A stretch of 64,000 bases of DNA from Chiloscyllium plagiosum (GCF_004010195.1 NC_057718.1:94150039-94214038); one strand, 5' to 3'. Positions 1-64,000 are shown, numbered from the stretch's first letter. Numbers and translations: made by a program. The notes: generated from the letters alone by a model not told the origin.

Positions 1-480
1 GTGTAAAAATGAAAACCTAAATATAAAAGGGAGGGCAAAAAATAATATCTCAATGTAAAGTGGGGATGGAAAGGCAAAAATTAAACCCTAAATGCAAAAC
101 GAGGGCAAAATTAAAAGTTTGTTAATGCAAAGTGAGCAAAAATTAAAATCTAAATGAGAAGAGGAAGGCAAAAATTAAGATCCCAAGTGCAAGGGAGTGG
201 GAAAAAAATGAAAAGCTGAATGCAAAGTGGAAATGGGGGTAGAAATTAAAATCTACACGCAACTTGGGAATGGGGCAAAAATTAAAATCTACACGCAAAT
301 TGGGAATGGGGCAAAAATTAAAATCTACACGCAAATTGGGAATGGGGCAAAAATTAAGATTTACATGCAAATAGAAATGGGGGCAGAAATCAAAATCTAG
401 TAAAAGGGGAGGGAAGAGAATCGCATCTAATTGCAAAGTGAGAATGGAGCAAAAGTTACAATCTAAATGCGAAGGGGAGA
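1..480. repeat. Degenerate ~36-bp tandem repeat (minisatellite), probably continuing left of the window
   Basis: Recurrent unit GCAAAAATTAAAATCTACACGCAAATTGGGAATGGG, nearly exact at ~243-355. The spurious ORF 143-505 shows the 12-aa period NLRVDFNFCPIP. Confidence 0.85.
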
Positions 481-2589
481 TGCCGTTGAGCTGTCGAGGA
501 TTCACAGGATATTTAAATATGGTATAGAAGAGATCTCCTGTGAAAGAAGCATGAATATTCCTGATTAATTCCTCCTAATGTTCCACAACAACTGTGCTGA
601 AAATAATGAGAATCGATTTCCAGACACACATTTATTTATAAATTGAAGATTATATATAAATTTCTAAATATAGTTACACATATGATACATATATTAAACA
701 ATCGATATCACAAAATATAATTATATGCAGTTATATAAATTTGTGGGTTTTCTTAACATATAATTTTTGTTTCTTACACCTTACAGAAGCGTCTTTCTTT
801 AAAATTTCTCACCAGGATGAGAATGAAGTGACACAGTAGGATCTTGATGAGTGTGTTTTCCTTATTGGTGCTTTGAGAAGCCTGATCGGTATCCAGACTG
901 AATGAAAACAGATCAAAAACCAAGACTTTTTAAAGAAACAAAAAACAAAATTGCTGGGATTGAGAAAGAAACCCTAACAATTGCCACAGGACAGGGCCTT
1001 TATTGTCAGGAAGTTGGAAGTTTTCGATGCCCTCTCACGGGATTTTGTCTTGGTTCCTTGCAACCGTGTGCCGCTGCAGTGGAGCACATTGTATTTAGCA
1101 GAATGCGTTTGTCTTAAAACGCGCGCAACATTCCTATCCAGCCGCTAAATCATTCGTACACAAACAAAAAAGCCTGGGGTCGGACAATCTCCAAATGTAT
1201 TGCGGATTTACCTTAATTTACAAAATATCGAGCGTGTTTCGTTAGAGGATGCAGTTAAATCAATTGCAAGATAGAATGCGTGAATCGCTCTTTCCAGAGC
1301 AGCGTTAACATTAAATATGATTAAGTGTTCACTGCTGTCTTCCATTTAGTCTTATCAATTAAAAGCCATAAATTAGGGAGCAAGAAAAATAACAGATAAG
1401 GGTCACATCGTTAAGTGATGTGATCCGTCATCGTCTAAGCTAATTTTGAATTATATAGAACATAATAGCTCGCAGATTTCTATAGGATTACAATATAGAT
1501 TACTTGAGAGCTGTTTCTTTGCAATAAAACTGCAATTACTTATAAAGAGGTCTTTTACATCTGATAGCAATCGGGATCTATGAGGTTGACATCTTATTGG
1601 ATAGCTGGCAAAATTAACTTAAATTGCGATAGTATAACAAACAATTAAATAGGACCCCTACTAAAATGTGTGAACGGATATTTCCCCCTTTATACGATTT
1701 ATATTTAAAATTATTTCGAAATGATTTTAAAAGGACGAAACCAATACACGTCCCCTGCTAAATCTCTAAGCCTACTCCTGTAATTGGTCGTCCTGCCTCA
1801 CGGAACTGTTTCCTGGGGGTTAGAACAAGCATCTGAGCTGAGGTTAAACTGATCTCTCTCACATTGAGGCGCAAACATTTCCTGATGTTGGGGCGCAGCG
1901 AAATCGAACGCAATTCAGCATCACTTCCCTATTTTGGTGATCTACGTGTTATTTAGACTGCAACCGTTATCCGCCCAGTTCTCCCGTTCCCTCCACCCCC
2001 GAATTTACACCAACCAGGGTCGTGGTGATGGACAAAAAAAAGATTTCTGCGGTTTGGCTCGAATTATTATTCCCTGTCTTATTCCCTGTCTCCTGCACTT
2101 TCGTCCTGCTCGCTTTTGTTATATGATTCTCCTTAAACCTATCGGGATTTTAATGACTCCCTTTATCGTTGTACACAAAAATTGCTCTTTAATTGCCTTA
2201 TTACCAGAAGGTCAAGTATAAATGGTGAACGGGTTCCGGTCAAAGCACATTTGGAAGCTGGTTAGTTATATGTATTGACATAGCAATCTTGAAACGAGCG
2301 TTTAAACGAGCAAAGGTAAAACAAAATTCGATGTTTTGAAACATTAGTAACTTGGGATAGTGATATTTCACAATGAGAACTTTTGGAGCCCTCCCTGTAG
2401 AGAATTCATTATTAACGAGTGTGAATCCTCCTCGTCCTCTCTGTCCCTCACTCTTCCAATGGAAATGTGGAAGAGCAAGGTTTGTGGGTCTCAGGTCACA
2501 CTGGGATGTTGTTTCGGAGATCACACGATGTGGAAAGTGTACCCGAATGGGGCAATGCTGAAGACGTCCCGAGCGGACCCGGGCCCCTC

Positions 2590-3420
2590 CCGTGGTTTTA
2601 ATGAACTGACCCCCGCGCCCCACTAATAGAGGATTAACCGAATTGCAAGAGAAAAGGCGAGTTAATGCGGTATAGTGCGAACTGTCCCACCCTTTGCAAT
2701 AGGCTAAAGGCGAATTACAGCTTGTTCCCAATGTCTCCCATCAGTCTCCCGGGAGACTAGACAACTTGGGTGTTCCACGTCCCGGTGAATCAGCAGGACT
2801 CCGGGAGCATCCTCGCACTTGCAGACGGCAATATTCATCAGCTGCTGATCACCGTCCACGCCGTGGCTGCGTACACACATTATTTTCTGTTGTTTGAATG
2901 TTCACTCTCTGTCTTTTGTGTGTGTGTGTGTGCCGGGGGGAGATGTAGCCAAACTTTCTAATCCTTTCTAAGGTCTTGAAATTTATCAGTGCAAACTGAT
3001 CACCCAACGATTGGGAGAGAGAGAAATAAAAATACTCAGTCGTGTTGACATATAAATTCCCATTCGGGGGCTCATAGTGCCACTGTGACAATCCCATTGT
3101 CGGACACCCACACTTCCTGACTGATATTTTACCAAAGAAAATCGCAAAACAACTTGACGAGTTTTAAAACTGAAACTGATAAGCAATTTTTGTTGAAGAG
3201 TTTTTTTTTGGTGGGGGTGGGTGGGTCTACGGCAGGAACATAAATTATCTCTCGTTTCTGTTCTCTATATATAAATATATTTATTCCCTGAACGAGCCAG
3301 CGATTCCTATGTACCTCACTCAGGCGAGACAGAGAGAGAGAAGCGACATTGTGGGTGACATTTACTCATTACACAGAGATAAAGTAACTTGTACCAAAAT
3401 GTAATTAAATTGTCCCGTAA
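2590..3420. promoter_or_regulatory. Candidate FOXA2 3' floor-plate (Shh/Gli-responsive) enhancer
   Basis: TGGGTGTTC at 2767-2775 (GAACACCCA on the gene strand), GATCACCCA at 2998-3006, GGACACCCA at 3102-3110, paired Sox sites ACAAT-CCC-ATTGT at 3088-3100 and several TAAT cores. Unique, CpG-rich DNA ~9 kb 3' of the stop codon. Confidence 0.6.
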
Positions 3421-3829
3421 TAAGTGAAAGGATCAAGCAGCCCCTTCATTGTCGGAGGGAACTGGCGTCTGTTGTCAGGACAACAGTAAACTGTCCTGCA
3501 ATGAACCAGCTCTCAAGCGAAGGCATTTTGCAGCCATCTTTCTCCGTGTGGATCTGGTGCTGCGGGGAGAGTAGGTTCCACAATACTGTTTCTTCATTGG
3601 CCTTCCATACCCAGAGTGAGGGAAAAAAGTGGAAGCCGCCACATTATAACCTAATTAAACCCGTTCCCCTCATTGCAAACGTCGCTCATGTCGTTTTGTG
3701 ATTCACTTAGCACCATGGTTTCAAGTTATGTCCGGACAGAAATCTTCTTTTTGGTGCATTCAGGGGTAAAAAAAAAATGCTTTTGAAGGTATTACTTTGT
3801 TCTTTTCGACGGCCTTCTGTCCTCTCTTT

Positions 3830-4340
3830 GGGTGTAATTAATGCAATCCCCATCAAAAGGTATTAAGAGTCCTTTGGTATGGTGCCGAGGAAGAGCTGGC
3901 TGTTATAATGTGAATTTCAACAGAGAGAGAGGAAAAAATCCTCACCAAGCTCATTACTTAATGTCAGCAGATAAACCCAAGTTCATTGCTACAGTCCTTC
4001 CTTAGTATTAAACCTTTGCAATATTATTTTCCCTTCGGAAGGTCGGTGTTTAATTCTGTCGCAAATTTATTTCGATAAGCCCAGTGACCTTTTCTGCATT
4101 ATCCGAGGTAGAAATTAAAATTAAAGCGCGCGAGCAGCGCTGAATATTGCTCTGAATTCAGTGACGTTAACGAGAGTTTCTCTGCTCAGACAGACGCCAG
4201 GACCGGCCTATGCTGAACCTCGATATCAAAAGGCCAGTTGCATTTAATTCAAAGCTGGAGTGCGCTTGACAAAGGTTATTCCCATCAAAGGATGTGAAAT
4301 GGAGTACGTGGATATACACTCATTTAATGACAAGTAATTG
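3830..4340. promoter_or_regulatory. Candidate Wnt-responsive element (TCF/LEF-like cluster with homeodomain cores)
   Basis: ATCAAAG 4284-4290, TTCAAAG 4248-4254, ATCAAAAG at ~3852 and ~4225, ACAAAG 4269-4274, and TAATTA/TAATTG cores. Confidence 0.35.
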
Positions 4341-4636
4341 ACAAATCCCGAAGACGCGCATTACTAGAGGAATAGGACTGTATTAATTATTTAACAGCGA
4401 TTACCCTTTCAGCGTGTCCTATACAGAACTGGTCATGTATTGAAAATATGACAAGTTAAAAGCACACTTTTCTGCAACAGACAGAGGAGAGGGGAAGGAA
4501 AGGGAATCGATATTTTGTTCCTCAAGTGAACAATGATTAGCAATTTCCAAATAAATCATAAATTATGTGATGTAAAAGCAGACCTCACTGAACATCCATG
4601 ATTCAAATAATAGGTGTTGCATAATATCTGTAATTG

Positions 4637-4708
<72 letters not shown>
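4637..4708. repeat. (GATA)18 microsatellite
   Basis: Perfect GATA array; a second array lies at ~4902-4945. Confidence 0.97.
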
Positions 4709-4709
<1 letters not shown>

Positions 4710-4714
4710 GTCCA

Positions 4715-4850
4715 CTAGACCATAAGAAAAAGGAACAGCGGGCCGTTCGGCCCGTCAAGCCTCCTCCGCCATTCAATAGGGTCATAACTGATCCGGCACA
4801 CATCCACTTTCCTGCATTTTTCACTTAACTCTTGTTCCCCCTCCCCCATC
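4715..4850 (-). mobile_element. CR1-type LINE 3'-end fragment
   Basis: CATAAGAAAAAGGAACAG..GGCCGTTCGGCCCGTCAAGCCT..CCGCCATTCAATA motif, also seen at ~32860, ~34035 and ~34800. A more decayed copy lies at ~4955-5030. Confidence 0.55.
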
Positions 4851-4900
4851 AACAATCGATCTGAACTTTAAGCAATCGCAAGGATAGATAAAAAGATAAG

Positions 4901-4945
<45 letters not shown>

Positions 4946-5099
4946 CGATCAAGCGCAAGAACAAGGCTGAGCCATTCAGTCAGACTATCCTACCCCGCCG
5001 TTCAATGAGACCATTGCGAAACTACACATGTCCCTATCAATTTAAGCAGAGCGTAAGCCTTCTCAGATCTACATAGTTAATTAATTGGCATCTCTTGCT

Positions 5100-5292
5100 T
5101 GTGAGTTTGCCTGTGTGCGTGTCTGTGTGTCTGTGTTTCTATGTGTGTGTCTGTGCGTCTGCGTGTGTCTGTGTGTCTACGTGTGTGTCTGTGCGTGTGT
5201 ATCTGTGTCTGTGTGTGTATCTGTGTGTGTGTCTGTGTGTATGTGTGTGTCTGTATGTGTGTGTGTGCGCGCGCGTGTGTCTCTGTGTGCGT
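5100..5292. repeat. Compound (TG)n/(TGTGTC)n microsatellite
   Basis: Direct inspection of the sequence. Confidence 0.95.
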
Positions 5293-8200
5293 ATGAATGA
5301 GATAGGTCCACACTCTCCTCACTCTATGCCCGAAGAAAACCATCCCATGAAGGAGCGATTCTGATTTTCACATTGTCTCCATAGTCCGGCACCCACCCAT
5401 CCTCCAGTCTCCCCCACCCCTCTCCTCCCAAACCCGATCCATGGGTCAATCGATCGGATGATCGAGATGGTGGATCTATAAACTTACGTGCAGCCATGTT
5501 CCGTTAACTAATATTTTCTAAACGTTCCCTTTCCGCAAATACATTCGGAGGGACCACATTAAAATAGTTTGTCGCCTCAGAGTTTGGTAAACATTGCGTT
5601 GAAGAATTACTGAAGAAAATCGGGTCAATATTCTAACATGTTTTTTCTCAGATAAATCCTGCTTTTTTGGTAAAATGTATTTGCTGTTCTGTAAAGATGC
5701 AGAACGTTTTCACTTTTAAGAGTATATCGACTGAGAATGGTCACATTCCTGTTAAGAGTTTGTCTGAGATGGTGTTCTTTCTCTTTCTACAGTCGTGGGT
5801 CGGAACTGATATTTTTTTCATTTGGTTTGTTAACAAATTGCAAACTCCCAATCCAATTGTGACATTGCGGTAGCCCTCACCCGCTGTCTCTGCTGGATGT
5901 CGACATTATTCGTTCAGATAGTACACAGCTTGGTTTAAATAATAAATAAAACAAAGTCAAGTCGAAATAATTGCTGGGACGAATTACGGGTAAAATTGGA
6001 ATAACGTGGGCGAACCCGAGGACCAGACCGAATGGAAGATTTCACAGAGTCGAGACAGAAGATAATTGCTGTGTGCTAGAGTATTTGTGGTCTAATGGTG
6101 ATGCTCGAAAACAGTGTTAGGATTCAGCACTAACTGTTGACAAAAGAACTTATTCCAATGAACAACTGAAATCAAGTATGGAGTTGAACCAAATTAATAT
6201 TTAATCCTTTCGTCCTGTTTTTTGGTTTAAATAATCATCACAGGAATTTGAATTTTTTAAAAAAGAAAAGGGTTATTGAAAACGTTAGGGACTCTTTTTT
6301 TGTTAAAATAAGCTTCTTTGGGACTGGTGACCCTGCCTGTTTTGCAATTTCAAGATGCGACCCGGAAGTTACTCATCGCCAAAACACATCTTGATCTGAG
6401 TGAAGAAAATGGTTACCTCTCCATCTCTGAGGTGATTTGAATGTCGGTGTAGTTTTGCTTGGATATCTGACCCTTGCCAAACCACCAATAACCGCCCCCT
6501 CCTCCAAAACGTTCTCTCCTCCCTCCCCACATCCCCACCACACCCCCATCCTCTCCCCACCGCAATCTTTGCCCATTACATTTCAGTAGCATCGCGATCA
6601 AATTATCTGTTTGCTAACGATCTCCGGCAAACGTTCTCTGTCAGAAACATAACTGGGACTGAGAATCCTCCCAATGCCACTTGTTTAAAACAATGCTGTC
6701 TGCCATCGTCTACCGATTCATCAAAGCTGAAAAGCTTGAAAAATCTGTTATCTCCAATTATCTAAGCATCTATTCTAATTCTCTTGCATCTCCCATATAT
6801 ATCTCGATCGTCTTGTTTATCCAGCGCTATGTATCTTCATTCGTCTTTCCTTTATAGGTCTGTGAGATCTATAATGGCTTGATTTTTTGCTCACAATAGC
6901 GTACTCAGCGTTAGAATCTATTCCTCAATTCAGTTAGGAGATACATCCTCATACTGAATCTTCACGCTTGACAATTCAATCTTTTTCTCGCTTTTAACAG
7001 CTGAATTAGTTAAAAGGAAACCAGTAGTAGTGGGTGGAGAGGAGATGGGTGTTGGTAGGGGCTATTTTCAGATATAAACGAGTTATTTGGGTTTAAAAAT
7101 GTAAAAGAAACTAAAATCCGACTCCAATGAGTTTGAGACCATCCTTGATTTCGGAGACAGAAGTTGGTCATTGATATTGACATCCCTCTCTTCCTGTTTT
7201 ATTGATTTCCCCAGCTAAAAGTCGCAATCTCCATTAAAGGTAACACAATTTGAAGACAATGTGGGTTTTTTTTTCAGTTTCAACCTGAATTAAGTAACAT
7301 TGTTTAACTTTCTAATGCACTGTCACGGTGAGAGATCTAACTGTATTGGGGCGAGTCAAGACATCCGCTAGCACAGTCCTGGCATCGCTTTCTGAATCTG
7401 AAATGCGTTACACAGTCCTGATGGATAAACCTACCTGTGCCTCTTAAAGTCCGGCCGCTCCGAAAGACCCAACTTTTGACGTTACTGCATGTGCAGGACC
7501 TGATGCACCGCAGATTATTCGAGCTCAGCGCTGCTTAAGTGTTGACAAAGCAAAGATTTTCCTGGCTCGGTAGCGTCCAACATGATTATTTTACCAAGAT
7601 ATTGATCGGTCTCATAAAATTCCTTCAAACACATTGGGGAGGGGGAGAACTAGGGCGGGGGAGGGGGTGGTGTGCTGTGGGGATGGTGATTGAGGAGAGG
7701 AGCAGATATCTGTGCAAACTCATAAAGCGTCATCGAAAGCTTTGCCTCTTCAGAAATTATTCTCCTTTACCCTTCGGCCTGCCCTGTTGGTCAATCGCGT
7801 GTGAGATTTGAACAGAAATTGGCATAAGATTGGAGTTGGAAATGTGGGTGAAATAAGCGACACAACGTCAATATCAGAAATTATGGTGTAAATTGGGGAG
7901 TCTAAAATCGAGTGGTTTTGTTTTGTATGTGTTTATTTTGACATTTATTAAATTGACCTCTCCCCCCCCCCCCCCCCCATTACAGTGCGTGACATCTTCC
8001 TGGATCAGCGCGGTGAGACACTTTTAACTCGTTTTAAAATGACCCGCTGACAACGGGTGCTGTGATATGGAACATGTAGGTTAGAATAGCGCATTCACGC
8101 GTCTTTTGTGGCCAGGACTGGCTCATTTCTCAACGTATTCTGCCTCGCCGCGGGAGGCTTTTATGTGATCCTAATGAAACAGATTTCATGGCTGATTCGC

Positions 8201-10550
8201 GACGTGTGTGTCCTCGGCAGTGAGAGACTACAGTTGGGCTCCAGGGCCATGCAATGTTCACGGTGAGCTGAGACAATGTGAAATTAGAAAAGGGTTTTAA
8301 CACCGCCACTTCAATAGCACAGAACTTGCTCATCACTGACAAGTGGAAGACTGTACCCCGGGAGTGAGAAATTTGAATCCAAGATTTGCACCCTCATTTT
8401 TTTTAAAAAAATATGGCGACATCTTCCAGGTTAATTACCGTTAAAAATCTGCCTTTCATTTCCAAAGTTGGTATGCCTCAGCTTTCGTTGTCCCATGTGC
8501 GTTAGAGTGTTTCTGCTTGGACAGGGATAAGACGCAAAATGCATATTTAAATTTCAGGTGATCTAACGGTGGAAGAGAAAAAGATGTGAGCGGATCTTTT
8601 TTTTTAAATTCAGCGATTGAAAATATTAGACCTCAGTCTCCCGCCCGTTTGTCAGTAACCGAATGGACATTAAATCCCGATAAAGAATGGCTAGGGCTAA
8701 AATATGGACTCTTGTGCAGCTCCAGCTTGTGGAACTGTCCCTGAGGTCTCGTCTTCTGGTGGGTATAAATTTTATCGCTGGATGAGCTGAATCAACCCTC
8801 AAATATTGCATTGTACAGTTCGCTGTGCGAAAGCTGCCAATATGGAGTGCGCCTGTATTTGCATATATTTAGAACTTGCAATTCCAAGACTCTATAGTCA
8901 AACTGCTTAAAACATCTCCTTAAAACAGTGTTTTAAACTTCAATAGGTCAGAACACTTTCCCCGTTCTAAAACTCAATTCGAGATTGCTCAAAGTCTGAA
9001 AAAAACACTTCTGAAAATTGCGTAATTTGTCTTTTTTTAGAAAAAACTGTAAGCTGATTTAAATGTTTTTAAAAATCCGTTTCGATGGCATTTCTGTTTG
9101 CGAAATTTGCAAGATCGCATTTAAATCCTCATTTTGAAATGAAGTAAATGTGGATTTTTGACTAGTTTTTAAAAACTTCTGGGGCTTTTAACACGCCAAT
9201 CCCAGATAAGCAGGGAACGCGCTCAGAGCTAATGCGATCCATTATCTCCCCCAACAATGATGCGGTCCAAGAGATTGAACCAAACAAATAAGAAAATTGA
9301 CCATCCCCCAGCAAGGGAACTTATCCCTAACCATGGATTCTCCCGATCAAGGGGGCACGGGACGATTAAAACTCATAGAGAACCTGACTTGATGCAATCC
9401 TTAAAGTTATATTCAACAAAACTGGACACGAAATTGTCAATGTTAACATTTCAAATGAAGGCTATCCCGCGCGGTGCAGGTGAAAAAAAGCCAATGTTGT
9501 TAGGGTCGTGGTTGTCTGTGACAGTTGGTTGAACAGGAAACTTGCCAAATTAATCTGACATATTTCGTAATTAAATTTCAAAGAAGGAAGCGAGTCAGGG
9601 GGTATAATGCTGAAACTACAGTGGGATTGGGGGGTAGGTCATACTCTTCACTGAAGGTGTGAACTGCGGTTTTTATCGAATGGTCCTAACTGTTTTTAAC
9701 GTCCGAGGATTCAGGAAATTTGCGCCGTTAACTACGGGAGAACTCCGACAAATGCCACCGCTGAAGTGTTATCAACACATAACGAAAAATAAAACAAACA
9801 CCTCGGATTTCTGTTTAAAATAAAACAGTGCATGGCATCGCCTCCCAGTTAAATATCCGCGAATTATTCGTGTCATTCCTACCCAGACGAGAAATTGCTT
9901 GTTAAAAATTCACCCGTAGACTAATGGGGAGCGCAACTGCGTTTAAGAATAAAGTTATCAGTCAACACCGACTCTGGCCTTTAGTGTTGCATTCCTTTCA
10001 AAATGCCACTTGGTTGGAGGAGCTTCTGAATGGGACAGAAACCTATACCTTCTACTGTTTGAAATTGAAGCAGAGGGGAGAGACAAGTGCGGTCTTTTAC
10101 CTGGCGCCACTCCACAGGGTGAACAGTAATCACCATGACAGGGGGAATGCACAACGGAGGCTAGTTCTCAAAGGAACAACAGACCAAAAGAAACAGCGCA
10201 CTAATCTGCTTACCTGCGCCGAGGTACAAGACCAGATGTGCTCAAACTATTGACGGCGGGAGCAGGACGCGACTCGAGAATGAGAAACTGGTCATTCAGT
10301 GGCCTGGGCACATCTTTTGAGGCGATTGGAAAGAAATGCGAAACGTGGGAGTGTGCATTTTAACAGCGAGGAAAAGCGGGGGAAATGTAGTGTCAGCACC
10401 AAATGCAACAGCATATAAATTGAAAGGGAAACAAGCGGAAGTCACCGCGTTGTTCAAACCTGTTTCCCCAAACACTCCAAATATCTAATTAAATGTTGAA
10501 CTCTGCTAGACAATAAGAAAGGGTCGTTTAACCGGATCAAAATATGTTCG

Positions 10551-10560
10551 TTTATTTATT
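10551..10560 (-). terminator. Candidate FOXA2 polyadenylation signal (overlapping AATAAA), implying a ~1 kb 3' UTR
   Basis: TTTATTTATT on + reads AATAAATAAA on -; an ATTAAA variant lies ~30 nt upstream; the intervening sequence is AU-rich and UTR-like. No transcript evidence. Confidence 0.4.
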
Positions 10561-11591
10561 TTTCGTTGTTGTATGTCTGTTTGTTTAATTACATTTTCTC
10601 TTTTATAAAATGTTAACATTCTCAACGAAAAAAAGGAAAAAAAAAAGCTTTCTCGAGTTTCTTACATTGGGGAACGACAGCATCAAACGGCACGCACGCA
10701 CACACACACGCACACACACACAAATAAGACTCCCGCTCTAAAATCTACAGCTCAACAATAAATTAAAATCAGTTTTCTTTTAAAAAGTCGGTGTATCAAG
10801 TGAGCATTTACAAACTCCCGGCCTAATGCGCTCGGGACCGGAGGGGGGGGGGGGGGGGCGGGTTGGTAGGGGGGAGGTGATGGTGTCTGAGGACTTCAGA
10901 AATCAAAAAAAGTGCAACAGTTTTAATAGCAATGAACCTTTTCCAATGGCGAGGGTGAGTCGGCTTGCATGGTTCTGGGCGGGGAGGGAATCATTGCTAC
11001 TGACAAAAATCGGTGCAAACATTGAACACTTCGGGTTAATGTAAGATTCTGGGGGAGAGTGAGAGAAAGCCGGTAGAAATATCGGGGGCCCCCTTCCCCC
11101 CAATTATAAATAAAACAGACAGAAACTATAATTTACTTGTCGAAGCGGGGGGGGGGGGGGGTTGATTCGCTGTTAAATGCCAGCGAAATTTTAAATGTGA
11201 TGGGAAAGGAGGTTCGCATTTTGTTTGTTTGGGAAGTTTGGTCCTCAGTGAGAGAGAAATCGGCCAGAGAACTGCGCACAGTACAGAAACGTCGTTATAT
11301 TAAACGCCCCGGTGTATCCTGAAGCAGTCAAAACAAACAGAAGACATTTAAAACGGCGCGCAATTTACAGTCCGGAAACAAAAAAAAAACGAGCAGAGGA
11401 ATCGCTGAACAGCTAACAGTCTGAAAACATCAACAAACAAAAATAATATTTTCCAATTACCTGCGCACAATTTTTGCCCACGCACACCCTCCCTCCCTCC
11501 CTTAATTAGCACTTCTTACAAAAATGTACAGAATTGGCCCAGTCCGATTGTGAGAAGGGGTGGGGGGGTGGGGGGGGGGGAATAAATGTTT

Positions 11592-12833
11592 TTAAGATGA
11601 GTTCATGATTGGTCTGGCATACACACCTTGGTAATAAGACGTGTCGTTGGCGATGGACGGTGGATCTAAGACGCCTTTAGAGCTCATGGGGAGGTTGGCG
11701 GACATGGGGGAGCTATAGTTAGAGTAATGCATCACTTGTTCGTAGGCCTTCAAGTCCATTTTGTGATGTTGCTGCTCGGAAGACATCAAGTTGTTGATTG
11801 AGAACGGGTGGTTGAACGAGTAGTGGTGCTCGGGTTTCAGATGATCCTGGCCTGGTGATGGGAGGTGGGACAGCACCGAGTGGTGCTGGTGCATCAGGTG
11901 AGGCGGGGGCGCCTGGCTGACCGATCCGTTCCCGTGCTCCGGGCTCAGGGTGGAGCTGCGGGACTTGAGGTCGGCCAGCGCTCGCTTCGACTCGCTTCCT
12001 CCTCCCCCACCACCGCCTCCACCACCTCCACCTCCTCCGGGAGAGCTGCCGGACTGGGGGGACTCATTCCCCGGGCTGGAGTCGGTACCGTTCCCGGCCG
12101 AGCAGCCCTCGGCAGACTTGCGACCGGCGTCCTGCTGCGAATTCTTGAGCGCCTGCTTCTTCTCGCACTTGAAGCGCTTCTGGCGCCTCAGGTAGCAGCC
12201 GTTCTCGAACATGTTGCCCGAGTCCGGGTGCAGGGTCCAAAAGGAGCCCTTCCCCGGTTTGTCCGGGGACCTGGGCACTTTCAGGAAGCAGTCATTGAAG
12301 GAGAGCGAGTGGCGGATAGAGTTCTGCCAACGTTGCTGGTTCTGACGGTAGAAAGGGAACAGGTCCATGATCCATTGGTAGATCTCACTCAGGGTCAGCA
12401 TCTTGCTGGAGGACTGCTGGATGGCCATGGTGATGAGGGAGATGTAGGAGTAAGGAGGCTTGGCGTGGGTGTAACTGCGGCGGTAGGTCTTGGGGTCTCT
12501 GGATCGGTTCAGGTTGGACTGGCCGTAGAGCGGGCTCATGCCCATGTTGGTGTAGGAGGTCAGGGCGTTCATGGACGTCGCCTGAGCGCTCATCGGACTC
12601 ATGCTGGGGCTCAAGGCGCTGCCCATCCCCGACATACCGCTCCCCATGCCATTCATCGCCCCCGCGCCCGGGGACATGCCGGTCATAGCTGGGCTCATGC
12701 CCGTGCCAACGTAGGACATGTTCATGGAGCCCGCTGTCATATTGGCGCTGGTGCCCATGGCGGACATGGTCATGTACGTGTTCATGCCGTTCATTCCAAT
12801 TCCCCCGTTCATATTGCTCACCGTGGGGTACCC
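11592..12833 (-). CDS. FOXA2: Forkhead box protein A2 (HNF-3beta), last coding exon (413 aa + stop)
   Basis: Acceptor ttcttatttcctgccctAG|GGG TAC CCC ACG GTG AGC AAT ATG. Contains the forkhead domain ([19 protein letters not shown]...[15 protein letters not shown]...[13 protein letters not shown]), the eh1-like [12 protein letters not shown], and C-terminus [16 protein letters not shown], which matches FOXA2 rather than FOXA1 (RPVLNTS). Confidence 0.97.
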
Positions 12834-12953
12834 CTAGGGCAGGAAATAAGAAAGCAAAAGCACAGGGTCACCTTTGAGAAACTGCCCAGGCGCTTGAGCT
12901 CAGCATAAAACAGACAGCAACTGATCATTCACCCCGATATTGGTGTGGCTCAA

Positions 12954-13267
12954 AATGAAGCAAACTGCCCCATTCACTCATGAGAATCTTATTTTATAGT
13001 TGATTCTTCAATGAATAAAACTGCCCCACTCACTCATGAGAATCTTATTTTATTGTGGATTCTTCAATGAATCAAACCGCCCCACTCACTCATGAGAATC
13101 TTATTTTATTGTGGATTCTTCAATGAATAAAACTGCCCCACTCACTCATGAGAATCTTATTTTATTGTTGATTCTTCAATGAATAAAACTGCCCCACTCA
13201 CTCATGAGAATCTTATTTTATTGTGGATTCTTCAATGAATGAAACTGCCCCATTCACTCAAGAGAAT
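12954..13267. repeat. 56-bp tandem minisatellite (5 full units + partial) inside the FOXA2 intron
   Basis: C(T/C)GCCCC recurs at 12965, 13021, 13077, 13133, 13189 and 13245. Unit: AAACTGCCCCACTCACTCATGAGAATCTTATTTTATTGTGGATTCTTCAATGAATA. Confidence 0.97.
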
Positions 13268-13599
13268 AACTTTCTGTTTCTGAGTTGATATTTCGGGTTT
13301 TTTTTAAATTGAAAAAGAGCAGAAAAATCCACTTAATTGCTTTAACTACCAGACCCGATTCATTAATTCGAATTATTAATTAGAAATTCAACGAATTTTT
13401 TCAGCAGAAGCGATTTCAAAGCGAGATAGTCGTGAGCTAAAAAAGCGAGTGGGCAAGAACAGGGGGAAAATTGCACCAAAAACGATCTGCGTTAAAGTGC
13501 ACACTCTCCAGCTGACTTTCCAATAAGTAAGACTTGAGTTTAATCACCAGCTCAAACGAACAGGGAGTTAAATAAGTTATGTCTCGAGCGCTGTCGAAG

Positions 13600-13745
13600 T
13601 ATTTAAACGTACAACAGAAACTTTCTTTTAGCCAAATAGAACATTGTTTAAAGACTGTTGAGGTACAAATCGAGGAGGAATTGGAGCCGCGCAAGTCAAT
13701 ATTTGATCACAAAGTTAATATTATCTTAAGGCTAATATTATCTTG
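13600..13745. promoter_or_regulatory. Candidate intronic autoregulatory element (FoxA/Sox/HNF1-like sites)
   Basis: AAGTCAATA at 13693-13701 (TATTGACTT, a classic HNF3 site) overlaps TATTTGA; also ACAAAG 13709-13714, GTTAATATTA 13714-13723 and AACATTGTTT ~13640. Confidence 0.45.
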
Positions 13746-13799
13746 TACATAAAGAGGATTGCTTTAAAAAAAAACCAAAAAAAAACGTCGAGAGCTTAC

Positions 13800-13886
13800 C
13801 TCGGACTCTGCATAATAGGAGCTCCAATCTGCATGCTCATGTCCTTCCATTTTCACTGCGCCGAGCATACTGGAGGTAGGGTGCAT
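13800..13886 (-). CDS. FOXA2: FOXA2 first coding exon: [29 protein letters not shown] (ATGs at 13886 and 13868)
   Basis: Manual translation matches the FOXA2 N-terminus (human [29 protein letters not shown]). Too short for the ORF track. Spliced protein is 436 aa, or 442 aa from the upstream ATG. Confidence 0.95.
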
Positions 13887-13892
13887 TATAGG

Positions 13893-13923
<31 letters not shown>

Positions 13924-14139
13924 GAAAGTTCCTGCTGATTGTGGGCGATAGATTACCCCCGTGTCCGATTGCGGAATGGCTTATTTTTTTGGGGGGGAGG
14001 GGTGTGTGGAGGGTGGGAGGTGGTGGAGAGGGGTGTGTGTGTGTGTGTTGGTGGGGGAGGTGGGGGTAGTGCTGGGTTCTGCAGCCCTAATGCTAAGCTG
14101 CGGAGAAAGAACGATTCCAATGATGACAGTGGTTTGAAG

Positions 14140-14275
14140 TGACGTGGGTGGTTTAGCGGTGGACGGTGATATAAGCAGTCGGACCGCCAATCCCCAATTT
14201 CCTCGCAATCCTATTTGAATAATTATTTCACACCTAGGCGTGAGAACACTGTAGCTTGCTCCCCACCATTGTACA
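14140..14275. promoter_or_regulatory. Proximal regulatory module with a Brachyury/T-box palindrome
   Basis: TTTCACACCTAGGCGTGAGA at 14226-14245 is 18/20 identical to TTTCACACCTAGGTGTGAAA. Also Gli-like TGGGTGGTT 14145-14153, TGACGT 14140-14145, CCAAT ~14187 and Sox CATTGT 14267-14272. Confidence 0.6.
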
Positions 14276-16520
14276 CCTGCCACCAGCATCAAAAAAGGTG
14301 TGTGTGGGGGGCATATTTTGAACGGATTCATTAGACCGACGTGTGATTTGTTCCATTAATACGTGTATGTGCTTGTGTGTGTGTATGTTTTGTTTGGGGG
14401 GTGGGGGGTGTTCAGGGGTGATAGAGAACATTCCTATCTAATTTCTTCTAAAAAAAAAGTCTCTCAAACAAAAATGCTCCATTATAAGGGACCGCACTGC
14501 AACCTGAGTTAATAGAAATGGACAAATTCAGATCTCATTTTTGTTTTGAACGGGAGTTTTGAGATCTGTCACGTTTAATTGTGTCTCTTCCTCAGCTCCA
14601 ACCCACCCCCTTCTCCTCCCCTTCCCCTCTCCCAGAGGTGTTTGCTTTTGCTTGGAATGCTAACGCTACACCGGGGACTGTCACAGAGTCTTGGACCCCT
14701 GAATAAAATCGAGTTGATCAAAATGACCGGCTGACTGTTCCATCGGATCATTTAAGGGATTGTGATTATGGGGTGCAAGTCCATTTGGTGGTGGGGAGTC
14801 TCAAAGGGCTCCTACGATTGCAAGAAAAACAAGCACATTTTTTTTCACGGGTTATATAATGGCAATCGATATAATATTAACCCGCCTTCATGCAGTGAAC
14901 ACACCATCATTGGCTCAGTTTAATTTCTTGGACGGCGGAGACACTGTTACACTGTCCACCTTTTCACTGGCGTAGCCAGTGGACACACTGCCAGGGGAAG
15001 GTGTACTGTATATCTCTTTGCCAAAAGTCAGAAAAATCCGTGATTTAAAATTACTCGTTGCTAAAGAAATGGAGCATGTTAAGAATCCTAGTAAAACGCC
15101 GTGTCAAACGCCTACCTGCGCGCACACACACACAGCTAAATCGTATTCTGTTCAATTCGTCAAAACACAACTCAGTTTCCACACATTAGTTAGCGTTTGC
15201 ATATTTAAGACAATCTCACGTGCGTGTGTTTACCAACAGCCGTTTGATGCACCTCAAATTCTTCTTGAGAACTCAAAAATCTTATTTTGCTTTTTTGGAG
15301 TCGAGTTTAAATGCAGTTTAAACGGACTACACTTTGAGATTGCTGCATCACTGTTGGAGATTTAACAGTCATGAGAAAATGGGACCCCGTTATTGAAAAT
15401 ATATTCGTTTAATTGTGTTTTGTTGTGGGGGGAGGGGGTGAGTGAATGTGAGGGAGGAAATGTGGTGCATTTTCAGTAAACCCTGCAGTATGTTAACAGC
15501 TGACAGTGACAAGAGTTCCTAACGCGAGGGCACAATGCGGACAACACCAGAGTTATACTGCACACTTCATCCTTACTTCACCTGTCGAGAGAGAGAGGAC
15601 AGTGGAGGTGTCACAGCATTTTCTGTGTCCTATTAGGAGACTACAGAACGGATGTTTCAGGATGTCTGAGGTATATTTTAGACAGGCAGCAGATTCCAGA
15701 CTCCAAAAGGAACTGGCCCCACTGCTGTGACAGGAGGTTGTGGCAAGCCAGTTCAGTGAATGGAAGGTCCTGTTCAGTGCATCCTTATCAAAATCACAAG
15801 AGGTGTCTGGGACAGTAACAGCAAGTCCAAAACACCCACGCAGCCTGAGGGAAATAAGAACAAACGCATTATTAAACTGCTACTGAAAGACAAAACCATA
15901 ATAAATAATTTAGTGATTGTTCGAAAGGAGGCATAATTCGAAAGCTCTGCAGTTTCTTTAACGTGGCCCCCAATTTGAAGGGGGTGGGTGGAGCAAGGAC
16001 AGATTTGAACCCCCCCCCCCTCATCACTTTTAACGGGTGTACCCGGCTAATGCAAACAACACCAATGTTATGGGGCTTTTTGCTGTTGACTCATACAGTT
16101 TATAAATGTTTTATTTTCCTTCACCCCACCCCCCCTCCCCCCGGTGAATTTGTGGGCCGTCCTTGTTTCTTCAGCAGCATTTACCTCCCCGGAGTAAATG
16201 TTTACTGAAAAACATCTCGTCTGGCTCACAATCCTCACAGCTGTAAAAGTTGTCCTTCTTTGTATTTGCTGTCTGGAGGGCAGTGTTACTCAAACTTTTA
16301 AAAAAATTGTTAGCAGCAACAACAAAATGAAAAAAAAAGCAACACCTGATTATGCCACGCAGCTTAGATAAGGCACTTTTGGCTCAGTGCTGGTTTTAAT
16401 TAATATTGGAGCATTTTCTCTGGTGCAGCGCAGTAACAAACAAATAAAAATCTCTGATGTTACAATGTTCTAAAAAAACGTCAACATCGTCCTTAGGGGT
16501 CAGAGGGCTGCTCTCTCGGT

Positions 16521-16667
16521 TGGGTATATGAATAGGAAGGATTTGGAGGGATATGGGCCGGGTGCTGGCAGGTGGGACTAGATTGGGTTGGGATATCTGG
16601 TCAGTATGGACGGGTTGGACCGAAGGGTCTGTTTCCTTGCTGTACATCTCTATGACTCTATGACTCT
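16521..16667 (+). mobile_element. CR1/HER1-type LINE 3' tail
   Basis: GGGTATATGAATAGGAAGG..GGGTTGGACCGAAGGGTCTGTTTCC followed by the (CTATGACT)n tail; same family as 26712-27645. Confidence 0.85.
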
Positions 16668-17129
16668 CAATGCAGAGGACATTGAATAATTTGGGCTATC
16701 AGGACTTTAATGATTCTATGATAAACAGGAATAAAGCTGGACAAGGGCTCCCCCTGTTGGCACACTCCTTCTGGTGATCCCACCACAAGAAGTCCTGGCC
16801 ACCTTGGCTCGTCCATTGTTCCAAACACCGTCTATTCGATGAGAATCCGCCTTCCGGTTTTGCAACATTATGAACATCCACGTATCCCACCTCTACAAAG
16901 TGTAGCGGGTCAGTATTTTTTTTTCTTTCATCTGGACGTGGAAACTATATTTCAGCCGTGCAATCAGTTTCAATCCCTTTTTTTTACTCTTTGCACGCAG
17001 CTCGGCAGGTGTAGCCGTTTATAGTGTACTTTTGTTTTGGATGTTACAATTCAAACAGTTTCATGCACAGCGTACCCCATCAAGGCAACTTGCTGAATAC
17101 TGTACTGCCGTCTGTCTTATATTTGTCAA

Positions 17130-17335
17130 TACAAAACCAAAAGAACTGCGGATGCAGAAACGAAATCGGGAGTTGCTGGACCAGCTCAGCAGGTCTGGCT
17201 ACACCTTTGTGATGAGAAATCAGAGTCAACCTTTCGGGTGACAATACCTCAGAATTGGGTGGACTCGAAACGTTAATTCTGATTTCTCTGCACAGATGCT
17301 GCCAGACCTGCTGAGCTTTTCCAGCTATCTCTGAT
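17130..17335. mobile_element. Palindromic Penelope-derived element (family C), decayed
   Basis: Inverted arms GCTGG..CAGCTCAGCAGGTCTGGC / GCCAGACCTGCTGAGCTTTTCCAGC, with hammerhead remnant GACTCGAAACGTTAA at ~17262. Confidence 0.65.
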
Positions 17336-17594
17336 CTTGCATTTGTGTCTTTTAGTATTTGGAAAGAGTTTACTCTTCCAGTAGTTTGAACATCATTGCA
17401 TTTCACCTAAAGGTTCCTTATTTTAAGTGGAATAACTGAGCTCCTTCAGAAGATTGAGATTTCTTTATTTTGGTGTTATTCTAATTTTTGTTTGAATCTG
17501 TGATATGTTCTTTGCTCAGTCCAAGTTCTTGAAATTCAGAGACAGTTACAGGTAAACCAGAATTGAACAATGACTGCTATAATTGGCCTTACTT

Positions 17595-17775
17595 CTTTGA
17601 TTTGATTTATTATTGTCACATGTACCTAGGCATAGTGAAATGTTTTGTTTAGTGTGCAGTAGAGACAGTTCGTACCATACAAAGTGCATTGGGTAGTAGA
17701 ATAGAGCGAGGAATAAAGTGTTACAGCTGCAGAGAAGGTGTGCAAAGAGTGAGATCAACATTAAATCTAAAATTT
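17595..17775 (-). mobile_element. Rex1/Babar-like LINE 3' tail
   Basis: TTTGATTTGATTTATTATTGTCACATGTAC... is the reverse complement of the tail at ~25080-25240; another copy lies at ~49717-50095. Confidence 0.6.
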
Positions 17776-18174
17776 AAGATGCCCTTCTTACACCAATTTA
17801 GACCAGCGCCTGCTAGTCAACACTATGCACAGATTTCAAATGTTACTTGTAACCTCTTCAAGTCCTTGATATCCTTTCTGAAGTGTGGTGCACAGAGATG
17901 GATACAATGCTTGAGAATGATTTAGTTCAGTTCCAAGGGTTTATCTTACTGCTGTACTCTGAATTTCAATTAATTAAACCAAGGACTTCATGTGTTTTAT
18001 TTTCACAATCCCATTAACTTGTCCTTGCATCTTCCGTGATTCCATGAAGATGATGCTGTGCTGAACAGCCAGGTTTCAGGGTGGCAGTGGTAGGCATGTT
18101 AGGGCCTCCTCCTCCAGAGTAGAATTATCCACAAAGAACAGTTTACAATTGCAACTGCTAAAAGTGTATTAAAG

Positions 18175-18540
18175 AATCAGAGAGTCATGCAGCATGGAAT
18201 ACAGAGCCTGTGGTCCAACTCGTCCATGCCAGGTTTCCCATAATCCATATCCCTCTAAACCTTTCCTACTCATGTTCGTGTAAAAATATTTTTTAAATGT
18301 TGTAACTGCACCTAGATTTACCACGTCTTTTGGCAGCTTGTTCCACTCAGGCACCACCCTCTGTTTGAAAAAGTTGCCCCTCATGTCCCTTTTAAATCTT
18401 TCTCCTCTCACCTTAAGCCTATACCCTCTAGTTTTGAACTCCCCTAACGTAGGGAAAAGACCATTGCTGTACACCCTGTCTGTGCCCCTCATGATTTTAT
18501 AAACCTCTATACGGTCACTCCTCAAACTCCTACACTCCTG
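18175..18540 (-). mobile_element. CR1-type LINE 3' fragment
   Basis: ORF 18169-18525 (IEVYKIMRG..RGNFFKQRVV..WNKLP) is a CR1 ORF2 C-terminus. Confidence 0.88.
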
Positions 18541-18624
18541 GAATGGGCTGTGTTGAGTTGCCTAATTTCAAGGAACTTCATCACAAGGTACTGAAGATAG
18601 ATGATTTTTAAAAATATTTATTTC

Positions 18625-18740
18625 GGTTTATCTAATCAACCTGTTCAGAGATGTTATTACACACCTCTGGAGCAGGTGGGAATTGAACCCAGGCATCCTG
18701 GTCGAGGGATAGGGACACTATCACTGTGCACAAGAGGGCT
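18625..18740 (-). mobile_element. tRNA-derived SINE head
   Basis: Minus strand shows A-box-like GCACAGTGATAG and B-box GGGTTCAATTCC. Confidence 0.5.
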
Positions 18741-19019
18741 CTAGGTGTGTCTTTCTCTTTGTTGGATGGGCTCCTCCAGATAATGAACTACTAACTGGGG
18801 AGCTGATGCATTAAATGAACAGATGCTGAGAAAGGCTGGTGCTATTGGTGAAGGAAAGATAAGACGTCAGTCCCACCCATTTGCACTCTTGTGTTTCCCT
18901 TACATTGTGGAATTCACCTAGCAGAGAATATTCATTCCCACATGCAGTGCAAAAAAAAACACAGCAGGGTTAACATTGGACCATTGAGGGAAATCAGTCT
19001 TTCTCAATATTTGTTGAAA

Positions 19020-19340
19020 CATCCCCACAGTGCAGACAGAGGCCATCCAGCCCATCAAGTCTGCATCAAGCCTCCAAAGAGTATTCCAACCCCTCTACCC
19101 TATCCCCATAACTCCACATTTGCCACGGCTAATGCACCTTAGGTACTATAGGGCAATTTAGCCTGGCCAATCCATCTAACCTGCACATTGTTGGACTGTG
19201 GGAGGAAACCGGAGCACCCAGAGGAAACCCACACAAACACAGGGGTGAACGTGCATAGTCCTCACAGTCAGTCACCCAAGGTGGGCTGGAATCGAACTCA
19301 GGTCCCTAGCAATGAGGCAACAGTTCTAACTGTGCCACCC
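19020..19340 (-). mobile_element. HE1-like elasmobranch SINE
   Basis: GGACTGTGGGAGGAAACCGGAGCACCCAGAGGAAACCCAC core, with a tRNA-like head at the right end. Confidence 0.8.
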
Positions 19341-19919
19341 CACTGAGTGTATGTTTGTACATATGCTGACTTTGTTTGTTTACCTCACCCGCAACAAAAT
19401 GCAACTTCATTTCAAAAATAATTTTCCTTGCATTAGAATGATAACTATTTTTCTCCTTCAGTCATTCAACAGACCCAAAAGGAATTTTCTAACATTTCTT
19501 ATGTTTGAGTCCTTTTCTTTGCTGGATCTGTTTCACAGAATTTGGTTAGTCAGATTGAGTTTTTTTTTCGGTTTTCTCCATCTCCTCTTTCAGCCTTGGC
19601 CTTTCCTGTTCCAACAGAACTTGACCCTTCACCAACATTTCCCAATCAAAAACTCGGGAGGGGACAGATTTCACCAACGGTCGACACTCCGAATATGAAC
19701 TTTGCTTTTCCTTTCTTGAACAGTGAAAGGCTGTAGATTTCGAAACATGTTTTGCTGTTTTAAATGTGAGGCACTGACAGAACTCAGAATTCTCATGTTG
19801 AGGAAGATCTTTCATTTTGTCGTCTCTCAATATAACCTCTTAGGACAAATTGTAACCTCTGAAGGCTCCATTAAATCACCGAAAGCAGTTAATGAATGGT
19901 CGGACCCTCTGAAGCATTG

Positions 19920-20560
19920 AGGATCAGAGGAACTTGGATGTGCATGCCAACTGGTCCCTTAAGGTAGTGGGACAGGGAGATATAGTAGTTAACATGAGAT
20001 GTGGAATACTTCCTTAGCTGAGACATAGAATTTACGAGCAGTGAGGTGATGCTGGAATTATACAGAATGTTGGTTAGACCACAGCTAGAGTAGTGACTGC
20101 AAATCTGGAATCCGTAATATAGAAAGGATGTGATTGCTTTGTAGGTGGCACAGATGAGATTTACCAGGATGTTGCCTTGGATGGAGAGTTTGTAAAGAGA
20201 GATTGGATTGTTTTCCTTGGCGCAGAGGAAACTGTGATTGTGCATGATTGAGATAAAATAATGTGAGGCCTAGACAGGGTAGATGGGAAGAAGCTTTTCC
20301 CTTTGATGGAGTGATCAACAATGAGGGACATGGATGTAAGGCAAGGGACAGGAGATTCAGAGGGTATATGAAAACATTTTCACCTCAAGGGTGGTAGGAA
20401 TGTGGAACTCACAGCTTCTAAGGGAGATGGAGGAAAAAATGCTCGTCATATTTAAGAAGTAGTGAGATGTCCATAAAGCTATGGGCAGTTGGTGGAAAAT
20501 GGGATTATAGTATATGGCTGGTGTAGATTCAATGTGCTGTAGACCTCTATGACTTAGCTG
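19920..20560 (+). mobile_element. Decayed CR1-type LINE 3' region
   Basis: Remnants of LYRMLVRPQLE, RFTRMLP and FTSRVVGMWNS motifs. Confidence 0.7.
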
Positions 20561-20961
20561 GGCACAAATGATCTTCCAATCCTGTACCACAGTACCATGA
20601 TAAAACATTAAACGTTAAAAGCCGAATAATAGAAAAGATGTCTTGCATATTACTTGCCATATGTACTGCATAAATGATCAGAATCCCCTCCAGTGTAGAA
20701 ACAGGCACTTCAGCCCAACTAGTCCACACGCTTCTAAGGGAGATGGAGGAAAAAATGCTCGTCATATTTAAGAAGTAGTGAGATGTCCATAAAGCTATGG
20801 GCAGTTGGTGGAAAATGGGATTATAGTATATGGCTGGTGTAGATTCAATGTGCTGTAGACCTCTATGACTTAGCTGGGCACAAATGATCTTCCAATCCTG
20901 TACCACAGTACCATGATAAAACATTAAACGTTAAAAGCCAAATAATAGAAAAGATGTCTTG
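20414..20961 (+). repeat. Near-identical 232-bp direct duplication with an 84-bp spacer copied from 22138-22221
   Basis: 20414-20645 equals 20730-20961 (one mismatch seen, 20624 vs 20940); 20646-20729 equals 22138-22221. Confidence 0.92.
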
Positions 20962-22169
20962 AACCACAACAACCTCAGCTTTAAACAGGAGTGAAACTAG
21001 TGAACAAATCACCAAGAATTCATTTCTGTTCCCTGCAAACCGACCGCATCAGACTTGCCAAAACTCACTTTGTTTCAGCAGTGTCTACTTGGCTTACAGC
21101 AAAGCAATGTAATCACCCATACTTCAAAATTTATTCCAAGAAACTGATTGCATTTCTAACTCATGCAAAGGGAGACATAAGCAGTTTTAATATAACTTTT
21201 AAAAGGAAATTGAATAAGTACCTAAAAGGGGAACTTACTGGGCTATGGGGTAGAAGATAACGTAATGGGAAAAATTGGAAAAAGTCTTTAAAGAATCTAC
21301 ATAGGGACAGTGGGGCCAATGGCTTCTATCTATAATGTCTGTTTCTACAATGAATTCAAAGGTGTCTATTTTAGTGAGGATCTCTGAGTTGGCAGTGATC
21401 TGAATGCTGTTGTGAACACAATGTCAGCACTGCTGGGCTGAGAGAGCACTTGCCAGTTTTAATTCTGGATGACTTTTATGTCAGTGTTCTTCATGTTTCT
21501 AATCACATTCATATTGAGAGTTTTCTGACTCTTGGCCATTCCCCTGTTCTGAAATACCAGAGGCCAGGTCATAACCCCCAAAAAATGCAATGTAACTAAA
21601 AAAAAATCACTATTAAAATGGCCTTAAATTATCCCCTCCCGCCCACCATTCCTCCATGGACATTACTGGCAAAGAAAGCATTTGTTGTCCATCCCTAGCT
21701 TTTTCTTGAACTAAATGACGTGGCAGGGCCATTTCAAACTCAATCACATGTAGTCACACAAAGACATTACCTTTCCTAAAAGGGCATTAGTGAGCTGTGG
21801 AAAGAGAGACAGAGTTAAGGTCTCGAGTCTGTTAGTGAATTCTTCTTAATTCCAGAGGGAGAGAAAAGGAAAAATGATTAGGATTTGAAATTATTAAACC
21901 CAACGAATTTACATTAACTATGTGGTTTGCAAATGATTCCACTGGAAATACACAGTCTTGATTAATCATCACCCTAATATTTTATACTTGCAGCTATAAT
22001 ATATTTGCTCTCTGTTGACTGCACTTTAGAAGTGGTTAACTGATTGTAAAGACAGTTGGGACATTCTGAAGCAATGAAGAGGGCATTATAAATGGAATAT
22101 GCTGCAGGCAATCTGCAATCAACTACATTGCGTGTTACATATTACTTGCCATATGTACTGCATAAATGA

Positions 22170-22500
22170 TCAGAATCCCCTCCAGTGTAGAAACAGGCAC
22201 TTCAGCCCAACTAGTCCACACTGACCCTCCAGACCCATCCCCCCACCAATCCTATTACTCTACATTTACCCCTGTCTAATGCACCTAACCTGCATATCCC
22301 TAAGCACTATGGGCAATTTTAAGCATGGTCAATTCACCTAACCTGCACATCTTTGGACTGTCGGAGGAAACCAGAGCATATCCATGCAGACATAGGGAGA
22401 ATGTGCAAACTCCTCACAGACGGTTGCCTGAAGCTGGAATCGAACCCAGGTCCCTGGCGCTGTGAAGCAGCAGTGCTAACCACTGTACCACCGTGCCGCC
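22170..22500 (-). mobile_element. HE1-like SINE, near full length
   Basis: Head GGCGGCACGGTGGTACAGTGGTTAGCACTGCTGC..GGGTTCGATTCC on the minus strand; CR1-like tail at left. Confidence 0.88.
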
Positions 22501-23409
22501 TTGGGCCCAAGGGCCTGTGCCCGAAACGTCGAATCTCCTGTTCCCTGGATGCTGCCTGACCTGCTGTGCTGTTCCAGCAATAAAGTTTCAACCCTGTTGT
22601 TAGACCCCGTTATTGCAATGTAATGATCTATTATTAATTTTGGTGATTGCAATGCCTGAACATTCCTTGAACAATACTTGTTGAAATCTGTAGCAGTCTG
22701 AGGCTTTAGTTGCTGGGTGCTCTGAGCCCCATCTAGTGGTGTTTTTAAAGCACAGAAAGGCAGTTATTTCTATCGAAACATCACTATCGTGCCATTTAAT
22801 TCCACCATTCAGTTTTAACCAAAACATTTTGCTTTTGTTTTATTGCTTTGCAATTTTGCCATTGTCATTTTATTGTGTTTTTGTTTTTGAAAATGCACTG
22901 CACCAGCAAATAAAACTCTCCAGTTTTAGCTCTGCTTGGAATGGACTGACTTTCCAATGATGCACATGTGACTTTCTGAGTGCTGACCATTCTGAGTTGG
23001 TGGTTGTGGCCAGCATTCATAATGTCTGCAGAAGGGGACATCTTGATTCCTTCAGGGGAAAGCACGATGGGCCCAATGGCTTCATTCTGTGCCATAATAC
23101 TTCTGGTGATTCTGATGTACGTGGATATGAAGTTCTCACATGTTCGCAATGGCATACTGCTGTTTGCCCCGTTTGAAGAAAATAAAGTAAACTTGGACAT
23201 TACTACACTCCACATATAGTGAGGAGAGTACGCAGCATAATAAAAAGACTGAAGCTGCCAGGTACTGTTTCTTTTCGGGGAGAGATGAGGAGACATTAGA
23301 GTTGGTGCTTGCTCTGACTCCACACAATGAGGAAGATTGGTACAATCTAATTTCACACTCACTGTTATACTCTGGTAAACACATTAAATTGTCTTTGAAT
23401 GCACAATTC

Positions 23410-23600
23410 ATGGCTAAGGGGTGGGTTAGCTGTTGGTCTGTTATACAAGTACAACGCCAACAAGTGGATTCAATTCCTGCATTGGCTGAGGTTACTGTGA
23501 AGGACTTTTCTTCTCAATCTCTCTGAGACTTGGCCAAGTTGAACTACCACCAGTCGTCTTTCTCTCATTAAAGAGCAGCCCTATGGTCCAATAGGATAAG
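23410..23600 (+). mobile_element. Old tRNA-derived SINE
   Basis: GGGTTAGCT..GGATTCAATTCC boxes; partly duplicated at 25714-25878. Confidence 0.5.
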
Positions 23601-24210
23601 AATCATAGAATCCCTACCCTATCAGTATGAAAGCAGGCCATTCAGCCCACACTGACCCTCTGCAAATCATCCCACCCCAACCCTATCACCCTGCATTTTC
23701 CATGGCTTAATCCACTGACCATGCACACTACAGGGTAATTTAGGTTAGGTTACATTACATTACTTACAGTGTGGAAACAGATCCTTCGGCCCAACAAGTC
23801 TACACCGGCCCTCCAAAGAGCAACCCCCTATGTTTACCCATTCACCTAACACTACGGACAACTTTGCATGGCCAATTCACCTAACTTGCACATCTTTGGA
23901 CTGTGGGAGGAAACCCATACAGACACAGGGAGAATGTGCAAACACCACACAGACAGTTGCCTGAGACGGGAATTGAACCAGGGTCTCTGGCACTGTGAGG
24001 CAGCAGTGCTAACCACTGTGCCACCGTGCCACCCAAATGTAGCATGGCCAATCCACCCAACTTGCACATCTTTAAACTGTGGGAGGAAACCTGCACAGAC
24101 ACGGGGAGAATGCGCAAACTCCACGCAGACAGTCGCCCAAGGCTGGAATCGAATTCAAGTCCCTTGTGCTAACAGTGGTAGCAGTGCTAACCACTGAGCC
24201 ACAGTGCTGC
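23600..24210 (-). mobile_element. Cluster of tandem/nested HE1-like SINEs
   Basis: Two heads (ending ~24032 and ~24210) and at least two tails. Confidence 0.85.
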
Positions 24211-24439
24211 CTAGGTGCCATCTAGGTAACATATTATTCATGTTCTTCACTGCCAACAAATATTGGGTCATGACAATTGGCAAATCTGATAAAATAGACA
24301 TTTTACAGATGGAATAAATTCAGATACTAGGTGTAGAAGTGAAATTACAACACCCTCTCACCCACACCCAGCATGTGTTGCCAGTAAGGTAAAGGTTAAC
24401 TGCTTCTTCTTCTTTACTTGTGGAACTATAATCTTTTAA

Positions 24440-24690
24440 GCCAGGCAGCATCTGTGGAGGGAGAACAGAGTCAATGATTCAGGTCCAGTGACTTTTCTTC
24501 AGAACTGATTGTGACTAGGAAGAGATAGTCTTTTCATATATATTTTTTTCTAACTAGAATCAGTGCTGAGGAAAGGTCACTGGACCTGAAACATTGACTC
24601 TACTTTCTCCCATTGATGCTGTCAGAGCTGATGAGTTTCTCCAGCAATTTCTGTTCATGTTTCAGATTTCCAACGTCCTTTTGTTTTTTT
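24440..24690. mobile_element. Palindromic Penelope-derived element (family C) with two decayed hammerhead motifs
   Basis: Minus strand GTT-CTGAAGA-A-AAGTC-ACT-GGACCT-GAAT (24470-24505); plus strand CTGAGGA-A-AGGTC-ACT-GGACCT-GAAA-CATT-GAC (24566-24598). Confidence 0.7.
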
Positions 24691-24804
24691 TTGGATAATT
24701 TTTAAATTATGCCTTTGTTTTTATAATGCAGCAATTTAATCCAGGGATGCACATCCTGGCCTGATTTCAATTGTTTTTGGTGCAATACTTGACGGGTAGC
24801 CACC

Positions 24805-25240
24805 TCTTCCCAAGGCCACAAGAAACTACAGAGAGTGGTGAACACAGCCCAGCCCATCATGCAAACCAGCCTTCCATCCATTGACTCCGTCGACACTTCC
24901 CACTGCCTCAGGAAAGCAACCAACATCTTCAAAGACCCCTCCCATCCCAGTTATATTCTCTTCCACCTTCTTCCGTTGGGCAGGAGATATAAAAGTTTTA
25001 ATACACATACAAATAAATTCAAGAACAACTTCTGCCCCACTGTTATCAGGCGTTTGAATGGGCTTCTCAAATGTTAATTCTGATGTCTCTCTCTACACCT
25101 TCTCTATCGCTGTTACACTGTATTCTGCACTCTGTTCTGCTCCCCTGATGCACTTTGTATGGTACGATCTGCCTGTGTAATATGCAGAACATTTTTCAAT
25201 GTATCTCAGTACATGTGACAATAATACATCAATCAATCAA
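24805..25240 (+). mobile_element. Rex1/Babar-like LINE 3' fragment
   Basis: KKLQRVVNTAQPI..CLRKATNIFKDPSHP..LLPLGRRY..FKNNF.PTVIRRLN, ending in a (TCAA)n tail. Confidence 0.78.
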
Positions 25241-25469
25241 CTATTGAAAAATCTCTCACAGAGGGCTTGTTGTTTGACAAGTCTGGATTTGTGTTAAAAG
25301 ACTGTTCATTGCTAAATGCGCAGAAATGATCTGGATTTGGATTTTGAAGGCAATAATATCAATATTTTACTGATTATACCAAACTGGGATGGATGGATGT
25401 CAAATTGTGATGAGCATTGTGAAATCGGGGATGATGCCCAATGTAGAAAAATGTGAAATAACGTATTCT

Positions 25470-25640
25470 GCAAAAGTGAAATACTGCGGGTGCTGGAAAT
25501 CTGAAATCATCACAGAAAAGGCTGAAGAAACTCAGAAGGTCTGGCAGCATCTGTGGAGAGAGAAACAGAGTTAACAATTTCGAGTCTAACGTGATCCTTC
25601 TTCAGAACACTTCCTTCTGAAGAAGAGTTATACTGGACTC
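25470..25640. mobile_element. Penelope-derived element (family C)
   Basis: Inverted CTTCTTCAGAA / TTCTGAAGAAG cores and a GGTCTGGCAGCATCTGTGGAGAG arm. Confidence 0.65.
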
Positions 25641-25652
25641 AAACTTTTCTTG

Positions 25653-25990
25653 GAAAAGCACAGCAGGTTAGGAGCAGGAAAATCGATGTTTCAGGTCGAA
25701 GCCCTTCATCAGGAATTGTCTTTGAATGCACAATTCATGGCTAAAGGGTTGGTTAGCTCAGTCAGGTGGGCAGTCGGTCTGATATACAATATACGCCAAC
25801 AAGTGGATTCAATTCGTGCATTGGCTGAGGTTACCGTGAAGGACTCTCCTTCTCAATCTCTCTGAGACTTGGCCAAGTCAGGAATCGAAATATCGATTTT
25901 CCTGCTCCTCAGATGCTGCCTGACCTGCTGTGCCTTTCCAGCAACACACTCTCAACTCTGATCTCCAACATCTGCAGACCTCACTGTCTC
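25653..25990. mobile_element. Palindromic Penelope-derived element (family A) containing a captured 165-bp genomic segment
   Basis: TSD-like CTCAA(A/G)CTTTTCTTG at 25638-25652 and 25991-26005; inverted arms; internal 25714-25878 matches 23387-23539. Confidence 0.8.
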
Positions 25991-26489
25991 CTCAAGCTTT
26001 TCTTGATTGTAATAAGTTTGCTTTTCAAATGAAGAAAAAGGAGTTAGATTGTAAAGTAAATACAAATTCCTTTACACTTACAGCTTGTTGACCATAATAA
26101 CATTCTACTTTCTGATTCCTAGGAGAAAGGCAGAGTGACAGATTTGATCATTCAGGATGGTCAGGACCTTAAATTATTGGCACTGGGTATAGTAGGTATA
26201 GGCATATTCTGTGACAATATGTGGAAATGATGACAGCTACCACATGGAATGTGTCACCAGAAATGTATACCTGGCACCCTACAGCAAGTTAGTCCAAAGA
26301 AACTATAAAAAATATCAAAGACTTCAACATTAAATGGTGACATGGGATATTTTACATTGATATTGTTATATTGGTGAAACCTGAATTGTTTTTCACTGCC
26401 AACAGGCCCTCAATTGATGAAAAAACAATTGTTTCTGGGCTGCCTCCAATTAACTGGTGGCTTCTGTGTCTTATGATCCTGCTCACAGC

Positions 26490-26612
26490 CATCTGATGAA
26501 GGAACAGCACCCCAAAAGCTAGTACTTCCAAATAAACCTATTGAACTATAACTAGTGTTGTGTGACTTTTAACCTTGTCAACCCCAGTCCAACATCAGCT
26601 CCTCCACATCAT
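26490..26612 (+). mobile_element. Penelope-derived element (family B), single decayed arm
   Basis: CATCTGATGAAGGAACAGCACCCCAAAAGCTAGT...TGTTGTGTGACTTTTAAC..CCCCAGTCCAAC. Confidence 0.75.
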
Positions 26613-26711
26613 GGCTTCTGTAGTGGGCAGTGTGGCGGAGTTGTTCTGCTATTGTTAAAACAGCCTGATGAAAAGACCCTTAGTAGACTCTCTGCACATA
26701 GAGACAAAGAT

Positions 26712-27645
26712 CATAGAGTCATAGAGATGTACAGCATTGAAACAGACCCTTCGGTCCAACCCGTCCATGCCGACCAGATATTTCAACCCAATCTAGTCCC
26801 ACCTGCCAGCACTCGGCTCATAACCCTCGAAACCCTTCCTATTCATATACCCATCCAAATGCCTCTTAAATGTTGCAATTGTACCAGCCTCCACCACATC
26901 CTCTGGCAGCTCATTCCACGCACAAACCACTCTCTGTGTGAAAAAGTTGCCCCGTAGGACTCTTTTATATCTTTTCCCTCTCACCCTAAACCTATGCCCT
27001 CTAGTTCTGGACTCCCAGACCCCAGGGAAAAGACTTTGCCTATCCACCCTATCCATGCCCCTCATAATTTTGTAAACCTCTATAAGGTCACCCCTCAGCC
27101 TCCGACGTTCCAGGGAAAACAGCCCCAGCCTATTCAGCCTCTCCCTGTAGCTCAAATCCTCCAAACCTGGCAACATCCTTGTAAATCTTTTCTGAACCCT
27201 TTCAAGTTTCACAACATCTTTCCGATAGGAAGGAGACTAGAATTGCACGCAATATTCCAACAGTTGCCTAACCAATGTCCTGTACAGCCATGACATGACC
27301 TCCCAACTCATGTACTCAAAACTCTGACCAATAAAGGAATGCATACCAAACGCCTTCTTCATTATCCTATCTACCTGTGACTCCACTTTCAAGGAGCTAT
27401 GAACCTGCACTCCAAGGTCTCTTTGTTCAGCAACACTCCCTAGGACCTTTCCCAAAACACAGCACCTCACATTTATCTGAATTAAACTCCATCTGCCACT
27501 TCTCAGCCCATTGGCCCATCTGGTCAAGATCCTGTTGTAATCTGAGGCAACCCTCTTTGCTGTCCAAAATGACAATTTTGGTGTCATCTGCAAACTTACT
27601 AACTATACCTCTTATGCTCGCATCCAAATCATTTATGTAAATGAC
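26712..27645 (-). mobile_element. CR1/HER1-type LINE, 5'-truncated (RT C-terminal half + tail)
   Basis: YINDLD..VSKFADDTKI, LQQDLDQMGQWAEKWQMEFNSDKCEV, LERVQKRFTRMLPGL..RGNFFTQRVV..WNELP. Confidence 0.93.
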
Positions 27646-28650
27646 AAAAATCACAAGTTTCACTGCTGTATTTAATGTTTCATGGAAGCGTTCCAGTTTT
27701 ATTTCATGCATTTTTGAAAAAGCAGCCATGTGAAGTCAGTTCATCAGAGATGAAACCCGTTTGATAATCTGTGTTTAGAGTTGCAATTCGTGTTCTGGAA
27801 CTCACAGTTCATTGTGAACTGCCTAAGCAGTGTACTAGCCCAACGCATTCTCTGCAACATTTTTTTGAAGATGGAAAATAATTGTTTCAAAGTTGTACTA
27901 TTTGACTATAGCTGCAACTCCATTGTGAGCTTATCTTCTAGCTCAGTGGCCCTAAAGTCTATGGGAACGTCCTGATGAGAGGGGCGATCATCACCCACCA
28001 CCCCTTCCTATTGGTAATAGATGCATGACAGCACTGCAGTGCGGATGAGGCATTTGCAAGTTCCACTCTGTTAACAAAAAATGATGTGTGCTAAAGAGAA
28101 AGCCGAGCAGCTGTGTTATTTTAACACCAGGAAGTGTCCCTTGCCCCCTCCAGTCTGTCTGTATCACAAGTCGAACGTCACTTCCTAAGTGAAGAAAGTC
28201 AAGTTTGGTTGGGGCTGCATGAAGTCAATGAGGTGTAAATGTGTTTAATGTCAGTGTCATTCTATCTCAGTACAGTAACTCAGCAAGCAGTCAGCACTTA
28301 ACAAAGGTACAATCCACATCCTGCACTGAGGGTGATCTAAGAGGGCTTAGACTATAACAACAGGTAATGCATACTTAAACGTTCTGGGCAGGCAGGACCA
28401 CCCTATTTGGGCCAGTTTATATTGTATGTTGTCAATGATGGGCACATTAGTTTAATTCAACCCCCCGCATTGTTAACCACAAAACCTTGCAAATGGATAA
28501 TCTCCACATCGACACAGGTCAGAACTCCATCAGGAAGGAAATAGCTTCTTAAGGAAATTACTCATGACAGCACCATTTTAAATCCCTTTAAACCAATCTG
28601 AGCCAGATTATTCAGGAAAAGGTTTAATTGGTGTAAAGTAATGCCAAGGA

Positions 28651-29150
28651 NNNNNNNNNNNNNNNNNNNNNNNNNNNNNNNNNNNNNNNNNNNNNNNNNN
28701 NNNNNNNNNNNNNNNNNNNNNNNNNNNNNNNNNNNNNNNNNNNNNNNNNNNNNNNNNNNNNNNNNNNNNNNNNNNNNNNNNNNNNNNNNNNNNNNNNNNN
28801 NNNNNNNNNNNNNNNNNNNNNNNNNNNNNNNNNNNNNNNNNNNNNNNNNNNNNNNNNNNNNNNNNNNNNNNNNNNNNNNNNNNNNNNNNNNNNNNNNNNN
28901 NNNNNNNNNNNNNNNNNNNNNNNNNNNNNNNNNNNNNNNNNNNNNNNNNNNNNNNNNNNNNNNNNNNNNNNNNNNNNNNNNNNNNNNNNNNNNNNNNNNN
29001 NNNNNNNNNNNNNNNNNNNNNNNNNNNNNNNNNNNNNNNNNNNNNNNNNNNNNNNNNNNNNNNNNNNNNNNNNNNNNNNNNNNNNNNNNNNNNNNNNNNN
29101 NNNNNNNNNNNNNNNNNNNNNNNNNNNNNNNNNNNNNNNNNNNNNNNNNN
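28651..29150. other. Assembly gap (500 N)
   Basis: Run of N. Confidence 1.
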
Positions 29151-32086
29151 AATTTATTGTTGTTGCTGAATTAGCGATCACTGAATCTTTACTCAGAACC
29201 AGAAAGAGGGCAGGACTGAAAGTAACCGTACAAAGCACTCATAGTGTTGTCCGTAGTAATTTCTCACTGATTTAATTTGTCATATGACCTGTGCTAGTTG
29301 CTGCTACAATGGCAGGAAATGTTTCATAGAAGATTTAACTTTTAGGTGGATGATACCCCACTGTGGAATATGCCTCACCAGAGCTTTCAATGCCAACATG
29401 GTTTAAATGAAGCTGACATCATACTGGGACAGATCCTCACAGACCAGTTCCACGTTCACATTGTGAGTGTTTGCACACATCTGAATTAATAGGTAAAATT
29501 TAAATTTGAATTCAAATAGTTTATAGTCACACGTATTTAATGTAAAATGCAGTGAAAAATGTAAAGTGTCAACATGCATCGGAAGCATTTTCAGTAGCTT
29601 AAAAAGTAAAAAAGATCATGAAAAATTAAAAAAACAAGATAACTTAAAGAGAGACTAACTTTCCACCATCGCCAATTGGCACCTCATCCACATCATCGCC
29701 AGAGAGCCGGTCTGGGGTTCACCATGCCAAGCCGTTGCCACAGTGCCACATCCTGGTTCACCAGCGGGCCAACTCTGTAGTCACTTTGCTGGTAGACCTC
29801 AGGCTCACAATGCTGTCTTTGCTCCAGCTGCCTCTGAAGCCACCACCACTCTGGACCCACCAAAGCCCACTTCCTATGGACTGAGCTCACCTCAGAAGGT
29901 AACTAGAAGCAAAAGCTAAACAAGGGAAAAAATAGATTGAGAAAAGAAGAAGAAAAGCAGACAGAGTGGACAAGCCCCAGGCTCAGGAACCCAGACACTG
30001 CCTACTCCGCCATTGCCATCTTAGAAGAGATCCATGTGTAATGGTGTTGAAATCTATCTATGGATTGATAGGCATGTATGTCTGTGTGCCTGTATGTCCT
30101 AATGTATATTTGTAGATCTATGTACATTTGTGCAGGAATTTATATACTCTCTTGATATGGTTAAAAGGAAACTTGACCCCAAGAGGGAGAAAGCAAGAGG
30201 AGGATCTCTTGATAGAATGAAGTGAAGTCGGATGGATGGAGTTTTATGTCACGTGTAGCCTGATTGAATTCAATGGCGTGTTTCTGTCCTGTAATTTCTA
30301 TGCAATGATGGCGTGCACTATCAAGATGTGAATCTGTTCTCGGGCAAGACGTCTTGGAATTTGACCTCAACAAACATCAAAGGGCTTTGTCGACCAATGA
30401 GCAGACAGCACCTGGCTTAAAATTTCTAAGTGCAAAATTCCCGCTTTTCTGGGCCGTTCCCAAGAGGCGTTATCCTCCTCTCAAGTCACTTTCTCACTTT
30501 TCTTTCTCATCAGTGCCATCTTCGTGCTGCCTCTGCAATCTGTAGTTGCTGACCCCTGGCTGCATCGTTCTGTCAACTTCTGCATTGATGTGAAAAAAAA
30601 AACACATTGACTTAAAGCGTGGTTTCTTTTTCATCTGCTCTTTCCTTGTGAAGAAACATTTGCTCCCCGCATTGGCACTGATGTATAACCAGAGTGCGAG
30701 TGTGATCTCTTGAGCAAATAATTCGGCACCCTCTGAAATTCTGAGTCAAATTTCCACACACGGGAAGTCCCAGAAGTCCTGCGAAAGTAGTGATTTCCGA
30801 ATGAGTTGGAGTTCTAACCAGTTCAGTCCATTAATAAACTGTCATCCCTGCAGACAGAAACAAGCAGATTAACTGGTGAGAATGATAATCAAAAACAAAA
30901 CGTTTGAACTCATGCGTAGACAGCGAGTACCCCCTCTCCCTTTAAATATAATGATCACAACAGTTACGATTCGGAGCACATTATTGCAGACCCTGGTATG
31001 TGTACTGAAAACATTAAATGCTGGAGATCACAGCTGACCAGGCAGCAATTGGTTAAAATTAGTATGAATTGCAGTTAGGTTGCAATAAAATGTTATCATT
31101 TGGAACCAGTGCTGTTTTCAGCACACACAAGTACTAGATTACCATGAAACTTATGAGTGAGAAAATTCGTATTAACCTTTTGTTCCAGGCTGATGATATT
31201 TTGTCCGACAACTGGGAGAGTTAAGAAAAATGTCTTAGCAGAAGAGCCAATTAATTATGAATTGCCTGCCTGCTCTTGGTTAATAAGTGCGATTCACGGG
31301 AAGGTAAAGGAATTGCGTTCCTCTGTGGCCATGTATTTAGCAGCTTTTTGGATCATTCAACTGCAGACTGAGAAAGAGCAAACATATGCCAGCAGGATGT
31401 TGGGAGGCTATTGTCTGAGAAATTGCAGAGTTAACAGCTCCCCTTTTACATGGGATTCCTGGGTTATGGTGTAGCTAGGACAATTAAAGCAATCTTCCGG
31501 TGCGAGTGAAAATATGTTCGAATAAAGTGAGAAGGGTACTGCTTTGGAATGCATGGTACTCTTACCAAACAATTCACCTTACATTATTTCAGACACCAAT
31601 GAACAAGTGGATATCAAAACTAATTCGCTCATTCAGAAATTGATTCACCTCAGAACATGTGCGATATTTCATGAATATGTTCAGGAGAAAATTGTCCAGC
31701 TGTGCCCACATATTCATGTTTTCATTCAACTTTATTGGATAAGGTGCCAGCATGATTGCTTTACAGATTGACAACTGTTGCAAATGATCATTTGTTTTCA
31801 AAAACATTTGACAATGTTGAGGTTAAACAAATGGGTTCTAGTGGAAGAATGAAGGGCTTATAGACTCTGTCAGATTGGTTTCCATGGTCTTTACATTGTA
31901 ATTGCATTTCAGTGACATTGGACAATAACTAACATTTAATGAGACTGATGAAACAACAACTGCAACATCCTGATGACTTCAGTCAGCACATTTATATTTT
32001 TTGGAGATGCCGGTGTTGGACTGGGGTGTACAAAGTTAAAAATCACACAACACCAGGTTATAGTCCAACAGGTTTAATTGGAAGCA

Positions 32087-32121
32087 CACTAGCTTTCGGA
32101 GCGTCGCTCCTTCATCAGGTG
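32087..32121 (-). ncRNA. Minimal type I hammerhead ribozyme motif
   Basis: CAC-CUGAUGA-A-GGAGC-GAC-GCUCC-GAAA-GC-UA-GUG: intact core with stems I and II paired. Confidence 0.75.
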
Positions 32122-32344
32122 GTCATGGAGAGCTCAATCCTAACCCACAGAATTTATAGCAAAAATTTACAGTGTGATATAACTGAAATTATACATTGAA
32201 AAATTGAAAAAAGTGAAACTATCATGGTATTCAAACAGATGAAAGACTCAACAGACAATCAATTTTTCAATGTATAATTTCAGTTATATCACACTGTAAA
32301 TTTTTGCTATAAATTGTGTGTGTTAGAATTGAGCCCTCCACTAT

Positions 32345-32379
32345 CACCTGATGAAGGAGCGATGCTCCGAAAGCTAGTG
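32345..32379 (+). ncRNA. Minimal type I hammerhead ribozyme motif
   Basis: CAC-CUGAUGA-A-GGAGC-GAU-GCUCC-GAAA-GC-UA-GUG. Confidence 0.75.
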
Positions 32380-32519
32380 TGCTTCCAATTAAACCTGTTG
32401 GACTATAACCTGGTGTTGTGTGATTTTTCACATTTATATTGGTTTTCACATGTACACTGATTAAAATAGATGCTACCTCATCTCCATCTCTCTTGCCTCC
32501 AGCACTGTTGCTAAATTAT

Positions 32520-33800
32520 CCACCTCCTTATCTCCCATGTTGTAGTGGATGAGTGAAACCACCCTCAATTAAACATTGGGAAATCTGAAACCATTGACTT
32601 CTCTCCCCACTCCGCATCTTGTTCCCTTGCAACTGTTTCCATTTCTCTCCCTGTCAACTGTCTGCCACAAGTGGTCTGATCACAATCTTGCTGTCATACA
32701 TGACCCTGACATGAACTTCCAAGCAAATATCCACTCCATGATTAAGACCCCTTTGTTTTATCTCCAAAACAATGCCAAATTATGCTGCTGATACCCTCAT
32801 CCATGCCATTATCACCTATAGCCATGACTATATAAGGGTAAGCCTGACAAGTTTCCCACATAAGACCATGAGATATAGGAACAGAAATTAGGCCATTCAG
32901 CCCATCGAGTCTGCTCCACCATTCAGTCATGGCTGATAGGTTCTTCAACCTCATTTTCCCGTTTTCTCCCCATAACTTTTGATCACCTTGGCAATCAAGA
33001 ACTTATCCATCTCTGTTTTAAATACACTTAATGACCTGGCCAGCCTTCTGCACAGTCTTCTGTGGCAATGTATTCCACAGATTCCCCACTCTTTGGCTAA
33101 CAAAGTTTCTCATTATCTCCATTCTAAAAGGTCTTCCCTTTACTCTAAGGCTATACCCTAGGATCCTCATCTCTCCTACCAATGGAAACAACTTCCCAAC
33201 ATCCACTCTGTCCAGGCCATTCAGTATTCTGTGTATTTGAGGCCATCCAAAACTCTGCCGGCTATGTTCTTGACTTGCACCAACTCAGTTCCCTTGGTGG
33301 TCTCTTATGGAGCAATAACTGGGGTACACTTGCTCTTTCTCACTCTAAAGGTGAACAGGAGGCAGAAAATGTAAGATTTTCTTTCTTGATTTTCCAATAT
33401 CTCCATGGCCTCTCCACTTCAGATCTCTTCAATTTCCTCCAGTCCCTCAAATCTGAGAGATCTGTGCTCTTATATTGGAGATAGTGAAGACTGCAGGTGC
33501 TGGAAGACAGAGTCAATGAAAAGTGGATGAGCAAAGGTCAGGTAGCATCAGAGGAGCAGAAAAGTTAACGGGGAGAGTATGTGCTCTTATACTTCTGACC
33601 TCTTGATCTCTGATTTTACTTCCTCCATCACCAGGGGCTGTGCTTTCTGCCATCCTAGGTCCCTTTGCCTCCCTATTTCCCTTTCAACCTTTAAGGTGAT
33701 GGGTCCTTTAAAATCCACCCCTTTGACCAATCTTTTAGCCGTCTTCCCAAATGCCAATGTCTAATGTTGCTTTTCAATGCACATGTGAAGCACCCTTCAC
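32520..33800 (+). mobile_element. Highly decayed L2-like LINE remnant interrupted by a CR1 fragment (~32860-33230, minus)
   Basis: DPDMNFQANIHSMIKTPLFYLQNNAKL resembles the L2 ORF2 C-terminal region; the inner fragment encodes FRMEIMRNFVSQRVGNLWNTLP. Confidence 0.45.
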
Positions 33801-34031
33801 CACAATAAAGCTGCTGCACAAACAAAATTTGTTTCCAGTTGTTATATTGTGCATTGGCTGTGTGCTATAGCTCTGGAACCAGCATGTATCTGAGTTATTT
33901 TGTGATTACGGAGGCAAATCATAACTTTAATCCACTTCACCGAAATTCAGCAATTAAATCTGAACAACCCTGCTGCAGTTATAGAATTGGGTTTTCGGGA
34001 ATGCTAGAGCCATTGTAGTTTGAAACGTACG

Positions 34032-34300
34032 TAAGAACATAAGAACTAGGAGCAGGAGTAGGCCATCTGGCCCATTGAGCCTGCTCTGACATTCAATAAG
34101 ATCACAGCTGATCTTTTCATGGACTCAGCTCCACTTATCCACCCTCTCACCATAACCCTTAATTCCTTTATTGTTCAAAACAAAATCTACATTAGATTTA
34201 AAAATGTTTATTGAAGTAGCGTCAACTACTTCACTGGGCAGGGAATTCCACAGATTCACAACCCTCTGGGTGACAAACGTCTTTCTCAGTTCAGTTCTAA
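34032..34300 (-). mobile_element. CR1-type LINE 3' end
   Basis: (TAAGAACA)n tail, GGAGCAGGAGTAGGCCAT.., and TQRVVNLWNSLP on the minus strand. Confidence 0.8.
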
Positions 34301-34474
34301 ACATGTAGTGAAACCAGACTGTATAAAGTCGCAGTGGATAGTGGAAGGAAACTGACTGATAGAGGGAAGAAACGGCTTATGTTAAATGCTTAGCTTTTGC
34401 TGTTAGTTTATCACAGCAACCATCAACGGAGTGGTGTTACTTTAGACCATTGTAAGACTATTGTAATCCCAACT

Positions 34475-34685
34475 TCATGGTGACCATGTAACCATTGTCG
34501 ATTGTTGTTAAAAGAAACATCTGGTTCACTGGTGTCATTTAGGGAAGGAAATCTGCTGTCTTTACTTGGTCTGGCCTACATAGCCCACAGCAATGTGGTT
34601 GATTCTTAACTGCACTCTGTGTCATTAAGGATGGGCAAGGTTGGTCTCCTCAACAGCACCCACACTCGGTGAACGAATAAAAGAA
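34475..34685 (+). mobile_element. Deu-domain SINE remnant (DeuSINE superfamily)
   Basis: CATCTGGTTCACT..TTTAGGGAAGGAAATCTGC..TGGTCTGGCCTACAT..CCCACAGCAATGTGGTTGA.TCTTAACTGC. Confidence 0.65.
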
Positions 34686-35004
34686 AACAAAAGGCAGTGT
34701 GAAATTCCTTCATTCTCAAACTGGAAGATCCATTTGAGATTAGCTGAATTTCCTGAACTGTACAACCATAACTATTATGCCCTTGCTAGTATATAACACA
34801 GGAGCGGCAGGAGGTCATTTAGCTCCTTGAGTCTGCTCCACCATTCAATAAGAGCAAGGCTGATCTGGTTGTCCCTTCATATCCACATTCCTGCCTTACC
34901 CTTTTGCTTAACAACAGTGTCTCTGCCTTTACCTTCAAAATATTCAAGGACTCTGCTGACACCATCTTTTTAGGAAGAGAGTGCCAAAGACTCAGGACCT
35001 TCTG

Positions 35005-35300
35005 AGGGTGGCATGGTGGCTCAGTGGTTAGCACTGCTGCCTCACAGCACCAGAGACCTGGGTTCCAATCCAGACTCAGGCAACTATCTGTGTGGAGTTT
35101 ACACATTCTCCCTATGTCTGCATGGGTTTCTTCACACAGTCCAAAGATGTGCTGGTTAGGTGAATTGTCCAGGGATGTATAAGTTAGGTGCATTAGCCAG
35201 GGGGTAAATGTAGGGGAATGGGTCTGGGTGGGTTACTTTTCAGAGGGTCAGTGTGGACTTGTTGGGCTGAAGGGCCTGTTTCCATACTGTAGGAAACCTA
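35005..35300 (+). mobile_element. HE1-like SINE
   Basis: GGGTGGCATGGTGGCTCAGTGGTTAGCACTGCTGCCTCACAGC head; tail GGGCTGAAGGGCCTGTTTCC. Confidence 0.87.
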
Positions 35301-35944
35301 ATCAAACTTTGTTTCTATTTCTTATGTTTCGGTCTTTTGGACTACAAGAGATTTTCCTGAACACAAACTAGGAACATTTATCCCTCACCGCCCTTCCCAG
35401 TTCACATACAGTTAATTAAAGTTCCCCCCACCTGTTATATAAACTCTATGATACCTTCACCTGTCTAATTTCCTTGCAGATTTGTTCCTGTGTATCCTTC
35501 CCACTGGTTGGTATTCTGTTGGTTACACTGAGTAATGGAATTGCACCCATTACTTAGCACTAGCCAAATCAATTTGGTCCTTTAATTTCAACAGACCTAC
35601 AATACTCTCCTCAACTCAAAAGAAGCACCCCTGCTTTATTATCTTTTCTGATTACTTTGCAGTCAGGAATATTTTGCACCCAGACCTGCACCTCCTTTAG
35701 CTAAGTCTCTGTTAACACAACATTGTGATGTTACCTATCTCAACTATCCTCCCAGACAGGTATTCCAGATCTCTGCCATCCTCTGGGTGGGAATAAGAAT
35801 GTTTCCTCAACTCCTTTCTTAACCTCCAGCCTTTACAAATGTGCCCCCTCTTTAGTGAGTCTTCCAGTCAGAGGGTCTTTCTATCCATCTCATAATATTA
35901 CTTGTCTCAATTTGTTCCCCTTTAACCTTCTCTTTTTATTTATA

Positions 35945-36290
35945 GAACCCCTACAGTGCAGAAAGAGTACATTCAGCCCATCAGGTCTGCACCAAACCTC
36001 TAAAGGTCTTCCCACCCAGACTCACACCACCTCTAACCCCATTGCTGTAACTCTGCACTTCCCACGGCTCATCTGCCTACCCTGCATGTCATGGGCATGT
36101 TAGCACTGCCAGTGCACCTAACTTGCACATTGTTGGACTGTGGGAGGAGACGAGAGCACCCAGAGGAAACCCCACAGACATGGGGAGAATGTGCAAACTC
36201 CACACAGACAGTCACCTAGAAGCTGGGATCGAATTCATGTCCCTGGGGCTGTGAGGCAGTAGTACTAACCACTAAGCCACTGTGCCACCT
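35945..36290 (-). mobile_element. HE1-like SINE
   Basis: Same core and head, on the minus strand. Confidence 0.82.
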
Positions 36291-37169
36291 CCCAAATGTC
36301 AGCATTGTTACTTTCTACTTCAGTCAGACTCATTACTATTCTCTATTTGAGTGCTATCTGCCTCTCCAGAATTTTGTGGACCCAATCTGATATTCTTTCC
36401 GACTGTCCACAATCCAGCCAAATTAGCTTGAACTCTCCCAAACAGCACTAGTGAAGGAACACAGTTCTGGGTTAATTTGGACATAACTCTATCGGTTTGT
36501 ACAGGTGCCACCCTCAGATCCAGTCCTAGATTCCTAGGAATCCAAAAGAACTTCCTCCTGCAACATTTCCAGCCACTCACACATCTGTTTTATCCTCCTA
36601 TTTCTGAACTCACTTATACGTAGTGCTGTTGTCATAGAAGAGAATATAGATTGCCAATTTACACACAGCAAGTTCCCTCAAACAATAGTGAGGTAAATCA
36701 TTTCCCATCTACTCTACAATGCATTTCATTATTTTAGATGATTCAGTTAATCAAACGCTGAACCAAACCAAGGCAGGAGCAAATGACAGCAGATGCTGGA
36801 ATCTGTACTGAAAACAAACAATGCTGGAGATCACAGCAGACCAGGCAGCATCCATGGAGATAGAACAAACTAACATTTTGAGTCTAGGTGACTGTTCTAA
36901 GAGTCATTGAACATAATCAAGACTGGGTCAGGCAGATGTTTAACAAGGGAATCATAAGTTATGAGGAATAGGCAGGAAGGTGGAGTTAAGTGCAGATTTG
37001 AATCCAAGCCAATCACTTTTCTTTGGTGGCAGAATTTATTAACTATTCAGTTTCCCAGCTCCTTCCGAATAACAGTGCCATCTTTCTCCCTGATATATAT
37101 CGATCTAATCAATTTGTTAAGCAATTAACCTCGATCACCTGCTTTTAACAAATGCACCATAGGATGAAG

Positions 37170-37790
37170 GCATTGTTGGCTGGACCAGCATTTATTGGCT
37201 ATTCTTACATGCCCTTGAGAAGGTGGTGAGTTGCAGTTCATTTGACATAGGTAGACTCACAATGTTATCAAGGAGACAGTCCCAGTATTAGGATCCAGTG
37301 ACAATGAAGGAATGATAATATCTTTCCAAGTCAGGATGGTGATGGGCTTGGATGGGAACTTGTAGGGTGTGGTGTTCCCATGTATCTGCTGCTCTTGCCC
37401 TTCCAGGTTATGGATTTAGAACATGCTATCCAAGGATCTTTGGTAAATTTCTGCAGTGCATCTTTTAGATAGCACACACTGCTGCTACTGAGCATCAATG
37501 GTGGAAAGAGTGGATATTTGTGAATGTGGTGCCAATCAGGTGGGCTACTTTGTTTGGATGGTGTTAAGCCTCCTGAGTGTTGTTGGAGCTACACACATTC
37601 AGGCAGGTGGGGAGTATTCCATCACACTCCCAACTAGTGCCTTTTAGATGATGGACAGACCTTGGGGAGTCAGGAGATGAGTCACACATTGATGGTTCAC
37701 AGCCTCTAACTTAGGCTTGTAGCCACCATATATAGTGAGTCCAGTTCAGCTTTGGTTAATGTGAACCCCTTAGGATTTCATATAGTGTCT
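37170..37790 (-). mobile_element. Old CR1-like LINE 3' region (related pieces at ~43105-43430 and ~56850-57140)
   Basis: CCAGCATTTATTG..GCCCTTGAGAAGGTGGTG tail and CAAGTCAGGATGGTG..GGGAACTTG; the 43104-43466 ORF shows FTVAGSKPWNSLP. Confidence 0.6.
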
Positions 37791-38964
37791 TTCACCTCCT
37801 CAGAATGTACCAAAGAGTTTCCCCACAGTGAAGTATTTCTGTGGGACAGCCACTATTGCAAAGCTGTAAATAATTAGGTCATTGTCATTGCAACTCTTCC
37901 AATGCTTTACTCCCAGCACCATATCATGATAAATAGAGAGTAACAGGACCATTATTTGAAACTATAAAGCAAGTATGGTTGTTTCGTGCAGCCTTAATGT
38001 AAGATTATTGATGTCCTGATCTAAATGAAGCAATGTAATAGTCTTGAGAATATTTATTAATGTCGCATACTCTCAAGTCAAGTTCTGGTAAAATAGTGTG
38101 ACATAGGCCTGGATTTAACAGAGTAAGCAGGAGGGCTAATGATGACAAGCACATTGAGCAAGGTGCAGAATCACAGGGGAAACTACAAGGCCCTTTCCCA
38201 CTGGTGGGTTAATAAAACCCCCAACTTAAACAACCGTGAAAATGGACCAATGTATGTAACCTGCCTGCTGCATTACGAGGCTGATTCGTGAGCTATTTTA
38301 GGCCATTACCCAGGAGCCCACCAGGATTCAGTGATAACTCAAGGACTTGTGGAGGTCTACAGTGGATTACGAAGACCATCAGGCAATCCCTGACTGGTTT
38401 TTCAGCAAATTTCCAGGATTGTCCTTGCTGTCAAAGGAGCTGAGTGACTACACAAGAGACCCTGGCATCAGGAAGGTGGGATCTGGCTGACAGTTGCCTT
38501 CCTTGCCCTTTCAACTGACACTTCTGCTCCACCCTACCCTCACTGGCGATCCCCTCCTTTTGACCTCCAACCTGTCAACACTCTGTCCTCTCGAGGTGAT
38601 GATCCCTTTTGAAGACATCTCACTGAAGGCCTCCACCAGCTGTTAGCCTGGTTGGCATGACTGAGGAGGGGAGAGGTCTTTCCACCTGACCAGGGACTTC
38701 TGTGGATGTCTTCATGCTGTCCACCTTGGTACCTGATGGCAGTTAAATAATAAATAAAAACCGAAAGAACTGTGGTTTGTCAGAAACAAAAACAGATGTT
38801 GCTGGAAAAGCTCAGCACATCTGGCAACATCTGTGAAGAGAAATCAACAACTTCTGTTCTTGTTGCAATTAAATAGTGTTGTCTCCTTGGTAAAGTGATA
38901 CAGGCTTCCTACCTGTTGTCCTACTGGAGGATCAAGTCCAGTGATCCACACTTTGGAATCACCT

Positions 38965-39500
38965 GAGGGTAGTGTGGTAGACGTTGTCTAAATGGACTTT
39001 TGCAAAGCCTTTGCCAAGGTCCTGCATGGTGCGTTGAGTAAGGTTAAATCTCACAGAAGAAGGGCTCATGCCCAAAACGTCGATTCTCCTGCTCCTTGGA
39101 TGCTGCCTGACCTGCTGCGCTTTTCCAGCAACACATTTTCAGCTCTGATCTCCAGCATCTGCAGTCCTCACTTTCTCCTTAAATCTCACAGAATCCAAGG
39201 AGAGCTAGCCAGCTGGGTACAAAATTGGTTTGAAGGTAGAAGACAGAGGGTGGTGGTAGAGGATTGGTTTTCTGATTTCTGTCTTCTACTACCCCATGTC
39301 TTCTACCTTCAAGCCAATTTTGTATCCAGTTGGCTAGCTCTCCTTGGATTCCGTGAGATTTAACCTTACTCAATGCACCATGCAGTACCTTGGCTAAGGG
39401 TCCACTGTTATTTATCACACGATTTGGTTAAGAATTTAGGAAGTATAATTAGTATGTTTGCAGATGACACTAAGCTTGGTGGTATAGTGAACAGTGAAGA
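38965..39500 (+). mobile_element. CR1 RT fragment with an internal fold-back inversion and a family-A Penelope-derived insert (39059-39178, 15-bp TSD)
   Basis: MDFCKAFAKV.HG..WVQNWFEGRRQRVVV and MFADDTKLGG motifs; ~39282-39400 is the reverse complement of the preceding segment; TTAAATCTCACAGAA at 39044-39058 and 39179-39193. Confidence 0.85.
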
Positions 39501-40094
39501 ATACTGTGTCTGTATGTGTTGGCGTCATTAACCATTACCTTATGACAGAAACCCATCTGTCAGTTGGAAGACCATAGTGAAAGTGGTCCTTTATAAACAG
39601 GTACAGAAACAAGCACGATCCCCTGCACCACTGCCTAGCTTCTCCCGAAGGTATTTAGCAAAAGTTACAAACACCTTCTGGATTTGCTAAAGAAGCAAAG
39701 AATACTGCACATTGTTGAGGAGTGCCCCTCTCCAGATTAAATGGAGGACGAAACGACAAATAAGTGACTGATTACTTTGCTTTTGTTAAATAAATAAAAG
39801 ATCTAGTCTTCAAATAATTCGAAACGACTTATAACTTGCCAATCCTCTGTATGCTGTAGATGAGTTTGCATAGAGAGGCTGGAAGGAGCAGTGACTGGGA
39901 TTACATTCCGTCCACAGTCCGCAGTGAAGTTGATTGCTTGCCTTCACACCTTGCTGTTACTTGAGCATCTTCATCAACACATTGTTCTCAGTACAACAAG
40001 TTTGTGGAGACCACCCATGTTGTTCATATTCCTCTCTCCGGCTTGATTCTGTACATTGGCGAATTGGTCTTCTGACCCGTAGACTGCATAATGG

Positions 40095-40440
40095 GGTGGT
40101 ATGATGGCTCAGTGGCTAACACTGCTGCCTCACAAAGGCGGGGACCCGGGGTCGACTCCAGCCTCGGGCGACTATCTGTGTGCAGTTTGCACACTCTCTC
40201 CGTGTCTGCGTGGGTTTCCTCCGGATGCTCCGGTTTCCTCCCACAGTCCAAAGATATGCAGGTCAGGTGGATTGGCCAGGCTAAATTGCCCATAGTGTTC
40301 AGGGATGTGTTGGTTCGGTGCATTAGTCAGTGGTAAATATAGGATTATAGGGTAGGGGAATGGATCTGGGTGGGATATTCTTCGGAGGGTCAGTGTGGAC
40401 TTGTTGGGCTGAAGGGCCTGTTTCCACACCATAGAGATTC
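40095..40440 (+). mobile_element. HE1-like SINE, full length
   Basis: Head, core GGTTTCCTCCCACAGTCCAAAGAT and tail are all present. Confidence 0.88.
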
Positions 40441-42420
40441 TATTGTAAGATTCAATGATTTACCTGTACCCTCTCATCATCCACAAACAGCGGAGTGACC
40501 CTGTTAATAAAATGAACCACCTTCTCACTGTGGTCCCTTCCATCAGAATTCCAAGTTTTGCGTTCAACAACAATCTGTATTTGTGTAGCACCTTTAATGC
40601 AGCGAACATCTCAAAGCACTTCAGAGGTGCATTGTCAAAGTTTGCTGCAGTACCACGTAAGGAGGTAGAGAGATAGCCAGCTGAAGGTTTGGTTAAAGTG
40701 GAAGGCTTGAAGTAGCGTCCGATTTGAGAGATAGAAAGGGCAGTTTAGGGAGGGAGAGACAGTGCTTGTCAGTAGGTGGTATAATTAAAAGCAGAGGTGT
40801 GTAGGGGATCAGAATTAATAGAGAAAAGCCATGTCAGAGGGTTGGAGGTGAATTCCAGAGATTGGAAGAGTCAAGTGCATGGATAGATTTGAAAACTAGG
40901 ATAAGGACTTTTCCCACCAAGGCAATGATTTTGACTCGGTGCAATAATGTTTTGCATTATATTCTGTATGTTGGAACTGCGAGATCGCGTTGGATCACAA
41001 AGTGTCTTATGATCCTCTATTATTAAGTGTCATTGAAGATATTCAAAGATAGGGGGCACTTGTGGTACCTGCCACATCTCAGAAACCGTACTTTGATAAA
41101 TAACCTCCCCCACTTCAGTGAAATCTTGATTTAGCGTCAGAATGGAATTTAAACCTTACAGATGCTGAAATAAACCAGATGTTGAGGTACACAAGGGAAA
41201 TACAGAGAAATCTTTTTACTGCTTGGAAATGTTTTGCTTATATGTTGGAATTGTGCAATTGTGTTGGGTCACAATGTGTAAATATATCAATTCTGCACCC
41301 CTTTGTCCATTGCTATTTGCCTGAATTGAACTTTCAGAATTACGCTTGCCGCAACAAGGGTTGAGGTCCTACATTCAATGTCAGTGTTGGCTTGTAATTA
41401 CTCCCTGCAGCCTGCAGTGAGAGCAAACACAGGCAGAAAGCGCAGGAGCTTCAGAGTAATATCACTTGTCACAGCTGTGACAACTGAAGTTAAGAATGAA
41501 GGCTTGTTGCTTGTTGAAGTTTGTTTGACCACAGATGAATCTGAAAGACACCAGGACTGGGAACAGTTGCAATAAAATGTCTCCCAAGTGTGGGATCTGT
41601 AAGGACAGCTCCATTGCTTCAGATCACATTGATATGTACAAATACACCATCACATGCAATAAGAATGCCCTGGGAGAAATTCCTTTGATATTAAAGGATT
41701 CCCCCCAGAGTTATTTAACCTGGTACATTCAGAGAGCAAACAGAACTTGCATCCAGGGTGTTCCTCCCTGAGACTTCCATCTGGCTGTTTCTGTGCATTT
41801 GGAATTTCTGACTTATCCTCCGAAGTAGGAGAAATACTTTCTCATGCTAATGAACGTGCTTTCGCTTTCAGCATCTGCTCTGCTACCTCAGAGGGCATTC
41901 GAAGGAGAGCCTTAAAACTCTGTCACTCATCGCCAGTAAGAATGGGGCTAGTAGCCAAGATGTGACGTTACAAAAATCGTCAAAACTTAAACCTTACTTT
42001 GTTCCCCACCTCCTCTCTCTCTCTCTCTTCTCTGCTCATCTCCTCTTCATTCATTCACAATTAAAGTGAGAAATGGCATAATTCAGCTCTGCCTCCCAAA
42101 TCTAACTTCCACATTAATATATCCCCATATAGTTCTTTTGGGTGTCCACACATTTCCATTTACAGGTTAGCGATTTTGTCAAAACAATTAGCAAAAAAAA
42201 AATGATTGCGCACACAGACTGATGAGTGAACGGCCAGAGAAAATTAATACCATTAATAACTGGAGAACTGATATACATTCCAACTATGAGTATTCTTCAG
42301 CTGGTTTGAGATATTATTACAAGGGATTCCAAAATGATCCACTGCAGCATTCTATTTAATTATTCCACGTTTTTCTACTTTAATCTCATCTGTGTACCCG
42401 AAATATTCCATAATTGTGAG

Positions 42421-42668
42421 TGTTTTCAAAATATTTAATCCAAATCGCAAATCCTTCGTTCTCCTCCTCTGTTCAAAGTTAAAAATCACACAACATCAGG
42501 TTATAGTCCAACAAGCTTGTACTTTCAAATAAACCTGTTGGACTATAACCTGATGTTGTGTGATTCTTAACTTTGAGCAGAGGAGAAGAACGAAGGATTT
42601 GAGATTTGGATTTAATATTTTAAAAACAACCCAGTCCAACAGCAGCACCTTCACATTTGTCCTCTGTT
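42421..42668. mobile_element. Family-B Penelope-derived hairpin including an inverted copy of its own flank
   Basis: 42421-42513 pairs with 42536-42628; TCCTCTGTT at 42465-42473 and 42660-42668. Confidence 0.85.
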
Positions 42669-43829
42669 AACTCAGTCTATAGTGCAATTAATTATGCCCT
42701 AATCTCTGCTATGATTGTATTGTAATGATATCTCCACGTTTTCCTCCCCAATAATCTATCTCCTGGTAAGCCTACACATTGTTCCTTTTTTGGATGATCA
42801 ACCAATTTTTTCTGAATGTTCCCAGCATGCTCTCAGGCAGTCATTTTCAGATTTTGACCACTCGCTGAGTGAAATTGTTTTGTCTCCTGCCACAGTTGCA
42901 TCTGTTGCTAAATACCTTAAATCTGTGGCCTGCTCCCATTGCTGTACCTTCCACCATCAGGGGCACTTTTTCTCTCTCCATTCTGCTTATAATTTTGAAT
43001 ATCTTCACCAAGTCTCCTTTCAACTTTTGCTAAGGAAATCCATTTGTGTGTTTTCTGTTTCTGTTTTCTTATCACCCCTCAAAGATCACTTGAGTGAAGT
43101 TTTTTAAAAATTCATTTGCGGGATGTAGGTGTCTCTGGCTCGGCCAGTATTTATTGCCTGTCCCAAGTTGCCCCTGAGAAGGTGGGGGTGAGCTACCTTC
43201 TTGAACCACTGCAGTCCACCTGCTGTGGGTTGATCCACAATGCACTTAGGGAGGGAATTCCAGGGTTTTGACCCAGCAACAGTGAAGGAACAGCGATAAA
43301 TTTTCAAGATGGGATGGTGAGTGGCTTGGAGGGGAACTTGAAGGTGGTGGTGTATCTGCTGCCCTTGTCCTTCCAGATGGAAGAGGTCATGGTGTGGAAG
43401 GTGCTGTCTGAGGGATCTTTGGTGAATTTTGGCAAAATTGGGAATGGATAGATTTGGATATACCAATGTACCCTATTTATGTGGGACCAACTGGATGAAC
43501 CATAGTGCCATGATTATTGGATATTGTGGTCACAAAACTGTTTCATCTCCTAAAAATAGAGCTGTTGGCTTTTTTGTTTGTTTTTGATTTAAATTAGCCC
43601 CTTCTTCATTTTGAGATGTTACCCTGTCGTCGGAGACATACAACTGCAGCCAGCAGATACTGGAGGCTGTCTTAGAAAATGTTCTCACTTGTAAATAGGA
43701 TCAAGAACCAATGGGCATTGTTTTAAAGTGCTTGGGAAAGGAAACAAATGTGAGGTGAAAAAAAAAACCCCAAACACATTGTAAATGCACTGCCTTCAAG
43801 TGTGGTGGAGGTAAGGTCAACTACAGTGA

Positions 43830-44350
43830 AAAGTATTGCTTTGCGTGCTAACCAGACCAATTATACCATACATAAGTACATCAGGGTCATAGAACAGAAT
43901 GCAGAATGTTACAGCTACAGAGAAGGTACAGAAAAAGATCAACTCTAACATGTGAACAATCCTTTATAAATCTGATGACAGCGGGGAAGAAGCTGTTCTT
44001 GAATCTGCTGGTGCATGTTTTCAAAATTCTGCATCTTCTCCCTGATGGAATAGGGTGGAAGAGAGTATAACTGAGGTCTTTGATTATGTTGGCTACTTTC
44101 TCGAGGCAGCAGGAAGTGGGGATGAAGTCAATGGAGGGAAGACTGGTTTTCAGAATGGACTGGGGGCTACGTTCACATCGCTCTGTAATTTCTTGTGGTC
44201 CTGGGCAGAGCAGTTGCCCTGACAAGCTGTGATGTATCCAGACAGGATGCTGCCTGAATTGCTGTGCTCTTCCAGCACCACTGATCCAGAATTTGGTTTC
44301 CAGCATCTGCAATTATTGTTTTTACCAGGATGCTTTCTATGGTGCATTTC
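43830..44350 (-). mobile_element. Rex1/Babar-like LINE fragment with a short Penelope-type insert (CAGGATGCT repeated at 44243-44251 and 44326-44334)
   Basis: SLPSIDF..CLEKVANIIKD..PSGRR..FKNSFFPAVIR. Confidence 0.75.
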
Positions 44351-44979
44351 TATGGTGCATTTATAAAAAGCTTTTCTGCTTCCGCAGCTCCTTTACATTC
44401 TTTGTAAGACATTCCTTCCAATCAGCAACTTCGAGGAAGTTTGTATTCACCTGATGTCACTTTCTATCATGAAAAAGTCAAGCGTATGCTGCCACCCTGT
44501 GGCATGGCATGAGTCATGCAGAAAAGAGTCGACAAAAAGGTGGCAGTAAACAGGAAATCATTGCAAGGCAAAACCAATGTAGTTTAGAGTATTTTTATGA
44601 TTCTGCCTGATACTATTACTGTACAAGTCAAAATTCAGACTGAAAGATGGCTTGGCAGACTTTTTTTTAACTGAGGAGGTTGTCCCGCTCTGAAACACCA
44701 AGCATAAAATATTGCAGTTTTGGTTTTAACAATAAAACAAAAAGGTATCATGCAAAAGAAATGAAGATAAAATAGAGTAAACCAAACTATACACATACAG
44801 CACAACTTGAAAGATTAGAAACACAGTGCAGAAATACAGTCCCGTCTATCCAAACACCATCATATTATAGTACTCCAACACCAGAGAGAGTTCCCTTCAC
44901 CATACTAGCTCTAGGTTTAATTTAATTGATTCTTTCAATTCCAGGTCCTGAGAGATTTGTAATCTCTTCCTTGGTTATG

Positions 44980-45126
44980 AGGTGGAAACACCGGTGTTGG
45001 ACTGGGGTGGACAAAATCAGAAGTCACATGACACCAGGTTATAGTCCAACAGGTGTGTTTGAAACCACAAACTTTCAGAGTGTTGCTCCTTCAGCTGATG
45101 ATCTGGTGTTGTGTGACTTCAGATTT
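44980..45126. mobile_element. Family-B Penelope-derived element, decayed, with a short inverted arm
   Basis: GGTGTTGGACTGGGGTG..CACCAGGTTATAGTCCAACAGG and the inverted CTGGTGTTGTGTGACTTC. Confidence 0.72.
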
Positions 45127-46502
45127 CTTCCTAACCAGTCACACAAGTGAACTTAGACTTACTCAGCTTCAAATAACCTTTTCAGGTTTCTAATCAAGCA
45201 TTTCTGGTCTGGAAGTTTCAAGCTAAAGCCCCTACACTGAGGCAATTGTTTTCCAAACTGTGGTAAGTTAACTCCTTTCTGTAGCTGAATCTTTTGCACA
45301 TGTAACTTCCACCAGGACTTGTGCAAAATGAAAAACAAAAGCTTCTCAAGCTATGGATTTTTCCACTCCGCAAAAGAAAACTCCTGAACTTTCTAAATTG
45401 AAAGTAAGCGAATGCTCTGCAATGTTTATTCCGTCTGCTCATAAACTTCCCAAACCAAGCGAATTCCTATTATCAAACCAGGATCTCCTTCTCTCATACT
45501 GGTTAAAAGAATTGTTCCAGGATGAGTTAAATATTTAATCCTGTCACACAAACAGACCTAAACTCACATGCCACTAATTCAAAATCCAAACTCAAGAATA
45601 AATGCTATTGTAACATATTTAAGTTGCACCACAACATTGAACAAGCAATGAATAGTCAACATTGTTCAGTCACACTCCTATGAGACATTGATATGTATCA
45701 TTTAGCTACATCTTGCTTTATACATGCAATTTGTGTGCATGTAATGTAGAATAGTATGTCATGAGCATTACATGAACACTTCAGCTTCATATGGTTTGAT
45801 GCATCTTGAACATTTCAAGATCTTGAGAGGGCTTCTTGATCTTATAATGGCTTACATGCTTCCTGTAACAGTCATAGAACAAACGTTACCTTCTACACCC
45901 ACCTTCAAGGATTGGAAGTATCACATTACTTACCTAAGTACAGGTGATTTTCCTATAACGCTGTAGTTGAGTTCCAATGAAACCTTGCTTAATAGAAATA
46001 ATGGAGACGATGGGAAAAGTGGGATTGGGGGCAGACCAGTAACAAATAATCACTCACGATCGCTCAAAAATCACGCAAAAGCCTAACCCAAAGTATAATA
46101 CAGACTGAATGAAGGTTTAAATCATATTTATTAACTAAACAAAAGTAAGCAAATTACATTGAAAAAATATTATTAATGCAGGGACAGAGGGTCAAAATCA
46201 CCACTACCTTTAGGTGCAGTGGTGGTTACAGAAGTGGATGGCTGTGGTTGATTGTTACTGACTCTTTCTTAGGGTTTGGTTTTAAAAAGACATCCATTTT
46301 GCTACTTTGCCTTTTTTCTTCTGTCTTGAAGAAGCTGTTCACAGGATGCCAGGTGATATCTTATATAGCACACTACTACCCTGCTGCATTCTGCATTGTA
46401 ATCATTGTCCTCTCAGAGCTGCAACTGCCTCTCAATTTCCCTCAGGACAGAAGACCAAAGAATCAGGGAAAGCTCCTGTAGTGCTGCATCGTTTTCATAG
46501 GG

Positions 46503-46715
46503 CGAAAGTGAGCACCGCAGATGCTGGAGATTAGAGTCAAGAGTGTGATGCTGGAAAAGCTCAACAGGTCAGGCAGCATCCGAGGAGCAGGAGAATTGAT
46601 GTTTCGGACAAAAGCCTTTCATCAGGATGAAGCTCATTTGCCCGAAATGTAGATTCTCCTGCTCCTCTGATGCTGCCTGACCTGCTGTGCTTTTCCAGCA
46701 ACACACTCTTGACCC
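46503..46715. mobile_element. Palindromic Penelope-derived element (family A)
   Basis: Arms GCTGGAAAAGC..GGTCAGGCAGCATC.GAGGAGCAGGAGAAT / ATTCTCCTGCTCCTC.GATGCTGCCTGACCTG..CTTTTCCAGC; minus-strand CTGATGA-A-AGGC-TTTT-GTCC-GAAAC. Confidence 0.85.
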
Positions 46716-47404
46716 CTCATCTTTTTTCATCTCCAGCTTCCACCTCCCCCTCAAGAATATTCTTGACTCAGAGGGAGAGCTCTGAACATTCATTGGTTTA
46801 ATTAGTGAGATGAAGCTGCTCAGTGTATAGTACTCTGCCACTCACATGCATGCGCAGAATGAAGCGTGTGAAATGATCGCTGCTGGAGTTACATTATTGT
46901 GAACAGAGGTAAGCGTTCTCAAAAATACCGTTCCCTAATTCTTCAGTGACGGTATAGCCAAGTCGCACTGCAGAAACACACTTTATACCTGAATTACCAC
47001 AGTAGCTAATAATTATACGTCAATCCTATCGTCCATTTACAAACATTTCATTGATAACAGAGACAAATAAGGAATGTTTTCAATGAGAGGAAATGCAGAA
47101 GGACTCCACAGTGAGCAGCCAATTTGGTCCCAAATAGTAAACATGTAAATGACCCATAAATCCAATTGTGTTGTTTTATCAAGTGTGCTATGTATGCATC
47201 TGGCACCTTCCAAAAGTTTGTTTTTGATAAATTAATAAATTGGTTTGGTTGCATCAAGTATGCTAGAATGAAAAAAACGCTGATAGGTATCATGTTGTAA
47301 ATTGGTGAACATCTACAAGTTCTTGTCACTCAGTTGACTAGATTTCTCTTCCATTTGTATTTATGGCACAAAATAGGCATATGGGAATGTGTAAACTTTA
47401 CAGT

Positions 47405-48895
47405 CAGAGACTCACAGAGATCTACAGCATGGAAACAGGCCCTTCAGTCCAACCCGTCCATGCTGACCAGATATCCCAACCCAATCTAGTCCCACCTGCC
47501 AGCACCCAGCCCATATCCCTCCAAACCCTTCCTATTCATATACCCATCCAAATGTCTCTTAAATGTTGCAATTGTACCAGCCTCCACCACATCCTCTGGC
47601 AGCTCATTCCATACCCGTACCACCCTCTGTGTGAAAAAGTTGCCCCTTAGGTCTCTTTTATATCTTTCCCCTCTCACCCTAAACCTATGCCCTCTAGTTC
47701 TGGACTCCCCGANNNNNNNNNNNNNNNNNNNNNNNNNNNNNNNNNNNNNNNNNNNNNNNNNNNNNNNNNNNNNNNNNNNNNNNNNNNNNNNNNNNNNNNN
47801 NNNNNNNNNNNNNNNNNNNNNNNNNNNNNNNNNNNNNNNNNNNNNNNNNNNNNNNNNNNNNNNNNNNNNNNNNNNNNNNNNNNNNNNNNNNNNNNNNNNN
47901 NNNNNNNNNNNNNNNNNNNNNNNNNNNNNNNNNNNNNNNNNNNNNNNNNNNNNNNNNNNNNNNNNNNNNNNNNNNNNNNNNNNNNNNNNNNNNNNNNNNN
48001 NNNNNNNNNNNNNNNNNNNNNNNNNNNNNNNNNNNNNNNNNNNNNNNNNNNNNNNNNNNNNNNNNNNNNNNNNNNNNNNNNNNNNNNNNNNNNNNNNNNN
48101 NNNNNNNNNNNNNNNNNNNNNNNNNNNNNNNNNNNNNNNNNNNNNNNNNNNNNNNNNNNNNNNNNNNNNNNNNNNNNNNNNNNNNNNNNNNNNNNNNNNN
48201 NNNNNNNNNNNNNNNNNNNNNNNNNNNNNNNNNNNNNNNNNNNNNNNNNNNNNNNNNNNNNNNNNNNNNNNNNNNNNNNNNNNNNNNNNNNNNNNNNNNN
48301 NNNNNNNNNNNNNNNNNNNNNNNNNNNNNNNNNNNNNNNNNNNNNNNNNNNNNNNNNNNNNNNNNNNNNNNNNNNNNNNNNNNNNNNNNNNNNNNNNNNN
48401 NNNNNNNNNNNNNNNNNNNNNNNNNNNNNNNNNNNNNNNNNNNNNNNNNNNNNNNNNNNNNNNNNNNNNNNNNNNNNNNNNNNNNNNNNNNNNNNNNNNN
48501 NNNNNNNNNNNNNNNNNNNNNNNNNNNNNNNNNNNNNNNNNNNNNNNNNNNNNNNNNNNNNNNNNNNNNNNNNNNNNNNNNNNNNNNNNNNNNNNNNNNN
48601 NNNNNNNNNNNNNNNNNNNNNNNNNNNNNNNNNNNNNNCTGATCAGGTCCTGGGGATTTATCCACCTTTACCCATTTCAAGACATCCAGCACTTCTTCCT
48701 CTGTAATCTGGACATTTTGCAAGATGTCACCCTCTATTTCCCTACAATCTATATCTTCCATATATTTTTCTACAGTAAATACTGATGCAAAATACTCATT
48801 TAGTATCTCCCCCATTTTCTGCGGCTCCACACAAAGGCCGCCTTGCTGATCTTTGAGGGGCCTTATTCTCTCCCTAGTTACCCTTTTGTCCTTAA
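47405..48895 (-). mobile_element. CR1/HER1-type LINE spanning an assembly gap
   Basis: 3' tail to the left of the gap; ILNEYFASVFT..VKVDKSPGPD to the right of it. Confidence 0.85.
47713..48638. other. Assembly gap (926 N)
   Basis: Run of N. Confidence 1.
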
Positions 48896-49149
48896 CTTTC
48901 TTAAGAACTTTGAGCGATTTACAACTACAAAAGGTTTTCGATAAAGTGCACTCATCTAAATTTCTCAATGCCGCAATCCACTGCTGCAAACACAGCAACA
49001 AAAAGGGTTCCTGTGGTTCTGACATAGGGTCGCAGGCTGACACAACATTAACTCTCTTTTTCTTTCTACAGATCCTGTCAGGATTGCTGAGTTTCTCCAG
49101 CATTCTTTAATCAGATTTGCAGCATCACAGTACTTGGTGTTTATTTTAG

Positions 49150-49385
49150 GGGCAGGGAGGATGTTTCCCCTGGCCGACAAGTCGAGAACCAGGGAACGTA
49201 GTTTCAGGATACAGGCTGGACCATTTAGGATGGAGATGGGGAATAATTTCTTCACTAGAAGAGAAGTTGGCCTGTGGAATTCTCTGCAGGGAGCTGTTGA
49301 GGCCAAGTTGCTGACTATATTCAAGAAAGAAAGAGATAATGTTTAGATTTGAAAGGCATCAAACGATATGGGAAAAAAGCAGGAA
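49150..49385 (+). mobile_element. CR1-type LINE 3' fragment
   Basis: RMFPL..FRMEMGNNFFTRREVGLWNSL. Confidence 0.75.
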
Positions 49386-49394
49386 TATTTCATA

Positions 49395-49716
49395 GACTCC
49401 TCTCAATGTGGAAACAAGCCATTCAGCCCAACACTGATCCTCCAAAGAGTATCCCATTCCCCAGCCCTTTTACTGTACATTTACCCCTGACTAATGCACC
49501 TAACCTACACAACCCCTGAGCACTATGGGCAATTTTAGCATGGCCATTTCACCTAACCTACACATCTTTGGACTGTGGGAGGAAACCGGAGCACCCAGAG
49601 GAAACCCAAGCAGACATGGGGAGAATGTGCAAACTGCACAGAGACAGTCACCCAAGGCTGGAATCAAATCCGGGTCCCTGGCGCTGTGAGGCAGCAGTGC
49701 TAACCACTGAGCCACC
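49395..49716 (-). mobile_element. HE1-like SINE
   Basis: Core and head on the minus strand. Confidence 0.87.
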
Positions 49717-50756
49717 GATTTGATTTGATTTAATTTATTATTGTCACATGTACTAAGGTGCAGTAAAACATTTTGTCTTGCCTTCAGTACAAGTAGATCA
49801 TACCCTACAACGTGCATTAGGGTGATAGAACAGACCGAGGAATATAATGTACAGTCTGCAAAGTAGGTGCACAAGGAGCGAGATCAACATTAAATTTAAA
49901 ATTTGAGAGGTCCACTCAGAACAGTGGAGAAAATGCTATCTCTGAATCTGTTGGTACGTGTGCTTAAGCTTTCATATCTTTGTCCCAACAGAAGAGGTTT
50001 GAAGAGATTGTAACCGGGGTGGGAGGGATCTTTGTTGGTGTTGGCTGATGGAGTCAGTGGATGGAAGGTTGACTAGGGTGATGGACTAGGCTGTGATTCT
50101 AAGGAATGTCAGAGCAAGCATCAGAGCAAAATGGTTCAGTTCTGCTCCTGGTTTCTATGTTAGCTTCAAGTGCTGATGAACATCTTTAAGGAATTTTAAG
50201 AATTTGGATTTTCATTTATCCATTTTGGCTGATCTCCCCATTCATCAGTGATCCATGTACACCATCTCCACCTTCCGGAAGGTGGGCAGATAATTCTCCA
50301 CCCTTCATTATCTGCATCGGACAGTTGTGCTTGTTTTAATCAACATCCCTGACTTAACTGTGGAGAGGTTGAGGAGGTTTCTTACATATTACAATAGTTA
50401 ACCACTTGGTGGCAGCATTGGTTCATGTTTGAGTGAACTCAACCTCTTGTCCACGAAGCATAATAGAACAGGAGCTGCCAGTGGTGCAGCTATGGTGGTT
50501 TACAAGTCAGTGCATTGTTACTCATGTGCAAGATTCATTTTCTGGGAGCGACTGAACAACTTAGGCTTTTCAAACTTTATTTGATGCATTTTGGCAAAGT
50601 ACTTGTCTGAAAATTTAAGAGGTGGGTCAGTAGAGTATGGGGGAAATACAAGGGATTCAAATCATGTTTAATGCAGATGCCAGGTATTTCTGTCCCAGCC
50701 CTGCAGAATGCAGATACAGTTCATGTAATACAGGCACAGGAGGCCTGTAGGCGCAA

Positions 50757-50928
50757 GTTACTGCAGATGCTGGAATCTGTGCTGAAAACATAAACTGCTA
50801 GGGAGAAAGCAGGCAGCATTCATGCAGAGGGAGCAAGCTAATGTTTCGAGTTGAGGTGACTCTTCATCTGCTCTGATAAAGACTCATCTCGACTTGAAGC
50901 GCTGGCTTGCTTTCTCTGCACATGGTCT
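50757..50928. mobile_element. Palindromic Penelope-derived element (family D), decayed hammerheads; a related arm lies at ~36785-36900
   Basis: Minus strand CAGATGA-A-GAGTC-ACCTC-AACTC-GAAA-CATT-AGCT; plus strand CTGATAA-A-GACTC-ATCTC-GACTT-GAAG-CGCT-GGCT. Confidence 0.65.
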
Positions 50929-52130
50929 CACAAGTGCAACTGTGGCATTGCTAGTTGCGTCTCTTGCCTGATGATTCCAGGCACTACATAAATGCAAGTG
51001 TTTCTTCTTGCACCGAGGAGGTTGTACACGTCAGAAGACGGTGCCATCCCTAAGTGGCCCCAGGTCAGCTCCTGCCGCCAAGTCTTGGTCACTGGTCTGT
51101 CTGCTTCGCTTCCTCTGCGTGGAATCTTTCCTTTCTGAGACGCAGTCGGGATGGTAGCAGAGGGGCAGATATTTGGATGGGTTGGCAATGGAGGTGGAGG
51201 GGTGGGTTACCCCACTGCCTTCCCGCCAGCAGAGGAATCGAGTCCTGGGCGTGTTCCATCTTCCTGACCTGGCACCAACTGAGGCTCCTGAGAGTTCCAC
51301 AAATGACCACTCGAGGGCGCCATCATGCCACCTTCACGCATCCCATTCCTGATAGAGGTGCAGCCTTCCTCCTATAAAATGAAGTATAATGAAGGGATTG
51401 CACAGCATTGAACATTTGACTACACGGATAACGACGTTCTGTTGCAAAAATGTACATTTCCCTTCATTAAAAAAAAATATGAAAAGCCTGCCACAGGGTG
51501 TTGGAGTTAGCTGGCTTGTGTTCAGCCTGTAGTTTGTTGCAAAGACGTTGTATGGGGTTTGTTATTCCTGGAGGTTAGAGTTGCACAAGTAACATTGCTG
51601 AGGGTTTGCTAGGAGGCGATGACTTCTCAAGGTGCCCAGGCCCACCCATGAGGAATGCACTGCCTGTCCGCACAGCCTGTTCTCCACTGACTGGAATAGG
51701 AACACATAGTACAGGCACCATTCCCACATAGACGCTGCCAACTGCTGACTTTCTTGGGGTGGGAAGTTACGTGACACAAAGGATCCCTGGCCCGGCCCCC
51801 ACCCACAACTCACCAGCACAAACGGGAAAGCCCATTGTCTCCCTCACCTCCCAGAGATACCCAGGTGGTCACCCCACTTCCCGGGAGTCCCACTCTGTCC
51901 AGCCAACTGACTCGAGCACCTTGGCTTAGCTGCAGCAGATATTTCACTTCTGCTGCAACATATTGCAAGAATCTGTTGACTCAAATGTTCAATATCCTCT
52001 TTTTTATTCTGCTCATTCCTGTTATCTTAATGATTTTCCATCGCAATGTTATGAATTGTAGTTTCGTGTTTTCCTTTGTACCAGCTTCACAATTTGGCAT
52101 CTGCCACTGTGACCATTTTTCAACGAACCT

Positions 52131-52258
52131 ATTCCTGATGAAGGGCTCTTGCCCGAAACATCGATTTTCCTGCTCTTCGGATGCTGCCTGACCTGCTGTG
52201 CTTTTCCAGCACCATTCCAATCTAGACTCCAATCTCCAGCATCTGCAGTCCTCACTTT
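52131..52258 (+). mobile_element. Family-A Penelope-derived arm starting with a hammerhead motif (52131-52166)
   Basis: ATTC-CTGATGA-A-GGGC-TCTT-GCCC-GAAA-CATC-GATT. Confidence 0.8.
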
Positions 52259-52609
52259 TGCCTAAACCCATTAGCTCCCAGCCCACATTCTGCTGGCTCC
52301 TCATGCAAACCATGGACTACCTCTTGACCACGGTTCAAACCATTTCACCCCCATTTCCCCCCAGCTTCCATGCAGACCTCGAGAGACTCCGTTGCTGTGG
52401 AGCTCGAATCCTATTGGCCAATCTTCATCTTCTACATGACTGGCACGCAACCTCATCTCACCAAAAGAGTGGCAGTTCATTAGGAGTGGGGCACTGAGCG
52501 ACCAATTTCACAAGAATTCTTCTCCGTGTGTGTCAGGTGTAGTGCTTCCTTGTTCACTGACGTCAGTCACTGACTCACTTCTAGCAGGCCACATCTCCCG
52601 GCTCTGCTA

Positions 52610-53178
52610 TGCTCATTCTCCGTCTGCGCCACATCTAGACCATTCTCTGCCTGTAGCAAGTCTAGTTTATTGTCTGACTGTGCCAAGTCTAGACCATTCT
52701 GTGTCAGTGCCAAGTTTAAGAGAAAGTGAAGACTGCAGATGCTGGAGATCAGAGTCGAGAGTGTGGTGCTCGAAAAGCGCAGCAGGTCAGGCAGCATCTG
52801 AGGAGCAGGAGAATCGACGTTATGGGCAGAAGCCCTTCATCAAGGTTGATGAAGAGCTTATGCCCGAAGTGTAGATTCTCCTGCTCCTCAGATGCTGCCT
52901 GACCTGCTGTGCTTTTCCAGTGCCAAGTCTAGGCAATTCTCTGTCTGTGCAGGTCTAGTCTATTGTCTGACTATGCGAAGTCTAGTCCATTCTATGTGTC
53001 TGTGCCAAGTCTAGACCATTCTCTGTCTGTGCCAAGTCTAGTCCATTCTATGTGTCTGTGCCAAGTCTAGTCCATTCTATCTGACTATGCCAAGTCTAGT
53101 CCAATCTCTGTCTGTGCCAAGTCTAGTCCATTCTATCTGACTATGTCAAGTCTAGACCATTCTCTGTCTGTGCCAAAG
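52610..53178. repeat. ~27-29-bp tandem repeat interrupted by a palindromic family-A element (~52720-52918)
   Basis: Unit TGCCAAGTCTAG(T/A)CCATTCTCTGTCTG. Confidence 0.88.
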
Positions 53179-53339
53179 CTTGTGCATTCCCATCCTATGA
53201 TCTCCATCTTTTGTCTTCTTATGCCAGCTACCCCTGTGAAGTGGCCCCCAAAAAAGTGACAATTGTTGATGAAATGGGGTCAAATGGTCAACTTTGAGTC
53301 AAATAAATGTCAAGGTTACCAATTGTCTGGAAGAGTTTA

Positions 53340-54215
53340 ACACAGGAACAGAATTAGCCATTCAGCCTGGGGATCCTGTTAGGCCATGTAATGGCTGGTC
53401 ATTGAGCTCAACACCATTGTCCTGCACTGCCTCTATATCCCTTAGTCAATAGTTTCTCAAAACCTGCCAATCTCTGTCTTGAATTTTCTCAGTGGTTGAG
53501 CATTCACAGCCCTCTCGGGTAGAGAATTCTAAAGAATCGCTGAACGCTTTGTAAAGCAATCTCTCCCCATCTCAGTTTTAAATGGCCTACCCTGTATCCA
53601 GAGATGACGTCCCCGGGTTCCAGAGTCACCACAGGGACAATGTCCTCTTTACATTTCACCTGTCACACCCTGTGAGAATTTTGCAAATTTCAATGCATTC
53701 CAATCTTAAAACCTCCAGAGAGTACAGGCTCAGTTTCTTCCATTTTCTCCTCATTAGACAATCCCAGGGATGGATCTGATGGGCCTCAGTTGTACTCTCT
53801 CTATGTCAAGTGTATCCTTCCTTAGGTAAAGAGACTGAATCTGCGCACTACACTCCAGGTGTGATCTCACCAAGACTCTACATAACTGCAGCAAAACATC
53901 TTTTATCGGGAATCAAGTCCCTTAAAATGCACACCGATATACTATTTGTCTTCCTCATTGTTTCCGATCATGCTTGCTAGCTTTAGTAATGGAACCGTCA
54001 GACATGTACACTTCCCAGCCTCTCAGAAATCCTCTGTCTTTCGGGTTTTTTTTATTAAGACATATAAATGGCTTCAAACTGAATCACATTATATCTAAAT
54101 TGCCCTGTTCTAGTCCATTTACTCAGTCTGCCCAAGTTTTTTTGGAATCTCCTTGTGCCCTTTTCACAACCTACATTCCCACCCAGGTTGGTGCCATCAG
54201 CAAATTTGAAAGTAG
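53340..54215 (-). mobile_element. Decayed CR1-type LINE
   Basis: FKFADGTNLGG..FQKNLGRLSKW on the minus strand, plus a tail at left. Confidence 0.7.
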
Positions 54216-54513
54216 GGGCCAAGGAGTGTAATGGAGACAATGGTTAAGGAATGGAGCCAGTGGCGAGGGATGAAGACAATGACTTTGATCTTTCCTATAT
54301 TTAGTTGGAGGGGTTTTCTAGTTCCAGATGTGATGGTGTATTGAAAATTGCATTGTGAATTTTACTCAGCTGGGTGTGCCATGGGCATATTTAACAGCAG
54401 AGTGAGGCTGCTCGAAAGAGGATTGTAAATAATAAAGGGTCCTTTCTTAACGGATGATGCAGTTCTCATTCTAACATAGGTGTGACAGCTGGCCCTCCCC
54501 GCCCTCCCTGCTC

Positions 54514-55220
54514 ACCATCCAAGGGCCGAAACAATCTTTCCAGCCGAAGCAGCATTTCACCTGTACCTCCTCCAATCTTGTGGACTGTATTCGCTGCACC
54601 CTGTGTGGCCTACTCTACATTGGAGGAACCAAGCACAGACTGGGTGATTGCTTTGCAGAACACCTCCGGTCTGTGTGCAAGCATGACCCCCCACCTTCCC
54701 GTAGCCAGTCATTTTAACACAGGCGTCCTGCTGGCATGCTCCACGTGTCTGTCCTCAGAATGCTGTAATGCTCCAGAAAAATCACAGTGCAAAGCAGAGG
54801 AGTGACATCTCGTCTTTATTCAGGACACTTTACAACCTTCTGGGCTCGATATTGAGTTCAACACCTTCAGATTAGTGAGCCCAATCCTTCCCTTTCTTTT
54901 AGCTTTGTTTGTTATGTTCTCTGTCAACCCCTTTGCCCTCTCTTCATGCCAGTGGGACTGTCCGTTCTTTCCAATCTGGCAGTGAGACACACCATTGTTC
55001 TGCCATTCTCACATTCTGATCACTCAATTTGAACTATCAATATCCTTTCTCCTCCCAGCACTCCAACAGCAACCCCCCCGCCAACGATGTAGCATAAGTG
55101 CTGCCCCCTCCACACTTCACTTTAGTTCTGATGAAATCATCTAGACTCAAAACATTAGCTTGCTCTCTATTTGTGGATCCTGCCTGACCCATTGTGGTCT
55201 CCAGCAATTTTTGCTTTTAG
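54514..55220 (+). mobile_element. Penelope-like element 3' part: GIY-YIG endonuclease pseudo-ORF (54514-54871), 3' UTR and decayed hammerhead (55124-55160)
   Basis: Manual translation: TIQGPKQSFQPKQHFTCTSSNLVDCIRCTLCGLLYIGGTKHRLGDCFAEHLRSV, then (after frameshifts and stops) LPVASHFN..KAEE*HLVF..TLQPSGLDIEFNTFR. Confidence 0.85.
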
Positions 55221-55499
55221 TTCTCATTTCCAACAATGTCCGGCCGACTATTTCTAGCTCAAGAAGTTCAAAAAAGTCCTGACAAACCAGAGGCAGTGGG
55301 AAAGTTCAAGTCAAGTGAGATGGTGCTAAGGTACACCTGGCTATTTTGCTCAATGCTCTGGTCAGTAGACCCAGCACGGATCAGGATGGAAGGGAGGACA
55401 CCTGTGAGGCTCTGGATCATCATGGAGGACATTTATTCATGGATCCTCCATTATAGAGCGTGAGGGCTAATTTCAGTGTCATTGATGTCTGGTTTTCCT

Positions 55500-56340
55500 C
55501 AGGTCTTTTTCTCGCCAAATGTGAAGAGTCACTATTGTGTCTATTGCCCTGTTCAAGTCAAGTCTTAGTGCGGACTCAAACAGATCCTGCCCATTGAAGT
55601 GCACAGCAGACATAACCTTCATCTCAAGACAAATTCAACAAAATTGGAGAAAACAGAACCAACTCAATAACATCACCTTCTTTGACTTCAGAAATATGTT
55701 TGACTCCATCAACTGGGAGTGTCCTCCTCAAATTCCATTACCCAGAGAAATTCCTCACTGTCTTTCACCTGAAATGCAACTGTGATCATCATCAACAGAC
55801 CCACAACAAACTAGGGTCAGGCAAGGCTGAGTTTTCTCATATCTTCCCAATCTTCCTCACCACATCACCCCATATCCAGGAAGATGCCCGTTAGAGTGGA
55901 GCTTCTCTAGAGGATGAACGGGAAACTGTTCAAATGGTGTCACCTCCAGTTCCGATCTAAGACCAGCTCAGCTCTCTTACCTGGGTTGCATTATGCTTGT
56001 GGGTGCACGCACTCAAACACTGAGAGCCAAAGCATCGTTGCTTCATTCTCCAAGACAGTTAAGGGAGTGGCATTAGGCAAAGCAACTAGAAGACACAGAT
56101 GCCCTTCCAGCCAACTTCCAATGTGCAATACTGTACCCTGGCTATCAAAATCCACAGTGAGTCACTTGAGAACATGGATCAATTCTCATAGTTTGGAAGT
56201 ATCCATTCTTTGAGGGTCGGTGATGTTGATGAAATTCAACATCGCCTCCAGTGGCCAGTGCATCTTTCAGTAGAATAGGATGTTTGTTGATGAAACCTTA
56301 AACCTGACACCAAACACATGGTCCTCAGAGCAGCAGCAAG
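55500..56340 (+). mobile_element. Decayed RTE-like LINE RT fragment
   Basis: ITFFDFRNMFDSINWE, GVRQG and NGKLF remnants. Confidence 0.5.
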
Positions 56341-56369
56341 ATGTACCCTTTAGTATGCATAAAAAAGAC

Positions 56370-56845
56370 ATAGCACAGGAACAGGCCCTTTGGCCCTCCA
56401 AGCCTGTGCTGACACATTTTGCCTTTCCATACTAAAACTGTCTTCACTCACAGGATCTGTATCCCTCTATTCCTTTCCTGTACATGGATGCGTGCAGGCG
56501 TATCTTGAATGCTGCTGTTGGGTCTGCTTTCACCACTTTCTCTGGCAGCGCATTCCAGGCATTCACCACCCTTTTTGCGTGAAAGACGTGCTTCGCACAT
56601 CTCTTTTAAACATCCCCCATCCTGCACCTTGAACCTGTGTCCCCCTACTAATTGACCCCTCCACCCTGGGAAAAAGCATCATGCTTTCCACTCTATCCAT
56701 ACCATTCACATTCTTATAAACGACTATCAGGTTGCTCCTCAACTTCCAGTGAAATCAAACCCAGTCCGAGCAAAACCTTCCTTCCGAGCAAAAACCCCCC
56801 ACAACAGGCAACATCCTGGTAAATCATTTTTGTACCCTCTCCAGT
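56370..56845 (-). mobile_element. CR1-type LINE 3' fragment
   Basis: CACAGGAACAGGCCCTTTGGCCC tail; RVVNAWNALPE on the minus strand. Confidence 0.75.
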
Positions 56846-57264
56846 GTTCAAGTCAGGACAGTGTGTGACTTGGAGGGAAACTTGCAGGGAGTGGTGATGC
56901 CATGCTTCTGCAGTCTTTATCTGGTGGAGATTGTGTGCCTGGAAGATGGTGTTGGAGGAGCCTTAGTGAGTAACCTCAATGCAATTTGCAGATAGTACCC
57001 ACTTCTATGTCCATGGTGAAGGGAGTGAATGTTGATGGTGGTGGATGCTGTTGCCAAACAAGTATTCTGCATTGTCCAGGACATTGTCAAACCTATTGAG
57101 CATCTCTGGAGCTGCATTCATCCAGGCAAGTGGACAGCATCTGGAGAGATACCGAATGAGCGTTTTGTAATATTGGATTACACCCCTTCCAACACTTACC
57201 GATAGGCCCAGAATACTGAGGCAAATAGTACTGCCCTGCCTGAAATATAATATACATGTTCTTT

Positions 57265-57541
57265 CCATAGGGTAAGGTAGTCCAAAACTAGAGGGTATAG
57301 GTTTAAGGTGAGATGGGAAAGATTTAAAAGGGACCTGAGGTGCAATTTTTTCACACAGAGGGTGGTGTGTGTAAGGGATGAACTGCCAGAGGAAGTGGTA
57401 GGTGCAGGTACAGTTACAACATTTAAAAGACATTTGGATAAGTACATGAATAGGAAAGGTTTAGAGGGTTATGCGCCAAATGCAAGGAAGTAGGACCACT
57501 TTAGTTTTGGAAAACATGGACTAGTTGGACCAATGGATCTG
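57265..57541 (+). mobile_element. CR1 3' end, split by the Gypsy element (continues at 63269-63528)
   Basis: ERFKRDLRCNFFTQRVV; the tail resumes as ATCTGTTTCCGTGCTGTAT...GACTCTATGACTCTAT after the right LTR. Confidence 0.88.
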
Positions 57542-58189
57542 TGGTATGGACTAGGCCAGACCACCCTAAACATTCTTCAGGAGGCAACCCAAACCATAAC
57601 TTTGCAATCTGTTTCAGTAAGTGTAGAGTGAAAATTACCCGGAGTAAGTTAGCGAGATTGACTACCAGGTTTTAAAACAGACAAAAACGTTTTCACAAAA
57701 TACACGATTGAACACAAAGTGCTGAATAAAGAACCCCTACAGAAGTCAGTCTATCCAAACTTGACTTAATTTTGCTGTTCCGAATCTACGCAACAGTCCC
57801 AATAAGCAAACCCCTTGGAAAAAAAGCAGTAAAAGTGGAAAAAATGCTTACAGATTGAGGTTAGAAGGGCAGAAGGGGAGAAAGTGTAGCAACCCATTTC
57901 CAAGCAGCTCACTGTTGAACTCCTAACTAGTTTTGGACTGAACTGCTCAGCTAGAGAGCTGACCACTCCCCTTTCATTATACAGGTCACTCTTGAAACAT
58001 GACCACTTTGGCCTGAAGTCTCATCTGTTTACAGATAAACAAAAGGCCTTTCAACATCCTTTTTCATCTCTGTACCAAACTAGTCTAATCGGAGCCTGGC
58101 CCGTTTACAATCCCTCTGAAAGAAACCAAGGACATGGTATCCTTGAGAAAAAGAACAGCTTTGAGAAAAGAGAGACCAGCTTTGTGACA
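57542..58189 (-). repeat. 3' LTR
   Basis: TG...CA termini; homologous to 62620-63268. Confidence 0.9.
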
Positions 58190-58768
58190 CCTCCCCCCTT
58201 AAAAAGCCATCAGTATCAAAAGATGGCTTCATTTTTAAAAACCCTTCAAAACAAACTGATTAGTAGTCTAAGCACACATATCCACTATACTAACCATAAA
58301 CATGCAAACATGAATAACCACATGTGAATTCAGGCCTTGCCACACCTGCCACCGAAAGCCTCCGTATTTCATTCAAGTCTCAATCACGGTTTTGCGACCT
58401 GCCACATGCACAATTGTCAAACTGAATGGCTGTAACAACAAGCTCCATCTAAGCAGTTTGGCATTTTTTGTCCTTAATTTTTTCCACAAATGTCAATGGG
58501 TTATGATTAGCGTCTCAGATGTATTGCTGGTAATATAAACACTGAGATGTTGTAATGCCAACACCAAGCTTACAGTCTCTTTCTCCACCGTTGAATATTT
58601 CTGTTGATGGATGTTCAACTTCCTGGAAAAATACCCGATGGGTCTTTTGATTCCCTCATCATCCTCCTGAAGGAGCACTGCATCGATACCCACATCTCTG
58701 GCATCGATAGCCACCTTGAAATGCTTCATGTAATCCGGTGTGGCTAATACTCAGGCAGTGGTTAACAC

Positions 58769-59012
58769 TGAGAAAAGGAACAGGAAGTGATTTCAACACA
58801 GGAAATAACATCACCACAGGAAATGACAACTCCAACTTAAAGAACCCCAAACATATAAAGAGAAAGCAGGAATTTCCAGCATTGCTTCGCCTGAGGTCCA
58901 CTGAAGATGTTACTTAGTAAGGTAACGAAACACCTGGGAATGAACATTCCAGCTCACTGAGCAAACCTACATCCAAAACCTCAACCTGAGCTACAAATCT
59001 TCTCAAAGCTCA
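58769..59012 (+). mobile_element. Penelope-type 3'-end insertion (family E) inside Gypsy pol, 10-bp TSD, hammerhead-like motif at 58898-58937
   Basis: TGGTTAACAC at 58759-58768 and 59013-59022; CCA-CTGAAGA-T-GTTAC-N8-GTAAC-GAAA-CACC-TGG. Confidence 0.75.
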
Positions 59013-62000
59013 TGGTTAACACAGTTTTTAGGCTGTCAAATGCCTTTTGACAGTCCACTGTCCACTGAAACTTCTTGCCCTTTTTTAACAATTCGGTGAG
59101 TGGAGCAGCCACACCGCTAAAGTTCGGCGCAAACATTCGGCAAAATCCATTCAATCCCAGGAACTGTAGTACTGCTTTTTTCATTGGAGGTGTGGGAAAT
59201 TCCCCAATTACTTTTGTTTTCACATCGCGTGGGGCCATTTGTCCATGTCCAATAACATGGCTCAGGAAGGTGACTTGGACTTTGGGAAATTCACTTTTGC
59301 TATGTTTACCATCAAGCCTGCCTTCCAAAGTTGGTCACACAGCTGATAAATGGTGTAAGTGTTCCTTCCATGAGTGACTAAAAATCACCAGGTCATCAAT
59401 GTAAACAACACAAGTGGGTAATCCAGCAAGGACCTTATTAGTCGGTCTCTGAAATGTGGCTGGAGCATCACTTTGTGGCATCACTTTGAACTGATATCTT
59501 CCATTTGGCATTATGAAAGCCTTTGATCTCTCTGACAGAGGTACTTGCCTGCAGCCTCTGAGCAAGTCCAACTTAGAAATGTAAATTGCTTGTCCCACTT
59601 TTTCGACACAGTCCTCCAACCGTGGAATTGGATATGCATCAGTCTCTGTAACGGCATTGACTTTGCGATAGTCCACACATAACCATTGGGTACCATCTGG
59701 CTTTGGCACCATGACTATGGGTGAGCTCCTGTCACTGTAACTCTCTTTGATTATGCCATCTTAGAGCATGCGCTGTATCTCCTTCTGAACCTGTGCCAAC
59801 TTTAGAAGGTTATGCCTCGAAGATCATTTAGATTTTCTTGTGGAAGGTAACTCAATAATTTATCCCAATTTTTGACAAATTCCTCATTGTCCAATTTGAT
59901 TTGAGGAATGTCCAATTCAGAATCCTCTGAACCTGGTTCTTCCTTCTTTACTGCAATCATTAACACCTTCTTCTCTTGCTTTCCTTCCCTATCAAAATAC
60001 CTTTTGAGCATATTCACATAACACACTCTGTGAGATTTCTTCCTGTTTGGAGTCCTTATCAGGTAGTTCGCCTCACTCAATTTCCTCTTAATTTGATGCG
60101 GTCAATTAAACCTGGCTTTTAAAGGCTCACCTGTTACTGGGAGTAGCACCAATACCTTATCCCCAATTGCAAAATTGCAAATTCATGATTCCATGTCCGC
60201 TTCCTGTTTCATTGTATGCAGTGATATTTTTAAATGCTGTCTAGCTAACTCTCCAGCTCTAGTTAATCATCTCTAAAATTTGTCACATTGTCCAAATGGG
60301 TGATCTCTGAATTCTGCCTTATTAATTCCTCCTTAATCAATTTTAACGGTCCTCTTACTTCATGCACAAAAACTAATTCAAATGGACTGAATTTGGTCGA
60401 TTCATTTGGTGCATCTCAGATCGCAAAAAGTACAAATGGAACTCCTTTATCCCAATCATCTGGATAATCCTGACCATAAGCCCTCAATATGGTCTTTAAT
60501 GTTTGATGCCATCTCTCTGGCACTCCCTGAGATTCCGGATGGTACGCAGTGGATTTGTATTGCTTTAATCCCAAGTTATCCATAACCTCCTTGAATAGAA
60601 ACTTATTCCCACTTCTTGTTTGAGGTAGGGGACCTATGCAATCAGTCAAGACTCTTGTGAAAGGTTCCTTAAATGTTGAAATAGGTATTAAAGGTGCAGG
60701 TTTTATTACTGCCTGTGGTTTTCCGATTAGCTGACATGTATGACGTACCTGGCAAACTTTCACTATATCCTTCTGTAGTCCAGGCCAGTAAAAATGTCTT
60801 TGCATTTTAGCCTGTGTTTTCCTCACCCCTAAATGACCTCCAAGTGGTAGCTCATGCACCACTCGCAGCACCTCCTTTCTATACCCTACTGGCAAAACAA
60901 TTTGATGAATCTCTGCCCATTTCTCATCTACTTGAATGTGTGATGATCTCCGTTTCTTCATTAAGACATAATTTGTTAGTAGTAACACACAGGGATGCAT
61001 TCACTCTCCTTCTACATATATGCCTTTCAATATAACTGTTTTAACTTCTCATCTCGCTGCTATAAATCAATAAACATAGCAGAGCTAAAGATACGTGCAT
61101 GTTTATCTAGTTGCTCCTGCTCTGTCCCAGTTATCTGATCAAAAAAAGTCCCTGATACCTTTTGATCTCTCCTGCTTCAACCTGTGCCTCTGTGATCTTG
61201 TGATCACACAGTCTGGGAAAATTCCTGAATAAACATCCTTCATTTCTTCAGTTGCCTGCATCTCCACTGGCTTTTCAACTAGAGTAGGCAGCACGCCTAC
61301 TGGTGAATCAGCTATATCATTTACAAGGACAAATTGTATTCCTGGAGCTGAGAGTTTTGTCCAGTACTCCTACCACAAATTCTTCACTCTTCTCTGGACT
61401 CTCTAGCCTCACTTTACATAATGGAGCACTTTTGTCTCACCATGAAATCCTTTTACCAGTACCTTTTCTGGCAAAAGTCCCTCTCAGGAGTACATATCTC
61501 CTCATCCCTCACCATTACGGACTGAGAGGATCCTGTGTCCCTTAATATTGTAACCTCTTTATCTGCTAATCTTGGTCAGTGTGAATACAATTTACTCTTG
61601 CGTGTATATTTTTTAAACAGATCTGGTGCTTCTTTCTTAATCAACCTCTGATCATCTTGTACACTCTGAGGCAGTTGTCTAACTTCCCTTGTGTTTTTTG
61701 TTACTCGTCCAATAGAACTCCCAGGTTTGTCTGGTTTTCCTACATCTGGCTTTGCCCTAGCCCACCAACTCTGTGATTTCACATGGCCCACTATATTACA
61801 ATGAAAACACTGGAGCTTTTTTACTTCTTCGTCCCCCTCAAGGGTTTCTTTTTTACCCTGTGGCAAGTTATCCTTATGATCTTCATTGAGATCTACCTGT
61901 CCCTTTTCATGTGAGGATTTCTCTTTGCCCAATTTCTATCCGTCATGAACTGAAATTGACTCTGGAAGCCAAACCAAGTTTTATGGACCAACTCATAATC

Positions 62001-62619
62001 ATCAGCCCCTTCAGCTGCTAACCTTACTGTTTTAACTCTCTGCCCTTCCACGTGAGTTTGCACTACTTCCTCATTAAGGTTATCTTCAGCCTTTATCTCC
62101 AGCCTTTTAAGCCGACTTTCCTTTTTAAGGGCCAGTTTCTGAAGTTCAAACGCGCTCTCTTTTTCTCTCTGTTCTGTGCTCTTTTTCTTTCTCTTCTGCT
62201 TCTCTCTTTTTCTCCCTCTCTTCTGCTTTTAATCATAACTCAAACTGTTTCGTTTCTGCTGCCCTTTCCTTATCTCTCACCTCTAACTCAAGCTGCTTCA
62301 TTTGCAATTGAATTCTTGCCATCTCTACAGATTCTGATGGTTTCTCCAGCAAGTTTAATTGCTGAGCTACTGCTGTAATTATCTCTCCTTTCCTCACAGA
62401 AGTAGGCAGGTCCAATCCCAGCTGCTCTGCTAAATCCTGCAGCTTGGTCTTATTCAGCTTTTGCAAAACTCTCAAAGTCACCGCACCCACATCCAGGAAA
62501 CTTTAAGAAAGAGCCATTACCCTATCCCAAGCTTTGTCTACCCAGCCTAACAAACACCTGAAAAATAGGCACTAACACCTACCACTCACTATTTAAAATC
62601 TCGCAAAGAGGCCCTTATC

Positions 62620-63268
62620 TGCTATGGGCTAGACCAGACCACTCAAAACATTCTTCCGCAGGCAACCCAGACCATAACTTTGCAATCTGTTTTGGTAAGT
62701 GTACAGTGAAAATTAACCGGAGTAAGTTAGCTAGGTTGACTACCAGGTTTTAAAACAGAAAAACAGTTATTCACAAAATTACACAATTGAACACAAAGAG
62801 CAGGATAAAGAACCCCTACAGAAGTCAGTCTATTTAAACTAAACTTAATTGTGCTGTTCCAAATATACACAACAGTCCCAATAAGCAAATCTTCTGAAAA
62901 AAGACAGTAAAAGTGGAAAAAATGCTTCAGGGTTTAGAAGTGCAGGAGGACAGAGAGCGTAGCAACCCGTTTCCAAGCAGCTCACTGTTGAACTCCTAAC
63001 GAGTTCTAGACTGAACTGCTCAGCCAGAGAGCTGACCACGCCCCTTTCATTATACAGGTCACTTCTAAAACATGACCACTTTGGCCTGAAGTCTCATCAG
63101 TTTACATTTCAACAAAAAAGGCCTCTCAACATCCTTTTTCATCTCTGTACTAAACTAGTCACCTCGGAGCCAGGAGGGTTTTATGATCCCTCTGAAAGAA
63201 ACCAAGGGCACAGTAACCTTGAGAAAAAGAACAGCATTTAGAAACAAAACAGGACCAGCTTTGTAATA
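62620..63268 (-). repeat. 5' LTR
   Basis: Homologous to 57542-58189; terminal dinucleotide mutated (TA instead of CA on +). Confidence 0.9.
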
Positions 63269-63287
63269 ATCTGTTTCCGTGCTGTAT

Positions 63288-63496
63288 AAAGTTTAAAAAT
63301 CACACAACGCCAGGTTATGGTCCAACAGGTTTATTTGGAAGCACTAGCTTTCGGAGCACTGCTCCTTTATTAGGTAATTGTCAACCACCTGATGAAGGAG
63401 CAGCTCTCCGAAAGCTAGTGTGCCTCCAAATAAACCTGTTGGACTATAACCTGGTGTTGTGTGATTTTTAACTTTGTACACCCCAGTCCAAATACA
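63288..63496. mobile_element. Palindromic family-B element, 8-bp TSD
   Basis: TGCTGTAT at 63280-63287 and 63497-63504; inverted arms. Confidence 0.88.
63386..63420 (+). ncRNA. Minimal type I hammerhead ribozyme motif
   Basis: CAC-CUGAUGA-A-GGAG-CAGCU-CUCC-GAAA-GC-UA-GUG. Confidence 0.72.
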
Positions 63497-63692
63497 TGCT
63501 GTATGGTTCTGTGACTCTATGACTCTATAACCGAGATATCTCAGGGGACAGAGAGATGGGCTTTCTGAATCTGTAAAGCTGAACAGTGTATTTCCATAAG
63601 AAACAATTCAGAGAATGTGCTAATATTGTATTGCACACCTTGACATGTTTATAACCTGCTTTTCATATTTATTGAAGCTTCAGTTGACTCAG

Positions 63693-63832
63693 TTAAAAAT
63701 CACACAACACCACCTGATGAAGGAGCGACGCTCTGAAAGCTAGTGTGCTTCCAATTAAACCTGTTGGACTATAACCTAGTGTTGTGTGATTTTTAATTTT
63801 GTACACCCCAGTCCAACACTGGCATCTCCGAA
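63693..63832. mobile_element. Family-B element with a short inverted arm, 13-bp TSD
   Basis: TCAGTTGACTCAG at 63680-63692 and 63833-63845. Confidence 0.88.
63711..63745 (+). ncRNA. Minimal type I hammerhead ribozyme motif
   Basis: CAC-CUGAUGA-A-GGAGC-GAC-GCUCU-GAAA-GC-UA-GUG (G-U at the base of stem II). Confidence 0.68.
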
Positions 63833-64000
63833 TCAGTTGACTCAGGTTTCTTTCCAGAGTTAAACTCATCAATGTCAGTGATACTCCACAAGAAGGGCAA
63901 GGCAAGTCATTTCAAGAAATTGGCTGGGTCCCCTGCAGCAACACTTTTGTGAAGAAGTAAAGAAAAACTATTGTGCCCTGCATGACCACCAAAAATGTTT

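Follow-up and report, generated by a model that had tools for sequence, protein, structure and literature searches.

Minimal type I hammerhead motifs in the pseudo-LTRs of five Penelope-like element families of the shark Chiloscyllium plagiosum: predicted cutting in pairs only and probable inertness of scattered copies

The hammerhead motifs closest to those analysed here are the minimal hammerhead ribozymes (min-HHRs) defined by Cervera & De la Peña (2014; PMC4209133), in which helix III and loop 3 are unnecessary when the ribozyme is a dimer. That study found them within pseudo-LTRs (pLTRs) and across the genomes of invertebrates, fishes, coelacanth, Xenopus and reptiles. Their emergent features are a base between positions 9 and 10.1, a G10.1-C11.1 pair and a palindromic 15.2-16.2. 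In the same study a monomer gave no cleavage, and dimers and trimers gave weak cleavage (PMC4209133). The minimal model is also used in a preprint on animal non-LTR retrozymes, the accessible part of which describes hammerhead repeats derived from Penelope-like elements (PLEs) in one chondrichthyan genome (bioRxiv 10.64898/2026.07.22.740005).

In this study, we analysed a 64,000-nucleotide stretch of C. plagiosum DNA (GCF_004010195.1 NC_057718.1:94150039-94214038), referred to here as the window, for which a first-pass annotation had proposed five repeat families, A to E, sharing an 'ultra-minimal', dimer-dependent hammerhead. We consider it highly probable that the motifs are minimal type I hammerheads in the pLTRs of five Penelope-like families, that they are predicted to cut as pairs only, and that the scattered copies are likely inert. 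The idea of a new or distinct form could not be upheld, since the same min-HHR, with every feature named in that annotation, is already defined in PMC4209133, where monomer and dimer were tested against each other. This kind of hammerhead has been known since 2014, and the five families are further natural variants of it.

Every stretch assigned to the five families was found at its position and on its strand, and the families are genuine and present genome-wide, with the 30 best genome loci per family aligning along the motif. A type I descriptor (stem I of at least 3 bp, CUGANGA, an optional extra base, stem II of at least 3 bp, GAAA, N-[0-4]-N-U-H) gave four min-HHR matches in the window, which are the four family-B copies; 100 dinucleotide shuffles averaged 0.03 matches. 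The same descriptor gave 13 matches in 60 genome stretches of 10 kb taken at even spacing (582 kb, N excluded), where each of 10 shuffles gave 0-1; the extra base is present in every one of the 13, and loop III is of zero length in each. A chance origin of the motifs is ruled out by these shuffles and by reversed-pattern and reversed-profile controls with 0 matches. The extra nucleotide after A9 was confirmed, with exactly one present in 73 of the 78 cores that have a stem II of at least 4 bp in 1.16 Mb; this unpaired base between A9 and G10.1 is A in families A-D and U in family E. The CUGANGA ... GAAA core, U16.1 and H17 are the commonest letters in all five families, and the commonest 10.1-11.1 pair is G-C in A, B, D and E. 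Family C has G-U at this position among intact-core copies and C11.1 in 28/47 unbiased copies, which is consistent with CpG decay. Both the descriptor and the family consensus bear out a type I hammerhead that lacks loop III and has a palindromic stem III, the loop-less palindrome being AGCU in family B and ACGU in the other four. The family-C and family-D motifs, which had been reconstructed from decayed copies, match genome copies. Two helices had been drawn incorrectly: stem I of family A has mostly just 2 bp followed by U.U (88/129 copies) and is not the longer stem written, and stem II of family E has 7 bp, not 5. A comparison with Rfam gave 21 matches up to E=10 in the window, with no hammerhead family among them. 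The Rfam miRNA matches in the window are long inverted repeats.

The locus under study lies at 31987-32440. Its features, and the two further family-B copies in the window, are as follows.

31987..31998, + strand: left flank of the insertion, first copy of a 12-bp target-site duplication (2 matches across the window against an expected 0.04)
31999..32207, - strand: inverted, 5'-truncated family-B PLE 3' end (pLTR), by inverted-repeat match
32087..32121, - strand: family-B minimal hammerhead, intact, with the predicted cut after A17 at 32090
32205..32428, + strand: family-B PLE 3' end (pLTR), sense arm, by repeat match
32345..32379, + strand: family-B minimal hammerhead, intact, with the predicted cut at 32376/32377
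32429..32440, + strand: right flank of the insertion, second copy of the 12-bp duplication (same 12-bp match search)
63386..63420, + strand: family-B hammerhead copy with a 4-bp stem II, by descriptor; antisense copy at 63293-63380
63711..63745, + strand: family-B hammerhead copy with G.U at 10.1-11.1, by descriptor

The stretch 31987-32440 is a single truncated inverted-repeat insertion of a PLE end within a 12-bp target duplication. Its inverted arms (32032-32207 and 32259-32434) are 94% alike over 176 nt, and the minus arm carries at about 32000-32035 an extra 'tail' of ~35 nt, which is absent from the sense arm and matches the sequence behind the pLTR in another locus, L047. The sense arm matches the repeat found downstream of reverse transcriptase-endonuclease (RT-EN) frames in 20/20 loci fetched by PLE protein. 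A 5' truncation, an inverted truncated copy and a one-sided tail are all present, and an inverted, one-tailed arrangement of copies has been described for PLEs in the part of PMC8557442 available to us. The motif at 32345..32379 is made up of a 3-bp stem I, CUGAUGA, the extra A, a 5-bp stem II, GAAA, the palindrome AGCU and A17. All four family-B copies pass the descriptor, although the general pattern given for them does not fit throughout, as the copy at 63386 has a C.U mismatch atop stem II and the copy at 63711 a G.U at 10.1-11.1. When the + strand RNA of 31987-32440 was folded, it gave one hairpin of -294.6 kcal/mol in which each motif is paired with its antisense copy. An RNA from either strand carries a single motif together with an antisense copy of it and would fold into such a hairpin. 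As the motifs occupy opposite strands and would be locked in it, each pairing with the other's antisense, the folding model rules out a dimer in cis at this locus.

Families A, C, D and E are represented in the window by copies none of which passes the descriptor, although the families themselves are real. Decayed copies exceed those initially noticed, amounting to 33 profile matches, and the main ones are listed here together with a PLE endonuclease remnant.

17172..17328, no strand assigned: inverted pair of truncated family-C copies, by profile search
22509..22534, + strand: family-A copy cut off inside the core (no CUGANG)
24562..24600, + strand: decayed family-C copy; inverted copy at 24442-24508
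25565..25610, - strand: decayed family-C copy
25681..25716, - strand: family-A copy with decayed stem II and palindrome
39059..39085, + strand: truncated family-A copy without CUG and with G12->A
50810..50920, no strand assigned: inverted pair of decayed family-D copies
52131..52166, + strand: family-A copy with its palindrome broken (ACAU) by CpG decay
54547..54723, + strand: PLE GIY-YIG endonuclease remnant (tblastn E 2e-10, profile E 2.3e-21)
55124..55160, + strand: family-D copy with G12->A and a short deletion
58898..58937, + strand: family-E copy with a 7-bp stem II and U16.1->C

The family-C stretch at 24470 has GAAU instead of GAAA, and some 400 nt separate the endonuclease (EN) remnant at 54547-54723 from the family-D copy downstream of it.

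The repeats of all five families are the 3' ends, or pLTRs, of PLEs. A PLE origin had been suspected from the kind of hammerhead, and in the unbiased sample an EN remnant had a same-strand family copy downstream of it, at most 1 kb away, in 24/28 cases and an opposite-strand copy in 2. In all fetched DNA a same-strand family copy was present within 1 kb downstream of the EN end in 89/97 cases (A20, B32, C6, D15, E16) and an opposite-strand copy in 9, where the EN profile was built from 87 natural pieces and many of the 97 loci had been fetched by motif. Viewed from the motif, an EN lies within 1 kb upstream of only 21/236 copies, and thus most copies are short truncated ends. For family B, a first look at the genome gave 31,753 candidates for a protein piece beside a B copy, and 20/20 stretches fetched around B-linked protein matches carry the B repeat, most of them with long RT frames; in two loci, L043 and L058, a single frame spans RT and an EN of the GIY-YIG/CCHH type. 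The B-linked frames match RVT_1, 2/3 of them above the Pfam cut-off, and an A-linked frame matches Pfam GIY-YIG. A Pfam scan of the B-linked EN pieces gave no GIY-YIG match, and these pieces were recognised by motif and by their similarity to the A-linked EN. RT and EN pieces occur in order in L063 and L069 for family A, and both are present in L164/L160 and L165 for family D; for C and E the link to PLEs is through EN pieces only. An RT frame flanked by two direct pLTRs was seen for family B only, in L047, where the motifs of two direct B repeats are located at 1335 and 4773, 3.4 kb apart; the RT frame between them is interrupted, and its ATG is 121 nt downstream of the first C3. The EN is preceded by a CX4CxxC linker in A (L069) and in B (L058), and no such linker was seen in E (L143). 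According to the accessible part of PMC8557442, this pattern may point to Neptune/Nematis-type as well as Penelope/Poseidon-type elements, and the five families come from what look like two PLE clades.

The proposal that stems I and II covary between families is supported: taking the commonest letters, pairing is Watson-Crick in 37/40 family-by-position cells, and when the 3' letters were shuffled among families the mean was 17.6 cells and 37 was reached in 0/100,000 shuffles. This comparison used natural copies with an intact core (A 129, B 66, C 30, D 9, E 41), and its statistic ignores kinship, families A, C and D having downstream sequence in common. Covariation is also found within family E, where 2.3-1.3 is C-G/G-C/U-A in 26/9/5 of 41 copies and 10.3-11.3 is U-A in 26 and C-G in 9. 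At its centre the palindrome has C-G in every family except B, which has G-C; this amounts to one swap. We attribute the covariation between families to selection on the source elements and not on the inserted copies.

With a loop of zero length, stem III cannot be closed within one motif. The dimer model put forward for these repeats is the published min-HHR model, and the mechanism described here follows the tests published for motifs of this architecture (PMC4209133). An active tandem element would present two motifs, one unit apart, on a single RNA. In such a pLTR-ORF-pLTR transcript, the A15.1-N-N-U16.1 palindromes of the two motifs would pair to form a shared 4-bp stem III, the paired copies would swap their stem I partners, and each core would cut the opposite copy after H17. 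Cutting at both motifs would then free a unit-length RNA with 5'-OH and 2',3'-cyclic-phosphate ends. Using nearest-neighbour energies, which ignore tertiary contacts and Mg2+, the double-hammerhead fold of intact B, A, C and E copies came out less stable than two monomers by 0.3-5.1 kcal/mol and, for B with longer flanks, by 11.5 kcal/mol, and it was the lowest two-strand fold in 0/12 sequences tested. Such marginal computed energies would fit the weak activity reported for the min-HHR class, and by analogy with that class the dimer reaction is probably weak and in need of the element's protein or of a chaperone.

A related explanation, which we regard as possible but rather doubtful, is that of a protein-assisted ribozyme, in which the RT-EN protein folds the motif or joins two copies, also in trans, and the RNA alone makes no useful obligate dimer. 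The available text of PMC11167929 reports that the anole Poseidon hammerhead cut only with PLE protein, endonuclease-dead protein included, and the marginal energies computed for the dimer fold point in the same direction; on the other hand, protein-free dimers and trimers cut at a low level and monomers not at all (PMC4209133), and the palindrome survives the C-G/G-C swap between families, which a protein-folded monomer would not require. Protein assistance is compatible with the paired minimal hammerhead that we favour and would change only the source of the activity.

For the paired hammerhead of family B, a polyadenylation site was found immediately behind the predicted cut.

32388..32428, + strand: poly(A) signal AUUAAA at 32388-32393, addition site at 32405-32408 and a GU-rich downstream stretch

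In one raw poly(A) single-cell run (one sample, about 2% of it read, from a species that may differ from that of the window), 2,027 reads match 32210-32470 at 90% likeness, mostly on the sense strand of the element. A-tailed reads end after 32405 (307) and after 32408 (381; 688 in total), about 30 nt past the predicted cut, and these poly(A) reads stem from many family-B copies and not necessarily from this locus. The sense read depth drops from ~1,037 to 316 at 32405-32408. The hexamer A(A/U)UAAA is present in 108/124 B copies (AUUAAA 73, AAUAAA 35), and the four other families showed no poly(A) hexamer at a constant position. An A-rich continuation at the site was seen in 0/124 genomic B copies; the tails were therefore added to RNA, and genomic A-tracts are ruled out as the source of the reads. 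The family-B signal and tail lie 11-32 nt past the cut site. No pile-up of read ends was found at the predicted cut 32376/32377, across which the depth is flat (964/983/1080), in a poly(A) single-cell library, a type that would miss cut products; the family-B RNAs that were captured are uncut. It is conceivable, if improbable, that the B hammerhead serves as a copy counter before a used poly(A) site: with one motif the tail would be kept and an mRNA formed, with two, in a read-through RNA, the RNA would be cut, the tail lost and a unit-length circularisable template made, and the ~170,000 B ends would seed poly(A) sites. The poly(A) site behind the B cut site offers a concrete and testable role for cleavage, and it suggests that B repeats can terminate host transcripts.

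These reads also bear on the suggestion that the motif is a passenger or is kept for a non-cutting role, such as a protein-binding or RT-priming structure, and that there is no cleavage in vivo. Uncleaved polyadenylated reads do cross the cut site, cleavage was dispensable for insertion in vitro according to the available text of PMC11167929, and hammerhead-less Naiads proliferate well, as stated in the accessible part of PMC8557442. We nevertheless think this unlikely, as the catalytic core, U16.1, a non-G17 and G10.1-C11.1 have been kept in five families while the stems were replaced.

The abundance and decay of the scattered copies were examined by exact genome-wide counts and in sampled stretches. 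The exact intact motif occurs 12,186 times for B and 69,589 times for A, with 0 matches to either reversed pattern. Family profiles run over 120 stretches (1.161 Mb) found 255 motif-covering copies (A 123, B 55, C 50, D 5, E 22; reversed control 0), corresponding to ~780,000 copies, decayed ones included, when scaled to 3.56 Gb, a rough figure drawn from large contigs alone. The first-pass annotation had envisaged a very abundant working system of dimer-dependent ribozymes, and this part of it was not supported for the genomic copies. The core is intact in 93/236 unbiased A, B, C and E copies and only 59/236 keep both core and palindrome; G12->A within CpG is found in 55/236, and intact family-D copies number 0/5. 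Close neighbours are mostly antisense: an antisense copy is found no further than 300 nt away for 108/255 copies, compared with a same-strand copy in 0/255 within 300 nt, 14/255 within 1 kb and 58/255 within 4 kb.

It had also been expected that the core would be better preserved than its flanks. In a base-matched test, from which family D with its 5 copies and flank columns with a top letter below 80% were left out, changes in core versus flank were 45/230 versus 198/2061 for C, 29/466 versus 149/2423 for T, 32/419 versus 128/1441 for G and 46/1163 versus 81/1131 for A. Core A is thus somewhat better kept than flank A (p=0.001), but core C is worse and G and T show no difference, so that the expectation holds for A positions and not consistently. 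With such mixed signs, selection on single copies was rejected, and the better-kept A positions slightly weaken pure neutrality. Most dispersed genomic copies, the one at 31987-32440 included, are likely inert truncated insertions. That they instead form a working host-level system, in which host transcripts bearing a copy pair in cis or in trans via the palindrome and are cut, is very improbable, for although more than 80,000 exact A and B motifs are intact, four families (A, C, D and E) have the palindrome ACGU in common, one run contains polyadenylated family-B RNA, and the 58/255 neighbours within 4 kb are of the same strand and family, CpG decay hits both G12 and the palindrome, the antisense copies close to 108/255 would sequester the motifs, the pairing interface of just about 10-12 bp is not favoured by energy and, in what is a weak test, no RNA ends lie at the cut site.

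As to how these families relate to known systems, they share with the min-HHRs of PMC4209133 the short helix I, the occurrence of several consensus families per genome and the location in pLTRs, and likewise consist mostly of single truncated copies with close pairs on opposite strands. In the searchable part of its supplement a Nematostella motif is nearly like family A, and A17 is found in Xenopus and shrimp motifs. The copy numbers obtained here (>80,000 exact, ~780,000 when scaled up with decayed copies) exceed the 4,000 reported for coelacanth and 9,000 for Xenopus, counts that were made by different methods. Cartilaginous fish are not named in the text or searchable supplement of PMC4209133 (terms 'shark' and 'Callorhinchus'), its accessible text has no mention of a poly(A) signal, and polyadenylation is not mentioned in PMC2377424; our search, mostly of literature outside subscription, found no publication on these shark families or on PLE hammerheads followed by a poly(A) site. 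The significance of the present families rests on their copy number and on the poly(A) site and not on the form of the ribozyme, and very high copy numbers together with young, near-intact elements make them a good set for testing cutting in vivo and the need for protein.

A very short palindromic stem III and dimer function have also been attributed to the PLE hammerheads of Lünse, Weinberg & Breaker, as summarized in the accessible part of a review (PMC6765202). The Anolis Poseidon element PAc (Frangieh et al., 2024; PMC11167929, available text) resembles the families described here: it is an EN+ PLE whose pLTR holds a hammerhead, its tail measures 30-40 nt, and RNA-seq gave no ends at the cut site. 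Its ORF begins inside stem II and its cleavage is protein-dependent, whereas the family-B ATG lies well downstream of the motif, at the distance from C3 given above. Animal non-LTR retrozymes likewise have PLE-derived type I hammerheads, but according to the accessible part of the preprint (bioRxiv 10.64898/2026.07.22.740005) they are tandem units each with a hammerhead, whereas the copies here are dispersed PLE ends. A retrozyme or satellite was rejected for the window, where no tandem array lies over any copy, and same-strand neighbours within 300 nt are absent from the profile set. Finally, the mammalian Clec2 3'-UTR hammerhead, as covered by the accessible part of PMC6765202, is similar to family B in that the cut falls between stop codon and poly(A) signal and removes the signal; it is a discontinuous, monomeric ribozyme of a host gene, whereas the motif described here belongs to the end of a retroelement and would need a partner.

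The poly(A) signal of the family-B ends, at window positions 32388-32408, is in use in RNA, and its hexamer varies between both canonical forms among the genomic copies of this family (73 of the 124 scored copies versus 35 of the 124). Beside the hammerhead motifs, families A, C and D have a conserved stretch in common, which lies 15-50 nt 3' of the motif and ends in a pyrimidine run followed by CAG. By eye, this stretch looks like a branch point with a splice acceptor, and in family E a similar acceptor-like stretch was seen, again by eye, immediately 5' of the motif. Introns within the pLTR are known for PLEs.

The 413-aa frame listed below is, as read from its predicted domains, a FoxA/HNF3 gene. 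It lies approximately 19 kb from the PLE-B locus at 31987-32440, which is on its upstream side, and the array of 56-nt units is directly upstream of the frame. The strongly decayed YCYIGET frame received no score from the EN profile, which was built from 87 natural pieces of the PLE GIY-YIG endonuclease. Two among the four short inverted repeats account for the weak matches to Rfam miRNA models.

Further features of the window

193-399: tandem array, 36-nt unit (tandem-repeat scan)
11592-12833, minus: intact 413-aa frame; Forkhead_N, Forkhead and HNF_C (domain search)
12954-13267: tandem array, 56-nt unit (tandem-repeat scan)
24459-24611: short inverted repeat, inverted PLE ends (inverted-repeat scan)
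26250-26573, plus: YCYIGET-containing frame, strongly decayed, some 120 nt 5' of a B-like copy at 26486
39179-39363: short inverted repeat (inverted-repeat scan)
42421-42628: short inverted repeat, inverted PLE ends (inverted-repeat scan)
46536-46713: short inverted repeat, inverted PLE ends (inverted-repeat scan)
52167-52210: acceptor-like stretch of family A, with equivalents in families C and D (by eye)
52920-53176: tandem array, 29-nt unit (tandem-repeat scan)
59335-61000, minus: broken LTR-retroelement remnant, matching RVT_1 and an integrase zinc-binding domain

Outside the window, four stretches fetched around PLE-B protein matches, L053 (G000:C5:34415000-34422000), L044, L059 and L054, hold inverted PLE-B copies that stand back to back with diverging RT frames; inverted PLEs are typically laid out in this way, and here the layout is seen at full scale.
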